Source: a virus (taxonomy: Duplodnaviria > Caudoviricetes). Taken from it: 56,348 nucleotides of DNA. Below, one piece after another: positions 1-56,348 of this stretch (position 1 is its first letter; each line of letters opens with the position of its first letter). Location: positions 1-56,348 of IMG/VR virus record IMGVR_UViG_3300025030_000129. One strand, written 5' to 3'. Below the pieces are notes generated by a model. That model searched no databases, was not told where the DNA came from, and worked only from the letters and a program-made list of their open reading frames with translations. The translations under genes and the position numbers were made by a program.

Positions 1-83
1 CCCCCGCCGCCTCCGCCCTCGCCTCCGCCCTCGCCTCCGCCCTCGCCCTCGCCGCCTCCGCCTCCGCCCTCGCCTCCGCCTCG
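1..83. repeat. GC-rich low-complexity coding repeat (gccgcc/ctccgc/cctcgc units)
   Basis: Directly visible; same units as 56113-56348. Confidence 0.9.
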
Positions 84-388
84 ACATTCTCATCAGTACG
101 ATTTTCCAGAACCGCACGAGCGGCTTCTATGGCTTTCCGAGGACGATCATCGTCAGGGTACTCTTTTTCGTAAATCGAAATAACTTGTTCGGCTGCAAAT
201 ACAGCGTATTGAATCTGTTGTTCATGAGTCATCAACCGAACGATAACCCAGTTCGCCCAGTCGAAACGGTCTTCGTTCATTAATTCGGCTATAGTCCGTC
301 CCGCATCGTCGTGATTCCTGCGTAACGCCCATGCGTAACCATCGACACACGCACCTTGCCCATGTAACCATTCGTTCGTAATTTTCAT
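1..388 (-). CDS. Imm5-like / Ala-rich repeat phage protein, 5' part (runs off the window start; probably continues at 56348->56063)
   Basis: Manual translation from ATG 388: MKITNEWLHGQGAC...FDWANWVIVRL...YAVFAAEQVISIYEKEYPDDDRPRKAIEAARA, then EAEARAEA repeats; no stop before base 1. Confidence 0.75.
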   Translation of the reverse strand, partial: MKITNEWLHGQGACVDGYAWALRRNHDDAGRTIAELMNEDRFDWANWVIVRLMTHEQQIQYAVFAAEQVISIYEKEYPDDDRPRKAIEAARAVLENRTDENVEAEARAEAEAARARAEARAEARAEAAG

Positions 389-391
389 GGA

Positions 392-748
392 TCACCCCTG
401 GTAGAGTTCGTTTAACTTGATAACGTTGAACCGTCTGTCATGTTCCCCCAGACCGGTAAAATTGCGGTCATCGACACAGACGATGAAATTTGATTTATTT
501 TTAATCAGTACGCCGGCCCGCATAATTTCAGTACTGGCTATATAACCCTTAATTTCAGTCAAATCTTCGGCAGTTACGGAATCTATGATGATCGTCGCGT
601 ACCCGTCGGATACCGCGTCATTCAGCTTACCGAAACCGACCCCTGACACTTGAACGTACGCCCCAAACACCTCAGCAATCTTCCGTGCGACGATACCTTT
701 TCCCGATCCCTGTGGGCCAACTATCAACAACGCCTTACCAGTTTTCAT
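392..748 (-). CDS. small P-loop NTPase-like protein
   Basis: Walker A GPQGSGKG, Walker B-like TIIID, C-terminal DRRF as in SF3/primase-type ATPases. Confidence 0.6.
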   Translation of the reverse strand: MKTGKALLIVGPQGSGKGIVARKIAEVFGAYVQVSGVGFGKLNDAVSDGYATIIIDSVTAEDLTEIKGYIASTEIMRAGVLIKNKSNFIVCVDDRNFTGLGEHDRRFNVIKLNELYQG

Positions 749-797
749 AAATCACCCCTGTTCGATTTTATCAATTTCACTCCACTCTACGCATGTA

Positions 798-2471
798 TTA
801 CCCGGTAATAACGTCCCTGTCAACACGTAATTTCAGTTCCCGCGCTTCCGTGGGTTTCAGTGTCTGGGCCGTGAGAACATCGGTACCGAACAGAAACCAG
901 AACCGGCGGTAGCTCTCCGAATCGGGTCGGCCAGCCTGCCGTTGGTACGCCGCCCACCAGGCGATTGATTCGCGCAGTTCGGCCTGGGCGACCTGATGTT
1001 CAAGGTGGCGCTTGGCGTTCGCCCGGCTAATCAGCGGGCCGAGGTATCCGGCGCCGGTATCTTGCAGGTGCTGGTCAACCGAGGCGTCTACCCGGGCGAT
1101 ATCACCGTACAGTCTGGCGAGTGCTTCGGGGTCCAGTTCGAACAGATCGCCGTCGACGAATTCCGGCCCAGACCTGGCAGCCGGTACCGGGACGTAACCG
1201 CAGAACGGACAGGCCCGTTTTACCGCTTCGTACACCTGGAAACAACTTAGACAGGTACGGATCGGGATCACGTCGTCCGGGGTCTGCCGGCTGCGGCGGT
1301 CCTGCCGGTCCAGGGTGAACACCCGGTTGCACAGATCGATTACCAGTCGGCCGTTCTCGGATACGACCCGGGCATGGCGGGCGACGTTACCGACGTGATC
1401 GATGATCGTGGCGGTCTGTTTCCCGTCCATGATTCGTAACGAACGACCAGCCTGCTGCACGAATAACGCGAACGATTGAGTCGGCCGGGCCATGCTGACG
1501 ACTTCGATCGCCGGTAAATCGAAACCCTCACCGAACAGATCCACGTTTACCAGCTGCAGCAGTTCCCGGTTTTTAAATCGTCGGAGTGTGGCCACACGTT
1601 CGGCGTCGGGAGTTTTACCTGTTACCAGTTCGGCCCGCACCCCCGCGGCGTTAAAACTGGCGGTGATATCGGTTGCGTTTTCAATACTGTCAGAGAACGT
1701 TACGCCGAGTTTCCCGGCCGCTACCCGCAGGTATTCCCGAACCACATCACCGATGATATGGGACCGACGGACGGCTTTTTTTGTTCCGGGTTGCGACCAG
1801 TCGCCGTTCGACGATATGGGTACCTGAGACATATCGAGATCTGACGGCGGGGCGTAAATACGGTAATCGGTCAGATATCCGGCATTGATCAGTTGGCGCT
1901 GTGTCGGTCCTTCGACCATGACGTCGAACAGCCCGTCGGCATGACGCCCGAGGCCTTTACCGTCTGCACGACACGGTGTGGCCGTAAAACCGATACCGCG
2001 GGCGTTCGGGAACAGTAGTGTCGCCTTACCCCATTTATTGTCCCGAAGGACGTGATGACATTCGTCCTGGACCCACAAGGTGACCGTTGAACCCCATCGT
2101 TGAATAGCGGGTTTCTTCGCCCAACTGATTAATGTGTCCACACTGGCCACTGCTGTCGTTGCATTTGGGTGGTAATACGAACGACCGAGTTCTTCCGTGT
2201 GGATTTTATTGATCAGTCGAATAGTATTTTCTTGACCAATGATAGTGTGCCTGATCTGGTTCCGGGCCAGGGCCAGGGAGATCTGACCGACCAGTTCCTT
2301 ACGGTGGGCGATAGCCACGGCGGGGCCGTTGTTTTCTCTGATTCGGTGTGACTCGATAACGGTCTTTCCTGATCCTGTAGGCGCTACGGCAAGGACATTT
2401 CGGTGTCCTGCGTTCAGGGCGTCGTCGATTCCTTCGTTTATCGTGGATTGGTACGGACGAAGGGAGATCAC
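798..2471 (-). CDS. superfamily 2 DExH helicase with Zn ribbon
   Basis: Q motif LRPYQ, APTGSGKT, DECHH, TAT, EGFDLP, QQAGRSLR, CxxC..CxxC. Confidence 0.93.
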   Translation of the reverse strand: MISLRPYQSTINEGIDDALNAGHRNVLAVAPTGSGKTVIESHRIRENNGPAVAIAHRKELVGQISLALARNQIRHTIIGQENTIRLINKIHTEELGRSYYHPNATTAVASVDTLISWAKKPAIQRWGSTVTLWVQDECHHVLRDNKWGKATLLFPNARGIGFTATPCRADGKGLGRHADGLFDVMVEGPTQRQLINAGYLTDYRIYAPPSDLDMSQVPISSNGDWSQPGTKKAVRRSHIIGDVVREYLRVAAGKLGVTFSDSIENATDITASFNAAGVRAELVTGKTPDAERVATLRRFKNRELLQLVNVDLFGEGFDLPAIEVVSMARPTQSFALFVQQAGRSLRIMDGKQTATIIDHVGNVARHARVVSENGRLVIDLCNRVFTLDRQDRRSRQTPDDVIPIRTCLSCFQVYEAVKRACPFCGYVPVPAARSGPEFVDGDLFELDPEALARLYGDIARVDASVDQHLQDTGAGYLGPLISRANAKRHLEHQVAQAELRESIAWWAAYQRQAGRPDSESYRRFWFLFGTDVLTAQTLKPTEARELKLRVDRDVITG

Positions 2472-2659
2472 GCTGGTTCGCTCCGTCGTTTATACCAGCC
2501 GTTCCAGAAATCTGTCAGCGCCTCCGGCGAACCGATAAACTTCGGTTCCTTGCCACAATTCAACGGACAAAAAATTTCAATCGGGGTAGTTTGGTCGGAT
2601 TCGTCGTAGGCGATCACCGGTTCCGGGCCGGTCCAGTTGCAGGTGCATTTCCAGGTCAT
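2468..2659 (-). CDS. small Cys-containing hypothetical protein
   Basis: CxC...CxxxC; 4-nt overlaps with both neighbours. Confidence 0.65.
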   Translation of the reverse strand: MTWKCTCNWTGPEPVIAYDESDQTTPIEIFCPLNCGKEPKFIGSPEALTDFWNGWYKRRSEPA

Positions 2660-2919
2660 AGTGTGTACCCCCGCTGACGATCTTCCTCGGTTGTCGGCTC
2701 GAAGAAATGGGTGTTATAATTATCGTTGATCAGGTGTTTGCCTTCGAACGCTTCGTGGAAAGTCATCCACCGTTGTTCCGCTTCGATGAATACTTCGTAA
2801 TTACTCATGTAATCGGTATCCATTTCATCCGGCCAATAGACGAGAATTTCACTCACCGATTGAACGTTATATGTCGAGGATTCGGCCAGACTTCCATCTT
2901 TTAAACTTCGTACCTTCAT
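2656..2919 (-). CDS. hypothetical protein
   Basis: GGAGG SD upstream of ATG 2919 (MKVRSL...). Confidence 0.7.
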   Translation of the reverse strand: MKVRSLKDGSLAESSTYNVQSVSEILVYWPDEMDTDYMSNYEVFIEAEQRWMTFHEAFEGKHLINDNYNTHFFEPTTEEDRQRGYTL

Positions 2920-2958
2920 GTTCGTTCCTCCTGTTATTTTTACGCTTGTATTTTTTAG

Positions 2959-2987
2959 TTGACAGCTACGACAATACCGCATATTAT
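2959..2987 (+). promoter_or_regulatory. sigma70-like promoter for the rightward replication operon
   Basis: TTGACA-17 bp-TATTAT in the divergent intergenic region. Confidence 0.7.
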
Positions 2988-3025
2988 CCACCTCGACAAC
3001 CAAATTCTACCAATGGAGGTAAAAA

Positions 3026-3850
3026 ATGTCTGTAACACTGAAGATCCCGTATGACCCTGCAGCACTGAAAGCCGCTTCCGAATTTTTCGCGAAGCTGGCA
3101 GTGTGTGGCGTAGACCTTGCGGACGGACCGGATAAAACGGTTCACGCTAAGAAGACCACCACCGAGTTAAAACCGATCCCGGTAACGCCCGAGGGCGTCA
3201 TCGTCCCTACGCCGGACACTGGGGCTGTTATTGTTCCCGGTGTCTCACCCGAAACCGTTGCGTCACCGACGGTAAACCCTGTTCCACCTGCACCGGTTAT
3301 ACCTGTCCCGCCTGCGGAACCTACCGTCGCGGGACCGGATGCGGCGACTGTGTTCGGTAGCGTACCGCAGCCGCCGACCGTTGACCTCGATTCACGCGGT
3401 CTGCCGTGGGACGGTCGAATCCATGCGTCCAGCCGGGCGAAAATCGCTGATGGTTCGTGGCGGAATCGGAAATGCCCAGCCGAGTACCAGAAACCACAGT
3501 GGGACGAACAGATCGCCCAGATCGAAGGTGAACTGCGGGCGGCAATGGCCGTTCCGGGTCCGATTCCACCGTGTGATGGTTTGACGGGATCGCAGGCGAC
3601 TGTTACAACCGGACCCGTCCCCCCCGCGCTTGTTGCGAACAGTACCATTCCGCCGCCTGCCGCTGGTCCGGTGTCCCCGCCGAAAACCTTCGCCGAACTC
3701 AATGTGGCTATTACCTCAAACGCAATCGACCGGGACCGGGTGACCCAAGCAGTTCAGGCGGTCGGCCTGCAGGCGTATCCCTTGCTTGCCGCCCGGCCCG
3801 ATTTGATCCCGCAGGTAGCGGCAATACTCTTCCCCCCGGTGGCGGCATGA
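3026..3850 (+). CDS. Pro-rich phage replication-module protein
   Basis: GGAGG SD; conserved-looking core LDSRGLPWDGRIHASSRAKIADGSWR flanked by Pro/Ala linkers. Confidence 0.75.
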   Translation: MSVTLKIPYDPAALKAASEFFAKLAVCGVDLADGPDKTVHAKKTTTELKPIPVTPEGVIVPTPDTGAVIVPGVSPETVASPTVNPVPPAPVIPVPPAEPTVAGPDAATVFGSVPQPPTVDLDSRGLPWDGRIHASSRAKIADGSWRNRKCPAEYQKPQWDEQIAQIEGELRAAMAVPGPIPPCDGLTGSQATVTTGPVPPALVANSTIPPPAAGPVSPPKTFAELNVAITSNAIDRDRVTQAVQAVGLQAYPLLAARPDLIPQVAAILFPPVAA

Positions 3851-4989
3851 GCAAACATTCACGGATCCCGCCTTCCTCGGCGCACATCTGGGCCGGGGGA
3901 GGTTGTACGGGATGGGTCCAGATGGTGGAAAAATTCCCGGAACCAGCGGAAGAATCGGACGACGCCCGCGAGGGTACTGCCTCGCACGAAGTGGGCGAAC
4001 GGAACATCTGGCGGGCACTGCACGGCGGGATCGGCCCGGAGCTGGTCCCCGGCGGTACCGCCCGAAACGGCGTCGTGGTCACGGAGGAAATGGTCGACTG
4101 TGCCGAGATTTACAGTGACGACGTGATCGACGAATACCGGCGCCGGGTGGTGAATCCCGGTATGACCTATGGTCTGGAAACCCGGATCGACTGTTTTAAG
4201 ATCCACCCGGAATCGTTCGGTACCCCGGATTTCTGGCTGTACGATCCGAGTGAATCGCTGTTGATCATCTGGGATTATAAATATGGTCACGTGGTGGTCG
4301 ATGCGTACGAAAACTGGCAGGAGGCGAACTACACCGCCGGCCTGATTGATCGCCTCGGCCCGGTCCGTGAGGTCGAATTCCGGGTGATCCAGCCGCGGGC
4401 CTTACGTCAGAAAGGTATCCTCGCCCGTTGGCGGGTACCGGTGGAACGGCTCGATCCGATGTTTGGTATCCTGCACGAACGGGCGCATGAAGCGTTTGGG
4501 CCGAATCCACAATGCCGGACCGGACACCATTGCCGGCGGTGTGGCGCCCGGCACGGATGCGGCACGTATCTGACTGCTGCGTTCACGCTGTACGAGGCGG
4601 CCAGTGCCCCCGCGCCGGTCGAACTGTCCCTGTCGGCCCTCGGTCTGCAGCTGTTGATCGTTGAACGGGCAATGGAGGCCCTGAAAGGTCTACAGACGGG
4701 CTACGAGGAACAGGTCCGGGCAATGATTCAGTCGGGTAACGTGGTCCCCTGGTGGGCACTTGAATCCGTGTCCGGTCGGGAGGCCTGGACCAAACCGGTT
4801 GCCGAGGTTGCCGCCCTCGGTGATCTGCTCGGTTTTAATCTGCGGAAGGATGCCCTGATCACGCCGAACCAGGCGCGAAAATTGGGGGTGGATGACGCCA
4901 CGCTGAAGATGTACAGTGGGCGAAACAGTGGGCTGAAACTGGTGAAGGATGCCGGCGAGAAGGCCCGTAAAGTGTTTAGCGAGGGGTGA
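3847..4989 (+). CDS. DUF2800-type PD-(D/E)XK (Cas4-like) exonuclease
   Basis: HSRIPPSSAHIW..C, EGTASH, FGTPD, DYKYG, HCRRC..C. Confidence 0.85.
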   Translation: MSKHSRIPPSSAHIWAGGGCTGWVQMVEKFPEPAEESDDAREGTASHEVGERNIWRALHGGIGPELVPGGTARNGVVVTEEMVDCAEIYSDDVIDEYRRRVVNPGMTYGLETRIDCFKIHPESFGTPDFWLYDPSESLLIIWDYKYGHVVVDAYENWQEANYTAGLIDRLGPVREVEFRVIQPRALRQKGILARWRVPVERLDPMFGILHERAHEAFGPNPQCRTGHHCRRCGARHGCGTYLTAAFTLYEAASAPAPVELSLSALGLQLLIVERAMEALKGLQTGYEEQVRAMIQSGNVVPWWALESVSGREAWTKPVAEVAALGDLLGFNLRKDALITPNQARKLGVDDATLKMYSGRNSGLKLVKDAGEKARKVFSEG

Positions 4990-5076
4990 GACGATATAAA
5001 CCGAGTGATCGAAACGGAAATAATCGGTAACCGATAACCACGAACAGCCGTCACAGAACGGCACAGGAGAATAACC

Positions 5077-6099
5077 ATGCCTACAGACGTAATGATTACC
5101 GGCCGCCTCGTTGGTGGCCATCCGATGACTTCACAAGTACGGAAGGACGATAAAACCGGCGCCGTGCTGTACCAGCAAGACGGAACCACGCCCCGGACCA
5201 GTACGTTCATTGCCGTAGCCGTACCGAAAACCCCTGGTGTACCGTGGCAGAACGAACCATGGGGCCAGGTGATCGTCAAGGAAGCGCAGGATGTTTGGAA
5301 TCTGGGCGAATGGCAGCACCCGACGTTTGCCTGGAAGGTCACCGACGGCGACAGTACGATTCCGAAAAAACCGTTCGGTGGAAAACCCGGACGAATCCCC
5401 GCTCAGTGCGAGGGATACCCCGGTCATTGGATCATCGGTTGTTCCACCGAGCTCGGGATCAAATGCTACCATGTCGGAAAATACGACCCGACCCAGCAGA
5501 TCCAGAACAAGGACGAGATCAAATGTGGCGATTACTGCCGTGTGTTGATCTCGGTGAAAGCGAACAAACCGTCACAGTCGCCTGGTGTGTACATCAATCC
5601 GACCCTGTTCGAATTGTCCCGCGCCGGTCAACGGATCGTTACCGGCGATGGTCCCGACGCGGCCACAGCGTTCGGTGGTTCCGCCCCGGTCCTGCCGGCA
5701 AACGGTGCGTATGATACCGCCGTGGCACCGCCCCCTGCCGCACCTGTCCTCGCGTCGCCCCCGCCCGTCGTGGCCGAGTCGAAATACCTCGTTAATGGGG
5801 TAGAGTATACCCTGTCGGCGTTGAAGGCGGCAGGGTGGACGGATGCACAGATCGCCACCGCTACGCCTGTCGGGGCGCCCCCGGCTCCTGTCCTCGCGTC
5901 GCCCCCAGTACCCATAGCCGCACCGACCGCACCGGCACCGGATTTCCTATCGCCCCCTGTGGCCCCAGTCGTACCGGCCGAGGAACGGTATTTCATCGAG
6001 GGCAAGGTGTACACGAAATCACAGTTGGTCGGGTTCGGTTGGACCCCGGCACAGATCGCCGGTGCTGCGGTTTATACCGGATCGGACGTACCGTTCTGA
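5077..6099 (+). CDS. phage single-stranded DNA-binding protein (DUF2815-like) with extended C-terminus
   Basis: FAWKVTDGDS, PGHWI, PGVYIN motifs; acidic DVPF tail; sits between the nuclease and the polymerase. Confidence 0.75.
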   Translation: MPTDVMITGRLVGGHPMTSQVRKDDKTGAVLYQQDGTTPRTSTFIAVAVPKTPGVPWQNEPWGQVIVKEAQDVWNLGEWQHPTFAWKVTDGDSTIPKKPFGGKPGRIPAQCEGYPGHWIIGCSTELGIKCYHVGKYDPTQQIQNKDEIKCGDYCRVLISVKANKPSQSPGVYINPTLFELSRAGQRIVTGDGPDAATAFGGSAPVLPANGAYDTAVAPPPAAPVLASPPPVVAESKYLVNGVEYTLSALKAAGWTDAQIATATPVGAPPAPVLASPPVPIAAPTAPAPDFLSPPVAPVVPAEERYFIEGKVYTKSQLVGFGWTPAQIAGAAVYTGSDVPF

Positions 6100-6104
6100 A
6101 ATAA

Positions 6105-6141
6105 CGGGACCGGCCGGTGGGTGACTGCCGGTCCTGATTTT
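6105..6141 (+). terminator. stem-loop, possible terminator or processing site
   Basis: cgggaccggc/gccggtcctg stem followed by atttt. Confidence 0.5.
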
Positions 6142-6242
6142 CGCGGTGTAGCAGAATTGGCAAATGCTCCCTTCAGGGGGTTCTCGGAAATAATACTAGG
6201 GGAATACCGAGAGTTGCAGGTTCGAGTCCTGCCGCCGCGACC
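6142..6242 (+). ncRNA. tRNA-like RNA with non-canonical anticodon and variable arms
   Basis: Acceptor CGCGGTG/CGCCGCG, D arm GCA-GAATTGGCAAA-TGC, T arm GCAGG-TTCGAGT-CCTGC; middle is CCCT-TCA-GGGG plus a long TTCTCGG/CCGAGAG arm; ends ACC-T (no encoded CCA). Confidence 0.7.
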
Positions 6243-6262
6243 TTTTACCCACTGGAGAAATT

Positions 6263-6688
6263 ATGGATATGGAATTACGGGAAGCTGGAGAAGATTACGA
6301 TTCATTAGAAAATGCCGAACGGGTTGCGAAAGAACGGGGGCTGATTGTTGTAGCCCCAAAACCCGACGAATTATTTATCGATCTGGACTGTGATGAGGAT
6401 TTTCAAGAATTCCGCAAAAGGTTGGCTGATTTCAACAGTCAGAAATTGGGATTCGTTCTCCGTATTGAACGACTCACCCCCTCGGCGTCCGGTCCCCCGC
6501 ATTACCATGCGGTAGTGAAAATAAGCGATGCCGATTTTTTAGAACCGGAACAAGTTATACTCACCGATGAACGTCGTATTCTTCTGCAATTTCTTCTTGG
6601 GTCCGATCGAGTACGAGAGATTCTCAGCGTCTACCGAATGCTTCGTCAGGATGACAGACCGCCAACTCTCTTCTTCGAACGCCCATGA
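6263..6688 (+). CDS. hypothetical protein with AEP-like motifs
   Basis: GGAG SD; LFIDLD and SASGPPHYH motifs; ATGA overlap with the polymerase gene. Confidence 0.65.
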   Translation: MDMELREAGEDYDSLENAERVAKERGLIVVAPKPDELFIDLDCDEDFQEFRKRLADFNSQKLGFVLRIERLTPSASGPPHYHAVVKISDADFLEPEQVILTDERRILLQFLLGSDRVREILSVYRMLRQDDRPPTLFFERP

Positions 6689-8562
6689 ATAACCACATCT
6701 ACGATATCGAAACGTTCCCCAACGTCTTTACTCTGACCTCCAAGGAACATGAAACCGGCCGGTACAACGTTTTCGAAATTTCCACCCGGAAAAACGATAT
6801 CGCGAATCTGTGGTCATGGGTGCGGTTCATCGCGGACCGTGGCGACAGGATGGTCGGATTCAACAATATCGGATTCGACTATCCTGTTCTCCACTTCATC
6901 CTCACCCACTACAACGTCACGCCGGAACTGATCTACCAGTTCGCAAACGGTATCATCAACACGGATGATCGGTTCGGTCATATCATTTGGGACAATGATC
7001 GAATCGTTCCCCAGATCGACTTGTTCAAGATTCACCATTTCGATAACGTCGCAAAATTCACCAGCCTGAAGATGCTGGAGTACAACATGCGGTCCGAGAG
7101 TATTCAGGAACTGCCGTTCGCCCCGGGAACCGTGCTGACCTCGGACCAGATCGATGTGCTGCTCCGGTACAACCGGCACGACGTGAACCAGACGGAACAG
7201 TTCTTCGTTCATTCGCTCGACCATATCAAATTCCGGGAATACCTGTCGGAGAAATACCAGCGGAATTTCATGAACCATAACGATACGAAAATCGGCAAAG
7301 ATTTTTTTATCATGGAACTTGAGAAAGCGAACCCAGGGTGTTGCTACTGTAAGGACGCTATGACCGGGCGCCGGGCGCCACGGCAGACACCACGACCGAC
7401 AATATCGTTCCGGGACATTATTTTTCCGTATGTCCGGTTCGAGCATCCAGAATTCAACCGGGTGCTGGACTGGTTCCGTGCGACCACAATTACCGAGACG
7501 AAAGGATCGATCGAAGATCTTACCTGCACGGTCAATGACTTTACGTTCGTTTTCGGGACTGGGGGAATTCACGGATCGGTAGACAGTCAGATCGTGCAAG
7601 CTGACGACAGTAACGTTATCCTGGACCTCGATGTTACCAGCTTCTACCCGTCGTTAGGAATCGTCAACCGGATCTATCCGGAACACCTGGGAGAATCTTT
7701 CTGTGATATTTACGCCGAAATCAAACGCCAACGGGTAGGGTATGCGAAGGATGCACCTGAAAACCTGATGTTGAAACTCGCCCTGAACGGCACCTACGGC
7801 GATACGAACAATAAATACAGCCCGTTCTATGATCCTCAGTACACCATGTCGATCACGATCAACGGACAGTTGGTCCTCTGTATGCTGGCTGAACAGATGA
7901 TGAAAATTCCCGGCCTGCAGATGATCCAGGTAAACACGGACGGACTCACGGTTCGGGTGAGACGGGAGTACCTACCGCACATCGAGCGAGTGAAAGAATG
8001 GTGGTGTAAGGTCACACATGGGCTCGAACTGGAAGAGGCGTTTTACAGTAAAATGTTCATCCGAGACGTGAATAATTATATCGCCGTGACCGAATCGGGC
8101 AAACTGAAACGCAAGGGTGCCTATGAACACGGTATCGAAAAACCTGGTGGAAAAAATAACCTCGGTTGGCACCAGAACCATTCAGCCCTGGTCATTCAGA
8201 AGGCTGCCGAGGCCGCTCTGATCCGTGGCGAAAACATCGAAACGTTTATCTACCACCATCCGGATGTGATGGATTTCATGCTGCGGACGAAAGTTCCCCG
8301 TTCGTCCCGGCTGGTCATGGTCGGGCCTGACGGTATCGACCGACCGCTGCAGAATATCACTCGGTACTTCATCAGCCGGGAAGGTGGTTCATTGGTGAAA
8401 ATCATGAACCCGTTGAAGGGAAAAACGGTGGACCGGCGGATCGGTATAAATGTCGGCTGGAAAGTTACGCCGTTGAATGAGATCCGGTACGATATCGCTG
8501 GGGAAATCGATTACCGGTATTATATCAGTGAAGCTCGGAAACTGGTTGATCCACTGAAATAA
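6685..8562 (+). CDS. DNA polymerase, family B, with 3'-5' exonuclease domain
   Basis: Exo motifs YDIET, GFNNIGFD, YNRHD; pol motifs DVTSFYPS, KLALNGTYG, NTDG. Confidence 0.92.
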   Translation: MNNHIYDIETFPNVFTLTSKEHETGRYNVFEISTRKNDIANLWSWVRFIADRGDRMVGFNNIGFDYPVLHFILTHYNVTPELIYQFANGIINTDDRFGHIIWDNDRIVPQIDLFKIHHFDNVAKFTSLKMLEYNMRSESIQELPFAPGTVLTSDQIDVLLRYNRHDVNQTEQFFVHSLDHIKFREYLSEKYQRNFMNHNDTKIGKDFFIMELEKANPGCCYCKDAMTGRRAPRQTPRPTISFRDIIFPYVRFEHPEFNRVLDWFRATTITETKGSIEDLTCTVNDFTFVFGTGGIHGSVDSQIVQADDSNVILDLDVTSFYPSLGIVNRIYPEHLGESFCDIYAEIKRQRVGYAKDAPENLMLKLALNGTYGDTNNKYSPFYDPQYTMSITINGQLVLCMLAEQMMKIPGLQMIQVNTDGLTVRVRREYLPHIERVKEWWCKVTHGLELEEAFYSKMFIRDVNNYIAVTESGKLKRKGAYEHGIEKPGGKNNLGWHQNHSALVIQKAAEAALIRGENIETFIYHHPDVMDFMLRTKVPRSSRLVMVGPDGIDRPLQNITRYFISREGGSLVKIMNPLKGKTVDRRIGINVGWKVTPLNEIRYDIAGEIDYRYYISEARKLVDPLK

Positions 8563-8565
8563 GGA

Positions 8566-9099
8566 GTGAACAGAATGTCCAAGAGATACGGCAGGAATCA
8601 GAAGCGGCGCCATCGTGAATTACTGGCAAAAACCGAGAAACGATTACAGGAGATGACTGTTGCCTATGATCGGGACCGGCATCTTACTGAGTACCTACAA
8701 CAACAGATCAACCGAGCCGAACGAACGATCCGAGAAATGGTAGAAACGATAGAATCGGTTTGTCCGAATTCGACAGCGATCCCGCCGAAAACTTTTACAG
8801 GTAGTGGGGAAAGACCGTCGTTTACCGTCGCGTGTCTCGATAGCCCACTGCTGATGAGTATGGGTGTCAATCCGAACCGACCGATAGTGCCGGAACAATT
8901 ACGATACGTTAATACCTACGCACTTGAAACGTATGTGCAAAAACATAAGGAAACCCTGGATACGGCTATCCACCTCCGATATCAAGCTGGCGGTCACAGT
9001 GCGTACATGATATCAGAACGGGGATTCCGGGACATACCGATTGGTAAGCTCGTGGAACTCGTCGCCCGGGAACTCGTCAACCATCTGCGTCGGCCGTAA
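8566..9099 (+). CDS. hypothetical protein (coiled-coil N-terminus)
   Basis: 177-aa ORF directly after the polymerase; AAGGAG SD (start may be ATG 8575). Confidence 0.7.
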   Translation: MNRMSKRYGRNQKRRHRELLAKTEKRLQEMTVAYDRDRHLTEYLQQQINRAERTIREMVETIESVCPNSTAIPPKTFTGSGERPSFTVACLDSPLLMSMGVNPNRPIVPEQLRYVNTYALETYVQKHKETLDTAIHLRYQAGGHSAYMISERGFRDIPIGKLVELVARELVNHLRRP

Positions 9100-9310
9100 C
9101 CCGGTACGCCTCCCACACTTCCCGCCGCCGTTCCACCGGTTCACTCGATCCCGCCATCCATAAATCCGCCGTGGTACCCAGTGCCGCGGCGGCCGTCTTC
9201 GCCGTACCGTTCCGCAGATCACGTTTGCCGCTTAATACCAATGACCAATAGGCGGCGGAAATTCCTAACACTGTAGTAGCAAATATTTTCTGTTCCATAG
9301 TACCTGACAT
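9077..9310 (-). CDS. Cro/HigA-like HTH protein
   Basis: LGISAAYWSLVLSGKR...TAAAALGTTADLW XRE pattern; divergent from the CI-like gene. Confidence 0.65.
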   Translation of the reverse strand: MSGTMEQKIFATTVLGISAAYWSLVLSGKRDLRNGTAKTAAAALGTTADLWMAGSSEPVERRREVWEAYRVTADADG

Positions 9311-9328
9311 ACTACTACGGTGGACGTA

Positions 9329-9383
9329 AATTTACAACCTGTTAATTATCCTATTTACAATTTACATAATGTTAATTATCCTA
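9329..9383. promoter_or_regulatory. putative operator pair (25-bp imperfect direct repeat, 30-bp period)
   Basis: aatttaca-acc/taa-tgttaattatccta at 9329-9353 and 9359-9383, between divergent HTH genes. Confidence 0.7.
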
Positions 9384-9414
9384 ACATTAAACATACACTA
9401 ACAGGAGGTGTACC

Positions 9415-9786
9415 ATGTTAAAACAGGCACGTAAGGCACAAAATAAATCACAGAAAGATTTCGCCGCAATCCTCGGTGTAACGCAACAAACCATATCCAG
9501 CTGGGAAACCACGGGTGATATACCGGAGGATCGCCGGGATGAGGTGTACCGGCTTTACCGAATCGATCCGGATAACGTCATGCCCGATGTTTCCGAATCG
9601 GATCGCGAACTGATCGCCCTGCTCCTGCGCTACGGCAATATGGCCTTGAAAGAGGAGCTCCGTGACAAACTCGAACGTATGAAATCGCTTACGCCTTCCG
9701 GGTCGAGTAATAGGCCCGGAGGTAGTCGTTCGCTGTCGCCGCACCTTCGGGCGAGTTATAGTACCGCTTCAGATATTCGGCTATGA
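9415..9786 (+). CDS. XRE-family (CI-like) repressor
   Basis: AGGAGG SD; LKQARKAQNKSQKDFAAILGVTQQTISSWE HTH. Confidence 0.85.
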   Translation: MLKQARKAQNKSQKDFAAILGVTQQTISSWETTGDIPEDRRDEVYRLYRIDPDNVMPDVSESDRELIALLLRYGNMALKEELRDKLERMKSLTPSGSSNRPGGSRSLSPHLRASYSTASDIRL

Positions 9787-10165
9787 GCGGCGTATCCGTC
9801 GGGATTTCCCCCGGTGACCGGTACAGTTTCAGCCGGGCGTGGATCGCCCCGTATATATCGTGCCAGGTAAGGGCGTCGAGATCCGGCCCGTCGATCCCGG
9901 TAATCTCGCGGATCTGGCGGGCAAGGTCCGGTCGGCGATCGATGAAGTTCCGGTAATTATCGGTCAGCGTTGCCGGTTCGATCTGGAACACCCCGCGCGC
10001 CGGGCCGTTACCGATCTGCCGTCGGTATTTACCCATCTTCGATTCGTGAGCAGCGGCCATGATCAGGGCGGTTTCGGCCGCAGGTGACCACAACGGGTGG
10101 CGGGTGGCGGTAATCGGTACCAGAGCGATATGAATTATTCGACTGAGTGATTCGGCGGTGAACAT
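9689..10165 (-). CDS. endolysin, lysozyme/transglycosylase-like
   Basis: AAHES (catalytic Glu) ...GPARGVFQIEPAT...YLKRYYN; last gene of the late operon. Confidence 0.75.
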   Translation of the reverse strand: MFTAESLSRIIHIALVPITATRHPLWSPAAETALIMAAAHESKMGKYRRQIGNGPARGVFQIEPATLTDNYRNFIDRRPDLARQIREITGIDGPDLDALTWHDIYGAIHARLKLYRSPGEIPTDTPLIAEYLKRYYNSPEGAATANDYLRAYYSTRKA

Positions 10166-10326
10166 GGCGTAGATTCCTCTTCAATGGCAATGGTGAGACA
10201 GCGTTTTAACACGCGGGCCTCGATAGCAGCGTCGACGCCGGCCGGGATAACGACACCTGCGGCGTCACGAATCGGTACCCGTTCGGCAACAGTGAGCAAT
10301 TCGCGGATTCGGTCGGATGTGGTCAT
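10135..10326 (-). CDS. hypothetical protein
   Basis: ATGA overlap with the upstream gene (MTTSDRIRELL...). Confidence 0.55.
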   Translation of the reverse strand: MTTSDRIRELLTVAERVPIRDAAGVVIPAGVDAAIEARVLKRCLTIAIEEESTPCSPPNHSVE

Positions 10327-10634
10327 TCGTGCCCCCGAGGACAACAGACCGCTTGACACTTTTCGATAGCGTCCCATAGATTTTTATGGACCTTTTCATG
10401 GTCTTCTTTCAATTTATCCAAATCTGTTTTTCCTTCGGTACGTAGCTCTTTTATCGCGTCAATCAGTTTATCGTTTGACGCCCGTAGATCCCGCCACATA
10501 AAACCCATCGCTGCGATAAATAACCCACCAACCGCAGCGATACCCGGCCAGTCGGCGGCACCGGTGATAGTATACGTACCAGGTGTGAGGCTACGGAGAA
10601 CTGTCATCAACTGGTCAAACTGATCTGGCTGCAT
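10323..10634 (-). CDS. holin-like single-TM protein with coiled coil
   Basis: TM segment WPGIAAVGGLFIAAMGFMW followed by charged coiled coil; TGATG start overlap; lysis context. Confidence 0.6.
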   Translation of the reverse strand: MQPDQFDQLMTVLRSLTPGTYTITGAADWPGIAAVGGLFIAAMGFMWRDLRASNDKLIDAIKELRTEGKTDLDKLKEDHEKVHKNLWDAIEKCQAVCCPRGHE

Positions 10635-11110
10635 CAATTTCGTACCTCGTCAAGTCGGAATTTTGCCCGAGCCAACCGGTTGAGGCGGTCACGGACGATA
10701 GGGTTTTTCCATGGATCCTCGCTGGCAGGGGAGAAATTCCGCCAGCCGATCCATGAGGAAACGGCCCCGTAATAAATGGTACAACGGGCCAGTGCCTTGA
10801 CCAGTTCCCACCCGTCAAGCCGTGACCACAGAAACGATACGAGGTTTTTTAAAAATCGATTATTTGCCGTTTGAAATGCCGCGTAGGTGTTCTGAGCGAC
10901 CGCCCAGGAACAATCGTGGTCAAGTCACAACGGGGATATACAGATTCCGCCTATGATGTCCGGTACGAGTCGGTCACCGATACCGTCGCCCGCCCCGCAG
11001 AACGTGGGCCACATATTGAGCGGTAGGTCGGGTTCATCGGGCATGAGGTGTTCGAGAAAATCGGCGACTTCCATTTGTGCGCCGTACCGGATGATTTTGA
11101 CCGTTTTCAT
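10634..11110 (-). CDS. putative selenoprotein, phospholipase A2/DUF1353-like (in-frame TGA at 10925-10927 = candidate Sec62)
   Basis: MKTVKII...FCGAGDGIGDRLVPDIIGGICISPL-TGA-LDHDCSW...ANNRFLKNL...IYYGAVSSWIGWRNF...EVRN*; frame stays open 96 codons past the TGA; TGATG overlaps at both ends; SECIS-like hairpin downstream. Confidence 0.75.
10888..10912 (-). promoter_or_regulatory. bacterial SECIS-like element
   Basis: UGUU(C)CUGGGC-GGUC-GCUCAG-AACA begins 12 nt 3' of the UGA; apical loop 23 nt from the UGA and starts with G. Confidence 0.7.
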
Positions 11111-11235
11111 CACAGCACCGCCGCCAGAAATTGCAGGACTATCTCCCGCTGTTCCGGGGTAAGGATGGTTGAGCCGAGCGCCGCTGCAGCCCCGAAAACT
11201 GCCGTTGTTAATGCAATGATTCTTACTTTCGTCAT
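11110..11235 (-). CDS. 41-aa hydrophobic peptide (holin/antiholin-like)
   Basis: GGAGG SD; MTKVRIIALTTAVFGAAAALGSTILTPEQREIVLQFLAAVL; stop overlaps the next ATG. Confidence 0.7.
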   Translation of the reverse strand: MTKVRIIALTTAVFGAAAALGSTILTPEQREIVLQFLAAVL

Positions 11236-11262
11236 TTCGACCTCCAGGCCAAAATATTAATC

Positions 11263-11451
11263 TCAGTTTTCGCACGCCTCATCGCGTGAGCACAATTCGA
11301 TCATCCGCCCTTCACCGGCTGATTTAATCGAGTAATAGATGCACACATCCGGCGTCGCGGCACCGCGAGCGCAGACACCGGGGCAATTATCATCGCGGAG
11401 CGTCCGGACCCCGTGCTCGTCGGTATGCGGGTGTGTGGTTATCTCGATCAT
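11263..11451 (-). CDS. small Cys-rich hypothetical protein
   Basis: MIEITTHPH...; 5 Cys; ATGA overlap with the lipoprotein gene. Confidence 0.55.
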   Translation of the reverse strand: MIEITTHPHTDEHGVRTLRDDNCPGVCARGAATPDVCIYYSIKSAGEGRMIELCSRDEACEN

Positions 11452-12230
11452 CGCGGCCACACCTGAGTGTCGCCGAGCCAGATTTTGCCGTCGCGGATCT
11501 CGGTATCGTAGCCGTAATCGGTGATAAAACAGCCGTTGATTTCCTCGATCGTGCAAGTCCTGCCGCCGGCGCATGTGGTGCATTGCTCGTACTGCGCGGC
11601 GGTGATGGCCCCGGATGACTCGGTTTTCCCGGACCCCGCGCCGCCGCCAGCATTCGCGGACGATTCCCCAGACGCGGTGGCCTGATTGATCGTCACCTGT
11701 GCGTTGTCCGTGGCCATCACCCTCTGCCCCTGTGCCGCCCCTCGTGCCGCTTGGCCTACGGTATAGCCGACAGCTCCGGCAAGGCCGGTTGGCGATTCGA
11801 CCATGCGGGCGACACCTCCGAGGACCGCTTCCGTGCCTTCGGCAAATCCGCTTTTCGGCATCGGAGTAGGCTGCAATTGAGCGAGGGGATTTTGTTTCCC
11901 ACCGGCCAGGGCAATCACCGCATCGCCCAGGATACGCATGTTCTGGTACGCGGCCCATGCGGCTATTTTTTCTGGAGTGTCGAGGACGATCTGCATGTTG
12001 CCTGCTTCAACGGCTTTGGCTTTTGCCTCTTCACGCTCGGCAATCGCAACGGCTTTGATGGCGTCAACTTTTTTGCCCTCGACTGAAGCCCACGCGTCAT
12101 ATCGCCCCTTGCCGGTAGACTCTGTGCTGATGTCGCCAATAAACGGCAGGTCGAGGTTGCTGCTTCCGCCGCCTTCACCGGCACAACCGGAAAGCGGGAG
12201 CAGGGCCAGGAGGATGAGTATGTTTTTCAT
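11448..12230 (-). CDS. lipoprotein (possibly spanin-related)
   Basis: MKNILILLALLPLSG-C lipobox; GAGG SD. Confidence 0.7.
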   Translation of the reverse strand: MKNILILLALLPLSGCAGEGGGSSNLDLPFIGDISTESTGKGRYDAWASVEGKKVDAIKAVAIAEREEAKAKAVEAGNMQIVLDTPEKIAAWAAYQNMRILGDAVIALAGGKQNPLAQLQPTPMPKSGFAEGTEAVLGGVARMVESPTGLAGAVGYTVGQAARGAAQGQRVMATDNAQVTINQATASGESSANAGGGAGSGKTESSGAITAAQYEQCTTCAGGRTCTIEEINGCFITDYGYDTEIRDGKIWLGDTQVWPR

Positions 12231-12272
12231 TTTTACCTCTGTGTTAGTCAAAAGATTGCTGATAGTTTTTAA

Positions 12273-14075
12273 TCAGTCACCGACATACCGCTTTATAGCT
12301 GCCGCTTTGGCGCTCATATCGACGCTGTATAATGCTGCCGCCTTGGTGCCGCCGAACAGGTAGGTATCGTCTGCGAGAGACGCAAGAGCAGCAAGGGCAG
12401 CGGCATCATCGGCCATCGTTTTGCCCACTCCGTCAGCATCATATACGGCATTATCAACTCCGGTTCTGGCGATAATTTCAGGGGCAGACGGCCATCTAAT
12501 GGGGTCGCGAAGCAGAGAATATTTGACACGCCCGGCTTTTTGGAGAGTATTGCCCATGGCATCGGCTGAACCAGCGGAGAGGGCTGGCTGTTTCCCAGTT
12601 AGGATAAACATGGCAGTAGGTGTTGGCTCCCAAGTATCTCCGGTGTATGGGACGTTTGCAATCAACCAATCTGCAATTCGCTGGTGCCCTGCCCGGTTTA
12701 AGTGGGTAGCGTCGGCGATGAATAAGGAGGGGTCTTGCGCCCCATTACCATCAGAACAGAGCGCCCTGGTATCGACATACTGCAATCCCAATTCCGCCGC
12801 CTTTGCCTCTAGCCAGGTGTTATAACTCACACACCACGGGTCATACAGAGGACCGATATCGGAGTAGTTTATCGAAAAAACAACCACATTATCCGCCAGC
12901 AACAGAGCTTTGGTTATCAATTCCTCCATTGTGGCCCGCATTGCTGTATTAGGGTCGGCGGGAATCAAACTCGCCTGGTAACAGTCATTTAACCCACCCT
13001 CTAAAAAGATCGTCCCGGCTTTAACCGCGTTTGCATCAAATTTTGCTGATATTTGCGCCAACGTGTCTCCTGACACGCCGTAGTTTATATAAATCGCGCC
13101 TTTGCCGCGCCCGTAAATGCTGGTATATGTCCTGCTGTTGGAGTTAATTCCGGGTGCGTCGGCCCGCGCAAAAGCACATATTGAATCCCCGAATGATAGC
13201 AGCCCGCCGACCGTCGGAAAATCAAACCGAGCGCAACCGGCAGTCACGTTACTGACAACATCGGTTGTGCCGTTTCTCAGCCCAGCCTGCAAGTTCATCG
13301 CCACCGTTGACACCCACTCCATGGTGGCTATTTCAGTGTCGGAGTCGGTTATGGCAAACGATTTCACAATCTCGGTGAATGGAGATGAGGTCATTGCGAT
13401 GTGCAGTCTAATTATCTGATCAGCGCGGGTTACTGCGCTTATCGGTATCGTTAATCTAACCAGTCGGCCGATGGTTACAGGGATATTTTGCTGAGTCACT
13501 AGGGCGTTTTTGCTGGCGGCAAACGATACCACGTTACCAGCGGCAACCGTTGTCCCGCTGGTTTTTGCCCAAGCGGCATTAGTCATATCACACGATTGCC
13601 GAAAATAGTTGTACCTCTCACTATAGCCAATCTGATTTAGCCAATCAGAGCCGACCGTTAGGCTCTCGACAATCGCATTGTTGAGGGTGTATCCCGTAAG
13701 GGTGAGGTGCCGACCATTGCCTGATACATCAAACATCACGGCAACGGTTGTGCTGATTCGCGTGGGGTATTCGTAGTGCGACCCATTGCTGAGGACAAAA
13801 CTGTACAATGTGCCGTCTGATACATATATTCGTCCGGCGGCGACTGTCAGTGTTGCAGCAGTGCCGGTTTTGCTGACGACAGTCTCGGTCCCGACAATTG
13901 TTGAGCTAGCTAAATATCCGGAATTATCCCCCAGCAGATACCATTTCTTTTGCACGGCTCTGCTCGATATGCCGGTATCATCAATCAGTCCGTTCGACAC
14001 CAACGCCTTAAACGACAATCCCGTAGTCGGCAACCGCAACCCACCACCGCCAAGCGATAAACCGAATCCTAGCAT
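12273..14075 (-). CDS. tail/virion protein with SGNH (GDSL) hydrolase domain
   Basis: Blocks FGDSI, NYGVSG, GGLND, DATHLNRAGH. Confidence 0.8.
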   Translation of the reverse strand: MLGFGLSLGGGGLRLPTTGLSFKALVSNGLIDDTGISSRAVQKKWYLLGDNSGYLASSTIVGTETVVSKTGTAATLTVAAGRIYVSDGTLYSFVLSNGSHYEYPTRISTTVAVMFDVSGNGRHLTLTGYTLNNAIVESLTVGSDWLNQIGYSERYNYFRQSCDMTNAAWAKTSGTTVAAGNVVSFAASKNALVTQQNIPVTIGRLVRLTIPISAVTRADQIIRLHIAMTSSPFTEIVKSFAITDSDTEIATMEWVSTVAMNLQAGLRNGTTDVVSNVTAGCARFDFPTVGGLLSFGDSICAFARADAPGINSNSRTYTSIYGRGKGAIYINYGVSGDTLAQISAKFDANAVKAGTIFLEGGLNDCYQASLIPADPNTAMRATMEELITKALLLADNVVVFSINYSDIGPLYDPWCVSYNTWLEAKAAELGLQYVDTRALCSDGNGAQDPSLFIADATHLNRAGHQRIADWLIANVPYTGDTWEPTPTAMFILTGKQPALSAGSADAMGNTLQKAGRVKYSLLRDPIRWPSAPEIIARTGVDNAVYDADGVGKTMADDAAALAALASLADDTYLFGGTKAAALYSVDMSAKAAAIKRYVGD

Positions 14076-14076
14076 G

Positions 14077-14325
14077 TCACATCACCAAAAGCGAACAGGA
14101 CGTATCGGACGTATACGTATTTCCAGGCACTATACCAATCGGAAAATACGCCACCAGAGGAAATTCCGTACCACCGTTAATCTTCAGGTTCACGTCCACT
14201 GTGGCCACGAAAAACTTATCGCCGTTGGTCGGGGTCCACGCTTCGGTAGCAACAATAGCCTGTACCCTACGTGCAACAAAACCCTGGATAGGCTGGTTCG
14301 AGGTATCACGGTTTAATTTTCCCAT
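14077..14325 (-). CDS. small beta-rich virion protein
   Basis: AAGGAG SD; directly upstream of the SGNH gene. Confidence 0.65.
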   Translation of the reverse strand: MGKLNRDTSNQPIQGFVARRVQAIVATEAWTPTNGDKFFVATVDVNLKINGGTEFPLVAYFPIGIVPGNTYTSDTSCSLLVM

Positions 14326-17300
14326 TTTTTACTCCTTTTAAGGTACTCGGTTTGTACGTTTACGATTTTTTCTTCAATCAATTTCGTCGGTCTTCCGGTT
14401 GCTTCTGCTTTATTACGTGCTTCCCGTAGTTTCGTAAGCGTACTCTCCGCATCCTTTACCAAGCTTACCATTTTATACCGCGGATCGGAAGCCATTTTTT
14501 TACGGGTATCCGCGTCAGCAGCAAGATAATTTTGACGGAATCGTTCAACCTGGTCGGCCGATTCGTAATATCGTTCCGATATCGAACGGTTGGACCACTG
14601 CCCGTACACCCGCCGAGCGAACGGAATTTTCGCCGGTTCTACAGGTTCGTCACCGGTAATCGCTTGTATTGGCGTGACTACGGAATCTTTCAGGAACCGG
14701 CCGGCCGAACCGGTAACCGTTTCGTACATCAGTTCGATCACCTCGGGAGAGATGTCGACTGCAGCGGTGTTGTCGTACTCGCCCTGACCACCCGTGAGCC
14801 GGTGCAGCCCTTGGGCGATATTTTTCGCGATACCCGATGTGGACTTCCAGTACCGGTAGGCATCGGCTTTACCGGGACCGAACGGTGATTCTTTCGGCAT
14901 GAGGTCCGAGCCGGACCACGTTTTATTCTCGCCGACCATGACGAACGGATCGACGACGGTCGGGGCGAGAGCCTGGGTCACCGTGGCCGATTGCAGCGGG
15001 TTGAAGCTGTTCAGTGCCATCGTCACGGTACGCATTGCCGCTTTTGCCGCATCGTATTTTCGGCCGGTGGCGGCAGTATGGAACCCCCGTACGATCTCGG
15101 CACCGACGTTGTAAAACAGATTGTACCCGTATGGCATGGGGATTTTCGCGAATTTACCACCACTGTCGGGGATCATGATAATCATATTCCGTTCCCGGAT
15201 AAAATCCGGTATCCCGTCGACGAACGGTTCACCGGTTTCATCGTCCCCGCCCGTGGCGTAGGCGAGTAGTTGCAGGGTGGCACCCGTGACCACAATGCCG
15301 CCGACGATCACCCGGACCCGTGGGGAACGACTGACGGCCTTAATCATCCGGACGTTGCCCTGAACGCCCGCGTTGAAAAACATGTACAGGGCGTTAATCG
15401 CCGGGGAATCGGCACCGCGCCGGGTGAAGTCTACGGTGAGGTTCGAGGCGGTGAGGGCGGCACGTGAAGGGGTGGCGCCGGATTTAATCATCTGGTCGTA
15501 GAACGCCAGGCGGACCCCGTTTTCCACGGCGGTATTGGTGCGGCTGATTGCGTCGCCGATAACCCGCAGGGATTTCTTCGGGATGTGCCCGTCGCGATAC
15601 AGGTCCATCGTCGATTCGATCTGTTTCGCCAGATCCTTGATTCCGTCGTACGACTGCATCCAACCGATTTTTCCGCCGTTCGCGGCGAAGTCCCGGTATA
15701 CCTTGCCCCAGTATGTTCCAGCTTTGCCATATTCGGCGCCGAGAATTCCCCGGATCGCCGGGAACACGTTTTTCAGAACGCGACCCTGTAACCCGCGGGC
15801 CTCGGTATCTTCCATGTGGACGCCAGCGGTCTGAATATCGCGGGTGAAGTTCGACAGCACGAATTCCGGGGACAGTGTGGTGTTCACCATCGCGAGTATC
15901 CGGATCATCTTCGACAGTGCCGCCATCGGTCCGCTGAGATTCGCGTCGGCGTTTTTAATCGATTCGAGGAATCGATTGGTGGTCGGATTCTTCGTGTCGA
16001 ACGTCAGGGTAAACCGTTCCCCATCAACCCGGATGTACAGTTCGTTATCCGCTTCCCTCGGCGCCGTGTACATCACGATATTCCCGTCGGCATCATGAGT
16101 CGGGTTTTTCGCCTGTTTGCCAACGGTGATCCCGGCGTCCGGATTCTCGCGGGCGAAATTCACTAGCACCCGGCCAGCATCGGCTTTGTGTTTGCGGGTG
16201 ATCGCCGTCTGGACGTTCTGGATCGAATGGGCGAGGATGTGGACGACTTCCAGCATGGAACCCTTGGCCACCTTAATCGGGCTGCCGGTTGGTCCGGTGA
16301 CGCGGCCTGTTGCCGGCCGGGTATCGTCCTCGATGTCGCGGTGGAGCGGCACGTAAAATTCGTAGCCGTCGACCAGACTGCGGTATTCCACATCGGACAG
16401 CTGGCCCGATTCGCGCAGGATGTCGAGTTTCAGTTGCCCCAGGTCGAGCAGTTGTTGATGGGCTACGGTGAGCGCCTGGAACCGTGGATCGGCAGTCCAG
16501 CGGTTGACGATATCGTTTGCCTCGGCGTCCGTGATCCCGGCGAACCGGGGCGATTCGAGTTCCCAGCGATCACGGACGGCTTCGATTTCGTCCAGGTGTT
16601 TCGACCGGGCATCGAGCCGTTTCTGCAGGTTGTCGGGGGTACCTTTCAGCACTTCGGCGGCGGTAAATATTCGCTGACTTAACTCCGTCTGACGTGTGGC
16701 CACATCTGCTCGTTGGGTCGCGATACCGGTGAACAGGTCGTCCAAGACTTCCAGGTAACGATCCTGTCGATCGGCGCGGGTACCGCCGGTCATCAGCACA
16801 TCGGAACGGATATCGATCAACCGTTCCTCCAAGGCGGCACGTTCGGCACTGTTCAGGTGCGCGGCGGCCATATCGATGAATCGTTTGGCGTTGACCTGTT
16901 GCATCCGTTTGTTCCGCTCGGGCGCGTGTTTCGCGTGGGCGTATTCGTCGAGATCTGCCGGGGCCAGTTTGGCCCGGGCGAGTCCTGCGAGGAGCGGTTC
17001 GGCGGTGGTTTTCATGAACTGTTCTGCCTCGTCCGCCGTTTTCTTACCGCGCAGTCGTTCGATGGTGAGGATATCGGTATTCTCGGACAGGTTCTCGGAC
17101 AGGTTCACCACATCGGCCCGTTTCAGTACCCGGCGCCGGGGATCATCCTTATCGATTGCCGAGTAGAGAAACCGTTCCCATTGGTCCGACAGGTTCGGAT
17201 GTTTCGCGAGAAACCGGTCAATGGCGTCGGGTTGGGTCGTGGTGGGTGATTGGGCGTAGAGGGTCGATTCGAGGGACTGGTGCGCCACGTTCTCCACCGA

Positions 17301-20300
17301 TCCACCACTCTTACCCGCCAACGCCAGCACCCGGGCCGATGCTTCGAAATTCGGTGCATCCTTACGCATGGCCTCCACTAAATCGCCGGCGGCCATATTC
17401 GCCGCTTCGAGCCAGGTTGGCCGACGGGCGAACATCCGGGCGAAGAATCCCCGGATCGCCGCGAGGAACCTCTCGCGTAACGTCTTCCCGCGATATTCCC
17501 GTTCGGACATCCAGTCGATGGTTTCCGGATGGGTCAGGGCGTAGGTGAGGAATTCGTCCGGATTTTCCGCCGGCACCCGTAGCCACACTGGTAGATCTGT
17601 TCTTCCACGACCGTACGCACGAACCGCTTCGCCGAATTCTTCCCAGACGGCCCGGTACTGTTTCAGGGCGGCTTCGGCCTGGTGGTTCCCGAGTTTCCCC
17701 GGATTCGCCAGGTAATAATTCAGCATGTCGTAACGGGCCAGGACCGCCGCGTGCCACGATTCATGCAACAATGTGGCCTCGTTGTGACCATCGCCGTACA
17801 GGGTGATACCGATCCGTTTGCCCGCCCGGTCCGTTTTCGCGATACCGGCCGCATTGGTCCGGGTGTCGGTCACGGTCAGACTGAGACGGTCGGGATCGGG
17901 TAACAGGGTGAGCAGGTCCTCCGCCATGGTGCGGAATCGTTCAGACGTGGAGTTGTCCCGGATGTTTTCCAGTAAACCGTGGACCGTCTGACCGTCGGTG
18001 CGAACTGCTTCGTTGAACGGACGGGGTGCGGCCGTTACGATATCGCCGCCGGCTGCGGCCCAGGCGATCAAGGCGCCGCCTTGTTTGATGAATTCCCGGC
18101 GGGTAGTGGGTGATTCAAGGATGTCTGTTATCGATACGTCGGCGTCGTTGAAGATCACATAGTTGAAATTGCCGTCGCCTTTGCCTCTGCTGGTGCCATC
18201 GAGGTATTTTATGCCGCGGATGCCGAGGGAGTGGAGATATTCGGAGGCGGCCTTCTCGCTATCCTCCCTACCTTTAGAAAAATTATGCCTATCCAGCGCA
18301 TCATATAGGTCAGAGCCGGTAGGGTTTTCAATACGTAAATTAGAATTTACATCATCATGAATTTTCTGTACTTCCCCATTTTCGAGCGCCGCCTTCACCT
18401 TCTCCGATTGTTCCGACAACGGGCGGTCCCAGAGTAAATATTCATCCTCGGCGGGGGCGAGTTCGACTTGGTAGAGCTTGCCGGATGCCGATTTTTCACG
18501 AGCGAGGCGTTTTTTACCGTCTTCCAGGAGTTTCTTCGGATCACCGTTGTATTCAAGGATCTTCAGTCCGTCGATAATGTCTGCAGGTTTTATCCCGGAA
18601 AACAGTTGTCCAGCAACCCACAATTCCGGATCGGCTGAAAACGACGCATCAAGTAACCGACGGGCGGAACCAGATAGCGTGGTACGGTAGTGATCAGCCA
18701 CCTCTCTCTTACCAGCAAAATATAAACCGTGTCCGTAAGCCTGCGCCCCCTCGCCGGTACCAATCGCGGCCGTGCTGAATTTATCGAATGAATGGGGTGA
18801 TCCGTGGTAGGCGGCCGCTTCCAACACCGAATCAATTTCCCGGCTGTACGCCCCCGAATTCCGTTCGGCCGATTTCACCTGATTCGGGTCGAAAATCACC
18901 ACCTGTGCCCGGTCCTCGATGATCAACCCGTCGTATCCTTCCGCGATGAGTCGTGTTCGCAGGGCTCGGGCGGTTTCACTGTCGACGACCACCCGTTCCA
19001 GCCGGTCCGACTGGACCACGTAGGGATTTTCCATCCGCACATAAAACGCATGAGTCGTTCCCTCTGTGCCGACACTGTGCGCGTCGGCGATCGTTTCATC
19101 ACCGAGAAACGCACCCAAGGCGGCCAGTGGGGACGAGCCGGGACGAGCCGGGCGATTCAGGTCGAAGGTCCAGGTTTTCGATAGAAAATCCGGATCTGAT
19201 GTGCCGTGGTATAAAATTACCGGCGTACCTTGGTCGGTGATTTTCGAGGCGCCGAACCAGCGGCGGAACGTCGGCGAATTTTCCCGAAGTCCTCGCCCGG
19301 TTTCAGGGGTCGGCCGTTCAGTTTTTTCAGTAGGTCGGTCATTGGTATCTCCTATGGTTGATTCCAGGGTGTCGTCGAGTCCACTGCCGGTCGGTTCGGG
19401 GGGTCGCCTCGCCCGTTGTACGACATGAGTAACTTCTTCCGGCGCGGCCGCTTCCAGGGTGTCGTCGAGGCCAGCGACAGAATCCGCTTTAATCCGCTGT
19501 TGAACACTCTTCACCGGCAACCACTGTCCTTTATATTCAAACTCCCAATTCCCTACTTGTTTTCCGTTGACGGACGTTGACGTTCCGGTCGGTCGGTATT
19601 TTTTACCGTCAACAATGACTGTTTTCTCGATAGCCGGTTCGGGTGACGGTTTCCCGCCGCCGGGACCGGACGGTTTCACCGCCTCCAACCGTTTCACTAA
19701 GTCTTCATCGGGCGTCGAGTCGCGATTGAACGCAAACGATAAATTCCGCAGCGTGCCCACATGGGGTTTCAGTTTCTCGACGGTCTTACCCGCTATTCCG
19801 AGATAGTCAGCGGCGAGAATATAAGATCGTGCGTCGGCGACCGAATCGAAAGCGTCAACGGCAAACCCGGTTTCAGGATGGACGACATTATATCCTTTAC
19901 CGATTTTTTCGAAACCGAACGAACCGTAAACCATGGCGGTTGCGGATTCGGTTTTACCTTCTGGCATCTGCCGAGAGTATTCGGTTTTTTTAAATTTCCC
20001 GGTCAGCCCTGAAATAACGTTATCGAATCGTGCCCGTAGATCTCGGCGTTTACGTTCTTCCGCTGCACGAGTTTTTTCACGTTCCGCCCGTTTCGTCTCA
20101 GTATCCGATTCGATTTCAACCTTTTTCCAAAACCAGAATTTTTCAACAAAATTCTCAACGGTCTTTTCCTCGTTCGGCCCCGACCCGAGTAATTTATCCC
20201 CGCTTTTAAATCTGATTCGTCCGTTCTTTACCGAGGCTTGTACCGATAGCTTCTTCGTACCTTTGATGATAAATCCTTCGTTATCTATTTCCGCACCGTA

Positions 20301-23300
20301 CTTGGATAGCGCCGAGGCTATACCCACACGGTATTTATAACCGCCGTCGCGGGCGAGGACTGGTTCGGACTCGGTAGTTTTACCCCGCAGGTCACGTTCC
20401 GATTTCGCAGTACTCCCCTGCACCGTTTCCGGTCGACCGGCGTTATCCTTCCGTACCTTCTCAGCAAACTTCTGTCGGGCAACGTCCTGGTCGGTAACAG
20501 TCCCCCGCCGAACCAATGGACCTTTAGACGGACCATGCCCACTGACCCATTTCCGGAACGCTTCCATCGGTACACGGGTCACGGATCGCCCACCGGTCCA
20601 GCCGGATTCATAATTCGACTGGTATAACTGAAGGGCTTCCTGTTCGGTGGTCGGCCCGACGACGGTCTTGTGTTCATCGAAGGTGTCGTCCGGTTTATAT
20701 TGGTTCACCACGAATACATCAGCCGCCCCACCCGTGTAGCCGGGTTTGACGAATATGTCTACATGGTCTTTGTCCCGGCCACGGGTGCCTTTGATGTAGC
20801 CATAATCGGCGGTCAGATCCTGCGACCAGGCGCGGCCGGTGGCATCGGTACCACGACGGGTCGAACCGACCGGGTTTTCAATGGAGAGATTCAGGCCGTC
20901 GATGGTCACATGGGCCTTCTGATAGTTCCCCGCCTCTGCTTGGGCGGGGGTTGGTTCGGTATTTACCGGCTGGTCGGCGGCGATTGATTCGGCTGTAGGT
21001 TTACCAGAACGAGACGACGAGGGGCCAGGAGGTACCCCTCGCGTCTCTCCCGCGAGGAGTGAGGCCGCGGTGTTCGGTGCGGGGGCCGATTCCGCAGTTG
21101 GGCCGGGGGTATTCTGTCGTTCGATCAAATGCCGGGCGTAATCGATTCCTGTTTTCGTGAGGACATTAGGACCGAGGAAACTGCCGTCGGGGTCCGCCAG
21201 ATTACCGTCCTCGTCAACAGTGTATCCAGCGTTCACACGATCACGGATGAGATCCCGTTTTGTCAGTACTCGGCCACCGTAATTCACCTGTTTCGACAAC
21301 GCACTGAGTACCCGGCCGCGCTGCATCGGGGTCATTGAGGAATCAAATTCGTCGAGGTCTTCCCTCGCGGCACGGTCGGCAGACTCTTTCTCATCCCGGA
21401 CACGTTGTTCCGCTTCTTCCTTCTGGCGAAACACAGCATTCGATTCGTCTCGAACCTTCTTCTCTTCGGAATATTTCTGCGCTTCTTCAAGCGTCCCGAA
21501 GATTCGGTCACCCCCACCACGTGGCATATCCCCACGAACGGCGAACATTTCACCACGATCTTTTATGCTCGTGGTGTATACGTCGTATTGCTGGGCTTCT
21601 TCGAAGGGTTTGACAGCAATGATTTTAACCCCGTCGGTGTCAGCCGGTAATACGGTCCCGGAATCTGATGCCCCTCCATTAATTTTACTAGTTTCTTCAA
21701 TTGTTCCAGTTCCATTCTGTCCCCCTTCAATGACCGGTTCGGGCGGATTCTCCACCCGACGAACATCCTCGCCCGCCTGCAGCGTCACGGCATCGTCCGC
21801 CCATGTGTTCACAAGGTCGTCAGCTTCAGATTCGGCAAACGCCGTTTCAATGTCCCCCTGACGTGCGGCCCGTTGTTCGACCTCGCTCGGTCCCGCCTCG
21901 GCCAGCACCGCCGCCGACTCTTCCGCCGTGGACGACCTGCCGGTACGGTTCGCTTCCAATTCATCCGCTGCAACATACCGATCAGCCAACCGCTGTTTCA
22001 ACTGTTCGAACCGGACCGAGCGGCCCCGGGCGTCGGCCTGCGCCTGAATGTCCATTTCCGAATCGGCCCAGTCGTCCATGAGGTCGTCGGCGGCAAGGTC
22101 CGGCTGCATCCCCGCCAGGTTCGCTTCCGCTGCCGGTACCTGCTGCTCAAACGCTCGGGCCTGTTCCGCCTGCAGCACCTTGAACCGTTCGTTTATAATT
22201 CGCTCAACGTGGGGCGCAACCATCGGGTTCTTCTCGCGCAACATCGGCAGGACGTCACGCTGGACCCGCTGAACCTCTGCCAGATCGGCCCCGGCGTACC
22301 GGGCCTGGACGGCGGCGATTCCTTCGATTTCGTCAGGGGTCAGTTCCCCCAGGGTGATGTTCGGCGCCCCGGTCGGATTCGTGGCCGTTTCGATCTGGGC
22401 GGCAACCTGTTCCGGATCGGCCCCGAGCGGTACGTCCTGGGCGATCTGCTGGGCTTGACCGAGACTGAGCAGTTTCGACCCGCCGCCCATCGTGCCACCC
22501 ATCATACCACCGGATGCGAAACCGAGTGCAGCAGCTTCCCCCGTGTTTTCGCTGAGCGACTGGTTCGGGTCGAGATTTCTCCGTGTGACTACATTCTCGC
22601 CGAACTGTTCCGTCGGCGACTGCAGACCTTCCTGAACGGATTCCTTGCCGATTCCTTCGACCGTCTCACGGAGCACACCCTGTTTCAGGGCGCCCTTCTG
22701 GAACAGCTTCGGCATCGCACCGCCGGGGGCAACGGCGCCGCCGGCCAATGTGGCGGCAAACTGAGTCTTGACCGTTTCCTCTTCGACGATCCCGCGCAGT
22801 TCGGCCCGAGCGGTCGCCGGGTCCATCCCCTGTTTCAGCAGTTCCTGGTAAACCGGGGATTTCCGCAACGTCTGTTCCGGCATCTTCTCGATTCGTTCAC
22901 CGGCGTCGGCCGCCGACACCAGGGCCGATGTTCCCGCCTCGGACGCCCCGAACGTGATGAGATTATGGGACCACTTGCCGACCTTCGAACCGCCCTCGAC
23001 CGCGCGGATGAATTCTGGCAGGAACTTCGCTTTCGAAATCGCCGCCGACGCACCACCACCGAGCGGAGCGGTTGCGATCATGAGCGGCAACGATTCGGAC
23101 GATACCATGAAAACTTTCTTGATGGCGTTATCATCGAACCATTTACCGTCCTCATCGGATAAAAACGGCTGCGCCTGGACGTCCTTACCCTGCTGTGAGA
23201 TCTGGGAGGTGTAAAAATCTTCCGTGGTTTTCGCAATGTCGAGCAGGGACTGTTTAGAGTCTTCCGCCCCGAACCAGCCGGCAACGGTTGCGGCCGCCTT

Positions 23301-23609
23301 CGGAATCGCCGACGTACCGGCCAGGCCAGACATTACCACGTCTTTTACATCTGTACCGAACGATACATCTTCGAGCGGCAGGTCGATCCCGTAAAAATCC
23401 TGGTACGATTTACGGAAATACTCCTGTTGATCGGCGGGTAACGATTGGTATTCCGGATCGGCGATAGCTGACTTGAACTGTTCCAGGACCTCATCGGTGC
23501 CGTTCTCGGAAATGTATTCGCGGGAGAGAGCTCGTTGTGTTTCAGGGGAGGACTGCGACCACTCGTCGGAAGATTCGAGTTCGGCCAGGGAGAAATCATA
23601 AGGCGGCAT
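14313..23609 (-). CDS. large polyvalent (probably injected) protein: InPase, two ADP-ribosyltransferase-like domains, zincin HExxH, LPD38
   Basis: GNYQKAH..SIENPVGS..DYGYIKGT..DKDHVD; FRRWFGASK..YHGT..GYDG..FDPNQVKS; YHGSPH..GTGEGAQAYGHGLYF; LLHESWH; KIPMPYGYN..NKTWSG. Confidence 0.85.
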   Translation of the reverse strand: MPPYDFSLAELESSDEWSQSSPETQRALSREYISENGTDEVLEQFKSAIADPEYQSLPADQQEYFRKSYQDFYGIDLPLEDVSFGTDVKDVVMSGLAGTSAIPKAAATVAGWFGAEDSKQSLLDIAKTTEDFYTSQISQQGKDVQAQPFLSDEDGKWFDDNAIKKVFMVSSESLPLMIATAPLGGGASAAISKAKFLPEFIRAVEGGSKVGKWSHNLITFGASEAGTSALVSAADAGERIEKMPEQTLRKSPVYQELLKQGMDPATARAELRGIVEEETVKTQFAATLAGGAVAPGGAMPKLFQKGALKQGVLRETVEGIGKESVQEGLQSPTEQFGENVVTRRNLDPNQSLSENTGEAAALGFASGGMMGGTMGGGSKLLSLGQAQQIAQDVPLGADPEQVAAQIETATNPTGAPNITLGELTPDEIEGIAAVQARYAGADLAEVQRVQRDVLPMLREKNPMVAPHVERIINERFKVLQAEQARAFEQQVPAAEANLAGMQPDLAADDLMDDWADSEMDIQAQADARGRSVRFEQLKQRLADRYVAADELEANRTGRSSTAEESAAVLAEAGPSEVEQRAARQGDIETAFAESEADDLVNTWADDAVTLQAGEDVRRVENPPEPVIEGGQNGTGTIEETSKINGGASDSGTVLPADTDGVKIIAVKPFEEAQQYDVYTTSIKDRGEMFAVRGDMPRGGGDRIFGTLEEAQKYSEEKKVRDESNAVFRQKEEAEQRVRDEKESADRAAREDLDEFDSSMTPMQRGRVLSALSKQVNYGGRVLTKRDLIRDRVNAGYTVDEDGNLADPDGSFLGPNVLTKTGIDYARHLIERQNTPGPTAESAPAPNTAASLLAGETRGVPPGPSSSRSGKPTAESIAADQPVNTEPTPAQAEAGNYQKAHVTIDGLNLSIENPVGSTRRGTDATGRAWSQDLTADYGYIKGTRGRDKDHVDIFVKPGYTGGAADVFVVNQYKPDDTFDEHKTVVGPTTEQEALQLYQSNYESGWTGGRSVTRVPMEAFRKWVSGHGPSKGPLVRRGTVTDQDVARQKFAEKVRKDNAGRPETVQGSTAKSERDLRGKTTESEPVLARDGGYKYRVGIASALSKYGAEIDNEGFIIKGTKKLSVQASVKNGRIRFKSGDKLLGSGPNEEKTVENFVEKFWFWKKVEIESDTETKRAEREKTRAAEERKRRDLRARFDNVISGLTGKFKKTEYSRQMPEGKTESATAMVYGSFGFEKIGKGYNVVHPETGFAVDAFDSVADARSYILAADYLGIAGKTVEKLKPHVGTLRNLSFAFNRDSTPDEDLVKRLEAVKPSGPGGGKPSPEPAIEKTVIVDGKKYRPTGTSTSVNGKQVGNWEFEYKGQWLPVKSVQQRIKADSVAGLDDTLEAAAPEEVTHVVQRARRPPEPTGSGLDDTLESTIGDTNDRPTEKTERPTPETGRGLRENSPTFRRWFGASKITDQGTPVILYHGTSDPDFLSKTWTFDLNRPARPGSSPLAALGAFLGDETIADAHSVGTEGTTHAFYVRMENPYVVQSDRLERVVVDSETARALRTRLIAEGYDGLIIEDRAQVVIFDPNQVKSAERNSGAYSREIDSVLEAAAYHGSPHSFDKFSTAAIGTGEGAQAYGHGLYFAGKREVADHYRTTLSGSARRLLDASFSADPELWVAGQLFSGIKPADIIDGLKILEYNGDPKKLLEDGKKRLAREKSASGKLYQVELAPAEDEYLLWDRPLSEQSEKVKAALENGEVQKIHDDVNSNLRIENPTGSDLYDALDRHNFSKGREDSEKAASEYLHSLGIRGIKYLDGTSRGKGDGNFNYVIFNDADVSITDILESPTTRREFIKQGGALIAWAAAGGDIVTAAPRPFNEAVRTDGQTVHGLLENIRDNSTSERFRTMAEDLLTLLPDPDRLSLTVTDTRTNAAGIAKTDRAGKRIGITLYGDGHNEATLLHESWHAAVLARYDMLNYYLANPGKLGNHQAEAALKQYRAVWEEFGEAVRAYGRGRTDLPVWLRVPAENPDEFLTYALTHPETIDWMSEREYRGKTLRERFLAAIRGFFARMFARRPTWLEAANMAAGDLVEAMRKDAPNFEASARVLALAGKSGGSVENVAHQSLESTLYAQSPTTTQPDAIDRFLAKHPNLSDQWERFLYSAIDKDDPRRRVLKRADVVNLSENLSENTDILTIERLRGKKTADEAEQFMKTTAEPLLAGLARAKLAPADLDEYAHAKHAPERNKRMQQVNAKRFIDMAAAHLNSAERAALEERLIDIRSDVLMTGGTRADRQDRYLEVLDDLFTGIATQRADVATRQTELSQRIFTAAEVLKGTPDNLQKRLDARSKHLDEIEAVRDRWELESPRFAGITDAEANDIVNRWTADPRFQALTVAHQQLLDLGQLKLDILRESGQLSDVEYRSLVDGYEFYVPLHRDIEDDTRPATGRVTGPTGSPIKVAKGSMLEVVHILAHSIQNVQTAITRKHKADAGRVLVNFARENPDAGITVGKQAKNPTHDADGNIVMYTAPREADNELYIRVDGERFTLTFDTKNPTTNRFLESIKNADANLSGPMAALSKMIRILAMVNTTLSPEFVLSNFTRDIQTAGVHMEDTEARGLQGRVLKNVFPAIRGILGAEYGKAGTYWGKVYRDFAANGGKIGWMQSYDGIKDLAKQIESTMDLYRDGHIPKKSLRVIGDAISRTNTAVENGVRLAFYDQMIKSGATPSRAALTASNLTVDFTRRGADSPAINALYMFFNAGVQGNVRMIKAVSRSPRVRVIVGGIVVTGATLQLLAYATGGDDETGEPFVDGIPDFIRERNMIIMIPDSGGKFAKIPMPYGYNLFYNVGAEIVRGFHTAATGRKYDAAKAAMRTVTMALNSFNPLQSATVTQALAPTVVDPFVMVGENKTWSGSDLMPKESPFGPGKADAYRYWKSTSGIAKNIAQGLHRLTGGQGEYDNTAAVDISPEVIELMYETVTGSAGRFLKDSVVTPIQAITGDEPVEPAKIPFARRVYGQWSNRSISERYYESADQVERFRQNYLAADADTRKKMASDPRYKMVSLVKDAESTLTKLREARNKAEATGRPTKLIEEKIVNVQTEYLKRSKKWEN

Positions 23610-23681
23610 ATGACACCGGTACGTTATGGCTGAGGTGAGCCGTTACTCGCTTGCTCATTATTGCGAGATGAATCGTTTATC

Positions 23682-23828
23682 CGAAGGTATTTTAGGTAGC
23701 GTCTGACCGTCAGAGGCCTATCACTTGTACCAGGTGATCGGTCCGGCGGTATCACCCTCTGCAGCGGGTGCCCGTTTTCAGGACGGGGGACGGTCTCTGA
23801 CGGTCAGACGCTACCTAAAATACCTTCG
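23682..23828. repeat. 34-bp perfect inverted repeat enclosing a 79-nt multi-hairpin segment
   Basis: cgaaggtattttaggtagcgtctgaccgtcagag (23682-23715) and its reverse complement (23795-23828). Confidence 0.9.
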
Positions 23829-23976
23829 AACAACCGACGTAAATTACTGCAAATAATCCATAACAGAACACAATCACCCCGGCATTCGCGCCGAAACTGG
23901 TGCCACTGCCTACGATGAGCAGCAGCCCAAGCAGCATAGCCACAATGCCGGAAGTGAATATGTCGATGAGTTTCAT
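23815..23976 (-). CDS. 53-aa two-TM membrane peptide
   Basis: MKLIDIFTSGIVAMLLGLLLIVG...GVIVFCYGLFAVIYVG; AT-rich upstream gap. Confidence 0.6.
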   Translation of the reverse strand: MKLIDIFTSGIVAMLLGLLLIVGSGTSFGANAGVIVFCYGLFAVIYVGCSKVF

Positions 23977-24025
23977 AGGTTCATACGTTACCCTATTACC
24001 GCACAAAAATACAACCGTAAAATTA

Positions 24026-24925
24026 TCAGGTAGCCGAGAACGGGTCGGCCGGATTCGAGCCGGTCGGTACCGCAACAGAACCACGAACCGCCCATATCGT
24101 ATCGGCGTAATCCACGAATTCGAGCCAGTCTCCAATCTGCCCGCCGGTTGTCGTACTGTTCAGCGTGATCTTATCGTCCGTGCCGGATGCCTGGTACGCC
24201 CCCTGGGCCGCTGCGTCCAGATCGAGAATGTTGACGATGCCGACCATGGTATCCGTCGTCAGGGCGGCGATGACGAGCCCGCCGGTATTCGTGGTATTGA
24301 CGAGAACACGGTAAACTGCGCCGGACCCGGTAGCTTCCGGCAGGGTGAGGGTGATAGCGGTATTTGCCGAACCGTCCTGGCCGATTCGAATAATTCGACC
24401 TTCGGCAGTTGCGGGAATGTTCCCGGTTGCACCGAGCGGTACAATGCGGGTTGAAACGTCGGCAATCTGGTTGATCTCGGCAGGTGTGGCGCTAACTTGC
24501 ACCTCCGATCCGGTCGCACCGATCCACAGCTGGGTTACCTTGCTCACCCCGGAATTCACATTAGTATCGGTGACGACAGCTTTACCGGCCGCCTGGGTAC
24601 CATTGGTGATCCCGTCGATCTTTGCCAAATCCGCTTCCGACAGGGTGGTCGTTCCGGTAACAACGTTCCCGTTGAGGGTCACGTGCCGGAACGTTCCGAT
24701 ATCTTTATTTGCATCGACGACCACGGTTTTGCTTGCCGTCACCGTTCCGGCCGTAACATCCTGTTTATCGACAACAGTTTGCAGGGCGGTGATATTCGCG
24801 TTCTGGGACCGCGTGGCCGGCAGGGAAATACCGTCGGTTTTTCCGAACGGGGTAAGGGTGGTTGCGAAACATGGGATCGCGACGAACAGGCTTAAAGCCG
24901 TTAACAGTGCTGCAATTCTCTTCAT
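24026..24925 (-). CDS. putative structural protein with signal-peptide-like N-terminus
   Basis: GAGG SD; MKRIAALLTALSLFVAIPCFA; Thr/Gly-rich beta body. Confidence 0.7.
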   Translation of the reverse strand: MKRIAALLTALSLFVAIPCFATTLTPFGKTDGISLPATRSQNANITALQTVVDKQDVTAGTVTASKTVVVDANKDIGTFRHVTLNGNVVTGTTTLSEADLAKIDGITNGTQAAGKAVVTDTNVNSGVSKVTQLWIGATGSEVQVSATPAEINQIADVSTRIVPLGATGNIPATAEGRIIRIGQDGSANTAITLTLPEATGSGAVYRVLVNTTNTGGLVIAALTTDTMVGIVNILDLDAAAQGAYQASGTDDKITLNSTTTGGQIGDWLEFVDYADTIWAVRGSVAVPTGSNPADPFSAT

Positions 24926-24935
24926 AATAGGTTCC

Positions 24936-25679
24936 TCATTGACGACGATTGTTATTAAACATCGGCAGGGCATCCCCGGCCGGATTTACCACGATTGGCA
25001 CCGGTTCTTCCGCACTGTCGTTTGCGCCTTGTTTGGTACGACTGGCCACCTTGTTAAAAATCGACTGGAACTTCGATCCGCCACCACTCCCCGTGGACGG
25101 CGCGCCTGGTAGTCCATCAGGGTATGCCTGTTCAACCAGTTCCGGATAGGTGGTCTGTGCCCACGAATCGAATTCGAGTTCCGGTTGATTTTGGTCGCCG
25201 AACGGGTCTTTCTTCGCGTCGATCTTGGCTTTCTCGAACAGTTTCCGCAGTTCGGTACGGGCGGCCTGAACGTCCTTCGTGGCTTTTTTACCTTCTTTCA
25301 CGGTTTCGAGGCCGACGGCGTTCTCGTGCTGGATACCGAGTTTTTTCAACTCAAACTCGTTTGCATCAGCCTTATCGGCAATGTCCTGCGCTCGTTTCGC
25401 CTGCGCTTCCTTCGATTTGAACCCGTATTCCGCTTCGGTTTTCTTCATTTCGAAGTCTTGAGTGCTACCCTGTTTCATGAGGTCGAACGCCTGCTGGTCC
25501 TTCTGTTTCCGCATCTCCCAGTTGCGTTGCCGTTCCTCTTTCATCATGAGTAGTTGAGCCTGGCGTTCCATCTGGGCCTGTGCTTTCACCTCAGCGTTTT
25601 CACGGGCCTGGTTGTTGAAAAAACCCTCGGCCGCCCCACCAAGGGCAGCAATCGCATACTCCGCTCCGGATACTCCCAT
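24936..25679 (-). CDS. putative internal virion/ejection protein
   Basis: ALGGAAEG N-terminus, long charged helices; position in operon. Confidence 0.6.
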   Translation of the reverse strand: MGVSGAEYAIAALGGAAEGFFNNQARENAEVKAQAQMERQAQLLMMKEERQRNWEMRKQKDQQAFDLMKQGSTQDFEMKKTEAEYGFKSKEAQAKRAQDIADKADANEFELKKLGIQHENAVGLETVKEGKKATKDVQAARTELRKLFEKAKIDAKKDPFGDQNQPELEFDSWAQTTYPELVEQAYPDGLPGAPSTGSGGGSKFQSIFNKVASRTKQGANDSAEEPVPIVVNPAGDALPMFNNNRRQ

Positions 25680-26242
25680 CACATACCTCCTTGCGGCGCC
25701 GGCGGTCCGCCCTGGCCCCGAGCCGAACGGGTGCCCATCTTATCCAGCATGTCCACAACTGTGAGGAACGCCGTTTTCCGGTCGGCCGGCGACAGTTCGA
25801 AGAATCCTTCGCCGGCAGCGATTTCCCCGAGCTCCGTGATTACCGCCTTTACCGCATCGACCACCAGTTTCATTTCGAGTTTTCGCCGGGTCTGCCCGCG
25901 GACATCGGCGATCCGGTTGCCGACGATGTTCCCGGCGATAACCCCGACTCCGTGGCCGATCGATTCCTGCGGAACCTCGGACAACTGCTGCACGATATTA
26001 CCGTGGGTCCGTTCGTCATACAGTACCTGCAGGAGGTCATTCGAGAACTGTAACGCCTCGACCTTGGTTGCCGGGAACGGCTTACCCCGCTGCGGTGGTC
26101 CGTCCTGCGCCCGCTGCGGTGGTCCGTCCTGCGCCCGCTGCGGTGGTCCGTCCTGCGCCCGCTGCGGTGGTCCGTCCTGCGCCCGCTGCGGTGGTCCGTC
26201 CTGTTGCGCCTTATCCATCATCGGTAGATCCATAATTTTCAC
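25679..26242 (-). CDS. hypothetical virion-module protein with QDGPPQRA repeats
   Basis: ORF overlaps both neighbours; tandem repeat at N-terminus. Confidence 0.7.
   Translation of the reverse strand: MKIMDLPMMDKAQQDGPPQRAQDGPPQRAQDGPPQRAQDGPPQRAQDGPPQRGKPFPATKVEALQFSNDLLQVLYDERTHGNIVQQLSEVPQESIGHGVGVIAGNIVGNRIADVRGQTRRKLEMKLVVDAVKAVITELGEIAAGEGFFELSPADRKTAFLTVVDMLDKMGTRSARGQGGPPAPQGGM
26086..26203. repeat. 24-bp tandem repeat, about 5 copies
   Basis: cccgctgcggtggtccgtcctgcg x4.9. Confidence 0.95.
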
Positions 26243-27288
26243 CAGTATCCGCTGTTACCTTCAGAACCGCCGCCGCGGGCGCCACCGGCATTCCCGGCCG
26301 CCGCGCCGCCACTATTCCCGCCACTATTCCCGCCATCGTCATTATCATCGTCATACGCTGAATCGTGACGGTCCCGACTGTCTATATCCGCATCGCCGCG
26401 GAACCCGCCAGCATACCCAGAATTACCCGGGGTTCCGTCATTGTTCCCTAACGAATTAAGCCCACTGGTTTTTGTAATAGCGGGTGTCGTATCGAATTCG
26501 CGGGACAATTTATCCAGTCGATCGAGGTATCCCATCAGGCTACTGTCATCGAATCCGGCCTGTTTCGCCGACGACGCCAGCTGACCAGCGGTGGTTGACC
26601 CATAGGCGGCATCCAAGCCGAGTCCCTTATCGGTTATTCCGAGTGCATCCATCCCCTGCTGCGTGGACGCCATCCCCGCGGTGTCGGATGGGTCAAATCC
26701 GAACGAATCTTCAACTGCATCCCGTTTCGCTTCACTGGTCCGGGAATCGGCCAAATCGCCGAGCCATCCGTCGCGTAACGATGATTTTACGGCGTACCCC
26801 GCCAACGATCCTGCCAACATACCGCCCAACGGGCCGGCAACTGCCGTACCGAGCAGGGCTGCACCCGTGTTTATGCCGGACGAGAGGGCAGCTGCGGAGT
26901 AATTCGAATCTTTTTTTGTCGATTCACCCGCCAGGGCCCCCGCCATCGACGGTAATCCGGGTAATCCGGGCAGGGCGGCGTTCACTGCGGTACTCGCGAG
27001 ATTACTGGCCAAAGACGACAATAAAGAATCTTGCAACTGATCGAAACTGGTAGACCCCAGAGCAGCATTGACACCCGATTGTATCGGACCGGGAACTCCC
27101 GCTAGATCCATACCCAGATTGGCCAAACCGGACGGAATCGAACCGAGATCGGCCGATGTGGTCACAGAATCGGGATCGGTCACGGTATTTGATTCCGGTC
27201 CCTGTGGGATCAATTCCCCCCGGGCGGTATTCAGGTACGGCAGTAAATCCAACGAACCGTTATACTCCGAGGACGGTGCGACAATCAT
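26239..27288 (-). CDS. putative ejection (DNA transfer) protein
   Basis: Gly/Ala/Ser-rich with glycine-zipper LLGTAVAGPLGGMLAGSLAG. Confidence 0.6.
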   Translation of the reverse strand: MIVAPSSEYNGSLDLLPYLNTARGELIPQGPESNTVTDPDSVTTSADLGSIPSGLANLGMDLAGVPGPIQSGVNAALGSTSFDQLQDSLLSSLASNLASTAVNAALPGLPGLPSMAGALAGESTKKDSNYSAAALSSGINTGAALLGTAVAGPLGGMLAGSLAGYAVKSSLRDGWLGDLADSRTSEAKRDAVEDSFGFDPSDTAGMASTQQGMDALGITDKGLGLDAAYGSTTAGQLASSAKQAGFDDSSLMGYLDRLDKLSREFDTTPAITKTSGLNSLGNNDGTPGNSGYAGGFRGDADIDSRDRHDSAYDDDNDDGGNSGGNSGGAAAGNAGGARGGGSEGNSGYW

Positions 27289-27716
27289 TTTCGCACCAAC
27301 CGGGTGATCCCCATATCCATCGGCTGATTGATCGAGGCGTTATGTTTTTTCACCCGAGCGTCGTATAATTCGGCCGCATTCGATCCGCCGCCCCCACCGC
27401 CCCCGCTACTCTTACGCATTTCGTTGGCCTGGTTGGCCATCCACAATTTCAGCGCACCGCTGGCCGCGCCGCCGAGGACCGATACACCCTGATCGGATGT
27501 TACCCAGCCCCAGATGTCGCTGAATACACTGGTGTCAGAATCGTCCGATCCACCTGTTGAATCCACATACCAATCGTCGGACCCCAGGTCGTAATTATTC
27601 GTATCGGTCCAATCGCTCCCAGATCCCGATGATTCGAGGTCGTAATTATTCGTATCGGTCCAGTCGCTCCCGCCAGAATCGAACAATGGAAGATCCCATT
27701 CGTAATCGCTTGCCAT
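27285..27716 (-). CDS. putative ejection protein
   Basis: GGAG SD; duplicated GSDWTDTNNYDL; glycine zipper. Confidence 0.6.
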   Translation of the reverse strand: MASDYEWDLPLFDSGGSDWTDTNNYDLESSGSGSDWTDTNNYDLGSDDWYVDSTGGSDDSDTSVFSDIWGWVTSDQGVSVLGGAASGALKLWMANQANEMRKSSGGGGGGGSNAAELYDARVKKHNASINQPMDMGITRLVRK

Positions 27717-27725
27717 ATCGTCTCC

Positions 27726-28583
27726 TTATGCGTAACTGAAACCCATATCGAGAATCACGTTGTTGTTCTTCAGCGCCGAATTCATAATCGAGGTTAATTT
27801 ATTTTTCACCTCTTCACCGAACTCGATATCCGGGTTGTTCAACAGCGATGTGATGTTCCCCATAAGTGCCGTCGACAGGGTTGTATTCGCCGCAAGCATC
27901 GCCTGTTTTTCGGCTGAACTGATATTGAGTTTCGTTAAATACCCGGCGTATTCCTTCTCATAGGTTTCTTTGATCGCGGATACCTTCGTCTGCCAGTTCG
28001 CAATATCCTGTGATCCGATCAGGTTCGCTTCAGCCTGAGCAAGCGGTGTCATGGCGTTCTGTACGGCCCGCTGTGCCGCGCCGCCCTGCTGGGAACTGTG
28101 GATCGCTCCCGACGCTGCGCCGAATTCCTGGGCGTTGATCTTCGCCTGTTGCATGGGGACGCTATCGACAGACTGCATCCGTTTCAGCTGAGTGGCGACA
28201 CTGGCCCCCCGCCGCATGTTGAGGGGCGGAAGTTTTCCCAGTGTCGGGGCAACAGGTTCCGGTTCGGTTTTGGCGCCCGTATTCCCGGTAAGGGTCGGTA
28301 AATAATCGTTAGAACCAGATGAGGTGGAGGTTGGTTTACTTACCCCGCCGCCTCCACCGCCTGACGGTCTTCCGAGAGAATCGAAGCCGGCGAACCATGC
28401 GGTACTGAGGTTCGAGTTTTCAAATCCGGACGAACCAGGGGTCGGTCGTGCCGATCCGGCCTTCGCGGCGGCCATGCCTCGATTATACCCATCCTGCAAC
28501 CGTGCATTCGAGCTATACCCCGGTGCCAGGCCCGCCACGGTTGGATCTGAATATGTGGCAAAATCTTTCGAGTCAAAACCCAT
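27726..28583 (-). CDS. putative internal virion protein
   Basis: Gln/Ala-rich helical C-half; position after the tail genes. Confidence 0.6.
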   Translation of the reverse strand: MGFDSKDFATYSDPTVAGLAPGYSSNARLQDGYNRGMAAAKAGSARPTPGSSGFENSNLSTAWFAGFDSLGRPSGGGGGGVSKPTSTSSGSNDYLPTLTGNTGAKTEPEPVAPTLGKLPPLNMRRGASVATQLKRMQSVDSVPMQQAKINAQEFGAASGAIHSSQQGGAAQRAVQNAMTPLAQAEANLIGSQDIANWQTKVSAIKETYEKEYAGYLTKLNISSAEKQAMLAANTTLSTALMGNITSLLNNPDIEFGEEVKNKLTSIMNSALKNNNVILDMGFSYA

Positions 28584-28586
28584 GGT

Positions 28587-29063
28587 CTACTCCCACGATA
28601 TGGTTATATCTTCACCGTCGTTTACGGCTTTTACCATCGCCCGCATCTTACCATCGAGTGTATCATACGCCATAGCAATTGCAATAAGTATCGATTCACC
28701 GGTAAGTCCATCACCACGGATCGGTAAAACATGTGGTGTCTCATCCGTTTCGTAGAATGTCCGTTCGGTTATCCCGAGCTTGTCAGCAAACTGAATCGCC
28801 CGGTCCAGTTTATCAATCGACGACCAGCCCCCGTCGAATCGCAATCCGCCAACTTCTACCGGTTTCCGCGATTCGATAACGAACTGCGCCATGATTTCCG
28901 ATTTTATGGCGTCCCGGTCGTTATCGGTGAACGGTTCGGTTATCCCGCCGGTCTTCAGCCATTTTTGATAATCGGCCCATTGCCACGTGTCTGGACGAAT
29001 ACCGAAAACCCCATCCGTCGGGATACACACGGAGGTCTGTTCTACATTCTCGAATTTATACAT
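28587..29063 (-). CDS. tail fiber assembly chaperone-like (DUF4376-type)
   Basis: WADYQKWL..G N-terminus, VGGLRFD, terminal ITISW; follows the fiber gene. Confidence 0.65.
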   Translation of the reverse strand: MYKFENVEQTSVCIPTDGVFGIRPDTWQWADYQKWLKTGGITEPFTDNDRDAIKSEIMAQFVIESRKPVEVGGLRFDGGWSSIDKLDRAIQFADKLGITERTFYETDETPHVLPIRGDGLTGESILIAIAMAYDTLDGKMRAMVKAVNDGEDITISWE

Positions 29064-29065
29064 TA

Positions 29066-30499
29066 TTAAGCTCCTGGTCTGCAGTCGGCCACCCATGTAC
29101 CATTGTTAAATCCGTTAGCGTTGGATAATCCAGTCGCCTGAACACGGAACGAATCAGTGTATGCCGTGGGAACCGTGGGGGTACAATCAGTACTTGAACC
29201 CGACGAATAATAACTCCATCCGTTCAAGGTAACGGTCGGTACCCGACGTTTCGGAATTACGAACGAACACATCGTGTACAGTGCGGTGATCCCGGACGCT
29301 CCCGCGTTTCGATAACTATGAGTTGCCCGGCCGGTTTCCCATAATTCGTTTATCCGCCTCAGCTCGTAACCGGGATCGAGGTCGATGGAATCCCCATCAA
29401 TACCCCCTTCCACCAGACGAACCCGGGCGATATCGAACGTACCGGACTGTTGGCCGAGGGACGCCGATCGAACATCGAACGACGAACCGGCATCAAACCA
29501 CAGTCGGAGGTAGGTACGGCTATCCTCGTTACTCCCTATTGTTTTCCCGGCAATACCTGGGATATCGAACGACAGGGTTCGCTTGGCCCATGCAGTGGTC
29601 AACGATACCAGTTGCCCTACCCCTGTGACACTCGTCGACGGCGACCCGCCCGTACCGAAACTCTGACCGAATTCGGCGGCGATATTCTTAACGTCATCGG
29701 CCTTGGCGTGGAACGAGAAAGTAACGGTTTTACCCGCCAACCGTCTGACATCATCGATGAAGAAAACCTTGCAGCAGAAATTACTGGCCCCCGCCGAGCT
29801 CGTGACGGCGGTCCGCGAATAATATTTTACGCCTCCTGGTACATCGGTCTGTCCGAGGGTGAACGTCTGCCGGCTGTGTGTTTTCGTGGATCCTGAATGT
29901 GTATTCGAACACATCACGTCAGAACCGTACCCGCTCGATGTCTGACTGGTACCCTCGAACCAGTTTTCGAAATCGCCGTCGATGATGTAATTCAGATCCC
30001 TCTTTGCTGCGACAATGATTGTATCGTCCCCGATAGTGAGGCCCATACCGTTCCCGGCAACGAGGGATTTCGTACCGTCTACCGCCGTACTGCCCGGAGT
30101 CGATACGATCATGAACGAGTCAACCGCTTCGATGTATTTTAATTTAAACGGGTACCCGCTGAGTAATTCCCCGCCGATCAAAGCAGTGCGGTCTATGGTA
30201 CGAATCGCCTTCGCCCCCAGATCGTTCAGATTGAGTGTTGCCGGTCCATCGTTGGTGATAGTCGGCACCAACCATACTTCCTGTCCATCAGCGAGGCTTG
30301 TCGGGGCCTCGGTCAAACTCATCACATAGGCGTTGATCACCCCCGTGTCGACCGCTGACAGGATGGCATCGCCGGTTTGAATGGCTGTAACCAGACTGGC
30401 GATGCCATTTTCTAAAGCCGCCAGTGGATTGTTCAAATCTGCGGCGTATACGATGTTACCATCAACGACCTGATACGAAGTATCTGTGAAAAAACTCAT
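29066..30499 (-). CDS. tail fiber protein
   Basis: TNDGPATLNLNDLGAKAI; NYIIDGDF..W..GTS; ELRR near C-terminus. Confidence 0.8.
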   Translation of the reverse strand: MSFFTDTSYQVVDGNIVYAADLNNPLAALENGIASLVTAIQTGDAILSAVDTGVINAYVMSLTEAPTSLADGQEVWLVPTITNDGPATLNLNDLGAKAIRTIDRTALIGGELLSGYPFKLKYIEAVDSFMIVSTPGSTAVDGTKSLVAGNGMGLTIGDDTIIVAAKRDLNYIIDGDFENWFEGTSQTSSGYGSDVMCSNTHSGSTKTHSRQTFTLGQTDVPGGVKYYSRTAVTSSAGASNFCCKVFFIDDVRRLAGKTVTFSFHAKADDVKNIAAEFGQSFGTGGSPSTSVTGVGQLVSLTTAWAKRTLSFDIPGIAGKTIGSNEDSRTYLRLWFDAGSSFDVRSASLGQQSGTFDIARVRLVEGGIDGDSIDLDPGYELRRINELWETGRATHSYRNAGASGITALYTMCSFVIPKRRVPTVTLNGWSYYSSGSSTDCTPTVPTAYTDSFRVQATGLSNANGFNNGTWVADCRPGA

Positions 30500-32580
30500 G
30501 TTTCTTGCCCCACCAATCCGAGTTGAATGTAATCGACCGTTGCCATCAAAAATACGAACGGGTTGTCATACCGTGTTCTATATACGACAAGGATGCTCAT
30601 GTTCGGCCCGTATCCGTCCAAGTACGCCAGTATTTCCGATACGATTGTGCCGCCCCAGACGAAATTCCCGTAACCGGCGTTCAGTCCGAAATACCCGCCG
30701 ACCCCACCCAGTTCGTTAATGCTCTCGATGACCGGTCGTGGGTAACCGGGATCTCCGTACGCATGGTTCACACCGTAGGTGAATTCCGTGTCCCCGGTCA
30801 GCAGAACCGGCGACTCAAAATTGAGAACCATCTGCGGGAACGATTTCAGACGACGGTTGTTCCCGTAGCTAAAAAACGGTACCCGAAACGACCCGGTCAT
30901 GTAATCGTCGTCAAACGTATTCCCGGAATCCATCCGGTACAAATACCCGGTGGTCGACAGGAACCAGATTTTTTCAACGGAATTTTCGATGGTACTCCAT
31001 GCCTTCAACACTGGGACCGGCAGGGAAACGGATGTTCCACCCTTTGGTTTACCAGCGTCGAACGTAGCGTAGATCGCCGTTCCGTTGTCAACAAATAATC
31101 GGTACTGTGATTTCGTCCGACACCACAATGAACAAGTGATATTCTCGATGATGTTCGACAGTAACGGTTGAATCTCGCGAAAAATCGAATTCGACTTGTA
31201 CCCGGCGGTATCCTGCGTGGGGTAAACCACTCGGTATTCGGTCCCGGAAATAAACACTGCGGGGCCTTTTTCCGCTACGGTCCCGGAGATCGCCCCGATA
31301 GAACTATCATGCTCGATGAATTGCCAATCACGGATCTGAGTCGCGTCATCCAGTACCCCCGTACCGAGCAATAGCCACACTGACGATTCGGTGAATATGG
31401 TCAAGGCGTTACCGTGGATTTTCCGCGATCCGACCAGTTCTGCACCGGCGGAGTAGGTGACGGAGCCGAGCAGGGCGTTATACACCCGTGGTTGCCCGGA
31501 TACCGACATCACCCACTGACCGCCCGGAAAACCGATGTGCAGACGTTCCTGATGGATGTCGATGAGGTACGGGTAGGTCGTCGGGAAATCTGGGAAGAAA
31601 ATCGGAATATAATCCGTCCCGTCGAATTCGAAAGCCTCGCCGACACCGGTCACCCCATAGACCGAATCGGCATCGGCAACGTTCGTGAAATTATAGGTCC
31701 GGGTCTTGTAGTCGCCCCCGACCGGCAGGGTATAATCGGCGTTCGATGTGAGAACCGTAGCCTTCGTCACCCCGCCGACCGTCAGGACCGCGCCGACCGG
31801 AAATGTCCCGCTGGCATCTTTCAGGGTGAAATATCCCTCGGCCTGGTCGGCTGCTGGCAGCGCACCGTTCCAGGCGCCCGATTGTACCGTGATCGACCGG
31901 ATTTTCGCGGTCCTGGTCCCGTCAGTAATAGTGTTACCAACGGCGGGTAGGGAAACCCCTTTCTCAAAATACATCACTTGGGGCATAACGATGGCGGTCC
32001 AGGCGTAGGCATCGCCCCGATACAGGACCCCATTCCGAACTACGTAATTTTTTCCTCGGAGACGGAACCCGCCCGACGGGGTACCAGTCCCGGTAATCGC
32101 GGGGATGTTGTCGCGAGTCTGTTCAATCGCCTGACGGATGTAGGCATGATCGGTGTTCTGGGTGATCGCTGCAACGGTAAACTCTACGGTAGCCCCGGTA
32201 CAGACGTCATTGACCGCCCATTCTGTGTCGTGCGTAGCGACGGTCAGAAGATCGCCTGCTATCGGTTCGGCAATGGCGTTCAACGCTCGGCACGTTAGAT
32301 CCCCGGATTCGAACAGGTCATCAACAGCAATGGCCCCGCCGGTAGGCGAGGTTATTTCGAAAATCTTTACCAACGTGCCTGATGGCAGGGTATCGTCCGT
32401 GCATCGCTCGAAACCACCGATCCGGCCGTACCCCTGTCGGCCTACGATCATCTCGACGTTGGACCCGGAAATCAGAGCGCCGGGTTTTTTTATCGCCTGA
32501 ACCGATGTGAGATCGAGCCCCCCGTCAAGCAGGAACGAAAACGACTGCGGTTCCTGAAATTTTATAGCCGGCGGACTCAT
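30496..32580 (-). CDS. tail nozzle / stabilization protein (tubular B / gp10-like)
   Basis: GGLDL N-terminus, beta-propeller-like 694 aa; position in operon. Confidence 0.65.
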   Translation of the reverse strand: MSPPAIKFQEPQSFSFLLDGGLDLTSVQAIKKPGALISGSNVEMIVGRQGYGRIGGFERCTDDTLPSGTLVKIFEITSPTGGAIAVDDLFESGDLTCRALNAIAEPIAGDLLTVATHDTEWAVNDVCTGATVEFTVAAITQNTDHAYIRQAIEQTRDNIPAITGTGTPSGGFRLRGKNYVVRNGVLYRGDAYAWTAIVMPQVMYFEKGVSLPAVGNTITDGTRTAKIRSITVQSGAWNGALPAADQAEGYFTLKDASGTFPVGAVLTVGGVTKATVLTSNADYTLPVGGDYKTRTYNFTNVADADSVYGVTGVGEAFEFDGTDYIPIFFPDFPTTYPYLIDIHQERLHIGFPGGQWVMSVSGQPRVYNALLGSVTYSAGAELVGSRKIHGNALTIFTESSVWLLLGTGVLDDATQIRDWQFIEHDSSIGAISGTVAEKGPAVFISGTEYRVVYPTQDTAGYKSNSIFREIQPLLSNIIENITCSLWCRTKSQYRLFVDNGTAIYATFDAGKPKGGTSVSLPVPVLKAWSTIENSVEKIWFLSTTGYLYRMDSGNTFDDDYMTGSFRVPFFSYGNNRRLKSFPQMVLNFESPVLLTGDTEFTYGVNHAYGDPGYPRPVIESINELGGVGGYFGLNAGYGNFVWGGTIVSEILAYLDGYGPNMSILVVYRTRYDNPFVFLMATVDYIQLGLVGQET

Positions 32581-33260
32581 AGGATTTCAATGACATGAGA
32601 GATTGACGACTGGGACTTATTGTCGTCTTCGTTACCGGGCAGACAGTGCGCCTTCATTTCCCGGTAGGTATCTTCATGTTCGACGTATGCCGACTGGTAG
32701 AGCCCGCTGTCATGTGATTTTTCGGCAAAATAAATTTTCGCCTGGGCCACGATGAGATCATGGAAATCTTCAGGGATAAGTGACACCTGATTCTGGTTGA
32801 CGAGGGGTACCGGTGCCCGCCAGTAATCCGCGGTAAGGGTGTAATCCCCGTCGGGGGCGGGTAAGATCGCGAGTTTGCCATTCGGCTTGATGGACACATA
32901 GGTGGGCTGATCCGTTTCACTGTACTGGTGCCGGTGAAAATCCCGCCATTCCTTGTAATCGACGTACTGCAACTGAACAGCATCAGACGTACCGGCATCG
33001 AGCCAGAACGAGGTCTGGTCGAACATACCGAGGCCAGGCGGCGGGCTGATCTCGCCGCCTGTTTCCGCACTGATCTCCCGCTCCCATTCGGCCCACAGGA
33101 ATTTCCAGTTGGCTTTTCGCCGCTGGATCTTCCTATTAGCCTTGATGATGTAGTTGATCAACCGCAGGTGCATGCCGGTCTGGCCCGATACGGTGGAAAT
33201 GGTACCCTGTACCCCGACTTCCTCCCGTAGCTGTTCACATAGTTGCAGAAACGTGGGCAT
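32577..33260 (-). CDS. head-tail adaptor (tubular A-like)
   Basis: MPTFLQLC..., W.FL, PAPDGDY, IPEDFHDLIV. Confidence 0.7.
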   Translation of the reverse strand: MPTFLQLCEQLREEVGVQGTISTVSGQTGMHLRLINYIIKANRKIQRRKANWKFLWAEWEREISAETGGEISPPPGLGMFDQTSFWLDAGTSDAVQLQYVDYKEWRDFHRHQYSETDQPTYVSIKPNGKLAILPAPDGDYTLTADYWRAPVPLVNQNQVSLIPEDFHDLIVAQAKIYFAEKSHDSGLYQSAYVEHEDTYREMKAHCLPGNEDDNKSQSSISHVIEIL

Positions 33261-33263
33261 GGG

Positions 33264-33599
33264 TTACGCCTCTTCGATCAGTCGACCGCGGGCATCGAAT
33301 GTCCGGCCGTCCTGTTCATGGGTTACACCGCCGGAAAGGGTACGGGTTTTTGAATACGGTCGGGACCGATCGAGCTCGTTCCGTTTAACCTGTTCGGCCG
33401 CCGGCGTACCGGGCGTCAGGGCGGCGAGGGCTTTAAGAACCTGGTCCATCTGGGCCTTGAGAGCGATGTTCTCGGCCTGCAGGGCGGCGAGGGCCGGATC
33501 GGGGGCGTCCGCCTTACGGCTGGATTTCTTCGGCTCAAGAACCAGAGGCGGCGCCGGGGTATCACCGGAGCGGGAGAGGGCTTCGTTCAGATCAGTCAT
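33264..33599 (-). CDS. hypothetical protein
   Basis: LDRSRPY...EQDGRTFD motif; head-module context. Confidence 0.65.
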   Translation of the reverse strand: MTDLNEALSRSGDTPAPPLVLEPKKSSRKADAPDPALAALQAENIALKAQMDQVLKALAALTPGTPAAEQVKRNELDRSRPYSKTRTLSGGVTHEQDGRTFDARGRLIEEA

Positions 33600-33771
33600 G
33601 GGATTCTTCCTTGTGGGATTTTATCGGGATGGAACGAGGGGTCCGAGAAACACGACTATCACCCCAACCGTCGAACAACGGTTTTCGCTCGGACAGGCCG
33701 TCCTTTACGCAACTGTCATCCGAACCGGGTTTCACGTTCTCGTACACCTCGTCGAACGGCATCATTTTCAT
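33592..33771 (-). CDS. 59-aa hypothetical protein
   Basis: Manual ORF MKMMPFDEVY...VKDGLSERKP...; fills the operon gap. Confidence 0.55.
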   Translation of the reverse strand: MKMMPFDEVYENVKPGSDDSCVKDGLSERKPLFDGWGDSRVSRTPRSIPIKSHKEESHD

Positions 33772-33818
33772 AATTTCACCAGTCGTGCCGGGTGTTACGC
33801 CGGCACTTCCTCGTCGGG

Positions 33819-33968
33819 TTATTTTCTTACGGTGAACTTCCCAGGCTTGTCGCCGCCAGACGCTTTCGTATCCTGCTGCATCGGGCGCTGGGTTGCCTCA
33901 TCGGTTTTACGGGGTTGCTTCTGGCCGACCGGTGTTTGTTCGGTCAGGCCTTTTTTCAAAACGTCCAT
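33819..33968 (-). CDS. 49-aa hypothetical protein
   Basis: GAGG SD; MDVLKKGLTEQTP...GKFTVRK. Confidence 0.6.
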   Translation of the reverse strand: MDVLKKGLTEQTPVGQKQPRKTDEATQRPMQQDTKASGGDKPGKFTVRK

Positions 33969-33993
33969 AGTTTACCTCAATGGTTATTGTTGA

Positions 33994-34389
33994 TTAATAC
34001 CAGTCGATATACACGCAGACGTAGCCTTGTCCGGTGAGGGCGGCACCAGTACCCTCGGTAAGGGTGACGTGTACCGCAGTCTCGGCCGGGATATCGGCGG
34101 CGATGATAGCGTCGGTATCGTCGAGTTTATTGACAACGGTATTGTCGGCGGCGCCAGTGGGGATATTCAATTTCCCATAGGCGTCTAGATCGTCAGATTT
34201 ACCGACCTGCACATGGGCTAAGGTAGTGACGGTTTCAAAAACCTCAGTCACCCCTACGGCGATATCGACAAGTCGACCTTTTTTACCGGCCGGCCCGGCA
34301 ATGGTATGAGTGGTTGCGCCGGCAGACGCCCCGAAATCCATGTTCGGGAAATTGTAACACGCGTGAATCGGATTATCATATCCAGGCAT
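33994..34389 (-). CDS. capsid decoration/cement-like protein
   Basis: AAGGAG SD; beta-rich 131 aa immediately after the MCP. Confidence 0.6.
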   Translation of the reverse strand: MPGYDNPIHACYNFPNMDFGASAGATTHTIAGPAGKKGRLVDIAVGVTEVFETVTTLAHVQVGKSDDLDAYGKLNIPTGAADNTVVNKLDDTDAIIAADIPAETAVHVTLTEGTGAALTGQGYVCVYIDWY

Positions 34390-34411
34390 TTCATTTACTC
34401 CTTTTGTTGAA

Positions 34412-34439
34412 TCGGTACGACCGTTACCAGTCGTACCGA
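34412..34439. other. 10-bp perfect hairpin after the MCP gene
   Basis: tcggtacgac/gtcgtaccga. Confidence 0.6.
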
Positions 34440-34466
34440 AATTATTATCCAGTCACGGTACGGCCG

Positions 34467-35414
34467 TTACGCGGCCGAGGCCCATTTCAAAATACGATTC
34501 TGTACGGCGCCGGTCTGATTATGAACGATACCGAACCCGTTCAGACTGTACCAAGCGACACCACGAGCACGGCCGTAATCGGTCGGGATCTTCCCGCGGA
34601 TCTCTTCCGGAACCGCCACACCTTCGCAAACGGTATCGGCGCCGAAGAAATAGGCCGCATCGGATTTCGCATTGGACCAGCCTTCCGAGTCCACACTGGT
34701 CTGCTCGAAAAACCGTACCCCGTCGTAGGAACGGCCGATCTCACCATTCATGATATCGCCGTAGCCGCGATCGGTATACATCGACAATGCTTCCAGGTCG
34801 TCCTTGATCGGACGGAAGGTCGCCGGGCGACCAATACACCCGTAATTCGAACCATCGAACGCCGGAAGGTTCCGTTCCTTCATCTCATCGACAATCAATT
34901 TCACGTGGGAATTACCCATGGCAACGTTGTTTGTTGCGGTGGGGGTACCGGTTACCTCAACGGTGATCGCCGTCTCACTGGTTCCAGACGCCGGGGTAAC
35001 GGTGAGCAGAGTATCATCCCACTGTTCGTGAGCGGCCGATTCGAGTGTGTCATTCGCGTCGTCCTTCAGAACCTGGTGAATAACCACAGTGACGGGTTGT
35101 TCGGACAGGTTGTCCAATTTTTCGGTGAACGGTACGGAATTTCCGAATTCTGTAATAGTTAAGCTACCTTGCGAGATCGTGAAGTTGGTTTCCGGCATCG
35201 CTTCATTCTCTGAAAGCGCCCGGCCGCCGGTAGCAACCTTGGAATAAATGTTCCAGTGGTGGATTGCCCCTTTATTCTTCCCGATTGCCGGGTCGATGAA
35301 ACAGTGCTGACGAAAACGCATCAGCGGTTGAAGTGCCATACGGAGAATATTAGACAGCGTATCGCTGTACATATATCCGCCGAGTTCATTGGTTGCCCAG
35401 ACTTGTCCAGCCAT
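34467..35414 (-). CDS. major capsid protein
   Basis: Follows portal and scaffold; TITEFGNSV, GEIGRSYDGVRFFE, DYGRARGVAWY. Confidence 0.88.
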   Translation of the reverse strand: MAGQVWATNELGGYMYSDTLSNILRMALQPLMRFRQHCFIDPAIGKNKGAIHHWNIYSKVATGGRALSENEAMPETNFTISQGSLTITEFGNSVPFTEKLDNLSEQPVTVVIHQVLKDDANDTLESAAHEQWDDTLLTVTPASGTSETAITVEVTGTPTATNNVAMGNSHVKLIVDEMKERNLPAFDGSNYGCIGRPATFRPIKDDLEALSMYTDRGYGDIMNGEIGRSYDGVRFFEQTSVDSEGWSNAKSDAAYFFGADTVCEGVAVPEEIRGKIPTDYGRARGVAWYSLNGFGIVHNQTGAVQNRILKWASAA

Positions 35415-35429
35415 TGTAAATACTCCTTA

Positions 35430-36320
35430 TCAGTAGGCCCTCGGACCGCGACCGCGGCGCATCTCATCGATGATCTGCGAGGGCGTTTTTGGTTTCACTT
35501 CCGGCGGCGGGGTGGTACGGGCTGACGCCTGTTTCACCGGGGCCGGCATTTTTTCCTTAGCCTGTTTGCGTTTTTCAGCATCGGTCGGTTCAGGATCTGC
35601 GACAGTGGTTCGGCCAAACTTCTGGTACACCCGCTCGGCGGCCCTGTCGACCACCTGAATCGGGTTGAGAGTCGGATCCTCCGTGGCAACTTCCGCCCGG
35701 AACTTATTCAACGCAAAATTCATTACTTCGTCCGACGCGATGTCCTGATAGTTCGTGTGGTAATGCTGCACCAACGACTGTTTCACGGATTCTTGTTTCG
35801 CCACTTCGGTTTGTTCCACCCGGGCCACCTTGTCCGAGATGTGTTGTACCTGTCTCGCAAGGGTACTGATGGTTCCAGCAGCGGTATCAGGGTCGCTAAA
35901 AACAGCGTCAACGAATTCCCGACCGACTTGATCGGGTTGTTGATCTCGCTTCTTGAGTAGATCCTGTTCCATTCGCCGCAGTTCCTGTTCACGGGCGTTC
36001 AATGCTTGTTCCTTGGCGGATGCTTCGAACAGTCGCTTATCAGCGGCACTTTCTTTCTGCAGGGCACGAACACCGGCCTCGATGACTTTTTCCTTTGGGG
36101 CCAGGACTTCCGTCCCATCGATTTTGAGTGTTATCTGTTCGGGTTCTGGTTCCGGCGGGTCCGTGGCCCCATTGGTATCGTCCTGTTCGCCCGTATCGGG
36201 TACATCGGCCCGGCCGGCGGCGAGGATAGATTGCATAGCCTGTTCACGCTGGGACATCTTCGGTTCCTGGTCGATGACGCCTGTTACGGTAGTCTCTTCA
36301 GTTTCCATTTTTACATCCAC
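35430..36320 (-). CDS. scaffolding protein
   Basis: Acidic N-terminus, TLKIDG.E motif, coiled coil; upstream of the MCP. Confidence 0.75.
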   Translation of the reverse strand: MDVKMETEETTVTGVIDQEPKMSQREQAMQSILAAGRADVPDTGEQDDTNGATDPPEPEPEQITLKIDGTEVLAPKEKVIEAGVRALQKESAADKRLFEASAKEQALNAREQELRRMEQDLLKKRDQQPDQVGREFVDAVFSDPDTAAGTISTLARQVQHISDKVARVEQTEVAKQESVKQSLVQHYHTNYQDIASDEVMNFALNKFRAEVATEDPTLNPIQVVDRAAERVYQKFGRTTVADPEPTDAEKRKQAKEKMPAPVKQASARTTPPPEVKPKTPSQIIDEMRRGRGPRAY

Positions 36321-36358
36321 CTTTCATGCTGCTGATATTCGGTAACGTCCCGGCAGCG

Positions 36359-36640
36359 TCAGGATAGTTCCGCTTCTTGGTTGCGGAGTGCGTCATGGGC
36401 GGCCCTGCCGCTATCGATAGCATCCGACAACCATTTAACGATTCGATCCGGCGTGTCGAGGTCGGTCTGAATTCGCCGTACCTCACTTGTGTTCGTCGGA
36501 TCAACCGTCTTGAACTCGTTTATCGCTTTCTCACGGTCGATCTCTGCCCGTTCGAGCAGGTATTTACCGGTGGGGGTGAGCAGAAATTTTTCCGTTTCCA
36601 CCCCTAGAACCGCCATGTTAAACGCTTCGTCAGTGTTCAT
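36359..36640 (-). CDS. hypothetical head-module protein
   Basis: ATGA overlap with the portal gene. Confidence 0.7.
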   Translation of the reverse strand: MNTDEAFNMAVLGVETEKFLLTPTGKYLLERAEIDREKAINEFKTVDPTNTSEVRRIQTDLDTPDRIVKWLSDAIDSGRAAHDALRNQEAELS

Positions 36641-38640
36641 ATTCCCTCGTTTCCGGTCTGAACTTTGTACGCCAGTTCTTTTTGCTGGTTCGTTATATCC
36701 ATCCGGCGATTGATTTCTTTCAGGTATTCCAGGTTGATCTTACCCGAGTCGACTCCGGTCTGACGTTCCAGTTCCGCGAGTTTTATCCCACGATTGAGGG
36801 CCATCTCGGTTAACCGGATCTGCCGGTCGTTCGTGGTTTTCACTGCGGCTTCGGTCAGCCGGTTTTTACCCCGCTGTACCTCAAGCTGCATCTGCATCTG
36901 ACCCTCGACCTGTTTCGTCTGGATGACCTGCTGCAGCTGCTGGACCATCGCCGTCAGTTCGGCGATACGTGGATCCTCCGGTTGTTCGGCGTCATCCGGT
37001 AGGAATTTCTTCCCGTCGTTGAATCCGAGGATCGAGAACAATTCACGGCTGACCGCCACTTGGTCGAGAATCGCCGCGGCCGCTGGTAACTGCAGGGCGG
37101 TCTGGACACCAGCGATCAGTTTCTGCACCTTGCCATTCGGATCGGTCGCACCGAACCCGACATCGGCCCGGACCTTCACCGGAGCCTGCAGGGTTTCACT
37201 GGTTATGGACGGATCACCAAGGACTTCCTGGATCTTCGCGTCGTCCTCGTAGAATTTCACCATATCGACCAGATCGCGCAGGACCGGCTCGACCCACGTT
37301 TCCACCAGCACCCGCAACTGATATTCGGTGAGGGTGTTCGCGTTCCCTTCGAGCAGGGCCATGCCGCCGACCGTTTCGTTCAACTGGCGGTTTGTGGCCA
37401 CACTTGACGAACTGAACGTGCCGGACAACTCGTCGAAATCGGAATTTATGACAGCCTGTTCCTGATACGATGAGCCGGTAACGTCGATGGTATCTTCCGG
37501 TTTCACGGCATTAATGTCGTCCATCATGACCATGCCGCCCGGAACGCTCGATTTCAGGGCCTGGTAGTCGACACCCATGAACCGCTGCACGTATTTCCGT
37601 TTGTTCAGGACTTGCTTGACGTTATCCACCCGCAGGTTACCGATCTCGTTACTCAGATCCTGGGCGCCGGATACCCGGTCAACCAGGGACCGCCGGTAAA
37701 CCTTGTGGGGCTCAATGGTGATCGTGCCCCAGGTGTATGGCCGCTTTCGTGGTTTCAGGTGCGGGAACGCCTCGATTACCGGGATCGGCTGAGACAACAT
37801 GAGTTCTTTGCCGAGCGTGTAGAAAAACCAGTCTTCACCATCCCGCTTGATGAAATTTTCGTGGACGTAGACGAAATCGAAATCGGTGACCGCTGAAACG
37901 GCGGCATCCTCGGCGGCGGTCTGTTCCCGCCCCTGCCGGGCCGATTTCATGTTGTTTTGCTTGAATTTTACACACGCCGACTGGATCTCCTGGTCCGTGT
38001 ACAGGATCCAGTCCGCTTTCATCCGCTCTTTAATGTCGTAGATGAACATCGGCCATTCGACGATCAGGAACGGGGACGTGTTGATCGGGTCGAGCCAATT
38101 CGCCTGCGGGGAGATTTTACAGTTTTCCAGCGGCACCAGGTCAATTGCCGCCTGATCCACATGGACCGTACCGTCGGCATCCCGGTCATAGTTCCAGTAA
38201 TTTTTTGATACCACGTTGCCGGCAATCATCGCTTCGTGGTAGGCGCCGAGCGAGATCATGAACCATTTAATCGATTCGTCCAGGTGGTTATTCACCAGTT
38301 TATGTAGGGAGGGGGCAACCGACTGATCGCCGGTAATCGATACCACATCGTGGTTCGAGAACAGGGCGACAGCCATCGCCGCTTCGTTCTTGCGGATCGA
38401 CGCTTCGGTCTTGCCCCGGAAATGCCTTGAACGGTTCTGATACGCTGCGGACAGATATTTCGAGCCGTCCGGATGTTCCGACTGGGCCCGGCTGTAATTC
38501 CGGCGCCATCGTCGCATCTGGGACGCTTCGAGAAACGATTCCGACTGTTCGTGCGCCCGCCTGGCCAGCCGCAGGAATTCGGCCGACGGATCAGTTGGGT
38601 CGACGGGGGCGCCAGTCGTATCAGCGGCGGTTTCGATCAT
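36637..38640 (-). CDS. portal protein
   Basis: 667 aa; ETVGGM..L, ETWVEP, Gln-rich C-terminal barrel; position. Confidence 0.85.
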   Translation of the reverse strand: MIETAADTTGAPVDPTDPSAEFLRLARRAHEQSESFLEASQMRRWRRNYSRAQSEHPDGSKYLSAAYQNRSRHFRGKTEASIRKNEAAMAVALFSNHDVVSITGDQSVAPSLHKLVNNHLDESIKWFMISLGAYHEAMIAGNVVSKNYWNYDRDADGTVHVDQAAIDLVPLENCKISPQANWLDPINTSPFLIVEWPMFIYDIKERMKADWILYTDQEIQSACVKFKQNNMKSARQGREQTAAEDAAVSAVTDFDFVYVHENFIKRDGEDWFFYTLGKELMLSQPIPVIEAFPHLKPRKRPYTWGTITIEPHKVYRRSLVDRVSGAQDLSNEIGNLRVDNVKQVLNKRKYVQRFMGVDYQALKSSVPGGMVMMDDINAVKPEDTIDVTGSSYQEQAVINSDFDELSGTFSSSSVATNRQLNETVGGMALLEGNANTLTEYQLRVLVETWVEPVLRDLVDMVKFYEDDAKIQEVLGDPSITSETLQAPVKVRADVGFGATDPNGKVQKLIAGVQTALQLPAAAAILDQVAVSRELFSILGFNDGKKFLPDDAEQPEDPRIAELTAMVQQLQQVIQTKQVEGQMQMQLEVQRGKNRLTEAAVKTTNDRQIRLTEMALNRGIKLAELERQTGVDSGKINLEYLKEINRRMDITNQQKELAYKVQTGNEGI

Positions 38641-39002
38641 ACCTGTAGGGCGTCTCCGCGGATATCCCGCTTGAGGGTTTTTAACTGTTTTTCATCCCGG
38701 CCGCCGGTTCGCTTGCAGCCGTAACGTTCCAGCAGTTCGCCACCGGCCCGCATGAGTACTCGGCCTTCGGGGTCGATGTCGTGCACCGGTACTCGGAATC
38801 CTTGTTTTTTATTCAGGTTCAGGTTCTGCACGTAAACCACATCGCCAATCATGCCCACCTGCCAGAGATAGCCGGGATAGACGATGTGCAACGCTTCGGC
38901 GAATCCGCGACACATTGCGAACGCTTCTTCATTCGTCGGTTGGCGATGGTGACGGAGAGTTTTCCGGCCGGTAAGAACGCCGCCGGGTAACAGGATACTC
39001 AT
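38637..39002 (-). CDS. hypothetical protein
   Basis: LHIVYPGYLWQV...MRAGGELLERY; overlaps neighbours. Confidence 0.7.
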   Translation of the reverse strand: MSILLPGGVLTGRKTLRHHRQPTNEEAFAMCRGFAEALHIVYPGYLWQVGMIGDVVYVQNLNLNKKQGFRVPVHDIDPEGRVLMRAGGELLERYGCKRTGGRDEKQLKTLKRDIRGDALQV

Positions 39003-39136
39003 CAGGAACGCTCCTTGAATTGTCGACCGTTGGAAAATTCGTAAACGACCGTCGGTGCCGGTTTCGGGTCACGGATCTGCACCTGCTGCTTGATGGTTGT
39101 TTTGGTGTAGCGGACTCGCTTCGTTAATCTGGGCAC
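39002..39136 (-). CDS. 44-aa hypothetical protein
   Basis: GGAGG SD, GTG start, TGATG overlap. Confidence 0.6.
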   Translation of the reverse strand: MPRLTKRVRYTKTTIKQQVQIRDPKPAPTVVYEFSNGRQFKERS

Positions 39137-39152
39137 CGTGTACCTCCGAAAT

Positions 39153-39190
39153 AAAAAAGGCCCACGATTCACCTTCGAATCATGGGCCTT
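39153..39190 (-). terminator. intrinsic terminator between packaging and head modules
   Basis: aggcccatgattc-gaaggt-gaatcgtgggcct then a T run on the minus strand. Confidence 0.75.
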
Positions 39191-39241
39191 ATGGGGGCGA
39201 TGACTGTACCTGACTGCAGGGGCCGTTACCGGCGCGGGCTA

Positions 39242-39373
39242 TCAGGGGTTTGTAATTATGCGTCTGGTCTTCTTGGTTTCAGCGTTACATTGTTTTACCT
39301 CGGCCTCGGCCAGTTCGATAAAAAATTTCGCTACCCGGATCAGTAATTTTAAAATTCGTTCCGTACCGTTCAT
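39242..39373 (-). CDS. 43-aa basic helical peptide
   Basis: MNGTERILKLLIRVAKFFIELAEAEV... Confidence 0.5.
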   Translation of the reverse strand: MNGTERILKLLIRVAKFFIELAEAEVKQCNAETKKTRRIITNP

Positions 39374-39376
39374 GGT

Positions 39377-39979
39377 TCAATACACCGGTTCGGGTTCCGG
39401 ATTCGGGTCGAATGATTCATCTCGTTCCCCCGAGTACCGCAACATCCCCGCCACCGCATTACTGAGGGCGGCAACCTTGTGGTACTGATCGGCTCGGATA
39501 TCGACTTTCGGCAGGCTGAACAATTCGGCGGTGATCATCGACTCGTTAAAGAAGTGCAGTCGTTTTGCCACCGGTCTTACCAGCATGTGTACAAGCGATA
39601 CCTGATTGTCAATGTATTCACCAATCCGCGGCGTATCCATAACGATTAAATTACGCACACCAGAACTATACGATTGTTTGTTACAAGTTGCAAGAATTTC
39701 TTTTACGTTGACATCTAACCAGCCGAACCAGCGTAATACCGGGTATTCGGCCTGAAACCGTCGGGCGATGTCGACCAGATCGACCAACGATTCGTTCCGT
39801 TCCGTCTCCGCTTCGGCCAGGACGAAATAATGCGTTTCGTGGAAGAATCGTTCCTCCCCGAGCAGGACGGCGAACTGCGGGAACCCGAGCCCGCCGAATA
39901 CCCGGGAGATCTGGACCGGTCGGCCGTCATGCCAGAGTTCGCCGCGATCGTTGTATTTGGAGCTGCGTTTGATGATCAT
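39377..39979 (-). CDS. hypothetical protein
   Basis: ATGA overlap; 200 aa. Confidence 0.7.
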   Translation of the reverse strand: MIIKRSSKYNDRGELWHDGRPVQISRVFGGLGFPQFAVLLGEERFFHETHYFVLAEAETERNESLVDLVDIARRFQAEYPVLRWFGWLDVNVKEILATCNKQSYSSGVRNLIVMDTPRIGEYIDNQVSLVHMLVRPVAKRLHFFNESMITAELFSLPKVDIRADQYHKVAALSNAVAGMLRYSGERDESFDPNPEPEPVY

Positions 39980-40395
39980 ACCACACGGCACCTTGCGAGA
40001 ACGTAACATCCACGCAACGGATCGAGCGGAGCATTTTCATCCTTGAACAAGGGGCCATCGGAAGTCGGAACAGGGATATGGCCAGCCCAATACTCGTAAT
40101 TATTAGCTCGACGGACATGATACCAAGCAATTTCGGAACCGTCATTCCGTTTGAGTATTTCGAACACAGATCCTTTTGGTAATTTCTCGCAAGCATCAGC
40201 AATAACTGCATCTATCGTGGTACCGGGGTATGGAAACGATTCGCACGAAACGAGTCCGTGCTCTGGGGAATTTCCGTCGTCGTCAAATACTGTGACGGTG
40301 AAATCATTCGGACCAATACCTCGACCAAAAACAACATGACATCGGTCGTGCCCCTTAATCTCGCAACAACCTTTAAACCCGCAAGTTTCCATCAT
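39976..40395 (-). CDS. hypothetical protein
   Basis: ATGA overlaps at both ends. Confidence 0.6.
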   Translation of the reverse strand: MMETCGFKGCCEIKGHDRCHVVFGRGIGPNDFTVTVFDDDGNSPEHGLVSCESFPYPGTTIDAVIADACEKLPKGSVFEILKRNDGSEIAWYHVRRANNYEYWAGHIPVPTSDGPLFKDENAPLDPLRGCYVLARCRVV

Positions 40396-40778
40396 AACCC
40401 TCCCTTTTCCATTTTAGACTGTTCCTTATCATCGAAAAATATCCGATCCGCCACCTCGATCTTCAACCAAGCCATCAGGTAGGCGATCAGTTCATCATCC
40501 CGCTGCATTCCCTTAAGATCACAAATTCCCAGCGCCACATGAACCAATTCGTGGAATACGACCGAGGCGTTTTCGTCCGGATCCTCGACCCACATAAAAA
40601 TTTCCGCCCCGGCATCGTCGGGGATGCAGCAGGCACCACGGGATTTTTCCGGCACGGGAACAACGAAACGTAAGCCGTCCAAGTCGTAGAATGCGTTCCG
40701 AGCTTCCTGTGCGGAACAGCCGACGCATGTGGCCACACCGATGTTGAAGATCGGTACTTTCACTACGAATATTTTCAT
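40392..40778 (-). CDS. zincin-like (HExxH) protein
   Basis: VVFHELVH...DELIAYL. Confidence 0.65.
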   Translation of the reverse strand: MKIFVVKVPIFNIGVATCVGCSAQEARNAFYDLDGLRFVVPVPEKSRGACCIPDDAGAEIFMWVEDPDENASVVFHELVHVALGICDLKGMQRDDELIAYLMAWLKIEVADRIFFDDKEQSKMEKGGL

Positions 40779-40930
40779 AACGTCGCCCCCACCCCGAGTA
40801 GAATCCCCCACTGAATACGAGCCCGTCGTCGTTCCGCTTCGGTCCAACCTCCCGGGGGATGGGGATACCAACCATCGACACCGAACTCGTTGAACCACTC
40901 GTTCCACTGTACTGAGTATCGTTTAATCAT
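40775..40930 (-). CDS. 51-aa Trp-rich hypothetical protein
   Basis: Manual ORF MIKRYSVQWNEW...; overlaps both neighbours. Confidence 0.55.
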   Translation of the reverse strand: MIKRYSVQWNEWFNEFGVDGWYPHPPGGWTEAERRRARIQWGILLGVGATL

Positions 40931-41271
40931 CACCAGAATCCTCCTTCTCGCTGGTACGTATCATCGAAATTTACGAATCCGACCTTGTGGTCAAACTGAA
41001 ACTGGTCCGGGCGTGTAATCCCCCGCTCAGTAGATTTCACCCGACCGAGTAATTCGGCCCGCAACCGTTCGTTATCTTCGGCTAGGGACGCAATATCTTT
41101 TTTCTGACTATCGACTATCCGCTTCAATCGAATATACTCCTCCTCAATGGTCCGTAACCGGGTCAATTCCGCATCAGCCAACCGCTGACGTTTCCCTTTC
41201 AGATTCGCCAGTTCTCGCCGCTGACGATCGACCTTATTCTCCAACCGTTCAATGTACCCTTCCCACTCCAT
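40930..41271 (-). CDS. coiled-coil hypothetical protein
   Basis: GGAGG SD; heptad pattern. Confidence 0.65.
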   Translation of the reverse strand: MEWEGYIERLENKVDRQRRELANLKGKRQRLADAELTRLRTIEEEYIRLKRIVDSQKKDIASLAEDNERLRAELLGRVKSTERGITRPDQFQFDHKVGFVNFDDTYQREGGFW

Positions 41272-41285
41272 ACCCCACCCTCCCG

Positions 41286-42878
41286 CTAACTCAGATCCAT
41301 CTCAGAAAACCATCCACTCTTCATAAACGACAGCATCAACGCCCGGGCACGATCCGGTGACCGGCCGAGTAACGTTTTCACCTCGTCCGTACTGCTCACC
41401 TTAACCTTACCCAGCTTCACCTCGTAATTAAACGCCAGTAATTCCTCGATGAGTTCCGGGTCGGGCGGCAGCATAGCCAGATCATTACGCAACCATTCGC
41501 GGACCTCCCACATCAATTGATCCAGCAGGATACCGAATTCGCCCAGGTCCGTCTTATCCGTGGCGGCCGAAGCAACCATGACCTTAACGGCCGGCAGGGC
41601 GTACTGCTTGACCATGTACGGCGCAGTGCCGGCGCCGACGCCCGTACCGTCGCAATATATTGCCGTCAGTGAAGTGATCCCCTGGACGATCAGATCAGCC
41701 TGGACCAAATCGCCCACTTCGATAACGTCTTGCTTCTGCCAACTGACGAGCGGATGAACGAAATTCCCGAATCGTTTACACCAAACGGACGAATCACGGC
41801 CCTGATCGGCGATATCGAGCCCACCGGTGCAGCGAATCGTTTCCGGCACGATGACCCCGTGGGCCGCAACGAACAGGTCGTAACGTGAACGGGCCTTATC
41901 GATCCACTCCTCGCTGATCAACTGGTTATCAGCCTGGGCCGGGTATTCGCCGAGGACGACGTGGGAGAACTGATGTTCGACGATTTTATACGTCCCCGGT
42001 GCCAACGGTGCCAGCGGTCGCCGTTGCTGGTCGGTCGGTATGCAGCCGACGAGATATTCCGGCAAATCGAAACACGTTTTATCCCGCTGTTCCCCCGGAC
42101 CGAGCGGCCGAGTCCACTGTGCGATACGGCGCAGGGTTTTTTCCCGGTCAACTGCGCCAGGGATAACATCGGTACCGGTGACAACGTTCGGGTGGTTCAG
42201 AGCTGTGAGTTTGATGACGTTCGCCTGGCCGGTCTTGATCGTCCGGTACACGTGGCCGCGGCGTTCCCGGGGGTTGAACGTGATCAACAAACGACTGAAC
42301 CCACCGGACAGACACGTTTCAATGCCGGCGAATACCGGGTCCGGGATCGCGTCACCCTCATCGAGCAGGAACAGCAGACTCGGGGCATGTTTGCCGCTGA
42401 ACCGCGCCTGACGCTGTGCATCGGTACCGGACGAGGGTATGGCCACACCGGTGATGAATTCGAGCGGAGAACGGGAAATTTTCAGGTTTTTGAGGGATGA
42501 ACCAACGAACAGATGCGCGTGTTTATCGGCGGTGGCAGATATCTCGGCCCACAGGATGTTCTCCAGGTTCGTCTGCGGCGGGGCGGCCGCGCAGTAAATT
42601 TGCGGTTCGATCTGACACTTGTAAAACCACACGGCGATTCGCGATTCGATGAACGATTTACCCGTACCGTTACCCGACTGGGCGATCGTCACCGAATTTT
42701 CCACCACCGACCGGCAGATCTCCCGCAGATCGTCCGTCAGGTGCTCGCCCAGGACGTGCTCGATAAATCCCTCACAGTCGTTCGAATACCGGCGATAATC
42801 GACACCGGCCCGGTCCATGGCGATCAACCGTTCGCGCAGGGCGAGGTATTCGCGGGCTTCGGCGTCGGTCCAGGTCAC
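41286..42878 (-). CDS. terL: terminase large subunit
   Basis: SGNGTGKS, LLDEGD, FNP, GLDIADQGRD, DGTGVG, RSPDRA; GTGA start overlap. Confidence 0.92.
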   Translation of the reverse strand: MTWTDAEAREYLALRERLIAMDRAGVDYRRYSNDCEGFIEHVLGEHLTDDLREICRSVVENSVTIAQSGNGTGKSFIESRIAVWFYKCQIEPQIYCAAAPPQTNLENILWAEISATADKHAHLFVGSSLKNLKISRSPLEFITGVAIPSSGTDAQRQARFSGKHAPSLLFLLDEGDAIPDPVFAGIETCLSGGFSRLLITFNPRERRGHVYRTIKTGQANVIKLTALNHPNVVTGTDVIPGAVDREKTLRRIAQWTRPLGPGEQRDKTCFDLPEYLVGCIPTDQQRRPLAPLAPGTYKIVEHQFSHVVLGEYPAQADNQLISEEWIDKARSRYDLFVAAHGVIVPETIRCTGGLDIADQGRDSSVWCKRFGNFVHPLVSWQKQDVIEVGDLVQADLIVQGITSLTAIYCDGTGVGAGTAPYMVKQYALPAVKVMVASAATDKTDLGEFGILLDQLMWEVREWLRNDLAMLPPDPELIEELLAFNYEVKLGKVKVSSTDEVKTLLGRSPDRARALMLSFMKSGWFSEMDLS

Positions 42879-43237
42879 GGGCGGCCGTCGGCACGAACGC
42901 CGGTATTCGGGATGACTTGAACACACCGATCATCCCAGAGTTCAACCATCATGTGGTCCTTTTCGTGCGTAATCGGTAGGGGCCGGCCGAGATGGGTAAC
43001 ACACCACGTGTTTATTACCTCCCGGCATAATCCCGAATCAGGTTTTCCGGGGGCGACACGGGCCGTCATAATCCGTACCCGACGACCTTCGGTGATCCAA
43101 CGTTTCACCCGTTCAACCATCAATGGAACAGGCGACCCGATATGTTCCGGACCTTTCCACCCGTGATATTCGGCCAGTGTCCCATCCAGATCAACACCAA
43201 TCCAACCTTTACCAGTACAACCGTGTGTATCGTTCAT
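42875..43237 (-). CDS. HAD-superfamily phosphatase-like protein
   Basis: VDLDGTL, MTAR, K, WDDR. Confidence 0.8.
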   Translation of the reverse strand: MNDTHGCTGKGWIGVDLDGTLAEYHGWKGPEHIGSPVPLMVERVKRWITEGRRVRIMTARVAPGKPDSGLCREVINTWCVTHLGRPLPITHEKDHMMVELWDDRCVQVIPNTGVRADGRP

Positions 43238-43800
43238 CGTCGTTTCTCCAGTTCAACCAGGCGCCGCTCGATCTCATCCCGGGACAGGTCGGCGTAGGGG
43301 TCGGTGGTGGGGGTATCGTTCAGGCTGTAGGCCTGGCGTTCGAGGGCGATCCGTTTGGACTGTACGAACGCCAACTGGCCGAGTGCCGACGCCCGTTCGG
43401 TGACGGTGATACCAAGGACGGTTTGAGTCACGCGGCCCTGGAACGACGAGATATGGACCTTTGTCGGGGGATTATCGGGATCACCGAGTTCAGCCAGTAA
43501 TTTCAATTCTAACGCCCGTAGCCGCTGTATATCGGCCCGTTGCAGGTTGACCACCGCTACGCGGACGTCGGATGCCTGTTCGACTATTTCCTGCTCAGAT
43601 GGGAGCTTTATGTCAGGATGGAGAAGTTTTATCCGGGTACGTTCTCGAACCTTGTCGGAGAGATCACGTTGCCATTTCTCCCGCTTCATCACTTTCCGGA
43701 CGTAGGTTTCCGAACAACCGTGTTTACGTCCAATCTCACGGAGAGACAACATGCCGGCCCGAACATCGACACCCATTGATTCAAGATCGATCTTGCTCAT
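43234..43800 (-). CDS. terS: terminase small subunit
   Basis: N-terminal HTH SLREIGRKHG..KW.RDL; ALERQAY; upstream of TerL. Confidence 0.75.
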   Translation of the reverse strand: MSKIDLESMGVDVRAGMLSLREIGRKHGCSETYVRKVMKREKWQRDLSDKVRERTRIKLLHPDIKLPSEQEIVEQASDVRVAVVNLQRADIQRLRALELKLLAELGDPDNPPTKVHISSFQGRVTQTVLGITVTERASALGQLAFVQSKRIALERQAYSLNDTPTTDPYADLSRDEIERRLVELEKRR

Positions 43801-43974
43801 GGTTGAATGGTAAATTAGTTGTTCGCAGTTGTAAAGAAAAAACCTTTCGCGTACCAGTTTGCGTACCATGTCCACAGTTGCGGCCGCCGACTGTGGACAT
43901 TCCCACCACCTCGACAGCCGGTCCACATCGTCCAACCACCACGGTGTGGCACCCAGTCCAATACCCCATCACTG

Positions 43975-44300
43975 ACCCCTTCGGTGTACGGTCGGTGTGT
44001 ACCCTTCGGTGTATCTCTAACTCCCTGTACTTCTTATCTATTTCTATATATATACCCCAATACCCTTTACTTTTAAAGAAATAGAGAATAGAAGTAAATA
44101 TGGTATTAATAACAATTAATGTTGACGATATTTAATATTAATGATAGGACGATAATATTAATTGGTGGTACCCAGAAACAGTTGTTTTGTCGAAAAAACT
44201 AGCAACAAGGTGCAAAACGACCATATTTTTGAGGTACTAACAATTTTTGAGGTTTAAGTAGTTGAAACAGTTATTTTTATTTTACCCCTGAAGCTGCGGG
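43975..44300. other. AT-rich non-coding divergence region (candidate origin/packaging region)
   Basis: Marked AT enrichment; cccttcggtgta repeated at 43977 and 44002. Confidence 0.5.
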
Positions 44301-44336
44301 GTATGGGCCCCGAGCTAGGGGTGGAAAGGAGGCAAA

Positions 44337-45548
44337 ATGTACTTTGGCAAGAACGGTGCTTCGTCGGCGTTCCCTTTTTCGCGACAGGAAGCACGAAAAG
44401 TAAGAAGCAAGATTTATACAGGAGAGGAATGTTCCATCTGCGGAACGAAGGACCACTACACTAAAACCGATATCTGTGTTCGTTGTTCAAAAGATTGGGC
44501 CAACGATCTGTTTTGCTACGCAGCAGGAGCGATTAAATTTGAACGAACGAACGAAGGAGTATTTGTTATTCCCGGTCCTATGGTTAAAACCGTTAAGAAA
44601 CATTTGATCCCAGATCAGGTATGGATAGATATTTATACCATGGTTGATAGTCCAAATTGCCTGTTTATGAAAAACGGTGTTTTGGCAAAATCTGAATACG
44701 ACGCGTCCCGACTTGGATTGTCCCACTATCTAGTCCCTGTCCCCTGTGAGATGTCCGGGCATTTCGGCGTACTCACCATCAGCGGAAAATGCTCATATTG
44801 TGAATCAGAGTCCGATGAACGGATACTTGCCCGGCAAAGAGGGGAGAAATATTATACACCGGGCCAACCTTGCACCCGTTGTGGTCACACTGCGGAACGG
44901 CGAACGAGTGACAACCGCTGTACGGGATGTTTCCCGGTAATGCGGAAGCACGTAAGCGATATTGCCAGAATCGACGCAAGGAACAATGGGAAGATTTGGT
45001 ATACCCCTTTGACTCCGTGCCGAAAATGCGGTGAAATGGCCCTTCGCAGGGTGAGCGATAATCGTTGTTCGGCTTGTTCCCCATTACTGGATACAAACGT
45101 CCCGCGGGCACTGGCCAGGTCGTTCGGGCAGAAATGGTACATCCCTGAAGACCCATGCCCGCGATGCGGGAAGATAGTCCGGCATCGGGTGAACGACGAC
45201 AAATGCAATGGGTGCTATCCCGCTATGACTGATCGTGATACCGAGAGCCCCCGCCAAGCTGCGTTACGTGCCGGTAAGAAATGGTATGTGCCGAAAGACC
45301 CATGCCCGCGTTGCGGGATGATTGCCGACCGTCGGGTAAGTGATGGTCAGTGTCAAGGTTGCGTACCCCAGTTAGATCGAGAAACCTCCATAATGATGGA
45401 AGCCGCCCCCGATATGGTGGTGTCACGCGACGATGCCCGCCGGCTGGGCCTGAAGGTCTACCGGACCGGTGACGCGTGTCAGCGAGGCCACAGGGGGTTC
45501 AGATGGGTATCGACGGGCGGGTGTATCGAGTGTTTGAAGGGACGGTGA
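44337..45548 (+). CDS. tandem zinc-finger repeat protein (7 units)
   Basis: AGGAGG SD; repeats A...G..WY.P..PC.RCG....RRVSD..C..C. Confidence 0.8.
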   Translation: MYFGKNGASSAFPFSRQEARKVRSKIYTGEECSICGTKDHYTKTDICVRCSKDWANDLFCYAAGAIKFERTNEGVFVIPGPMVKTVKKHLIPDQVWIDIYTMVDSPNCLFMKNGVLAKSEYDASRLGLSHYLVPVPCEMSGHFGVLTISGKCSYCESESDERILARQRGEKYYTPGQPCTRCGHTAERRTSDNRCTGCFPVMRKHVSDIARIDARNNGKIWYTPLTPCRKCGEMALRRVSDNRCSACSPLLDTNVPRALARSFGQKWYIPEDPCPRCGKIVRHRVNDDKCNGCYPAMTDRDTESPRQAALRAGKKWYVPKDPCPRCGMIADRRVSDGQCQGCVPQLDRETSIMMEAAPDMVVSRDDARRLGLKVYRTGDACQRGHRGFRWVSTGGCIECLKGR

Positions 45549-45559
45549 GGGTGTAGAGG

Positions 45560-45600
45560 CGACCGAGCACGGAAATAAATTCCACTCGGTCGTTTTTTTT
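45560..45600 (+). terminator. intrinsic terminator
   Basis: cgaccgag/ctcggtcg stem followed by T8. Confidence 0.75.
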
Positions 45601-45601
45601 A

Positions 45602-45630
45602 TTGACAAGTGTACCCACTGGGTATATTGT
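45602..45630 (+). promoter_or_regulatory. sigma70-like promoter with palindromic operator
   Basis: TTGACA-17-TATTGT; spacer contains tacccaCtgggta. Confidence 0.7.
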
Positions 45631-45684
45631 AGGAGACATAAGAGTGAGTGACCCGATACGGGTAAAATCGAACAGGGGGATATT

Positions 45685-46050
45685 ATGGGATACGCAGTGA
45701 TCACAGTGGTAAAACCGGACGGATACCGAAAAATCTGGTCCCCAGAACTGACCAACATGGTGGAAAATTCGGTAATTCATTCATCGTTCTATGATATGTA
45801 CACGGCCGTTTTCCCAGACGAAAAACAGGCAAATGAATATTACGAGCGGATTACCGCTCCGTTCACGCCGAGGACCATCACCGAATTGGAAATATTGAAA
45901 GCAGCTTACTGCCGTTTAGATGAAAAATATTGGAAGGAATGCGCGGCCGCCGAAATGGGTAGTCCGATAGGAAAGAATCGTTCGGAAAAGTTGAAACCGC
46001 AGATTGATGAGATCCGTACCAGAATTATCGAACTGGAGTCGCGGGTATGA
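45685..46050 (+). CDS. hypothetical protein
   Basis: SD; first gene after the promoter. Confidence 0.7.
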   Translation: MGYAVITVVKPDGYRKIWSPELTNMVENSVIHSSFYDMYTAVFPDEKQANEYYERITAPFTPRTITELEILKAAYCRLDEKYWKECAAAEMGSPIGKNRSEKLKPQIDEIRTRIIELESRV

Positions 46051-46214
46051 CCCCCGCCGAACTAACGCAGATCCGTACCGCCCTCGGCCTGACCCGCAGG
46101 GAGATGGCCGAGAAGGTCGGTATGAGCCTGCCGGGATATCGTAAATGGGAACAGGGCCAGCGACCGATCAGAGGACCCGCCCTGGTGATAATTAAACAGA
46201 TGGTACAGAAATGA
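46047..46214 (+). CDS. XRE HTH protein (55 aa)
   Basis: MTPAELTQIRTALGLTRREMAEKVGMSLPGYRKWEQG. Confidence 0.8.
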   Translation: MTPAELTQIRTALGLTRREMAEKVGMSLPGYRKWEQGQRPIRGPALVIIKQMVQK

Positions 46215-46375
46215 TACGAGCGTTGATCTGTAAGGTTTTCGGCCATAAATATGGTGAGGTGTACGATTTTAACTGGTATTACGTCGCCCGAAAGTGCCTC
46301 CGCTGCGGGCATATTATAAAACAGGATAAACAGACAATCAGGGAATTGTTCTTCGGATTTTTCGACGAGGACTGA
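46211..46375 (+). CDS. small Zn-binding phage protein (DUF1660-like)
   Basis: LICKVFGHKY...CLRCG. Confidence 0.7.
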   Translation: MIRALICKVFGHKYGEVYDFNWYYVARKCLRCGHIIKQDKQTIRELFFGFFDED

Positions 46376-46381
46376 AGAGAT

Positions 46382-46427
46382 GTCCCCGGTTCACTGTGTA
46401 TAGTGACCCGGGGGGGATTCGTTTTTA
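46382..46427. terminator. hairpin at convergent gene ends
   Basis: ccccggttcac/gtgacccgggg. Confidence 0.55.
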
Positions 46428-46949
46428 CCACCACAGATCTAATGCCCGATCTATCCATTCATGCAGTTCTTCCACTGTTCTGTTGTTCTCGATTTCAGCC
46501 GACACCAACCTACCCGGCAGCCGAACCTCAGACCTGTGAGCATCATCCACCGATCCGGCACGAACGATTTCAATCACCCGGCCGCCGCGTTTCAGGATCG
46601 CCTCGGCCTCGTTCGGAAAACGAACGTCGTCGATCACCAGATCATACGTCGTCCCGTCGTGCCGGCGCCACAGTACCAGCTCCCATATATCATCACCGAA
46701 CGTTTCCCGGCAGGCTTCAGTGCCGAGTAACTGTAGCATCCGCCGATATGTCATGTCCCAGTACGGGTCAATCTGAGATTTTACCGCAAGATCCCCGAGG
46801 AACGTTTCGACAGGAACACCAAAAATAATCGATGCGGCCTGTTTGAGTGTTGCGGCATATGCGTCTCGGGTGAAACTATACCAGGTGGTCAGATATTCCG
46901 CTGCAGTCGATTTTCCGGCACCAGCCCGGCCTGCGAATCCTATGATCAT
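46425..46949 (-). CDS. deoxynucleoside monophosphate kinase
   Basis: IIGFAGRAGAGKST, R.MLQLLGTE, DDVRFPNE, HRSE. Confidence 0.88.
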   Translation of the reverse strand: MIIGFAGRAGAGKSTAAEYLTTWYSFTRDAYAATLKQAASIIFGVPVETFLGDLAVKSQIDPYWDMTYRRMLQLLGTEACRETFGDDIWELVLWRRHDGTTYDLVIDDVRFPNEAEAILKRGGRVIEIVRAGSVDDAHRSEVRLPGRLVSAEIENNRTVEELHEWIDRALDLWW

Positions 46950-47048
46950 AAAATTACGGCCTCCCATGAATTTTAATTCATTCCCGTTCCCAGTGTGCCG
47001 CCGATTTCACGGCCGCCTGCACCCGGAGTGGGACCGACAGGGGTGTGG

Positions 47049-47570
47049 TCATCGTGCGGCTTCCGGCATGATTAAAGCGCGAAAGTGTGGCAATGTTTCA
47101 ACGAAATCACAAAATATCTGCCAGTCCGGATGACGATGTTTCCGCCGTGCTCGATACATTGCCCGTAATGCCTGATAAGAAACCGTAACAATTCGAGTAT
47201 AAACCTTACTCGGAAGATCGGTCTGTTTCTGTTCCGCCAGTTCGGCACCTGTGAGGGTTTTCAACTCACCATGCATCGCCGAGGATGTTGATAAACATTC
47301 GACCCCGTGACGATATGTTTCGAATTCAATCATCCATCCGACTTGCATATCTAAACGGAGATAAGCGACGATACCACGCATCGCCTTGGCATGATCGGCG
47401 CCAGCACGAATCAAACGGGAAGCGAGATCTTTGTCACCGGAACCGATAATGACGATATCATTCCATTGACGGGAATCACTGAAAGATTTTTTTGGTAGTC
47501 GCATCGCTACTAATGATTCTAACATCCCACAGACTGAGAGTAATTCAACCTGTAATGGTTTATAACTCAT
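47049..47570 (-). CDS. ThyX-like (flavin-dependent thymidylate synthase-related) protein
   Basis: DHAKAMR, EFETYR, SSAMH, SYQALR.MY..RR.HR..DW..FC. Confidence 0.65.
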   Translation of the reverse strand: MSYKPLQVELLSVCGMLESLVAMRLPKKSFSDSRQWNDIVIIGSGDKDLASRLIRAGADHAKAMRGIVAYLRLDMQVGWMIEFETYRHGVECLSTSSAMHGELKTLTGAELAEQKQTDLPSKVYTRIVTVSYQALRAMYRARRKHRHPDWQIFCDFVETLPHFRALIMPEAAR

Positions 47571-48421
47571 GCCCGCGCCCCCATGTGTTCAGAGATCCAC
47601 GCATTGATCCGTCCGGATTCGATCGCCCATAACCCCGGATCGGCCCGTCGGATCATAAACGTATTCCGGTACCCATCGATCGCCGCGATCAATTGTTCAA
47701 TCAGGTAAACCCGTTCCAGGGTCGCCCCGTCCCGGTCAGACTGTTCAGTACCGCCCGTGCGGGGGAGTTTTACCGATTTGAATTCGTCCAGTGAGGTATA
47801 TGTCAGGGAGAAATCACTGATCTGCATACCAGCCTGAACCAGTTTTTTACCGGTGGCAAGTGCGGTCATGGCTTCCGGCAGTTCTTCCGGGCCGGTACAT
47901 GTGACCTTGCCGCCGGCGTTGTCTTCTAGGACCAGTCGTTTACCGATCTGAACATCGTCGCCGGTTTCCGATTTCCACCATAGCCAAGTGAGAAAATCCG
48001 GTTGCGGTTCCGTGACCACGGAGTTAATGATCAGTCCAGTCGATTCCTTGAAAAAATCCTCGAAAATCGCCCGATGTTTCCCACTGGTCGAGAAGAACAA
48101 CACGGTCCCTGTGGCGACGTTCCAGACGACATCGACGGTAACGGTGGTCGGTTTCGCCCGGCGGATCATCTCGGTCCGGATACGCTCTTTAATTTCCATA
48201 CGCATACCACGGGACAGCCGGGGAATCTGTTGTTCGATCCGGACCCGCTGCTCTTCCTTGGCGCAGAATTTTTTCAGCAACGCCGTCGGAACCGTTCGTT
48301 CGTCAATCCTGAGTGTTGTGACCACATAGTCGTCGATGTCAATGAATCGTGCCACCGTGAATCGACTGAGGTCGGGACGGTCGTCACCGACCACCTTGTA
48401 GCGTGTAAAATTTGTTCCCAC
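47567..48421 (-). CDS. rdgC: recombination-associated protein RdgC-like
   Basis: LRIDERTVP..LLK, EIKE.IR.E...RA.P, DVVWN. Confidence 0.7.
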   Translation of the reverse strand: MGTNFTRYKVVGDDRPDLSRFTVARFIDIDDYVVTTLRIDERTVPTALLKKFCAKEEQRVRIEQQIPRLSRGMRMEIKERIRTEMIRRAKPTTVTVDVVWNVATGTVLFFSTSGKHRAIFEDFFKESTGLIINSVVTEPQPDFLTWLWWKSETGDDVQIGKRLVLEDNAGGKVTCTGPEELPEAMTALATGKKLVQAGMQISDFSLTYTSLDEFKSVKLPRTGGTEQSDRDGATLERVYLIEQLIAAIDGYRNTFMIRRADPGLWAIESGRINAWISEHMGARA

Positions 48422-48425
48422 TGTG

Positions 48426-48629
48426 TTACCTCCTGTTTTGACCAGCCCACTCGCGGCACGGTCGGGTTGATGTGTAATATTTTGGTCCGGCCGGTAACGA
48501 CCGAATCAGTTTTGCCGCCTCACCATATGTGTCGACAGCTGCTATCGTTTCCGGTTTCAGAGCGACCGGACGATCCCGGTCACTGCCGCCACCTTCGTAT
48601 ATTTTATCGGTTCGTTGGATGTAGATCAT
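48426..48629 (-). CDS. hypothetical protein
   Basis: MIYIQRTDK...YYTSTRPCREW. Confidence 0.6.
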   Translation of the reverse strand: MIYIQRTDKIYEGGGSDRDRPVALKPETIAAVDTYGEAAKLIRSLPAGPKYYTSTRPCREWAGQNRR

Positions 48630-48652
48630 GGTATTATTTCGTTATCAATCAG
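48581..48652. repeat. 72-bp direct repeat, copy 1
   Basis: Matches 48878-48949 with one mismatch. Confidence 0.95.
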
Positions 48653-48817
48653 ACTGTATCTGTCATGATGGATTGGTGTTATCACTGCCTTTTTCTCTTT
48701 CCACGATATGCTTGCACCTGAGCCACATGAATTACATATATGCACCCCCATTGCAGAAGAGTCTTGGTCAATATCAGTCGATCCGCAATCATTGCATTGT
48801 TGGTATGTTTTCCGCAT
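48626..48817 (-). CDS. Zn-ribbon protein
   Basis: CNDCGS...CNSCG; GAGG SD. Confidence 0.65.
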   Translation of the reverse strand: MRKTYQQCNDCGSTDIDQDSSAMGVHICNSCGSGASISWKEKKAVITPIHHDRYSLIDNEIIP

Positions 48818-48926
48818 TGCTTAACCTCTGGTCGATTCTAGTTTCTAACCGTGTATCCGTCACCGGTTCGCCCCAAACACTGCCGCCGCCTTCGTATATT
48901 TTATCGGTTCGTTGGATGTAGATCAT
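48789..48926 (-). CDS. 45-aa ORF sharing its first 16 aa with 48426-48629
   Basis: MIYIQRTDKIYEGGGS start derives from the 72-bp repeat. Confidence 0.4.
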   Translation of the reverse strand: MIYIQRTDKIYEGGGSVWGEPVTDTRLETRIDQRLSNAENIPTMQ

Positions 48927-48949
48927 GGTATTATTTCGTTATCAATCAG
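48878..48949. repeat. 72-bp direct repeat, copy 2
   Basis: Matches 48581-48652. Confidence 0.95.
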
Positions 48950-49202
48950 CCACTTTCTCGCCGCAATGAGGGCAGTGGGACAGGGCAATACTCACCTTTT
49001 CTTTCTTCAATTTCTCTTTCCCATTCTTCAGCTTGTGGGTGTATTCGACATCAAAAGTTGTTGTCGGCCTCGAAGTCATCTTGTTGTTTTTGATAATAAA
49101 TCCGTAACCAGCCAGGCTCCCTGTGATGTTTATCGCATCCGGTCGCATCTCCTGAACTTTTGCCAGCAATTTTTCTTCAAGCACCTTTCTGCAATCGCAC
49201 AT
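48942..49202 (-). CDS. Zn-binding hypothetical protein
   Basis: MCDC...HCPHCGEK; lower GC than flanks. Confidence 0.7.
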   Translation of the reverse strand: MCDCRKVLEEKLLAKVQEMRPDAINITGSLAGYGFIIKNNKMTSRPTTTFDVEYTHKLKNGKEKLKKEKVSIALSHCPHCGEKVAD

Positions 49203-49257
49203 AATCCATCCTATTTTCAGGTTTTCAAAATGTTGATACTAGTTTCAACACCGTCAC

Positions 49258-51855
49258 CTACCGCCCACCCCCAAACACTACCGCCGCCGATCCACCAGCC
49301 ACCACCGCACCCTGTGCGTCCTGATACGCCTTCGCCACCGCTGCCGGCACCGTGATATTACAGGCCAGATGGCCCCGTTTCACAAACAATCTAGGTTTCC
49401 CCCCGTCCGGCAGGACCGCGTTATTCACCCGGCCGCCACGTAACGCCGGATGGTGGTCATAACCGAGATCGTTCAACAACTCGCGCCGTTTGTTAATCGG
49501 AATCGAATTATCCCGACGCATTGATTTTAGCAGGGTGTCCAGTGCCGTACTCGATATCCACCCGCCGGCGAATCCCGGCCTGCCCTCGTCGACCGCTTCC
49601 AGGATCTGCTGTTCGACACTACCCAGACTGGCGGCGATGGCATCGACCGTCGATGAGGTCCGGGGCGCCCGGTGCATATCGCCGGCCGGGTTCAGGGCGT
49701 CCGGTATCTGATGGGTAGCCAGAACCTCATGGACGATTTCATACCCACCCGACCGTGCCCAGTTATACAGGTTCGGGAAATAATCACCGGCCATGCCGTC
49801 CCGCTTGATATCAGCGGCGCACTGTTGGGCGGTGTAAAACACAGCCAGACGCCGGTCGTTGTCGGTTTTTCGCACGGCGTCCTTGTGGTTCGAGTTAAAA
49901 ATAAAATTACAACACAGATCGCGCATGACCTGACTGGTCTGCATGGCCCGGCAGGGGTAGCGGTCCGCCGTGATCATCGGTTTGAGAATCTCAATCAGTT
50001 CCCGTTTTTGCTCCGGGATGTAAATATCCTCCACACCGATAACGAGTTTATTGAATAACCACTCGTTGAATTTTTCGCCGATCTCGGTTGCCGGCGGACT
50101 GTGGAAATATCGTTCGCCGATGGCCGCGGCCACACAACGGGTGAGGAACGATTTACCATTGCCCTCTGCCCCTTGGAACAGCGGCGCCCACTGAAATTTT
50201 ACGCCCTTGTGCTGGATCAGGGCGGCCAGATATGCAAGGGCAATCGCCCGGTCGTCGGTGTTCGGCAGAATCCGCGAGAGCAGATTGAAAAACGGGCCGG
50301 CATCGCCACGGCGGCGGCCGGTAATCACCGGGACATAAATATTCACCAATGACCGGCTGTCCCGGACGACGATTTCCCCCGGTGTTTTATTCGGCTGAAA
50401 ACATGTGGATTCAGCGATCGGATATTTTACCAGTTGGGATTCCTGAAACGCTTCCCAGGCCTTGGTCGTCGGTTTTTTCCGGCCGTTCGATGAGATGGTA
50501 AATTCGTATCCACCGAACGTACTGTTGAACTGTTCCGGTTTTAGGAGCGAACCGTTCGGCACGAATATTTTATGTTGGTCCTGGACATACACACACCCCC
50601 GGAAATGCTCGACCTGTTGCTCCGGTCCAAGAATCTGGTGCCCAACTGTGTATGCGGGACCGTCGGTCGGCCGGGCCGTCGGTGATTCGATCGGGGTCAG
50701 CATCCGGGCCAGCTGTTCGCCGGATTTTTCCCGGTTCTCCACCCACCAGGCGGCATCGGGGATCGTGTCGAACACTTCGGCGCCGGCGGGATACTCAGCC
50801 AGTTTCTGCGCCCGGATCTGCAGTGCCCAGGTCACCTGTCGTTCGGTTCCACGTAAGGCCGCGGTGTCGGTCTGGGTCGGGGCGGGTATCGAATACACAG
50901 TGGTCTGGGAGGCGACGGCCCCGGTGATCGTGCGGATCAGGTAATCCTCGCGGTCCCATTTATCCCGGCGTAACTGCGACTGCAGCATCAGGCGGTGAAT
51001 ACGTTCGGCATTCCGGCCGGTCCAGAACGCCAGATGTTGAGCAAGCGCCCGGTCAGCCGATGAGGCGTCGTAAGCTCGGCTACCGCCCGGATCGGGGTAG
51101 GCGATAGCGAGTGCCGGTTCGTTCGCGTTCCACAGATCCGTCACCGACGCCCGACCGCCGAACGCCGCCCCGGCCGTCTGTTTCGATGAGAGCATCCGGT
51201 TGATTAGTTCCTGGTCGTCGGCCGGTCCGGTGTATTCCGGGACGGGCTCAGTGGTCCAGGCGACAGGGGTTATCGTGGTAGCCGGGGGGAACCACCGGTC
51301 GATAACCCCTGTCAGTGCAGCCGTACAGTCGGTTGCAGCGTTACCCATGGCCCGGTCCCCCGTGATCATGGCGAACCGTGATTCGGTGTAGAGTTCCAGG
51401 CCCAGGGGGATATTTTTACACCCGTGAGCAGGCGGTAAACCGCTGTACGACCCGAAAATATGCAGTCCTCGGCCCGACTGTGACACCTCGACCGCTGCAC
51501 CGGGTAGGGCCGCGAGAACGGTGAGTGCCGTGGCGGACCATCCGTCGGGTGTGAGACAGTCGTCGATATCGAGGAAAAACAGATTATCTGTGACGGTGAA
51601 CAGGAAACCCACACCGTACCCGTCGCCACACTGACCTGCGAGGAATCGGGCCGTGGGGTAATCGGTCCAGGCGGCCGGATCGTTCTGCCAGTCGGCGCCA
51701 GCGGCGAATACCTGCAGGGTCCGGTGATCGACGGGGAGTTTATTGGTTTTCCCGTCGGGTTTGGGTACCAGACGGACGAGGATCCACTGATTACGTGCGA
51801 CGAGCGGAGCGAGCGGACCGGGACGGGTGATCAGGGCGGATAGTGGTTCGGTCAT
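49258..51855 (-). CDS. primase-helicase (AEP/PrimPol + helix bundle + SF3 helicase, NrS-1-like)
   Basis: FLDIDD, EVSQSGRGLH, ELY; SSAD.AL..LAFWTG; GAEGNGKS, VED, NSN, DRR. Confidence 0.88.
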   Translation of the reverse strand: MTEPLSALITRPGPLAPLVARNQWILVRLVPKPDGKTNKLPVDHRTLQVFAAGADWQNDPAAWTDYPTARFLAGQCGDGYGVGFLFTVTDNLFFLDIDDCLTPDGWSATALTVLAALPGAAVEVSQSGRGLHIFGSYSGLPPAHGCKNIPLGLELYTESRFAMITGDRAMGNAATDCTAALTGVIDRWFPPATTITPVAWTTEPVPEYTGPADDQELINRMLSSKQTAGAAFGGRASVTDLWNANEPALAIAYPDPGGSRAYDASSADRALAQHLAFWTGRNAERIHRLMLQSQLRRDKWDREDYLIRTITGAVASQTTVYSIPAPTQTDTAALRGTERQVTWALQIRAQKLAEYPAGAEVFDTIPDAAWWVENREKSGEQLARMLTPIESPTARPTDGPAYTVGHQILGPEQQVEHFRGCVYVQDQHKIFVPNGSLLKPEQFNSTFGGYEFTISSNGRKKPTTKAWEAFQESQLVKYPIAESTCFQPNKTPGEIVVRDSRSLVNIYVPVITGRRRGDAGPFFNLLSRILPNTDDRAIALAYLAALIQHKGVKFQWAPLFQGAEGNGKSFLTRCVAAAIGERYFHSPPATEIGEKFNEWLFNKLVIGVEDIYIPEQKRELIEILKPMITADRYPCRAMQTSQVMRDLCCNFIFNSNHKDAVRKTDNDRRLAVFYTAQQCAADIKRDGMAGDYFPNLYNWARSGGYEIVHEVLATHQIPDALNPAGDMHRAPRTSSTVDAIAASLGSVEQQILEAVDEGRPGFAGGWISSTALDTLLKSMRRDNSIPINKRRELLNDLGYDHHPALRGGRVNNAVLPDGGKPRLFVKRGHLACNITVPAAVAKAYQDAQGAVVAGGSAAVVFGGGR

Positions 51856-52787
51856 ATAGCCACCCGGTTGTGCTGTAGGTCGACGTATTTTTGATTCAGT
51901 TCGATCAGTATTGCGTGACGGTTGTTCTGTTTCGCCACCATTCCGGTTGTTCCACTGCCGCCAAACGGATCTAGTACCGTTCCACCTACCGGACAACCGG
52001 CGAGGATGCACGGCTCGATTAGGGCTGGGGGGAACGTTGCGAAATGTGCGCCTTTATAGGGTTTGGTCGGAACGGTCCAAACTGAGCGCTTGTTACGACC
52101 GTTGGCAGCGAGTTGTATTGTCCCCTCCCCACGGTCCCGAACGGACGGGTTACCACCAGGGAAAGCGATTGCCCTGAGTTCATTTGGGTGGGAATTCCTC
52201 TTTGCCCTTGTAATGGACTCGGCTTTGTGGGGTTCACGGATCGCATCTGCGTCATAAAAATATCGTCCCGATTTCGACAGCAGAAAGATATACTCATGTG
52301 ATTTTGTGCAACGATCTGTCACGCTTTCAGGCATAGGGTTTGGTTTGTGCCAGATGATATCCTGTCTGAGATACCAACCATCTTCTTGCAGGGCAAAGGC
52401 TACACGCCAGGGGATGCCGATGAGGTCTTTGGGTTTGAGTCCGCCCACGCTGTGGGAAGGGGAACCGGTAGACCCCCGCTTGGACTGTTGCTTACTGCCC
52501 GCCTTGTCTGTTCCCTTCCGCTGACCTGGGTGGGCGCTGTAACTATCACCCAAATTCAACCACAATGTACCATCGTCACGGAGAACCCGGCGCACTTCAC
52601 GGAACACCCGTACCAATTTTTCAACATATTCTTCGGGTGTAGGTTCGAGTCCGATTTGCCCTTCAACGCCATAGTCTCGCAGCCCCCAATACGGTGGGGA
52701 AGTGACGCAACAATTTACCCACTTATCGGGGTATAATTTCAGAACCGTTAAACAATCTCCGGTATTTATCTCAACGTGGGCGCTCAT
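51852..52787 (-). CDS. N4/N6 DNA methyltransferase (beta class)
   Basis: VTSPPY, IIWHKPNPMPES, HFATFP, VLDPFGGSGTT. Confidence 0.92.
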   Translation of the reverse strand: MSAHVEINTGDCLTVLKLYPDKWVNCCVTSPPYWGLRDYGVEGQIGLEPTPEEYVEKLVRVFREVRRVLRDDGTLWLNLGDSYSAHPGQRKGTDKAGSKQQSKRGSTGSPSHSVGGLKPKDLIGIPWRVAFALQEDGWYLRQDIIWHKPNPMPESVTDRCTKSHEYIFLLSKSGRYFYDADAIREPHKAESITRAKRNSHPNELRAIAFPGGNPSVRDRGEGTIQLAANGRNKRSVWTVPTKPYKGAHFATFPPALIEPCILAGCPVGGTVLDPFGGSGTTGMVAKQNNRHAILIELNQKYVDLQHNRVAI

Positions 52788-52790
52788 CGC

Positions 52791-53315
52791 TCACGCCCCC
52801 TTCAACAACGCAACCGCTTTCTCCTTCAGTGCTTCAGGCGCCTTACGTGCCTGAGTTTCCCCGTCCGCGAGTCCCTGAGCGACGATCTCTGGGATTTCCA
52901 GCACCACCGCCCGACGCATGATCGCCTGGCGCAATTGGTTCATCGTGGCAAAATATCGACTGACGAGGGTGTCGGACACCCCGGCCCGTTCGGCCACCAG
53001 CACCCGTGTTACCTTCCGATACCCGACCGACTGAGCCACCTGTACAGCCGATTCGAGGATGTGTTCACGGCGTAATTCCGGGTTCGCCCTGAGTTTACGG
53101 ACCGACTGGGCCGGTAGGTTCGCAACGGCCGGATCACGTCGGAGCGAGTCGATAAATTCGTTGAACGTTTGGCCGGTAACGTGGCGGAAACTACCGTCCG
53201 GTATGCCTGCGGCGGCGCATAAACCCACACGGGTAAGGTTGATCAGGCCGTCGGTACGGGCTAGATTTATCGCGATCGTGCGGACGGTTTGTTTCAGGGG
53301 GTATTCGGTTGTCAT
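52791..53315 (-). CDS. TetR-like double-HTH regulator
   Basis: REHILESA..VA..VGY..VT...VAERAGVS..LVSRYF. Confidence 0.75.
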   Translation of the reverse strand: MTTEYPLKQTVRTIAINLARTDGLINLTRVGLCAAAGIPDGSFRHVTGQTFNEFIDSLRRDPAVANLPAQSVRKLRANPELRREHILESAVQVAQSVGYRKVTRVLVAERAGVSDTLVSRYFATMNQLRQAIMRRAVVLEIPEIVAQGLADGETQARKAPEALKEKAVALLKGA

Positions 53316-53349
53316 GGTTTTACGGGTGTTGAGGTTAGTAATACGGGTG

Positions 53350-53378
53350 ATATTACCGCGTAGTGTCGGGCGTGTCAA
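53350..53378 (-). promoter_or_regulatory. sigma70-like promoter
   Basis: TTGACA-17-TAATAT on the minus strand. Confidence 0.7.
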
Positions 53379-53385
53379 TACGTAT

Positions 53386-53931
53386 TCATATGTGACTGAG
53401 TCGAACATTCTTCTGAGCAGCGATCACATCGGCCAGATGGACCACCAAATGGATATACCCATATTCCTCCGGGAATTTCCGCTCCACGTCCCGGCCGGTC
53501 AGATCCGTCCAGCGTCCCATGTGCCAGGCAATCGACCCGGTGATCAGATCAAGCAACCGTTTGTCCAGGCCTTGGGCGATACCGTGTTCCCGTACCCACA
53601 CGGCGCCCTCATAGTCGTGGTTCTTCGTGGTATGGTCCTGTTTCGGTAACCCATATTTCAGAACGTCGTGCAGGATCGATGCCGCGATCACACAATCGGT
53701 TTCGAGCCGGGTCGCGCTGAACACATCACACAGTTTTATCGCGAAATACACCACGGCCCGGGTGTGACGGACGAGACCGCCTTCACCGTTTGATTGCTCG
53801 GGATGGTATTTTCCCGACGAGGACGACGGTACGGTCCAGAAATATTCCGGCGCCTCGGCGAGACAGTGCTCGGTGAATTCGCGGACTGCGCGGTCACGGA
53901 TTAAACAGAGTTCTTCGTTCAGTGGGTTCAT
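53386..53931 (-). CDS. HD-domain phosphohydrolase
   Basis: SSSGKYH, GGLVRHT, LHDVLK, WHMG, HLAD. Confidence 0.85.
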   Translation of the reverse strand: MNPLNEELCLIRDRAVREFTEHCLAEAPEYFWTVPSSSSGKYHPEQSNGEGGLVRHTRAVVYFAIKLCDVFSATRLETDCVIAASILHDVLKYGLPKQDHTTKNHDYEGAVWVREHGIAQGLDKRLLDLITGSIAWHMGRWTDLTGRDVERKFPEEYGYIHLVVHLADVIAAQKNVRLSHI

Positions 53932-54146
53932 ATGGTCACCGAGTCGGGATATTTTGTCGCAAGTGGACGATATTCTTCAGGGGCGGTTCTACCACATTTC
54001 TTACAGACCATTGTCGGTATCACGTTCACATGGAAATTCGAGTCATCGTAGCCGGAACCGTTAAGCTCAATGTGGCCGCAATGTTCACATTCGTAATCTG
54101 CTCGGAAATCTCTTCGGTGTTGCGATATTATCCGTTTTATCTTCAT
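53928..54146 (-). CDS. Zn-ribbon hypothetical protein
   Basis: RRDF.ADYECEHCG...GYDD..FH..VIP...CKKCG. Confidence 0.7.
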   Translation of the reverse strand: MKIKRIISQHRRDFRADYECEHCGHIELNGSGYDDSNFHVNVIPTMVCKKCGRTAPEEYRPLATKYPDSVTI

Positions 54147-54148
54147 AC

Positions 54149-54631
54149 CTAAATCGTCCCCTCGCCGACGGCGAACGCTGCGTCGCCACCCATAGAAATT
54201 ATTAATTCGGCCCAACGTAACTGGGCCTGTTCTCGTTCCGTTCCCCGGTATTTCCAGCCGGCCGCCTTAATCTCGCGGGACAAAAACACCCCGACGGTCC
54301 GACCGACCATGCACGGTGTGATCACAACCGGCCGAATACCGATCAGATCCGCCGATTTCAGCCGGGCGTTCAGTTGGGCCGAATCGTTCGCCAGCCCGAA
54401 CCGGACGAACGAACCCGTGTCCATCAGCCCGGCGCCGACGTTATTCCGGAACAACAGGCACCCGCGGCGCGAGGCTTCCAGCCGGATCGTCTGTTGCACA
54501 GCGGCCTCGGACGTAACAGAAGGGTCCGGCGGCACGGGGATGTCAGCGATCAACCGGTTCCGCAGGTCGATTAGGGCTGCGGGGGGTATGTTCCAGCGGG
54601 CGGCCCAGGTGTGAAGTGTGTCGGGGTTCAT
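54149..54631 (-). CDS. VRR-NUC domain nuclease
   Basis: SE..VQ..IR, FRNNVG, SADLIG, EIK, EQ..W..GG. Confidence 0.85.
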   Translation of the reverse strand: MNPDTLHTWAARWNIPPAALIDLRNRLIADIPVPPDPSVTSEAAVQQTIRLEASRRGCLLFRNNVGAGLMDTGSFVRFGLANDSAQLNARLKSADLIGIRPVVITPCMVGRTVGVFLSREIKAAGWKYRGTEREQAQLRWAELIISMGGDAAFAVGEGTI

Positions 54632-54657
54632 GTTATTTCGTTATTGTGCAGGATGCC

Positions 54658-54972
54658 TTACGAACCAACTACTGAACCATCAAGCCAGGTAAATTCCCCA
54701 ACAGGAAAGTGAGCACCACAACCGGCGCAGAACGTCCCGCTATAGAATTTCGGATCACGGGCATATGTTTCAGCCAGCGAAAGTCCCATCTTCGTCACCA
54801 CGCCGCATTTGGTGTGCTGGTAATTTCTGCGGACAGGGCGGACAAAACCCTTGGCCCTCTCTTCGGGGCAGAGGACGACATAACCCTTTTGTTGACCGGT
54901 ATTCTCGTCAATCTCCCGGTGATCGGGTGCGACAGGGCTTCCATCGGTCATACAGGTTTTCGGCTCGGTCAT
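54658..54972 (-). CDS. conserved Zn-binding phage protein
   Basis: GFVRPVR..Y.H.KCG...AETYARDP.FY..TFC..C. Confidence 0.75.
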   Translation of the reverse strand: MTEPKTCMTDGSPVAPDHREIDENTGQQKGYVVLCPEERAKGFVRPVRRNYQHTKCGVVTKMGLSLAETYARDPKFYSGTFCAGCGAHFPVGEFTWLDGSVVGS

Positions 54973-55172
54973 TGCATTCTCCCTTTTGCTGCTTCAGTGT
55001 TTGCCGCCAGGACGATTTCTCCCAACTCATCAATAGAGGTAGCGAATACCGTCAGAGTGAGAGTATCTTTGGTCACGCCGGGATGTTGTTCAAATTGATA
55101 TCCAGCTTCGGACAAATGGCGCTTGAAAATCGGTAACTTCCAGTCATCTATAGCGATTCCTGCTTTAAGCAT
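54969..55172 (-). CDS. hypothetical protein
   Basis: GGAGG SD; overlaps neighbours. Confidence 0.65.
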   Translation of the reverse strand: MLKAGIAIDDWKLPIFKRHLSEAGYQFEQHPGVTKDTLTLTVFATSIDELGEIVLAANTEAAKGRMQ

Positions 55173-55428
55173 GTTTTTCCTCCCTACAGGTTAATGTTCC
55201 CTCTCCGAAATAACGCTTAGGATCGGCATATTCTTCCCGAGAGTCCGTCCAGCCGACAGTGTTGCCGTCCATGGTAAATTGCGCTTTACCGCAGATCTCA
55301 CAGCACTTTCGACAACTGCCAATTGGCTGGTCATCTTGAGTTATAAGGTGCAGAATTCTCTTCATACTCCGCTCCATTTCCGGCAATCGCCGGTAGAAGA
55401 TTGTATTTTCCAACCGTGCATCCGTCAC
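55165..55428 (-). CDS. hypothetical Cys-containing protein
   Basis: CCEICG; GTGA overlap. Confidence 0.55.
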   Translation of the reverse strand: MTDARLENTIFYRRLPEMERSMKRILHLITQDDQPIGSCRKCCEICGKAQFTMDGNTVGWTDSREEYADPKRYFGEGTLTCREEKHA

Positions 55429-55607
55429 GACACCCCTAACCGCCGATACAACCCCGGATAATCCTCGACCGTCAGCGGGATTCGGAATTCATCGTCGGGT
55501 GGAATATTCAGACAGGGGGTCCACCCGGTACCATCCCACCGGTATGTGAGCCCGTTGTCGGTAATACCATAGATTCCCGGTTGCCGTAGATGGGTAAATA
55601 TTTTCAT
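55425..55607 (-). CDS. hypothetical protein
   Basis: ATGA-coupled start MKIFTHLRQPG. Confidence 0.55.
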   Translation of the reverse strand: MKIFTHLRQPGIYGITDNGLTYRWDGTGWTPCLNIPPDDEFRIPLTVEDYPGLYRRLGVS

Positions 55608-55774
55608 ACCGGCCCCCATACCACCAGGGCGCAGACGATGACAAGGGTTACGGCTACAGATACCCACCATCCAGTGTATCGGCGGGGAACCGGGTATTCC
55701 GACCCGTAAGGTGATGGGCGGTTTATCACGATAAATGGTTGTTGTCGTTCGAGTTTTCGGCGTAGGCTGGTCAT
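55604..55774 (-). CDS. 56-aa protein with C-terminal TM helix
   Basis: Manual ORF MTSLRRK...WWVSVAVTLVIVCALVVWGPV; ATGA overlaps both ends. Confidence 0.6.
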   Translation of the reverse strand: MTSLRRKLERQQPFIVINRPSPYGSEYPVPRRYTGWWVSVAVTLVIVCALVVWGPV

Positions 55775-55959
55775 GATTCGTTCTCCTCTGGGTCAGGTGT
55801 GCAGTCGATACAAGGATCGACATATAAAGCGGGTAAACTGTTTCCCGGTGAACAGGCAGCCACATAGGCTTGCAGTTCTGTCCCACACGCGGCACAGAGT
55901 ACCGTTATAGGGTGATCAGAATCAAATCTGCCGGTTTCAGCGGCGGCCTGGGCACTCAT
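55771..55959 (-). CDS. small Zn-binding hypothetical protein
   Basis: CAACG...LYVDPCIDC. Confidence 0.65.
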   Translation of the reverse strand: MSAQAAAETGRFDSDHPITVLCAACGTELQAYVAACSPGNSLPALYVDPCIDCTPDPEENES

Positions 55960-56066
55960 ATAATCACCGATATCAGAATTATTACAGCAAGGAGTATCCC
56001 GGTTCGAACAGACGGCCGGGCGGGGGGTAAATACGATTCGTGCCAGTCGGGTGGTGAGAGTATCAT
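55956..56066 (-). CDS. 36-aa membrane peptide
   Basis: MILSPPDW...GILLAVIILISVII; ATGA overlaps both ends. Confidence 0.55.
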   Translation of the reverse strand: MILSPPDWHESYLPPARPSVRTGILLAVIILISVII

Positions 56067-56348
56067 ATGTTTAATAGCTCCATACCGTACCGAATTATCG
56101 CTGTCTTCACATCCGCCCTCGCCGCCCAGGCCGCCCTCGCCGCCGCCGCCGCCGCCTCCGCCGCCCTCGCCCTCGCCGCCCAGGCCGCCGCCGCCGCCGC
56201 CTCCGCCGCCGCCGCCGCCTCCGCCGCCCTCGCCCTCGCCGCCTCCGCCCTCGCCCTCGCCGCCTCCGCCGCCCTCGCCCTCGCCGCCTCCGCCGCCCAG
56301 GCCGCCCTCGCCGCCTCCGCCCTCGCCGCCTCCGCCCTCGCCCTCGCC
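56063..56348 (-). CDS. 3' part of the Ala-rich repeat protein begun at 388
   Basis: ARAEAARAAWAAE...ARADVKTAIIRYGMELLNI*; stop overlaps the next ATG. Confidence 0.7.
   Translation of the reverse strand, partial: ARARAEAARAEAARAAWAAEAARARAAEAARARAEAARARAAEAAAAAEAAAAAAWAARARAAEAAAAAARAAWAARADVKTAIIRYGMELLNI
56113..56348. repeat. GC-rich low-complexity coding repeat
   Basis: GCG/GAG/AGG/GCC-TGG codon mosaic on the minus strand. Confidence 0.9.

Follow-up and report, generated by a model that had tools for sequence, protein, structure and literature searches.

Gene order at the locus

The window is the whole 56,348-nt stretch of IMGVR_UViG_3300025030_000129 (Caudoviricetes), a metagenome-derived virus record from groundwater with an estimated completeness of 87% (CheckV), and all coordinates refer to it. 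Near one end of its late strand lies a chain of overlapping genes, every one on the minus strand according to the sequence and the ORF list. One of them, referred to here as the UGA gene, is interrupted by an in-frame TGA at codon 62 (TGA62). The features of the locus are as follows:

11448..12251, minus strand: 267-aa ORF, first in the overlapping chain (ORF list), with a lipoprotein-like N-terminus LLPLSGC (lipobox by eye)
11263..11451, minus strand: small Cys-rich gene of 62 aa, with its start codon sharing ATGA with the end of the 267-aa ORF
11110..11235, minus strand: gene for a 41-aa peptide with a single hydrophobic stretch, its ATG preceded at 5 nt by a strong GGAGG
10634..11110, minus strand: UGA gene, phospholipase A2-like, 158 codons by translation, interrupted by TGA at codon 62 and closed by a second TGA
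10925..10927, minus strand: the in-frame TGA of codon 62, next base C (sequence and translation)
10888..10912, minus strand: SECIS-like hairpin with two runs of 5 pairs either side of a bulged C and the loop GGUC (10901-10898)
10323..10634, minus strand: 103-aa gene, encoding one hydrophobic stretch, a charged, probably coiled-coil tail and C-terminal cysteines
10135..10326, minus strand: gene for a 63-aa soluble protein, its 3' end 31 nt inside the 158-aa gene
9689..10165, minus strand: final gene of the late strand, encoding a putative cell-wall-degrading enzyme of 158 aa that is lysozyme/SLT-like by motif

The sequence-only reading had described a chain joined by TGATG, TGATG and ATGA and ending in an overlap with the endolysin start, and the sequence confirms it. 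The TGA of the 41-aa gene (11112-11110) and the ATG of the UGA gene (11110-11108) form the first TGATG, while the terminal TGA of the UGA gene (10636-10634) and the ATG of the 103-aa gene (10634-10632) form the second. The TGA of the 103-aa gene (10325-10323) shares ATGA with the start of the 63-aa gene (10326-10324), and the 31-nt overlap with the 158-aa gene follows. The UGA gene is without a good ribosome-binding site of its own. A GAGG stands 10 nt before the ATG of the 103-aa gene and likewise before that of the 158-aa gene, as the earlier caveat on partial coupling had noted. A sigma-70 scan of the minus strand of the cassette revealed no convincing internal promoter or terminator.

When the seven cassette proteins were compared with Pfam and PHROGs, nothing was significant besides a match of the 158-aa protein to PHROG 3108 (E 1.5e-28), a family of unknown function. 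The 267-aa ORF has no PHROG match at E<=1e-5, and the 41-aa peptide matches no family in Pfam or PHROGs. In relatives of the UGA gene, similar small Cys-rich genes are seen by eye upstream of the phospholipase A2-like gene.

The labels "holin-like" and "endolysin" for the 103-aa and 158-aa genes were guesses of the sequence-only reading. The 103-aa protein combines one hydrophobic stretch with a charged helical tail (by eye) and has only sub-threshold family matches in Pfam and PHROGs. A protein of like build follows the phospholipase A2-like gene in relatives, and BLASTP detects no similarity between the 103-aa protein and its counterpart in locus L008. It may be a holin or spanin-like membrane protein, and its build also fits an i-spanin. 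The 63-aa protein has weak similarity to a 62-aa gene at the same place in locus L019 (pairwise E 4e-5). The 158-aa protein has no Pfam match, and a PDB sequence search gave nothing meaningful (best E 0.022, a dioxygenase). Its nearest named Atlas clusters are SLT and phage lysozyme (scores 0.84-0.85), which serve as leads only, and relatives carry lysozyme-type genes at this place that are recognisable by eye.

Among isolated phages, the nearest share only 41-55% identity and infect a mix of hosts. Identity reaches at most 55.5% for the DNA polymerase, with enterobacterial phages, and is 41.4% for the terminase, with Salinibacter phages. Scans of species genomes with the alignment of the UGA-gene family and with the 158-aa hydrolase found no relatives. 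Selenocysteine users are common in anoxic groundwater.

A phospholipase A2-like family

By sequence profile and predicted fold, the UGA gene encodes a distant, uncatalogued branch of phospholipase A2 (PLA2)-like proteins. Full-length relatives of 152-159 aa exist, the closest five of which are 47-81% identical, and the family comprises 160 cluster representatives at E<=1e-3. The family profile matches solved PLA2 chains with E-values from 3.7e-4 to 1.7e-2. The AF2 model of the protein has a pLDDT of 94.2. In VIA-align the runner-up fold match stands at Z 6.1, behind 4aup_B at Z 9.1 (97 residues, rmsd 2.7). Foldseek also ranks a chain of 4aup, 4aup_A, at the top of the PDB with probability 1.00 but E 0.17 and TM 0.42/0.54, and it returned no PDB match to the model at E<=0.001. 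The putative catalytic pair His65-Asp66, located on a helix, is invariant in 81/81 alignment rows and aligns with the HD of 8k1w and 1faz.

The UGA-gene protein has no Pfam match at E<=0.1. PF09056 stays below its gathering threshold, and only one of 81 relatives matches it (E 0.0018). The family is seen only on phage or metagenome contigs; the alignment-based scan of species genomes covered 185,579 of them and found none. In IMG/VR, an alignment-based scan yielded 21 loci and a single-protein scan yielded 0. Neither the UGA gene itself nor the 4 kb around it has a tblastn or blastn match among 50,697 phage records.

The helical core of the model and the invariant His-Asp preceded by Cys are shared with the secreted PLA2 enzymes of bacteria and fungi (PF09056; 1faz of Streptomyces, 4aup of Tuber borchii, 8k1w, 7ygk). 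The UGA-gene protein differs from these in a predicted extra N-terminal beta-hairpin and C-terminal helix, in the absence of a signal peptide (by eye) and in its sub-threshold Pfam score, and its family differs in being confined to phage and metagenome contigs, in a gene cluster of lysis type. In relatives the PLA2-like gene sits between genes for a membrane protein and a cell-wall enzyme. Its inferred function is probably to act on membrane lipid when a Gram-negative host is lysed.

Phage lysis proteins directed at lipid or the outer membrane include the mycobacteriophage LysB esterase, spanins and disruptin. Like accessory lysis proteins, the UGA gene adjoins membrane-protein and hydrolase genes at the end of a late operon, with 4-nt overlaps, but its product has an unrelated fold, and no lipoprotein partner (o-spanin) is seen.

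Column 62 of the alignment is Cys in 78/80 representatives and in 5/5 closest relatives, and TGA62 falls on this near-invariant Cys. The codon in relatives is TGC or TGT. Cys62 aligns with the Cys before His-Asp in solved PLA2 chains. In Gly62 variants a Cys can occur two residues later (one of the two representatives and many IMG/VR loci), consistent with a structural partner for the invariant Cys38. From alignment and model, Cys62 is probably a structural residue of the PLA2-like fold and not a redox centre.

TGA62 and its hairpin

Downstream of TGA62 the frame is open for 96 further codons up to the terminal TGA, and these codons keep every invariant residue and the TGATG junction. The 61-aa part and the 96-codon part had been read as one gene, and the full-length relatives, which are single proteins, support this. 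Two separate genes are rejected, since no in-frame start follows TGA62.

TGA62 is not a sequencing error. Contigs of three independently assembled runs carry the region 9600-11500 with 0 differences, at depths of 14.5, 78.3 and 18.2; these runs come from one study, possibly this DNA's own source. A run of a second study (X5) leaves 10729-11174 uncovered and is thus uninformative on the TGA, and contigs of about 80% identity in X1 and X3 end at 10892, before reaching it. Among 5.8 billion proteins, the sole relative of 33-107 aa found for the 61-aa product is that product itself, on 22 contigs. The TGA genotype is abundant (depth up to 78, 22 contigs) and therefore viable.

TGA is the commonest terminator of the phage, ending 35/50 ORFs of at least 100 aa, and no in-frame TGA other than TGA62 links two long open segments within a real gene. 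There are 0 tRNA genes in the phage and hence no suppressor tRNA. The earlier view that TGA is a normal stop elsewhere, so that any recoding would be site-specific, holds on all of these counts, and a reassigned TGA code is rejected. TGA also ends the UGA gene itself. Phages with reassigned stops (TAG or TGA) in late genes share an in-frame stop in a gene of the late or lysis region. The present phage differs in having one such site, TGA as main terminator and no suppressor tRNA. Alternatively coded phages, invoked earlier as a precedent, do not fit as one, since TGA is the main stop here.

No stop occurs at the aligned codon in the 5 closest proteins, in 21 IMG/VR loci or in 28 readable JGI loci (of 29; L051 loses the frame earlier), several of the JGI loci being the same contigs as IMG/VR loci. 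TGA62 is known from one genotype only and is absent from all other protein and DNA relatives searched. The UGA gene offers 56 single-base routes to a stop; 5 lead from Cys to TGA, 2 of them at a near-invariant Cys, and all are transversions.

A downstream SECIS had been presumed, and a candidate hairpin that fits the published bSECIS model is present. This model specifies a loop of 3-9 nt with G in its first two bases, an upper stem of 4-16 bp (PMC13188914), a spacing of 16-37 nt and an MFE of at most -7.5 (PMC13188914, Fig. 2). The hairpin lies within all of these limits, with a 4-nt loop starting GG, an upper stem of 5 bp, 23 nt from TGA to loop and an energy of -10.4 kcal/mol. By chance, 269/5587 phage codons (4.8%) and 16/186 Cys codons (8.6%) pass the same model; the rate falls to 2.4% of codons for a G[G/U] loop and to 1.45% when the hairpin must equal or better the one found here. 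Only 1/35 terminal TGAs has a passing hairpin. Looser criteria, which 225/2412 codons pass, are superseded by the published model.

The 71-nt fold has a z of -1.35, and 23/200 shuffles fold equally well. An Rfam search of 10500-11300 with permissive filters found no SECIS family and only chance-level matches (mir-1829, E 5.8; sR3, E 0.42). A hairpin of this kind occurs at the aligned codon in 0/28 distinct sequences of relatives. When the same peptide is recoded at random with synonymous codons, 892/3000 versions (30%) pass the bSECIS model, so codon choice adds nothing to the hairpin evidence. In peptide-based simulations the propensity of this phage's peptide for a hairpin is 29%, the highest of 30 family peptides; the three closest relatives reach 3.7%, 1.2% and 9.8%, and 29 relatives average 5.2%. 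The 3' arm is supplied by the lineage-specific Ala72 and Gln73.

Bacterial selenoprotein genes, typified by E. coli formate dehydrogenase H (fdhF), have in common with the UGA gene a UGA at the Cys of homologues, a small G-led apical loop 16-37 nt downstream, a C after the UGA and an intact frame. The UGA gene differs in being a phage gene of one genotype and of a non-redox family, in which the Cys is probably structural. Its UGA-to-loop distance exceeds that of fdhF by 5 nt, and its bulged base is C instead of the bulged U that is found in fdhF and that the E. coli SECIS needs. No Sec-related genes are present among the 52 phage ORFs scanned.

Interpretation of TGA62

The best explanation, at roughly even odds (about 0.5), is that TGA62 is a recent, real nonsense mutation in the PLA2-like gene, and this is somewhat likelier than recoding. 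A whole group of uncultured tailed phages has a PLA2-like gene that ends the late operon together with its neighbours, small membrane-protein genes on one side and a cell-wall hydrolase gene on the other, and in one genotype the near-invariant Cys62 codon has turned into TGA. Ribosomes would halt after 61 residues, and the enzyme would be lost because termination precedes the catalytic His65-Asp66; at most a small fraction of ribosomes would pass the weak UGA-C signal. Lysis of the host would persist because the downstream membrane-protein and hydrolase genes have their own GAGG, which suggests that they are independent of the UGA gene. The SECIS-like hairpin would have arisen by chance from the local peptide sequence. 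The restriction of the TGA to one genotype, the probably structural nature of the Cys, the weak statistics of the hairpin, the lack of a tRNA or Sec gene and the separate GAGGs all back a nonsense mutation. Against it, a random stop rarely lands at a Cys (only 5/56 routes), the hairpin lies within all four published SECIS constraints while 0/28 relatives have one, its propensity is the highest of 30 peptides, and the 96 downstream codons remain intact, with invariant residues and TGATG kept, in an abundant genotype. Many of these same observations speak for a true selenocysteine codon, a tentative alternative that falls well short of even odds. Here, host SelB-tRNA(Sec) would bind the GGUC hairpin and Sec would replace Cys62, so that the PLA2-like enzyme is made at full length and carries a Sec62-Cys38 link, with termination at UGA62 yielding the 61-aa product; enzyme output would follow host selenium supply, as would, through coupling, part of the translation of the next gene. 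The alignment with Cys (5/5 closest relatives, 78/80 representatives), the model-fitting hairpin at chance rates of 4.8%, 2.4% or 1.45%, the TGA fixed at high depth and the groundwater source point in this direction. The Sec insertion proposed earlier has the Cys alignment and the hairpin in its favour; the single genotype and the probably structural Cys tell against it. The bulged C, the empty Rfam search and the 30% of synonymous recodings that form the hairpin weigh on the same side, and no phage selenoprotein was found in the literature searched. Neither "phage" nor "virus" appears in the main text of a review of prokaryotic selenoproteomes from 2026 (PMC13188914). Most bacterial selenoproteins catalogued so far are redox enzymes in which Sec is catalytic (PMC1088965), unlike the probably structural Cys62. 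[quoted passage not shown] It is doubtful that the complete scheme applies, namely a phage selenoprotein in which a PLA2-like lysis enzyme has Sec for a structural Cys and both the enzyme and coupled lysis-gene translation depend on selenium.

UGA-C is the weakest terminator in E. coli, and TGA62 could instead be a leaky stop that acts as an attenuator, read through at a few per cent by a near-cognate tRNA (Trp or Cys). This would keep a potentially self-damaging phospholipase low without Sec machinery and leave the 61-aa product as a by-product. The UGA-C context, the intact downstream frame, the kept junction and the abundant genotype agree with such a device, but Trp at a position that is Cys in 78/80 relatives would probably cripple the fold, and no relative uses one; nothing sets it apart from an ordinary nonsense mutation that leaks incidentally, and it is improbable. 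An assembly or sequencing artefact, or a changed genetic code that makes TGA a sense codon, is close to refuted. The metagenomic origin and 87% completeness of the record leave room for an artefact, but the independently assembled runs are identical at depths of 14.5-78.3 and the 61-aa product is on 22 contigs, while 35/50 long ORFs ending in TGA, the missing suppressor tRNA and the single in-frame TGA count against a changed code.

If TGA62 does encode Sec, the UGA gene would be the first bacteriophage selenoprotein and the first selenocysteine form of the PLA2 fold. It would also be a rare case of Sec at a non-redox, structural position and would tie lysis genes to host selenium metabolism. 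Even if an anaerobic host keeps its cytoplasm reducing, a Sec62-Cys38 selenylsulfide could then form there. If TGA62 is a nonsense mutation, the genotype is a natural knockout, and the PLA2-like gene would be dispensable for an abundant groundwater phage. The PLA2-like family itself (~160 sequence clusters) occurs in uncultured phages, is absent from PHROGs and bacterial genomes and lies below the Pfam threshold. No description of a lipid-hydrolysing lysis step for such phages was found in the literature searched. The conserved place of the family between membrane-protein and hydrolase genes hints at a step of this kind.

The phospholipase A2-like gene and its surroundings

The IMG/VR record is a tailed phage sequence of 56,348 bases, with an estimated completeness of 87% and a G+C content of 55.1%. 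Its replication module (DNA polymerase, Gp2.5-like SSB, and exonuclease) lies on the plus strand, and the long late region on the minus strand encodes terminase, portal, capsid, and tail genes and a 3098-aa virion protein. The 3098-aa ORF (14313-23609, minus strand) matches giant virion protein family phrog_14770 (E 6e-123) and a DarB-like antirestriction protein, contains a lysozyme/transglycosylase segment at residues ~877-1035, and weakly matches a virion RNA polymerase (phrog_2206, E 1.4e-21). A 403-aa ORF on the plus strand (44337-45545) has separate ~40-residue matches to phrog_29682, 20468, 1081, and 15231, small families of unknown function, and looks like a protein of repeated short modules.

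The gene chain bearing the in-frame TGA forms the 3' end of the minus-strand late region:

Genes of the TGA-bearing chain
12251-11448, minus strand: lipoprotein-like ORF, 267 aa
11451-11263, minus strand: Cys-rich gene, 62 aa, ATGA overlap with the 267-aa ORF
11235-11110, minus strand: hydrophobic peptide, 41 aa, GGAGG 5 nt upstream
11110-10634, minus strand: UGA gene, TGATG overlap with the 41-aa gene
10634-10323, minus strand: 103-aa gene, a single hydrophobic stretch, then a charged tail, TGATG junction with the UGA gene
10326-10135, minus strand: 63-aa gene, ATGA junction with the 103-aa gene
10165-9689, minus strand: 158-aa gene, start overlapped 31 nt by the 63-aa gene

The UGA gene carries TGA at codon 62 (10927-10925), followed by 96 further open codons and a terminal TGA. 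From the 41-aa gene onward, this layout of minus-strand ORFs and overlaps is as the sequence-only reading described it. The UGA gene has no good ribosome-binding site, the 41-aa gene before it has a strong GGAGG, and translation of the UGA gene probably relies on their TGATG junction, a detail that fits translational coupling. The 158-aa gene encodes a putative hydrolase, with SLT/lysozyme leads (Atlas scores 0.84-0.85) and a match to PHROG 3108, a family of unknown function. A convergent helix-turn-helix regulator gene (9415-9786, plus strand) overlaps its 3' end by 98 nt; possibly the regulator owes its C-terminal tail to read-on into the gene on the other strand. Directly upstream of the cassette, a 600-aa ORF (12273-14075, minus strand) has no PHROG match; its C-terminal half resembles an SGNH/GDSL-type esterase by eye, so the product is a candidate tail fibre carrying a domain that deacylates sugars or lipids.

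The UGA gene is newly identified as phospholipase A2-like (PLA2-like), in a conserved phage lysis-type cluster. It is one gene, since five proteins of 152-159 aa align end to end with its product at 47-81% identity. An exhaustive HMMER search yielded 160 cluster representatives (E<=1e-3). C38, G39, H65, D66, and N89 are invariant in an 81-row alignment, and column 62 is Cys in 79 rows, including the window's own row with its TGA read as C, and Gly in 2. Among solved structures, the profile hits bacterial and fungal phospholipases A2 (8k1w, E 3.7e-4; 1faz, 1.2e-3; 7ygk, 1.5e-3; 4aup, 1.7e-2), whose Cys-x-x-His-Asp aligns with Cys62-x-x-His-Asp. For the AlphaFold2 model (pLDDT 94.2), Foldseek ranks Tuber borchii PLA2 first, with probability 1.00 but an E of only 0.17; in a Foldseek-independent search the same enzyme is the sole entry above Z 8 (Z 9.1, rmsd 2.7, 97 residues), and the next scores Z 6.1.

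Neither Pfam nor PHROGs recognises this product, and PF09056 matches only 1 of the 81 relatives (E 0.0018). Searches of 185,579 species genomes and 50,697 phage records returned no relatives; these occur on 21 loci in IMG/VR and 29 in metagenomes, some contigs being common to both sets. One relative of 1495 aa (P0054) has 11 separate stretches matching query residues 59-104, the Cys-x-x-His-Asp helix region, and could consist of PLA2-like modules in tandem.

Readings of the TGA at codon 62

TGA is a stop codon in this phage: of the 50 ORFs that reach 100 aa, 35 end in TGA, 11 in TAA, and 4 in TAG, and no tRNA gene was found in the window. Among all long open-segment pairs split by one stop, no in-frame TGA other than TGA62 lies within a real gene; the remaining coding-strand pairs that share a frame are adjacent genes, each with its own start. 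Both the normal use of TGA elsewhere and the site-specificity of TGA62, as proposed earlier, are borne out.

TGA62 is real. Logan contigs from three groundwater runs (depths 14.5, 78.3, and 18.2) show 0 differences over 9600-11500, the three runs belonging to one study that may be the source of the record; a run of a second study has identical pieces, with the TGA outside its coverage. The comparison is at contig level, where rare variants are dropped and minor alleles may go unseen. The 61-aa product is recorded from 22 contigs, and an artefact or a changed genetic code is very improbable. The longest of these contigs, at 59,718 bases, encodes the identical product, so public assemblies hold a fuller genome copy than the 56,348-base window. 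Co-occurring strain contigs in the same samples, ~80-90% identical, cover 9678-10133 and 10681-10892, which correspond to the hydrolase gene and the 3' portion of the PLA2-like one; this strain is probably the Cys-form relative P0002.

The leading reading is a recent nonsense mutation, with a probability of about 0.5; the odds for all readings are judgements, not computations. Selenocysteine at TGA62 is a tentative and rather unlikely alternative, favoured by the exact coincidence of TGA62 with the near-invariant Cys column: of 56 single-base routes to a stop in the gene, only 5 turn Cys into TGA and just 2 fall at a near-invariant Cys, which is judged to weigh ~10-25-fold in its favour. The downstream hairpin (10912-10888; 5 pairs on each side of a bulged C; loop GGUC; TGA-to-loop spacing 23 nt; -10.4 kcal/mol) satisfies each of the four constraints set out for the bacterial SECIS model in the legend to Fig. 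2 of PMC13188914, and is judged to add ~10-20-fold. By chance, 269 of 5587 sampled codons of the phage's own coding sequence pass (4.8%), 133 (2.4%) with a G[G/U] loop and 81 (1.45%) with a hairpin at least as good; the corresponding counts are 16, 8, and 5 of 186 Cys codons and 1, 0, and 0 of 35 terminal TGAs. Such a hairpin follows the aligned codon in 0 of 28 distinct relatives' sequences. It owes nothing to codon choice, since 892 of 3000 random synonymous recodings also pass, and it follows from the peptide itself, whose propensity of 29% tops 30 family peptides (3.7%, 1.2%, and 9.8% in the three closest relatives; mean of 29 relatives, 5.2%). Its 3' arm comes from the lineage-specific Ala72-Gln73, where close relatives have Ser-Pro, as SECIS-TGA co-evolution would look; this propensity, however, adds no further observation to the one already expressed in the 5% null.

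Against selenocysteine, the region's energy z-score is a modest -1.35 (23 of 200 shuffled sequences reach a fold at least as stable), and Rfam gives no SECIS match. The stop is confined to a single genotype, with none at codon 62 in the other protein and DNA relatives, and the closest relatives (81%, 64%, and 62% identity) carry Cys. Cys62 is probably structural, because it aligns with the Cys before His-Asp in PLA2 and some Gly62 variants have a Cys two residues further on; in secreted PLA2 this Cys forms a disulfide with the Cys of the calcium loop, to which the invariant C38 corresponds. Bacterial selenoproteins, by contrast, are mostly redox proteins with catalytic Sec, according to the Sargasso Sea selenoproteome study (PMC1088965). 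That study calls single-sequence cases 'candidates' and requires two different TGA sequences, so TGA62 qualifies as a selenoprotein candidate that lacks conservation. The prior for a selenoprotein in a phage, a non-redox family, and a single lineage is low. The literature search found no phage selenoprotein, and 'phage' and 'virus' have zero occurrences in the main text of the 2026 review PMC13188914. Functional near-cognate readthrough of a weak UGA-C signal is less probable still than selenocysteine.

TGA62 is thus genuine and specific to its site, but the regulatory account built on it is speculation. The proposal that the next gene is reached by coupling only after UGA62 readthrough, so that selenium gates lysis, is highly improbable: it requires that selenocysteine be true, that selenium be limiting, and that coupling be effective despite the GAGG before the next gene. 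The sequence-only reading rightly cautioned that such a GAGG precedes the 103-aa and 158-aa genes, in each case by 10 nt.

A conserved late-operon cluster of lysis type

In the neighbourhoods inspected, those of the seven relative loci listed, a protein built like the 103-aa gene product comes after the PLA2-like gene, with a 4-nt overlap at the junction in L008, L021, and L022. By eye, a recognisable lysozyme-type or cell-wall hydrolase gene comes next in L008, L012, and L022, and L019 has a 62-aa gene weakly similar to the window's 63-aa gene (pairwise E 4e-5). On this shared gene order, the genes form a conserved lysis-type cluster of the late operon that includes a phospholipase-like member. 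The enzyme would probably attack membrane lipid during lysis. The PLA2-like family, with its 160 representatives beside membrane-protein and cell-wall hydrolase genes of uncultured phages, suggests an undescribed lipid-directed lysis accessory.
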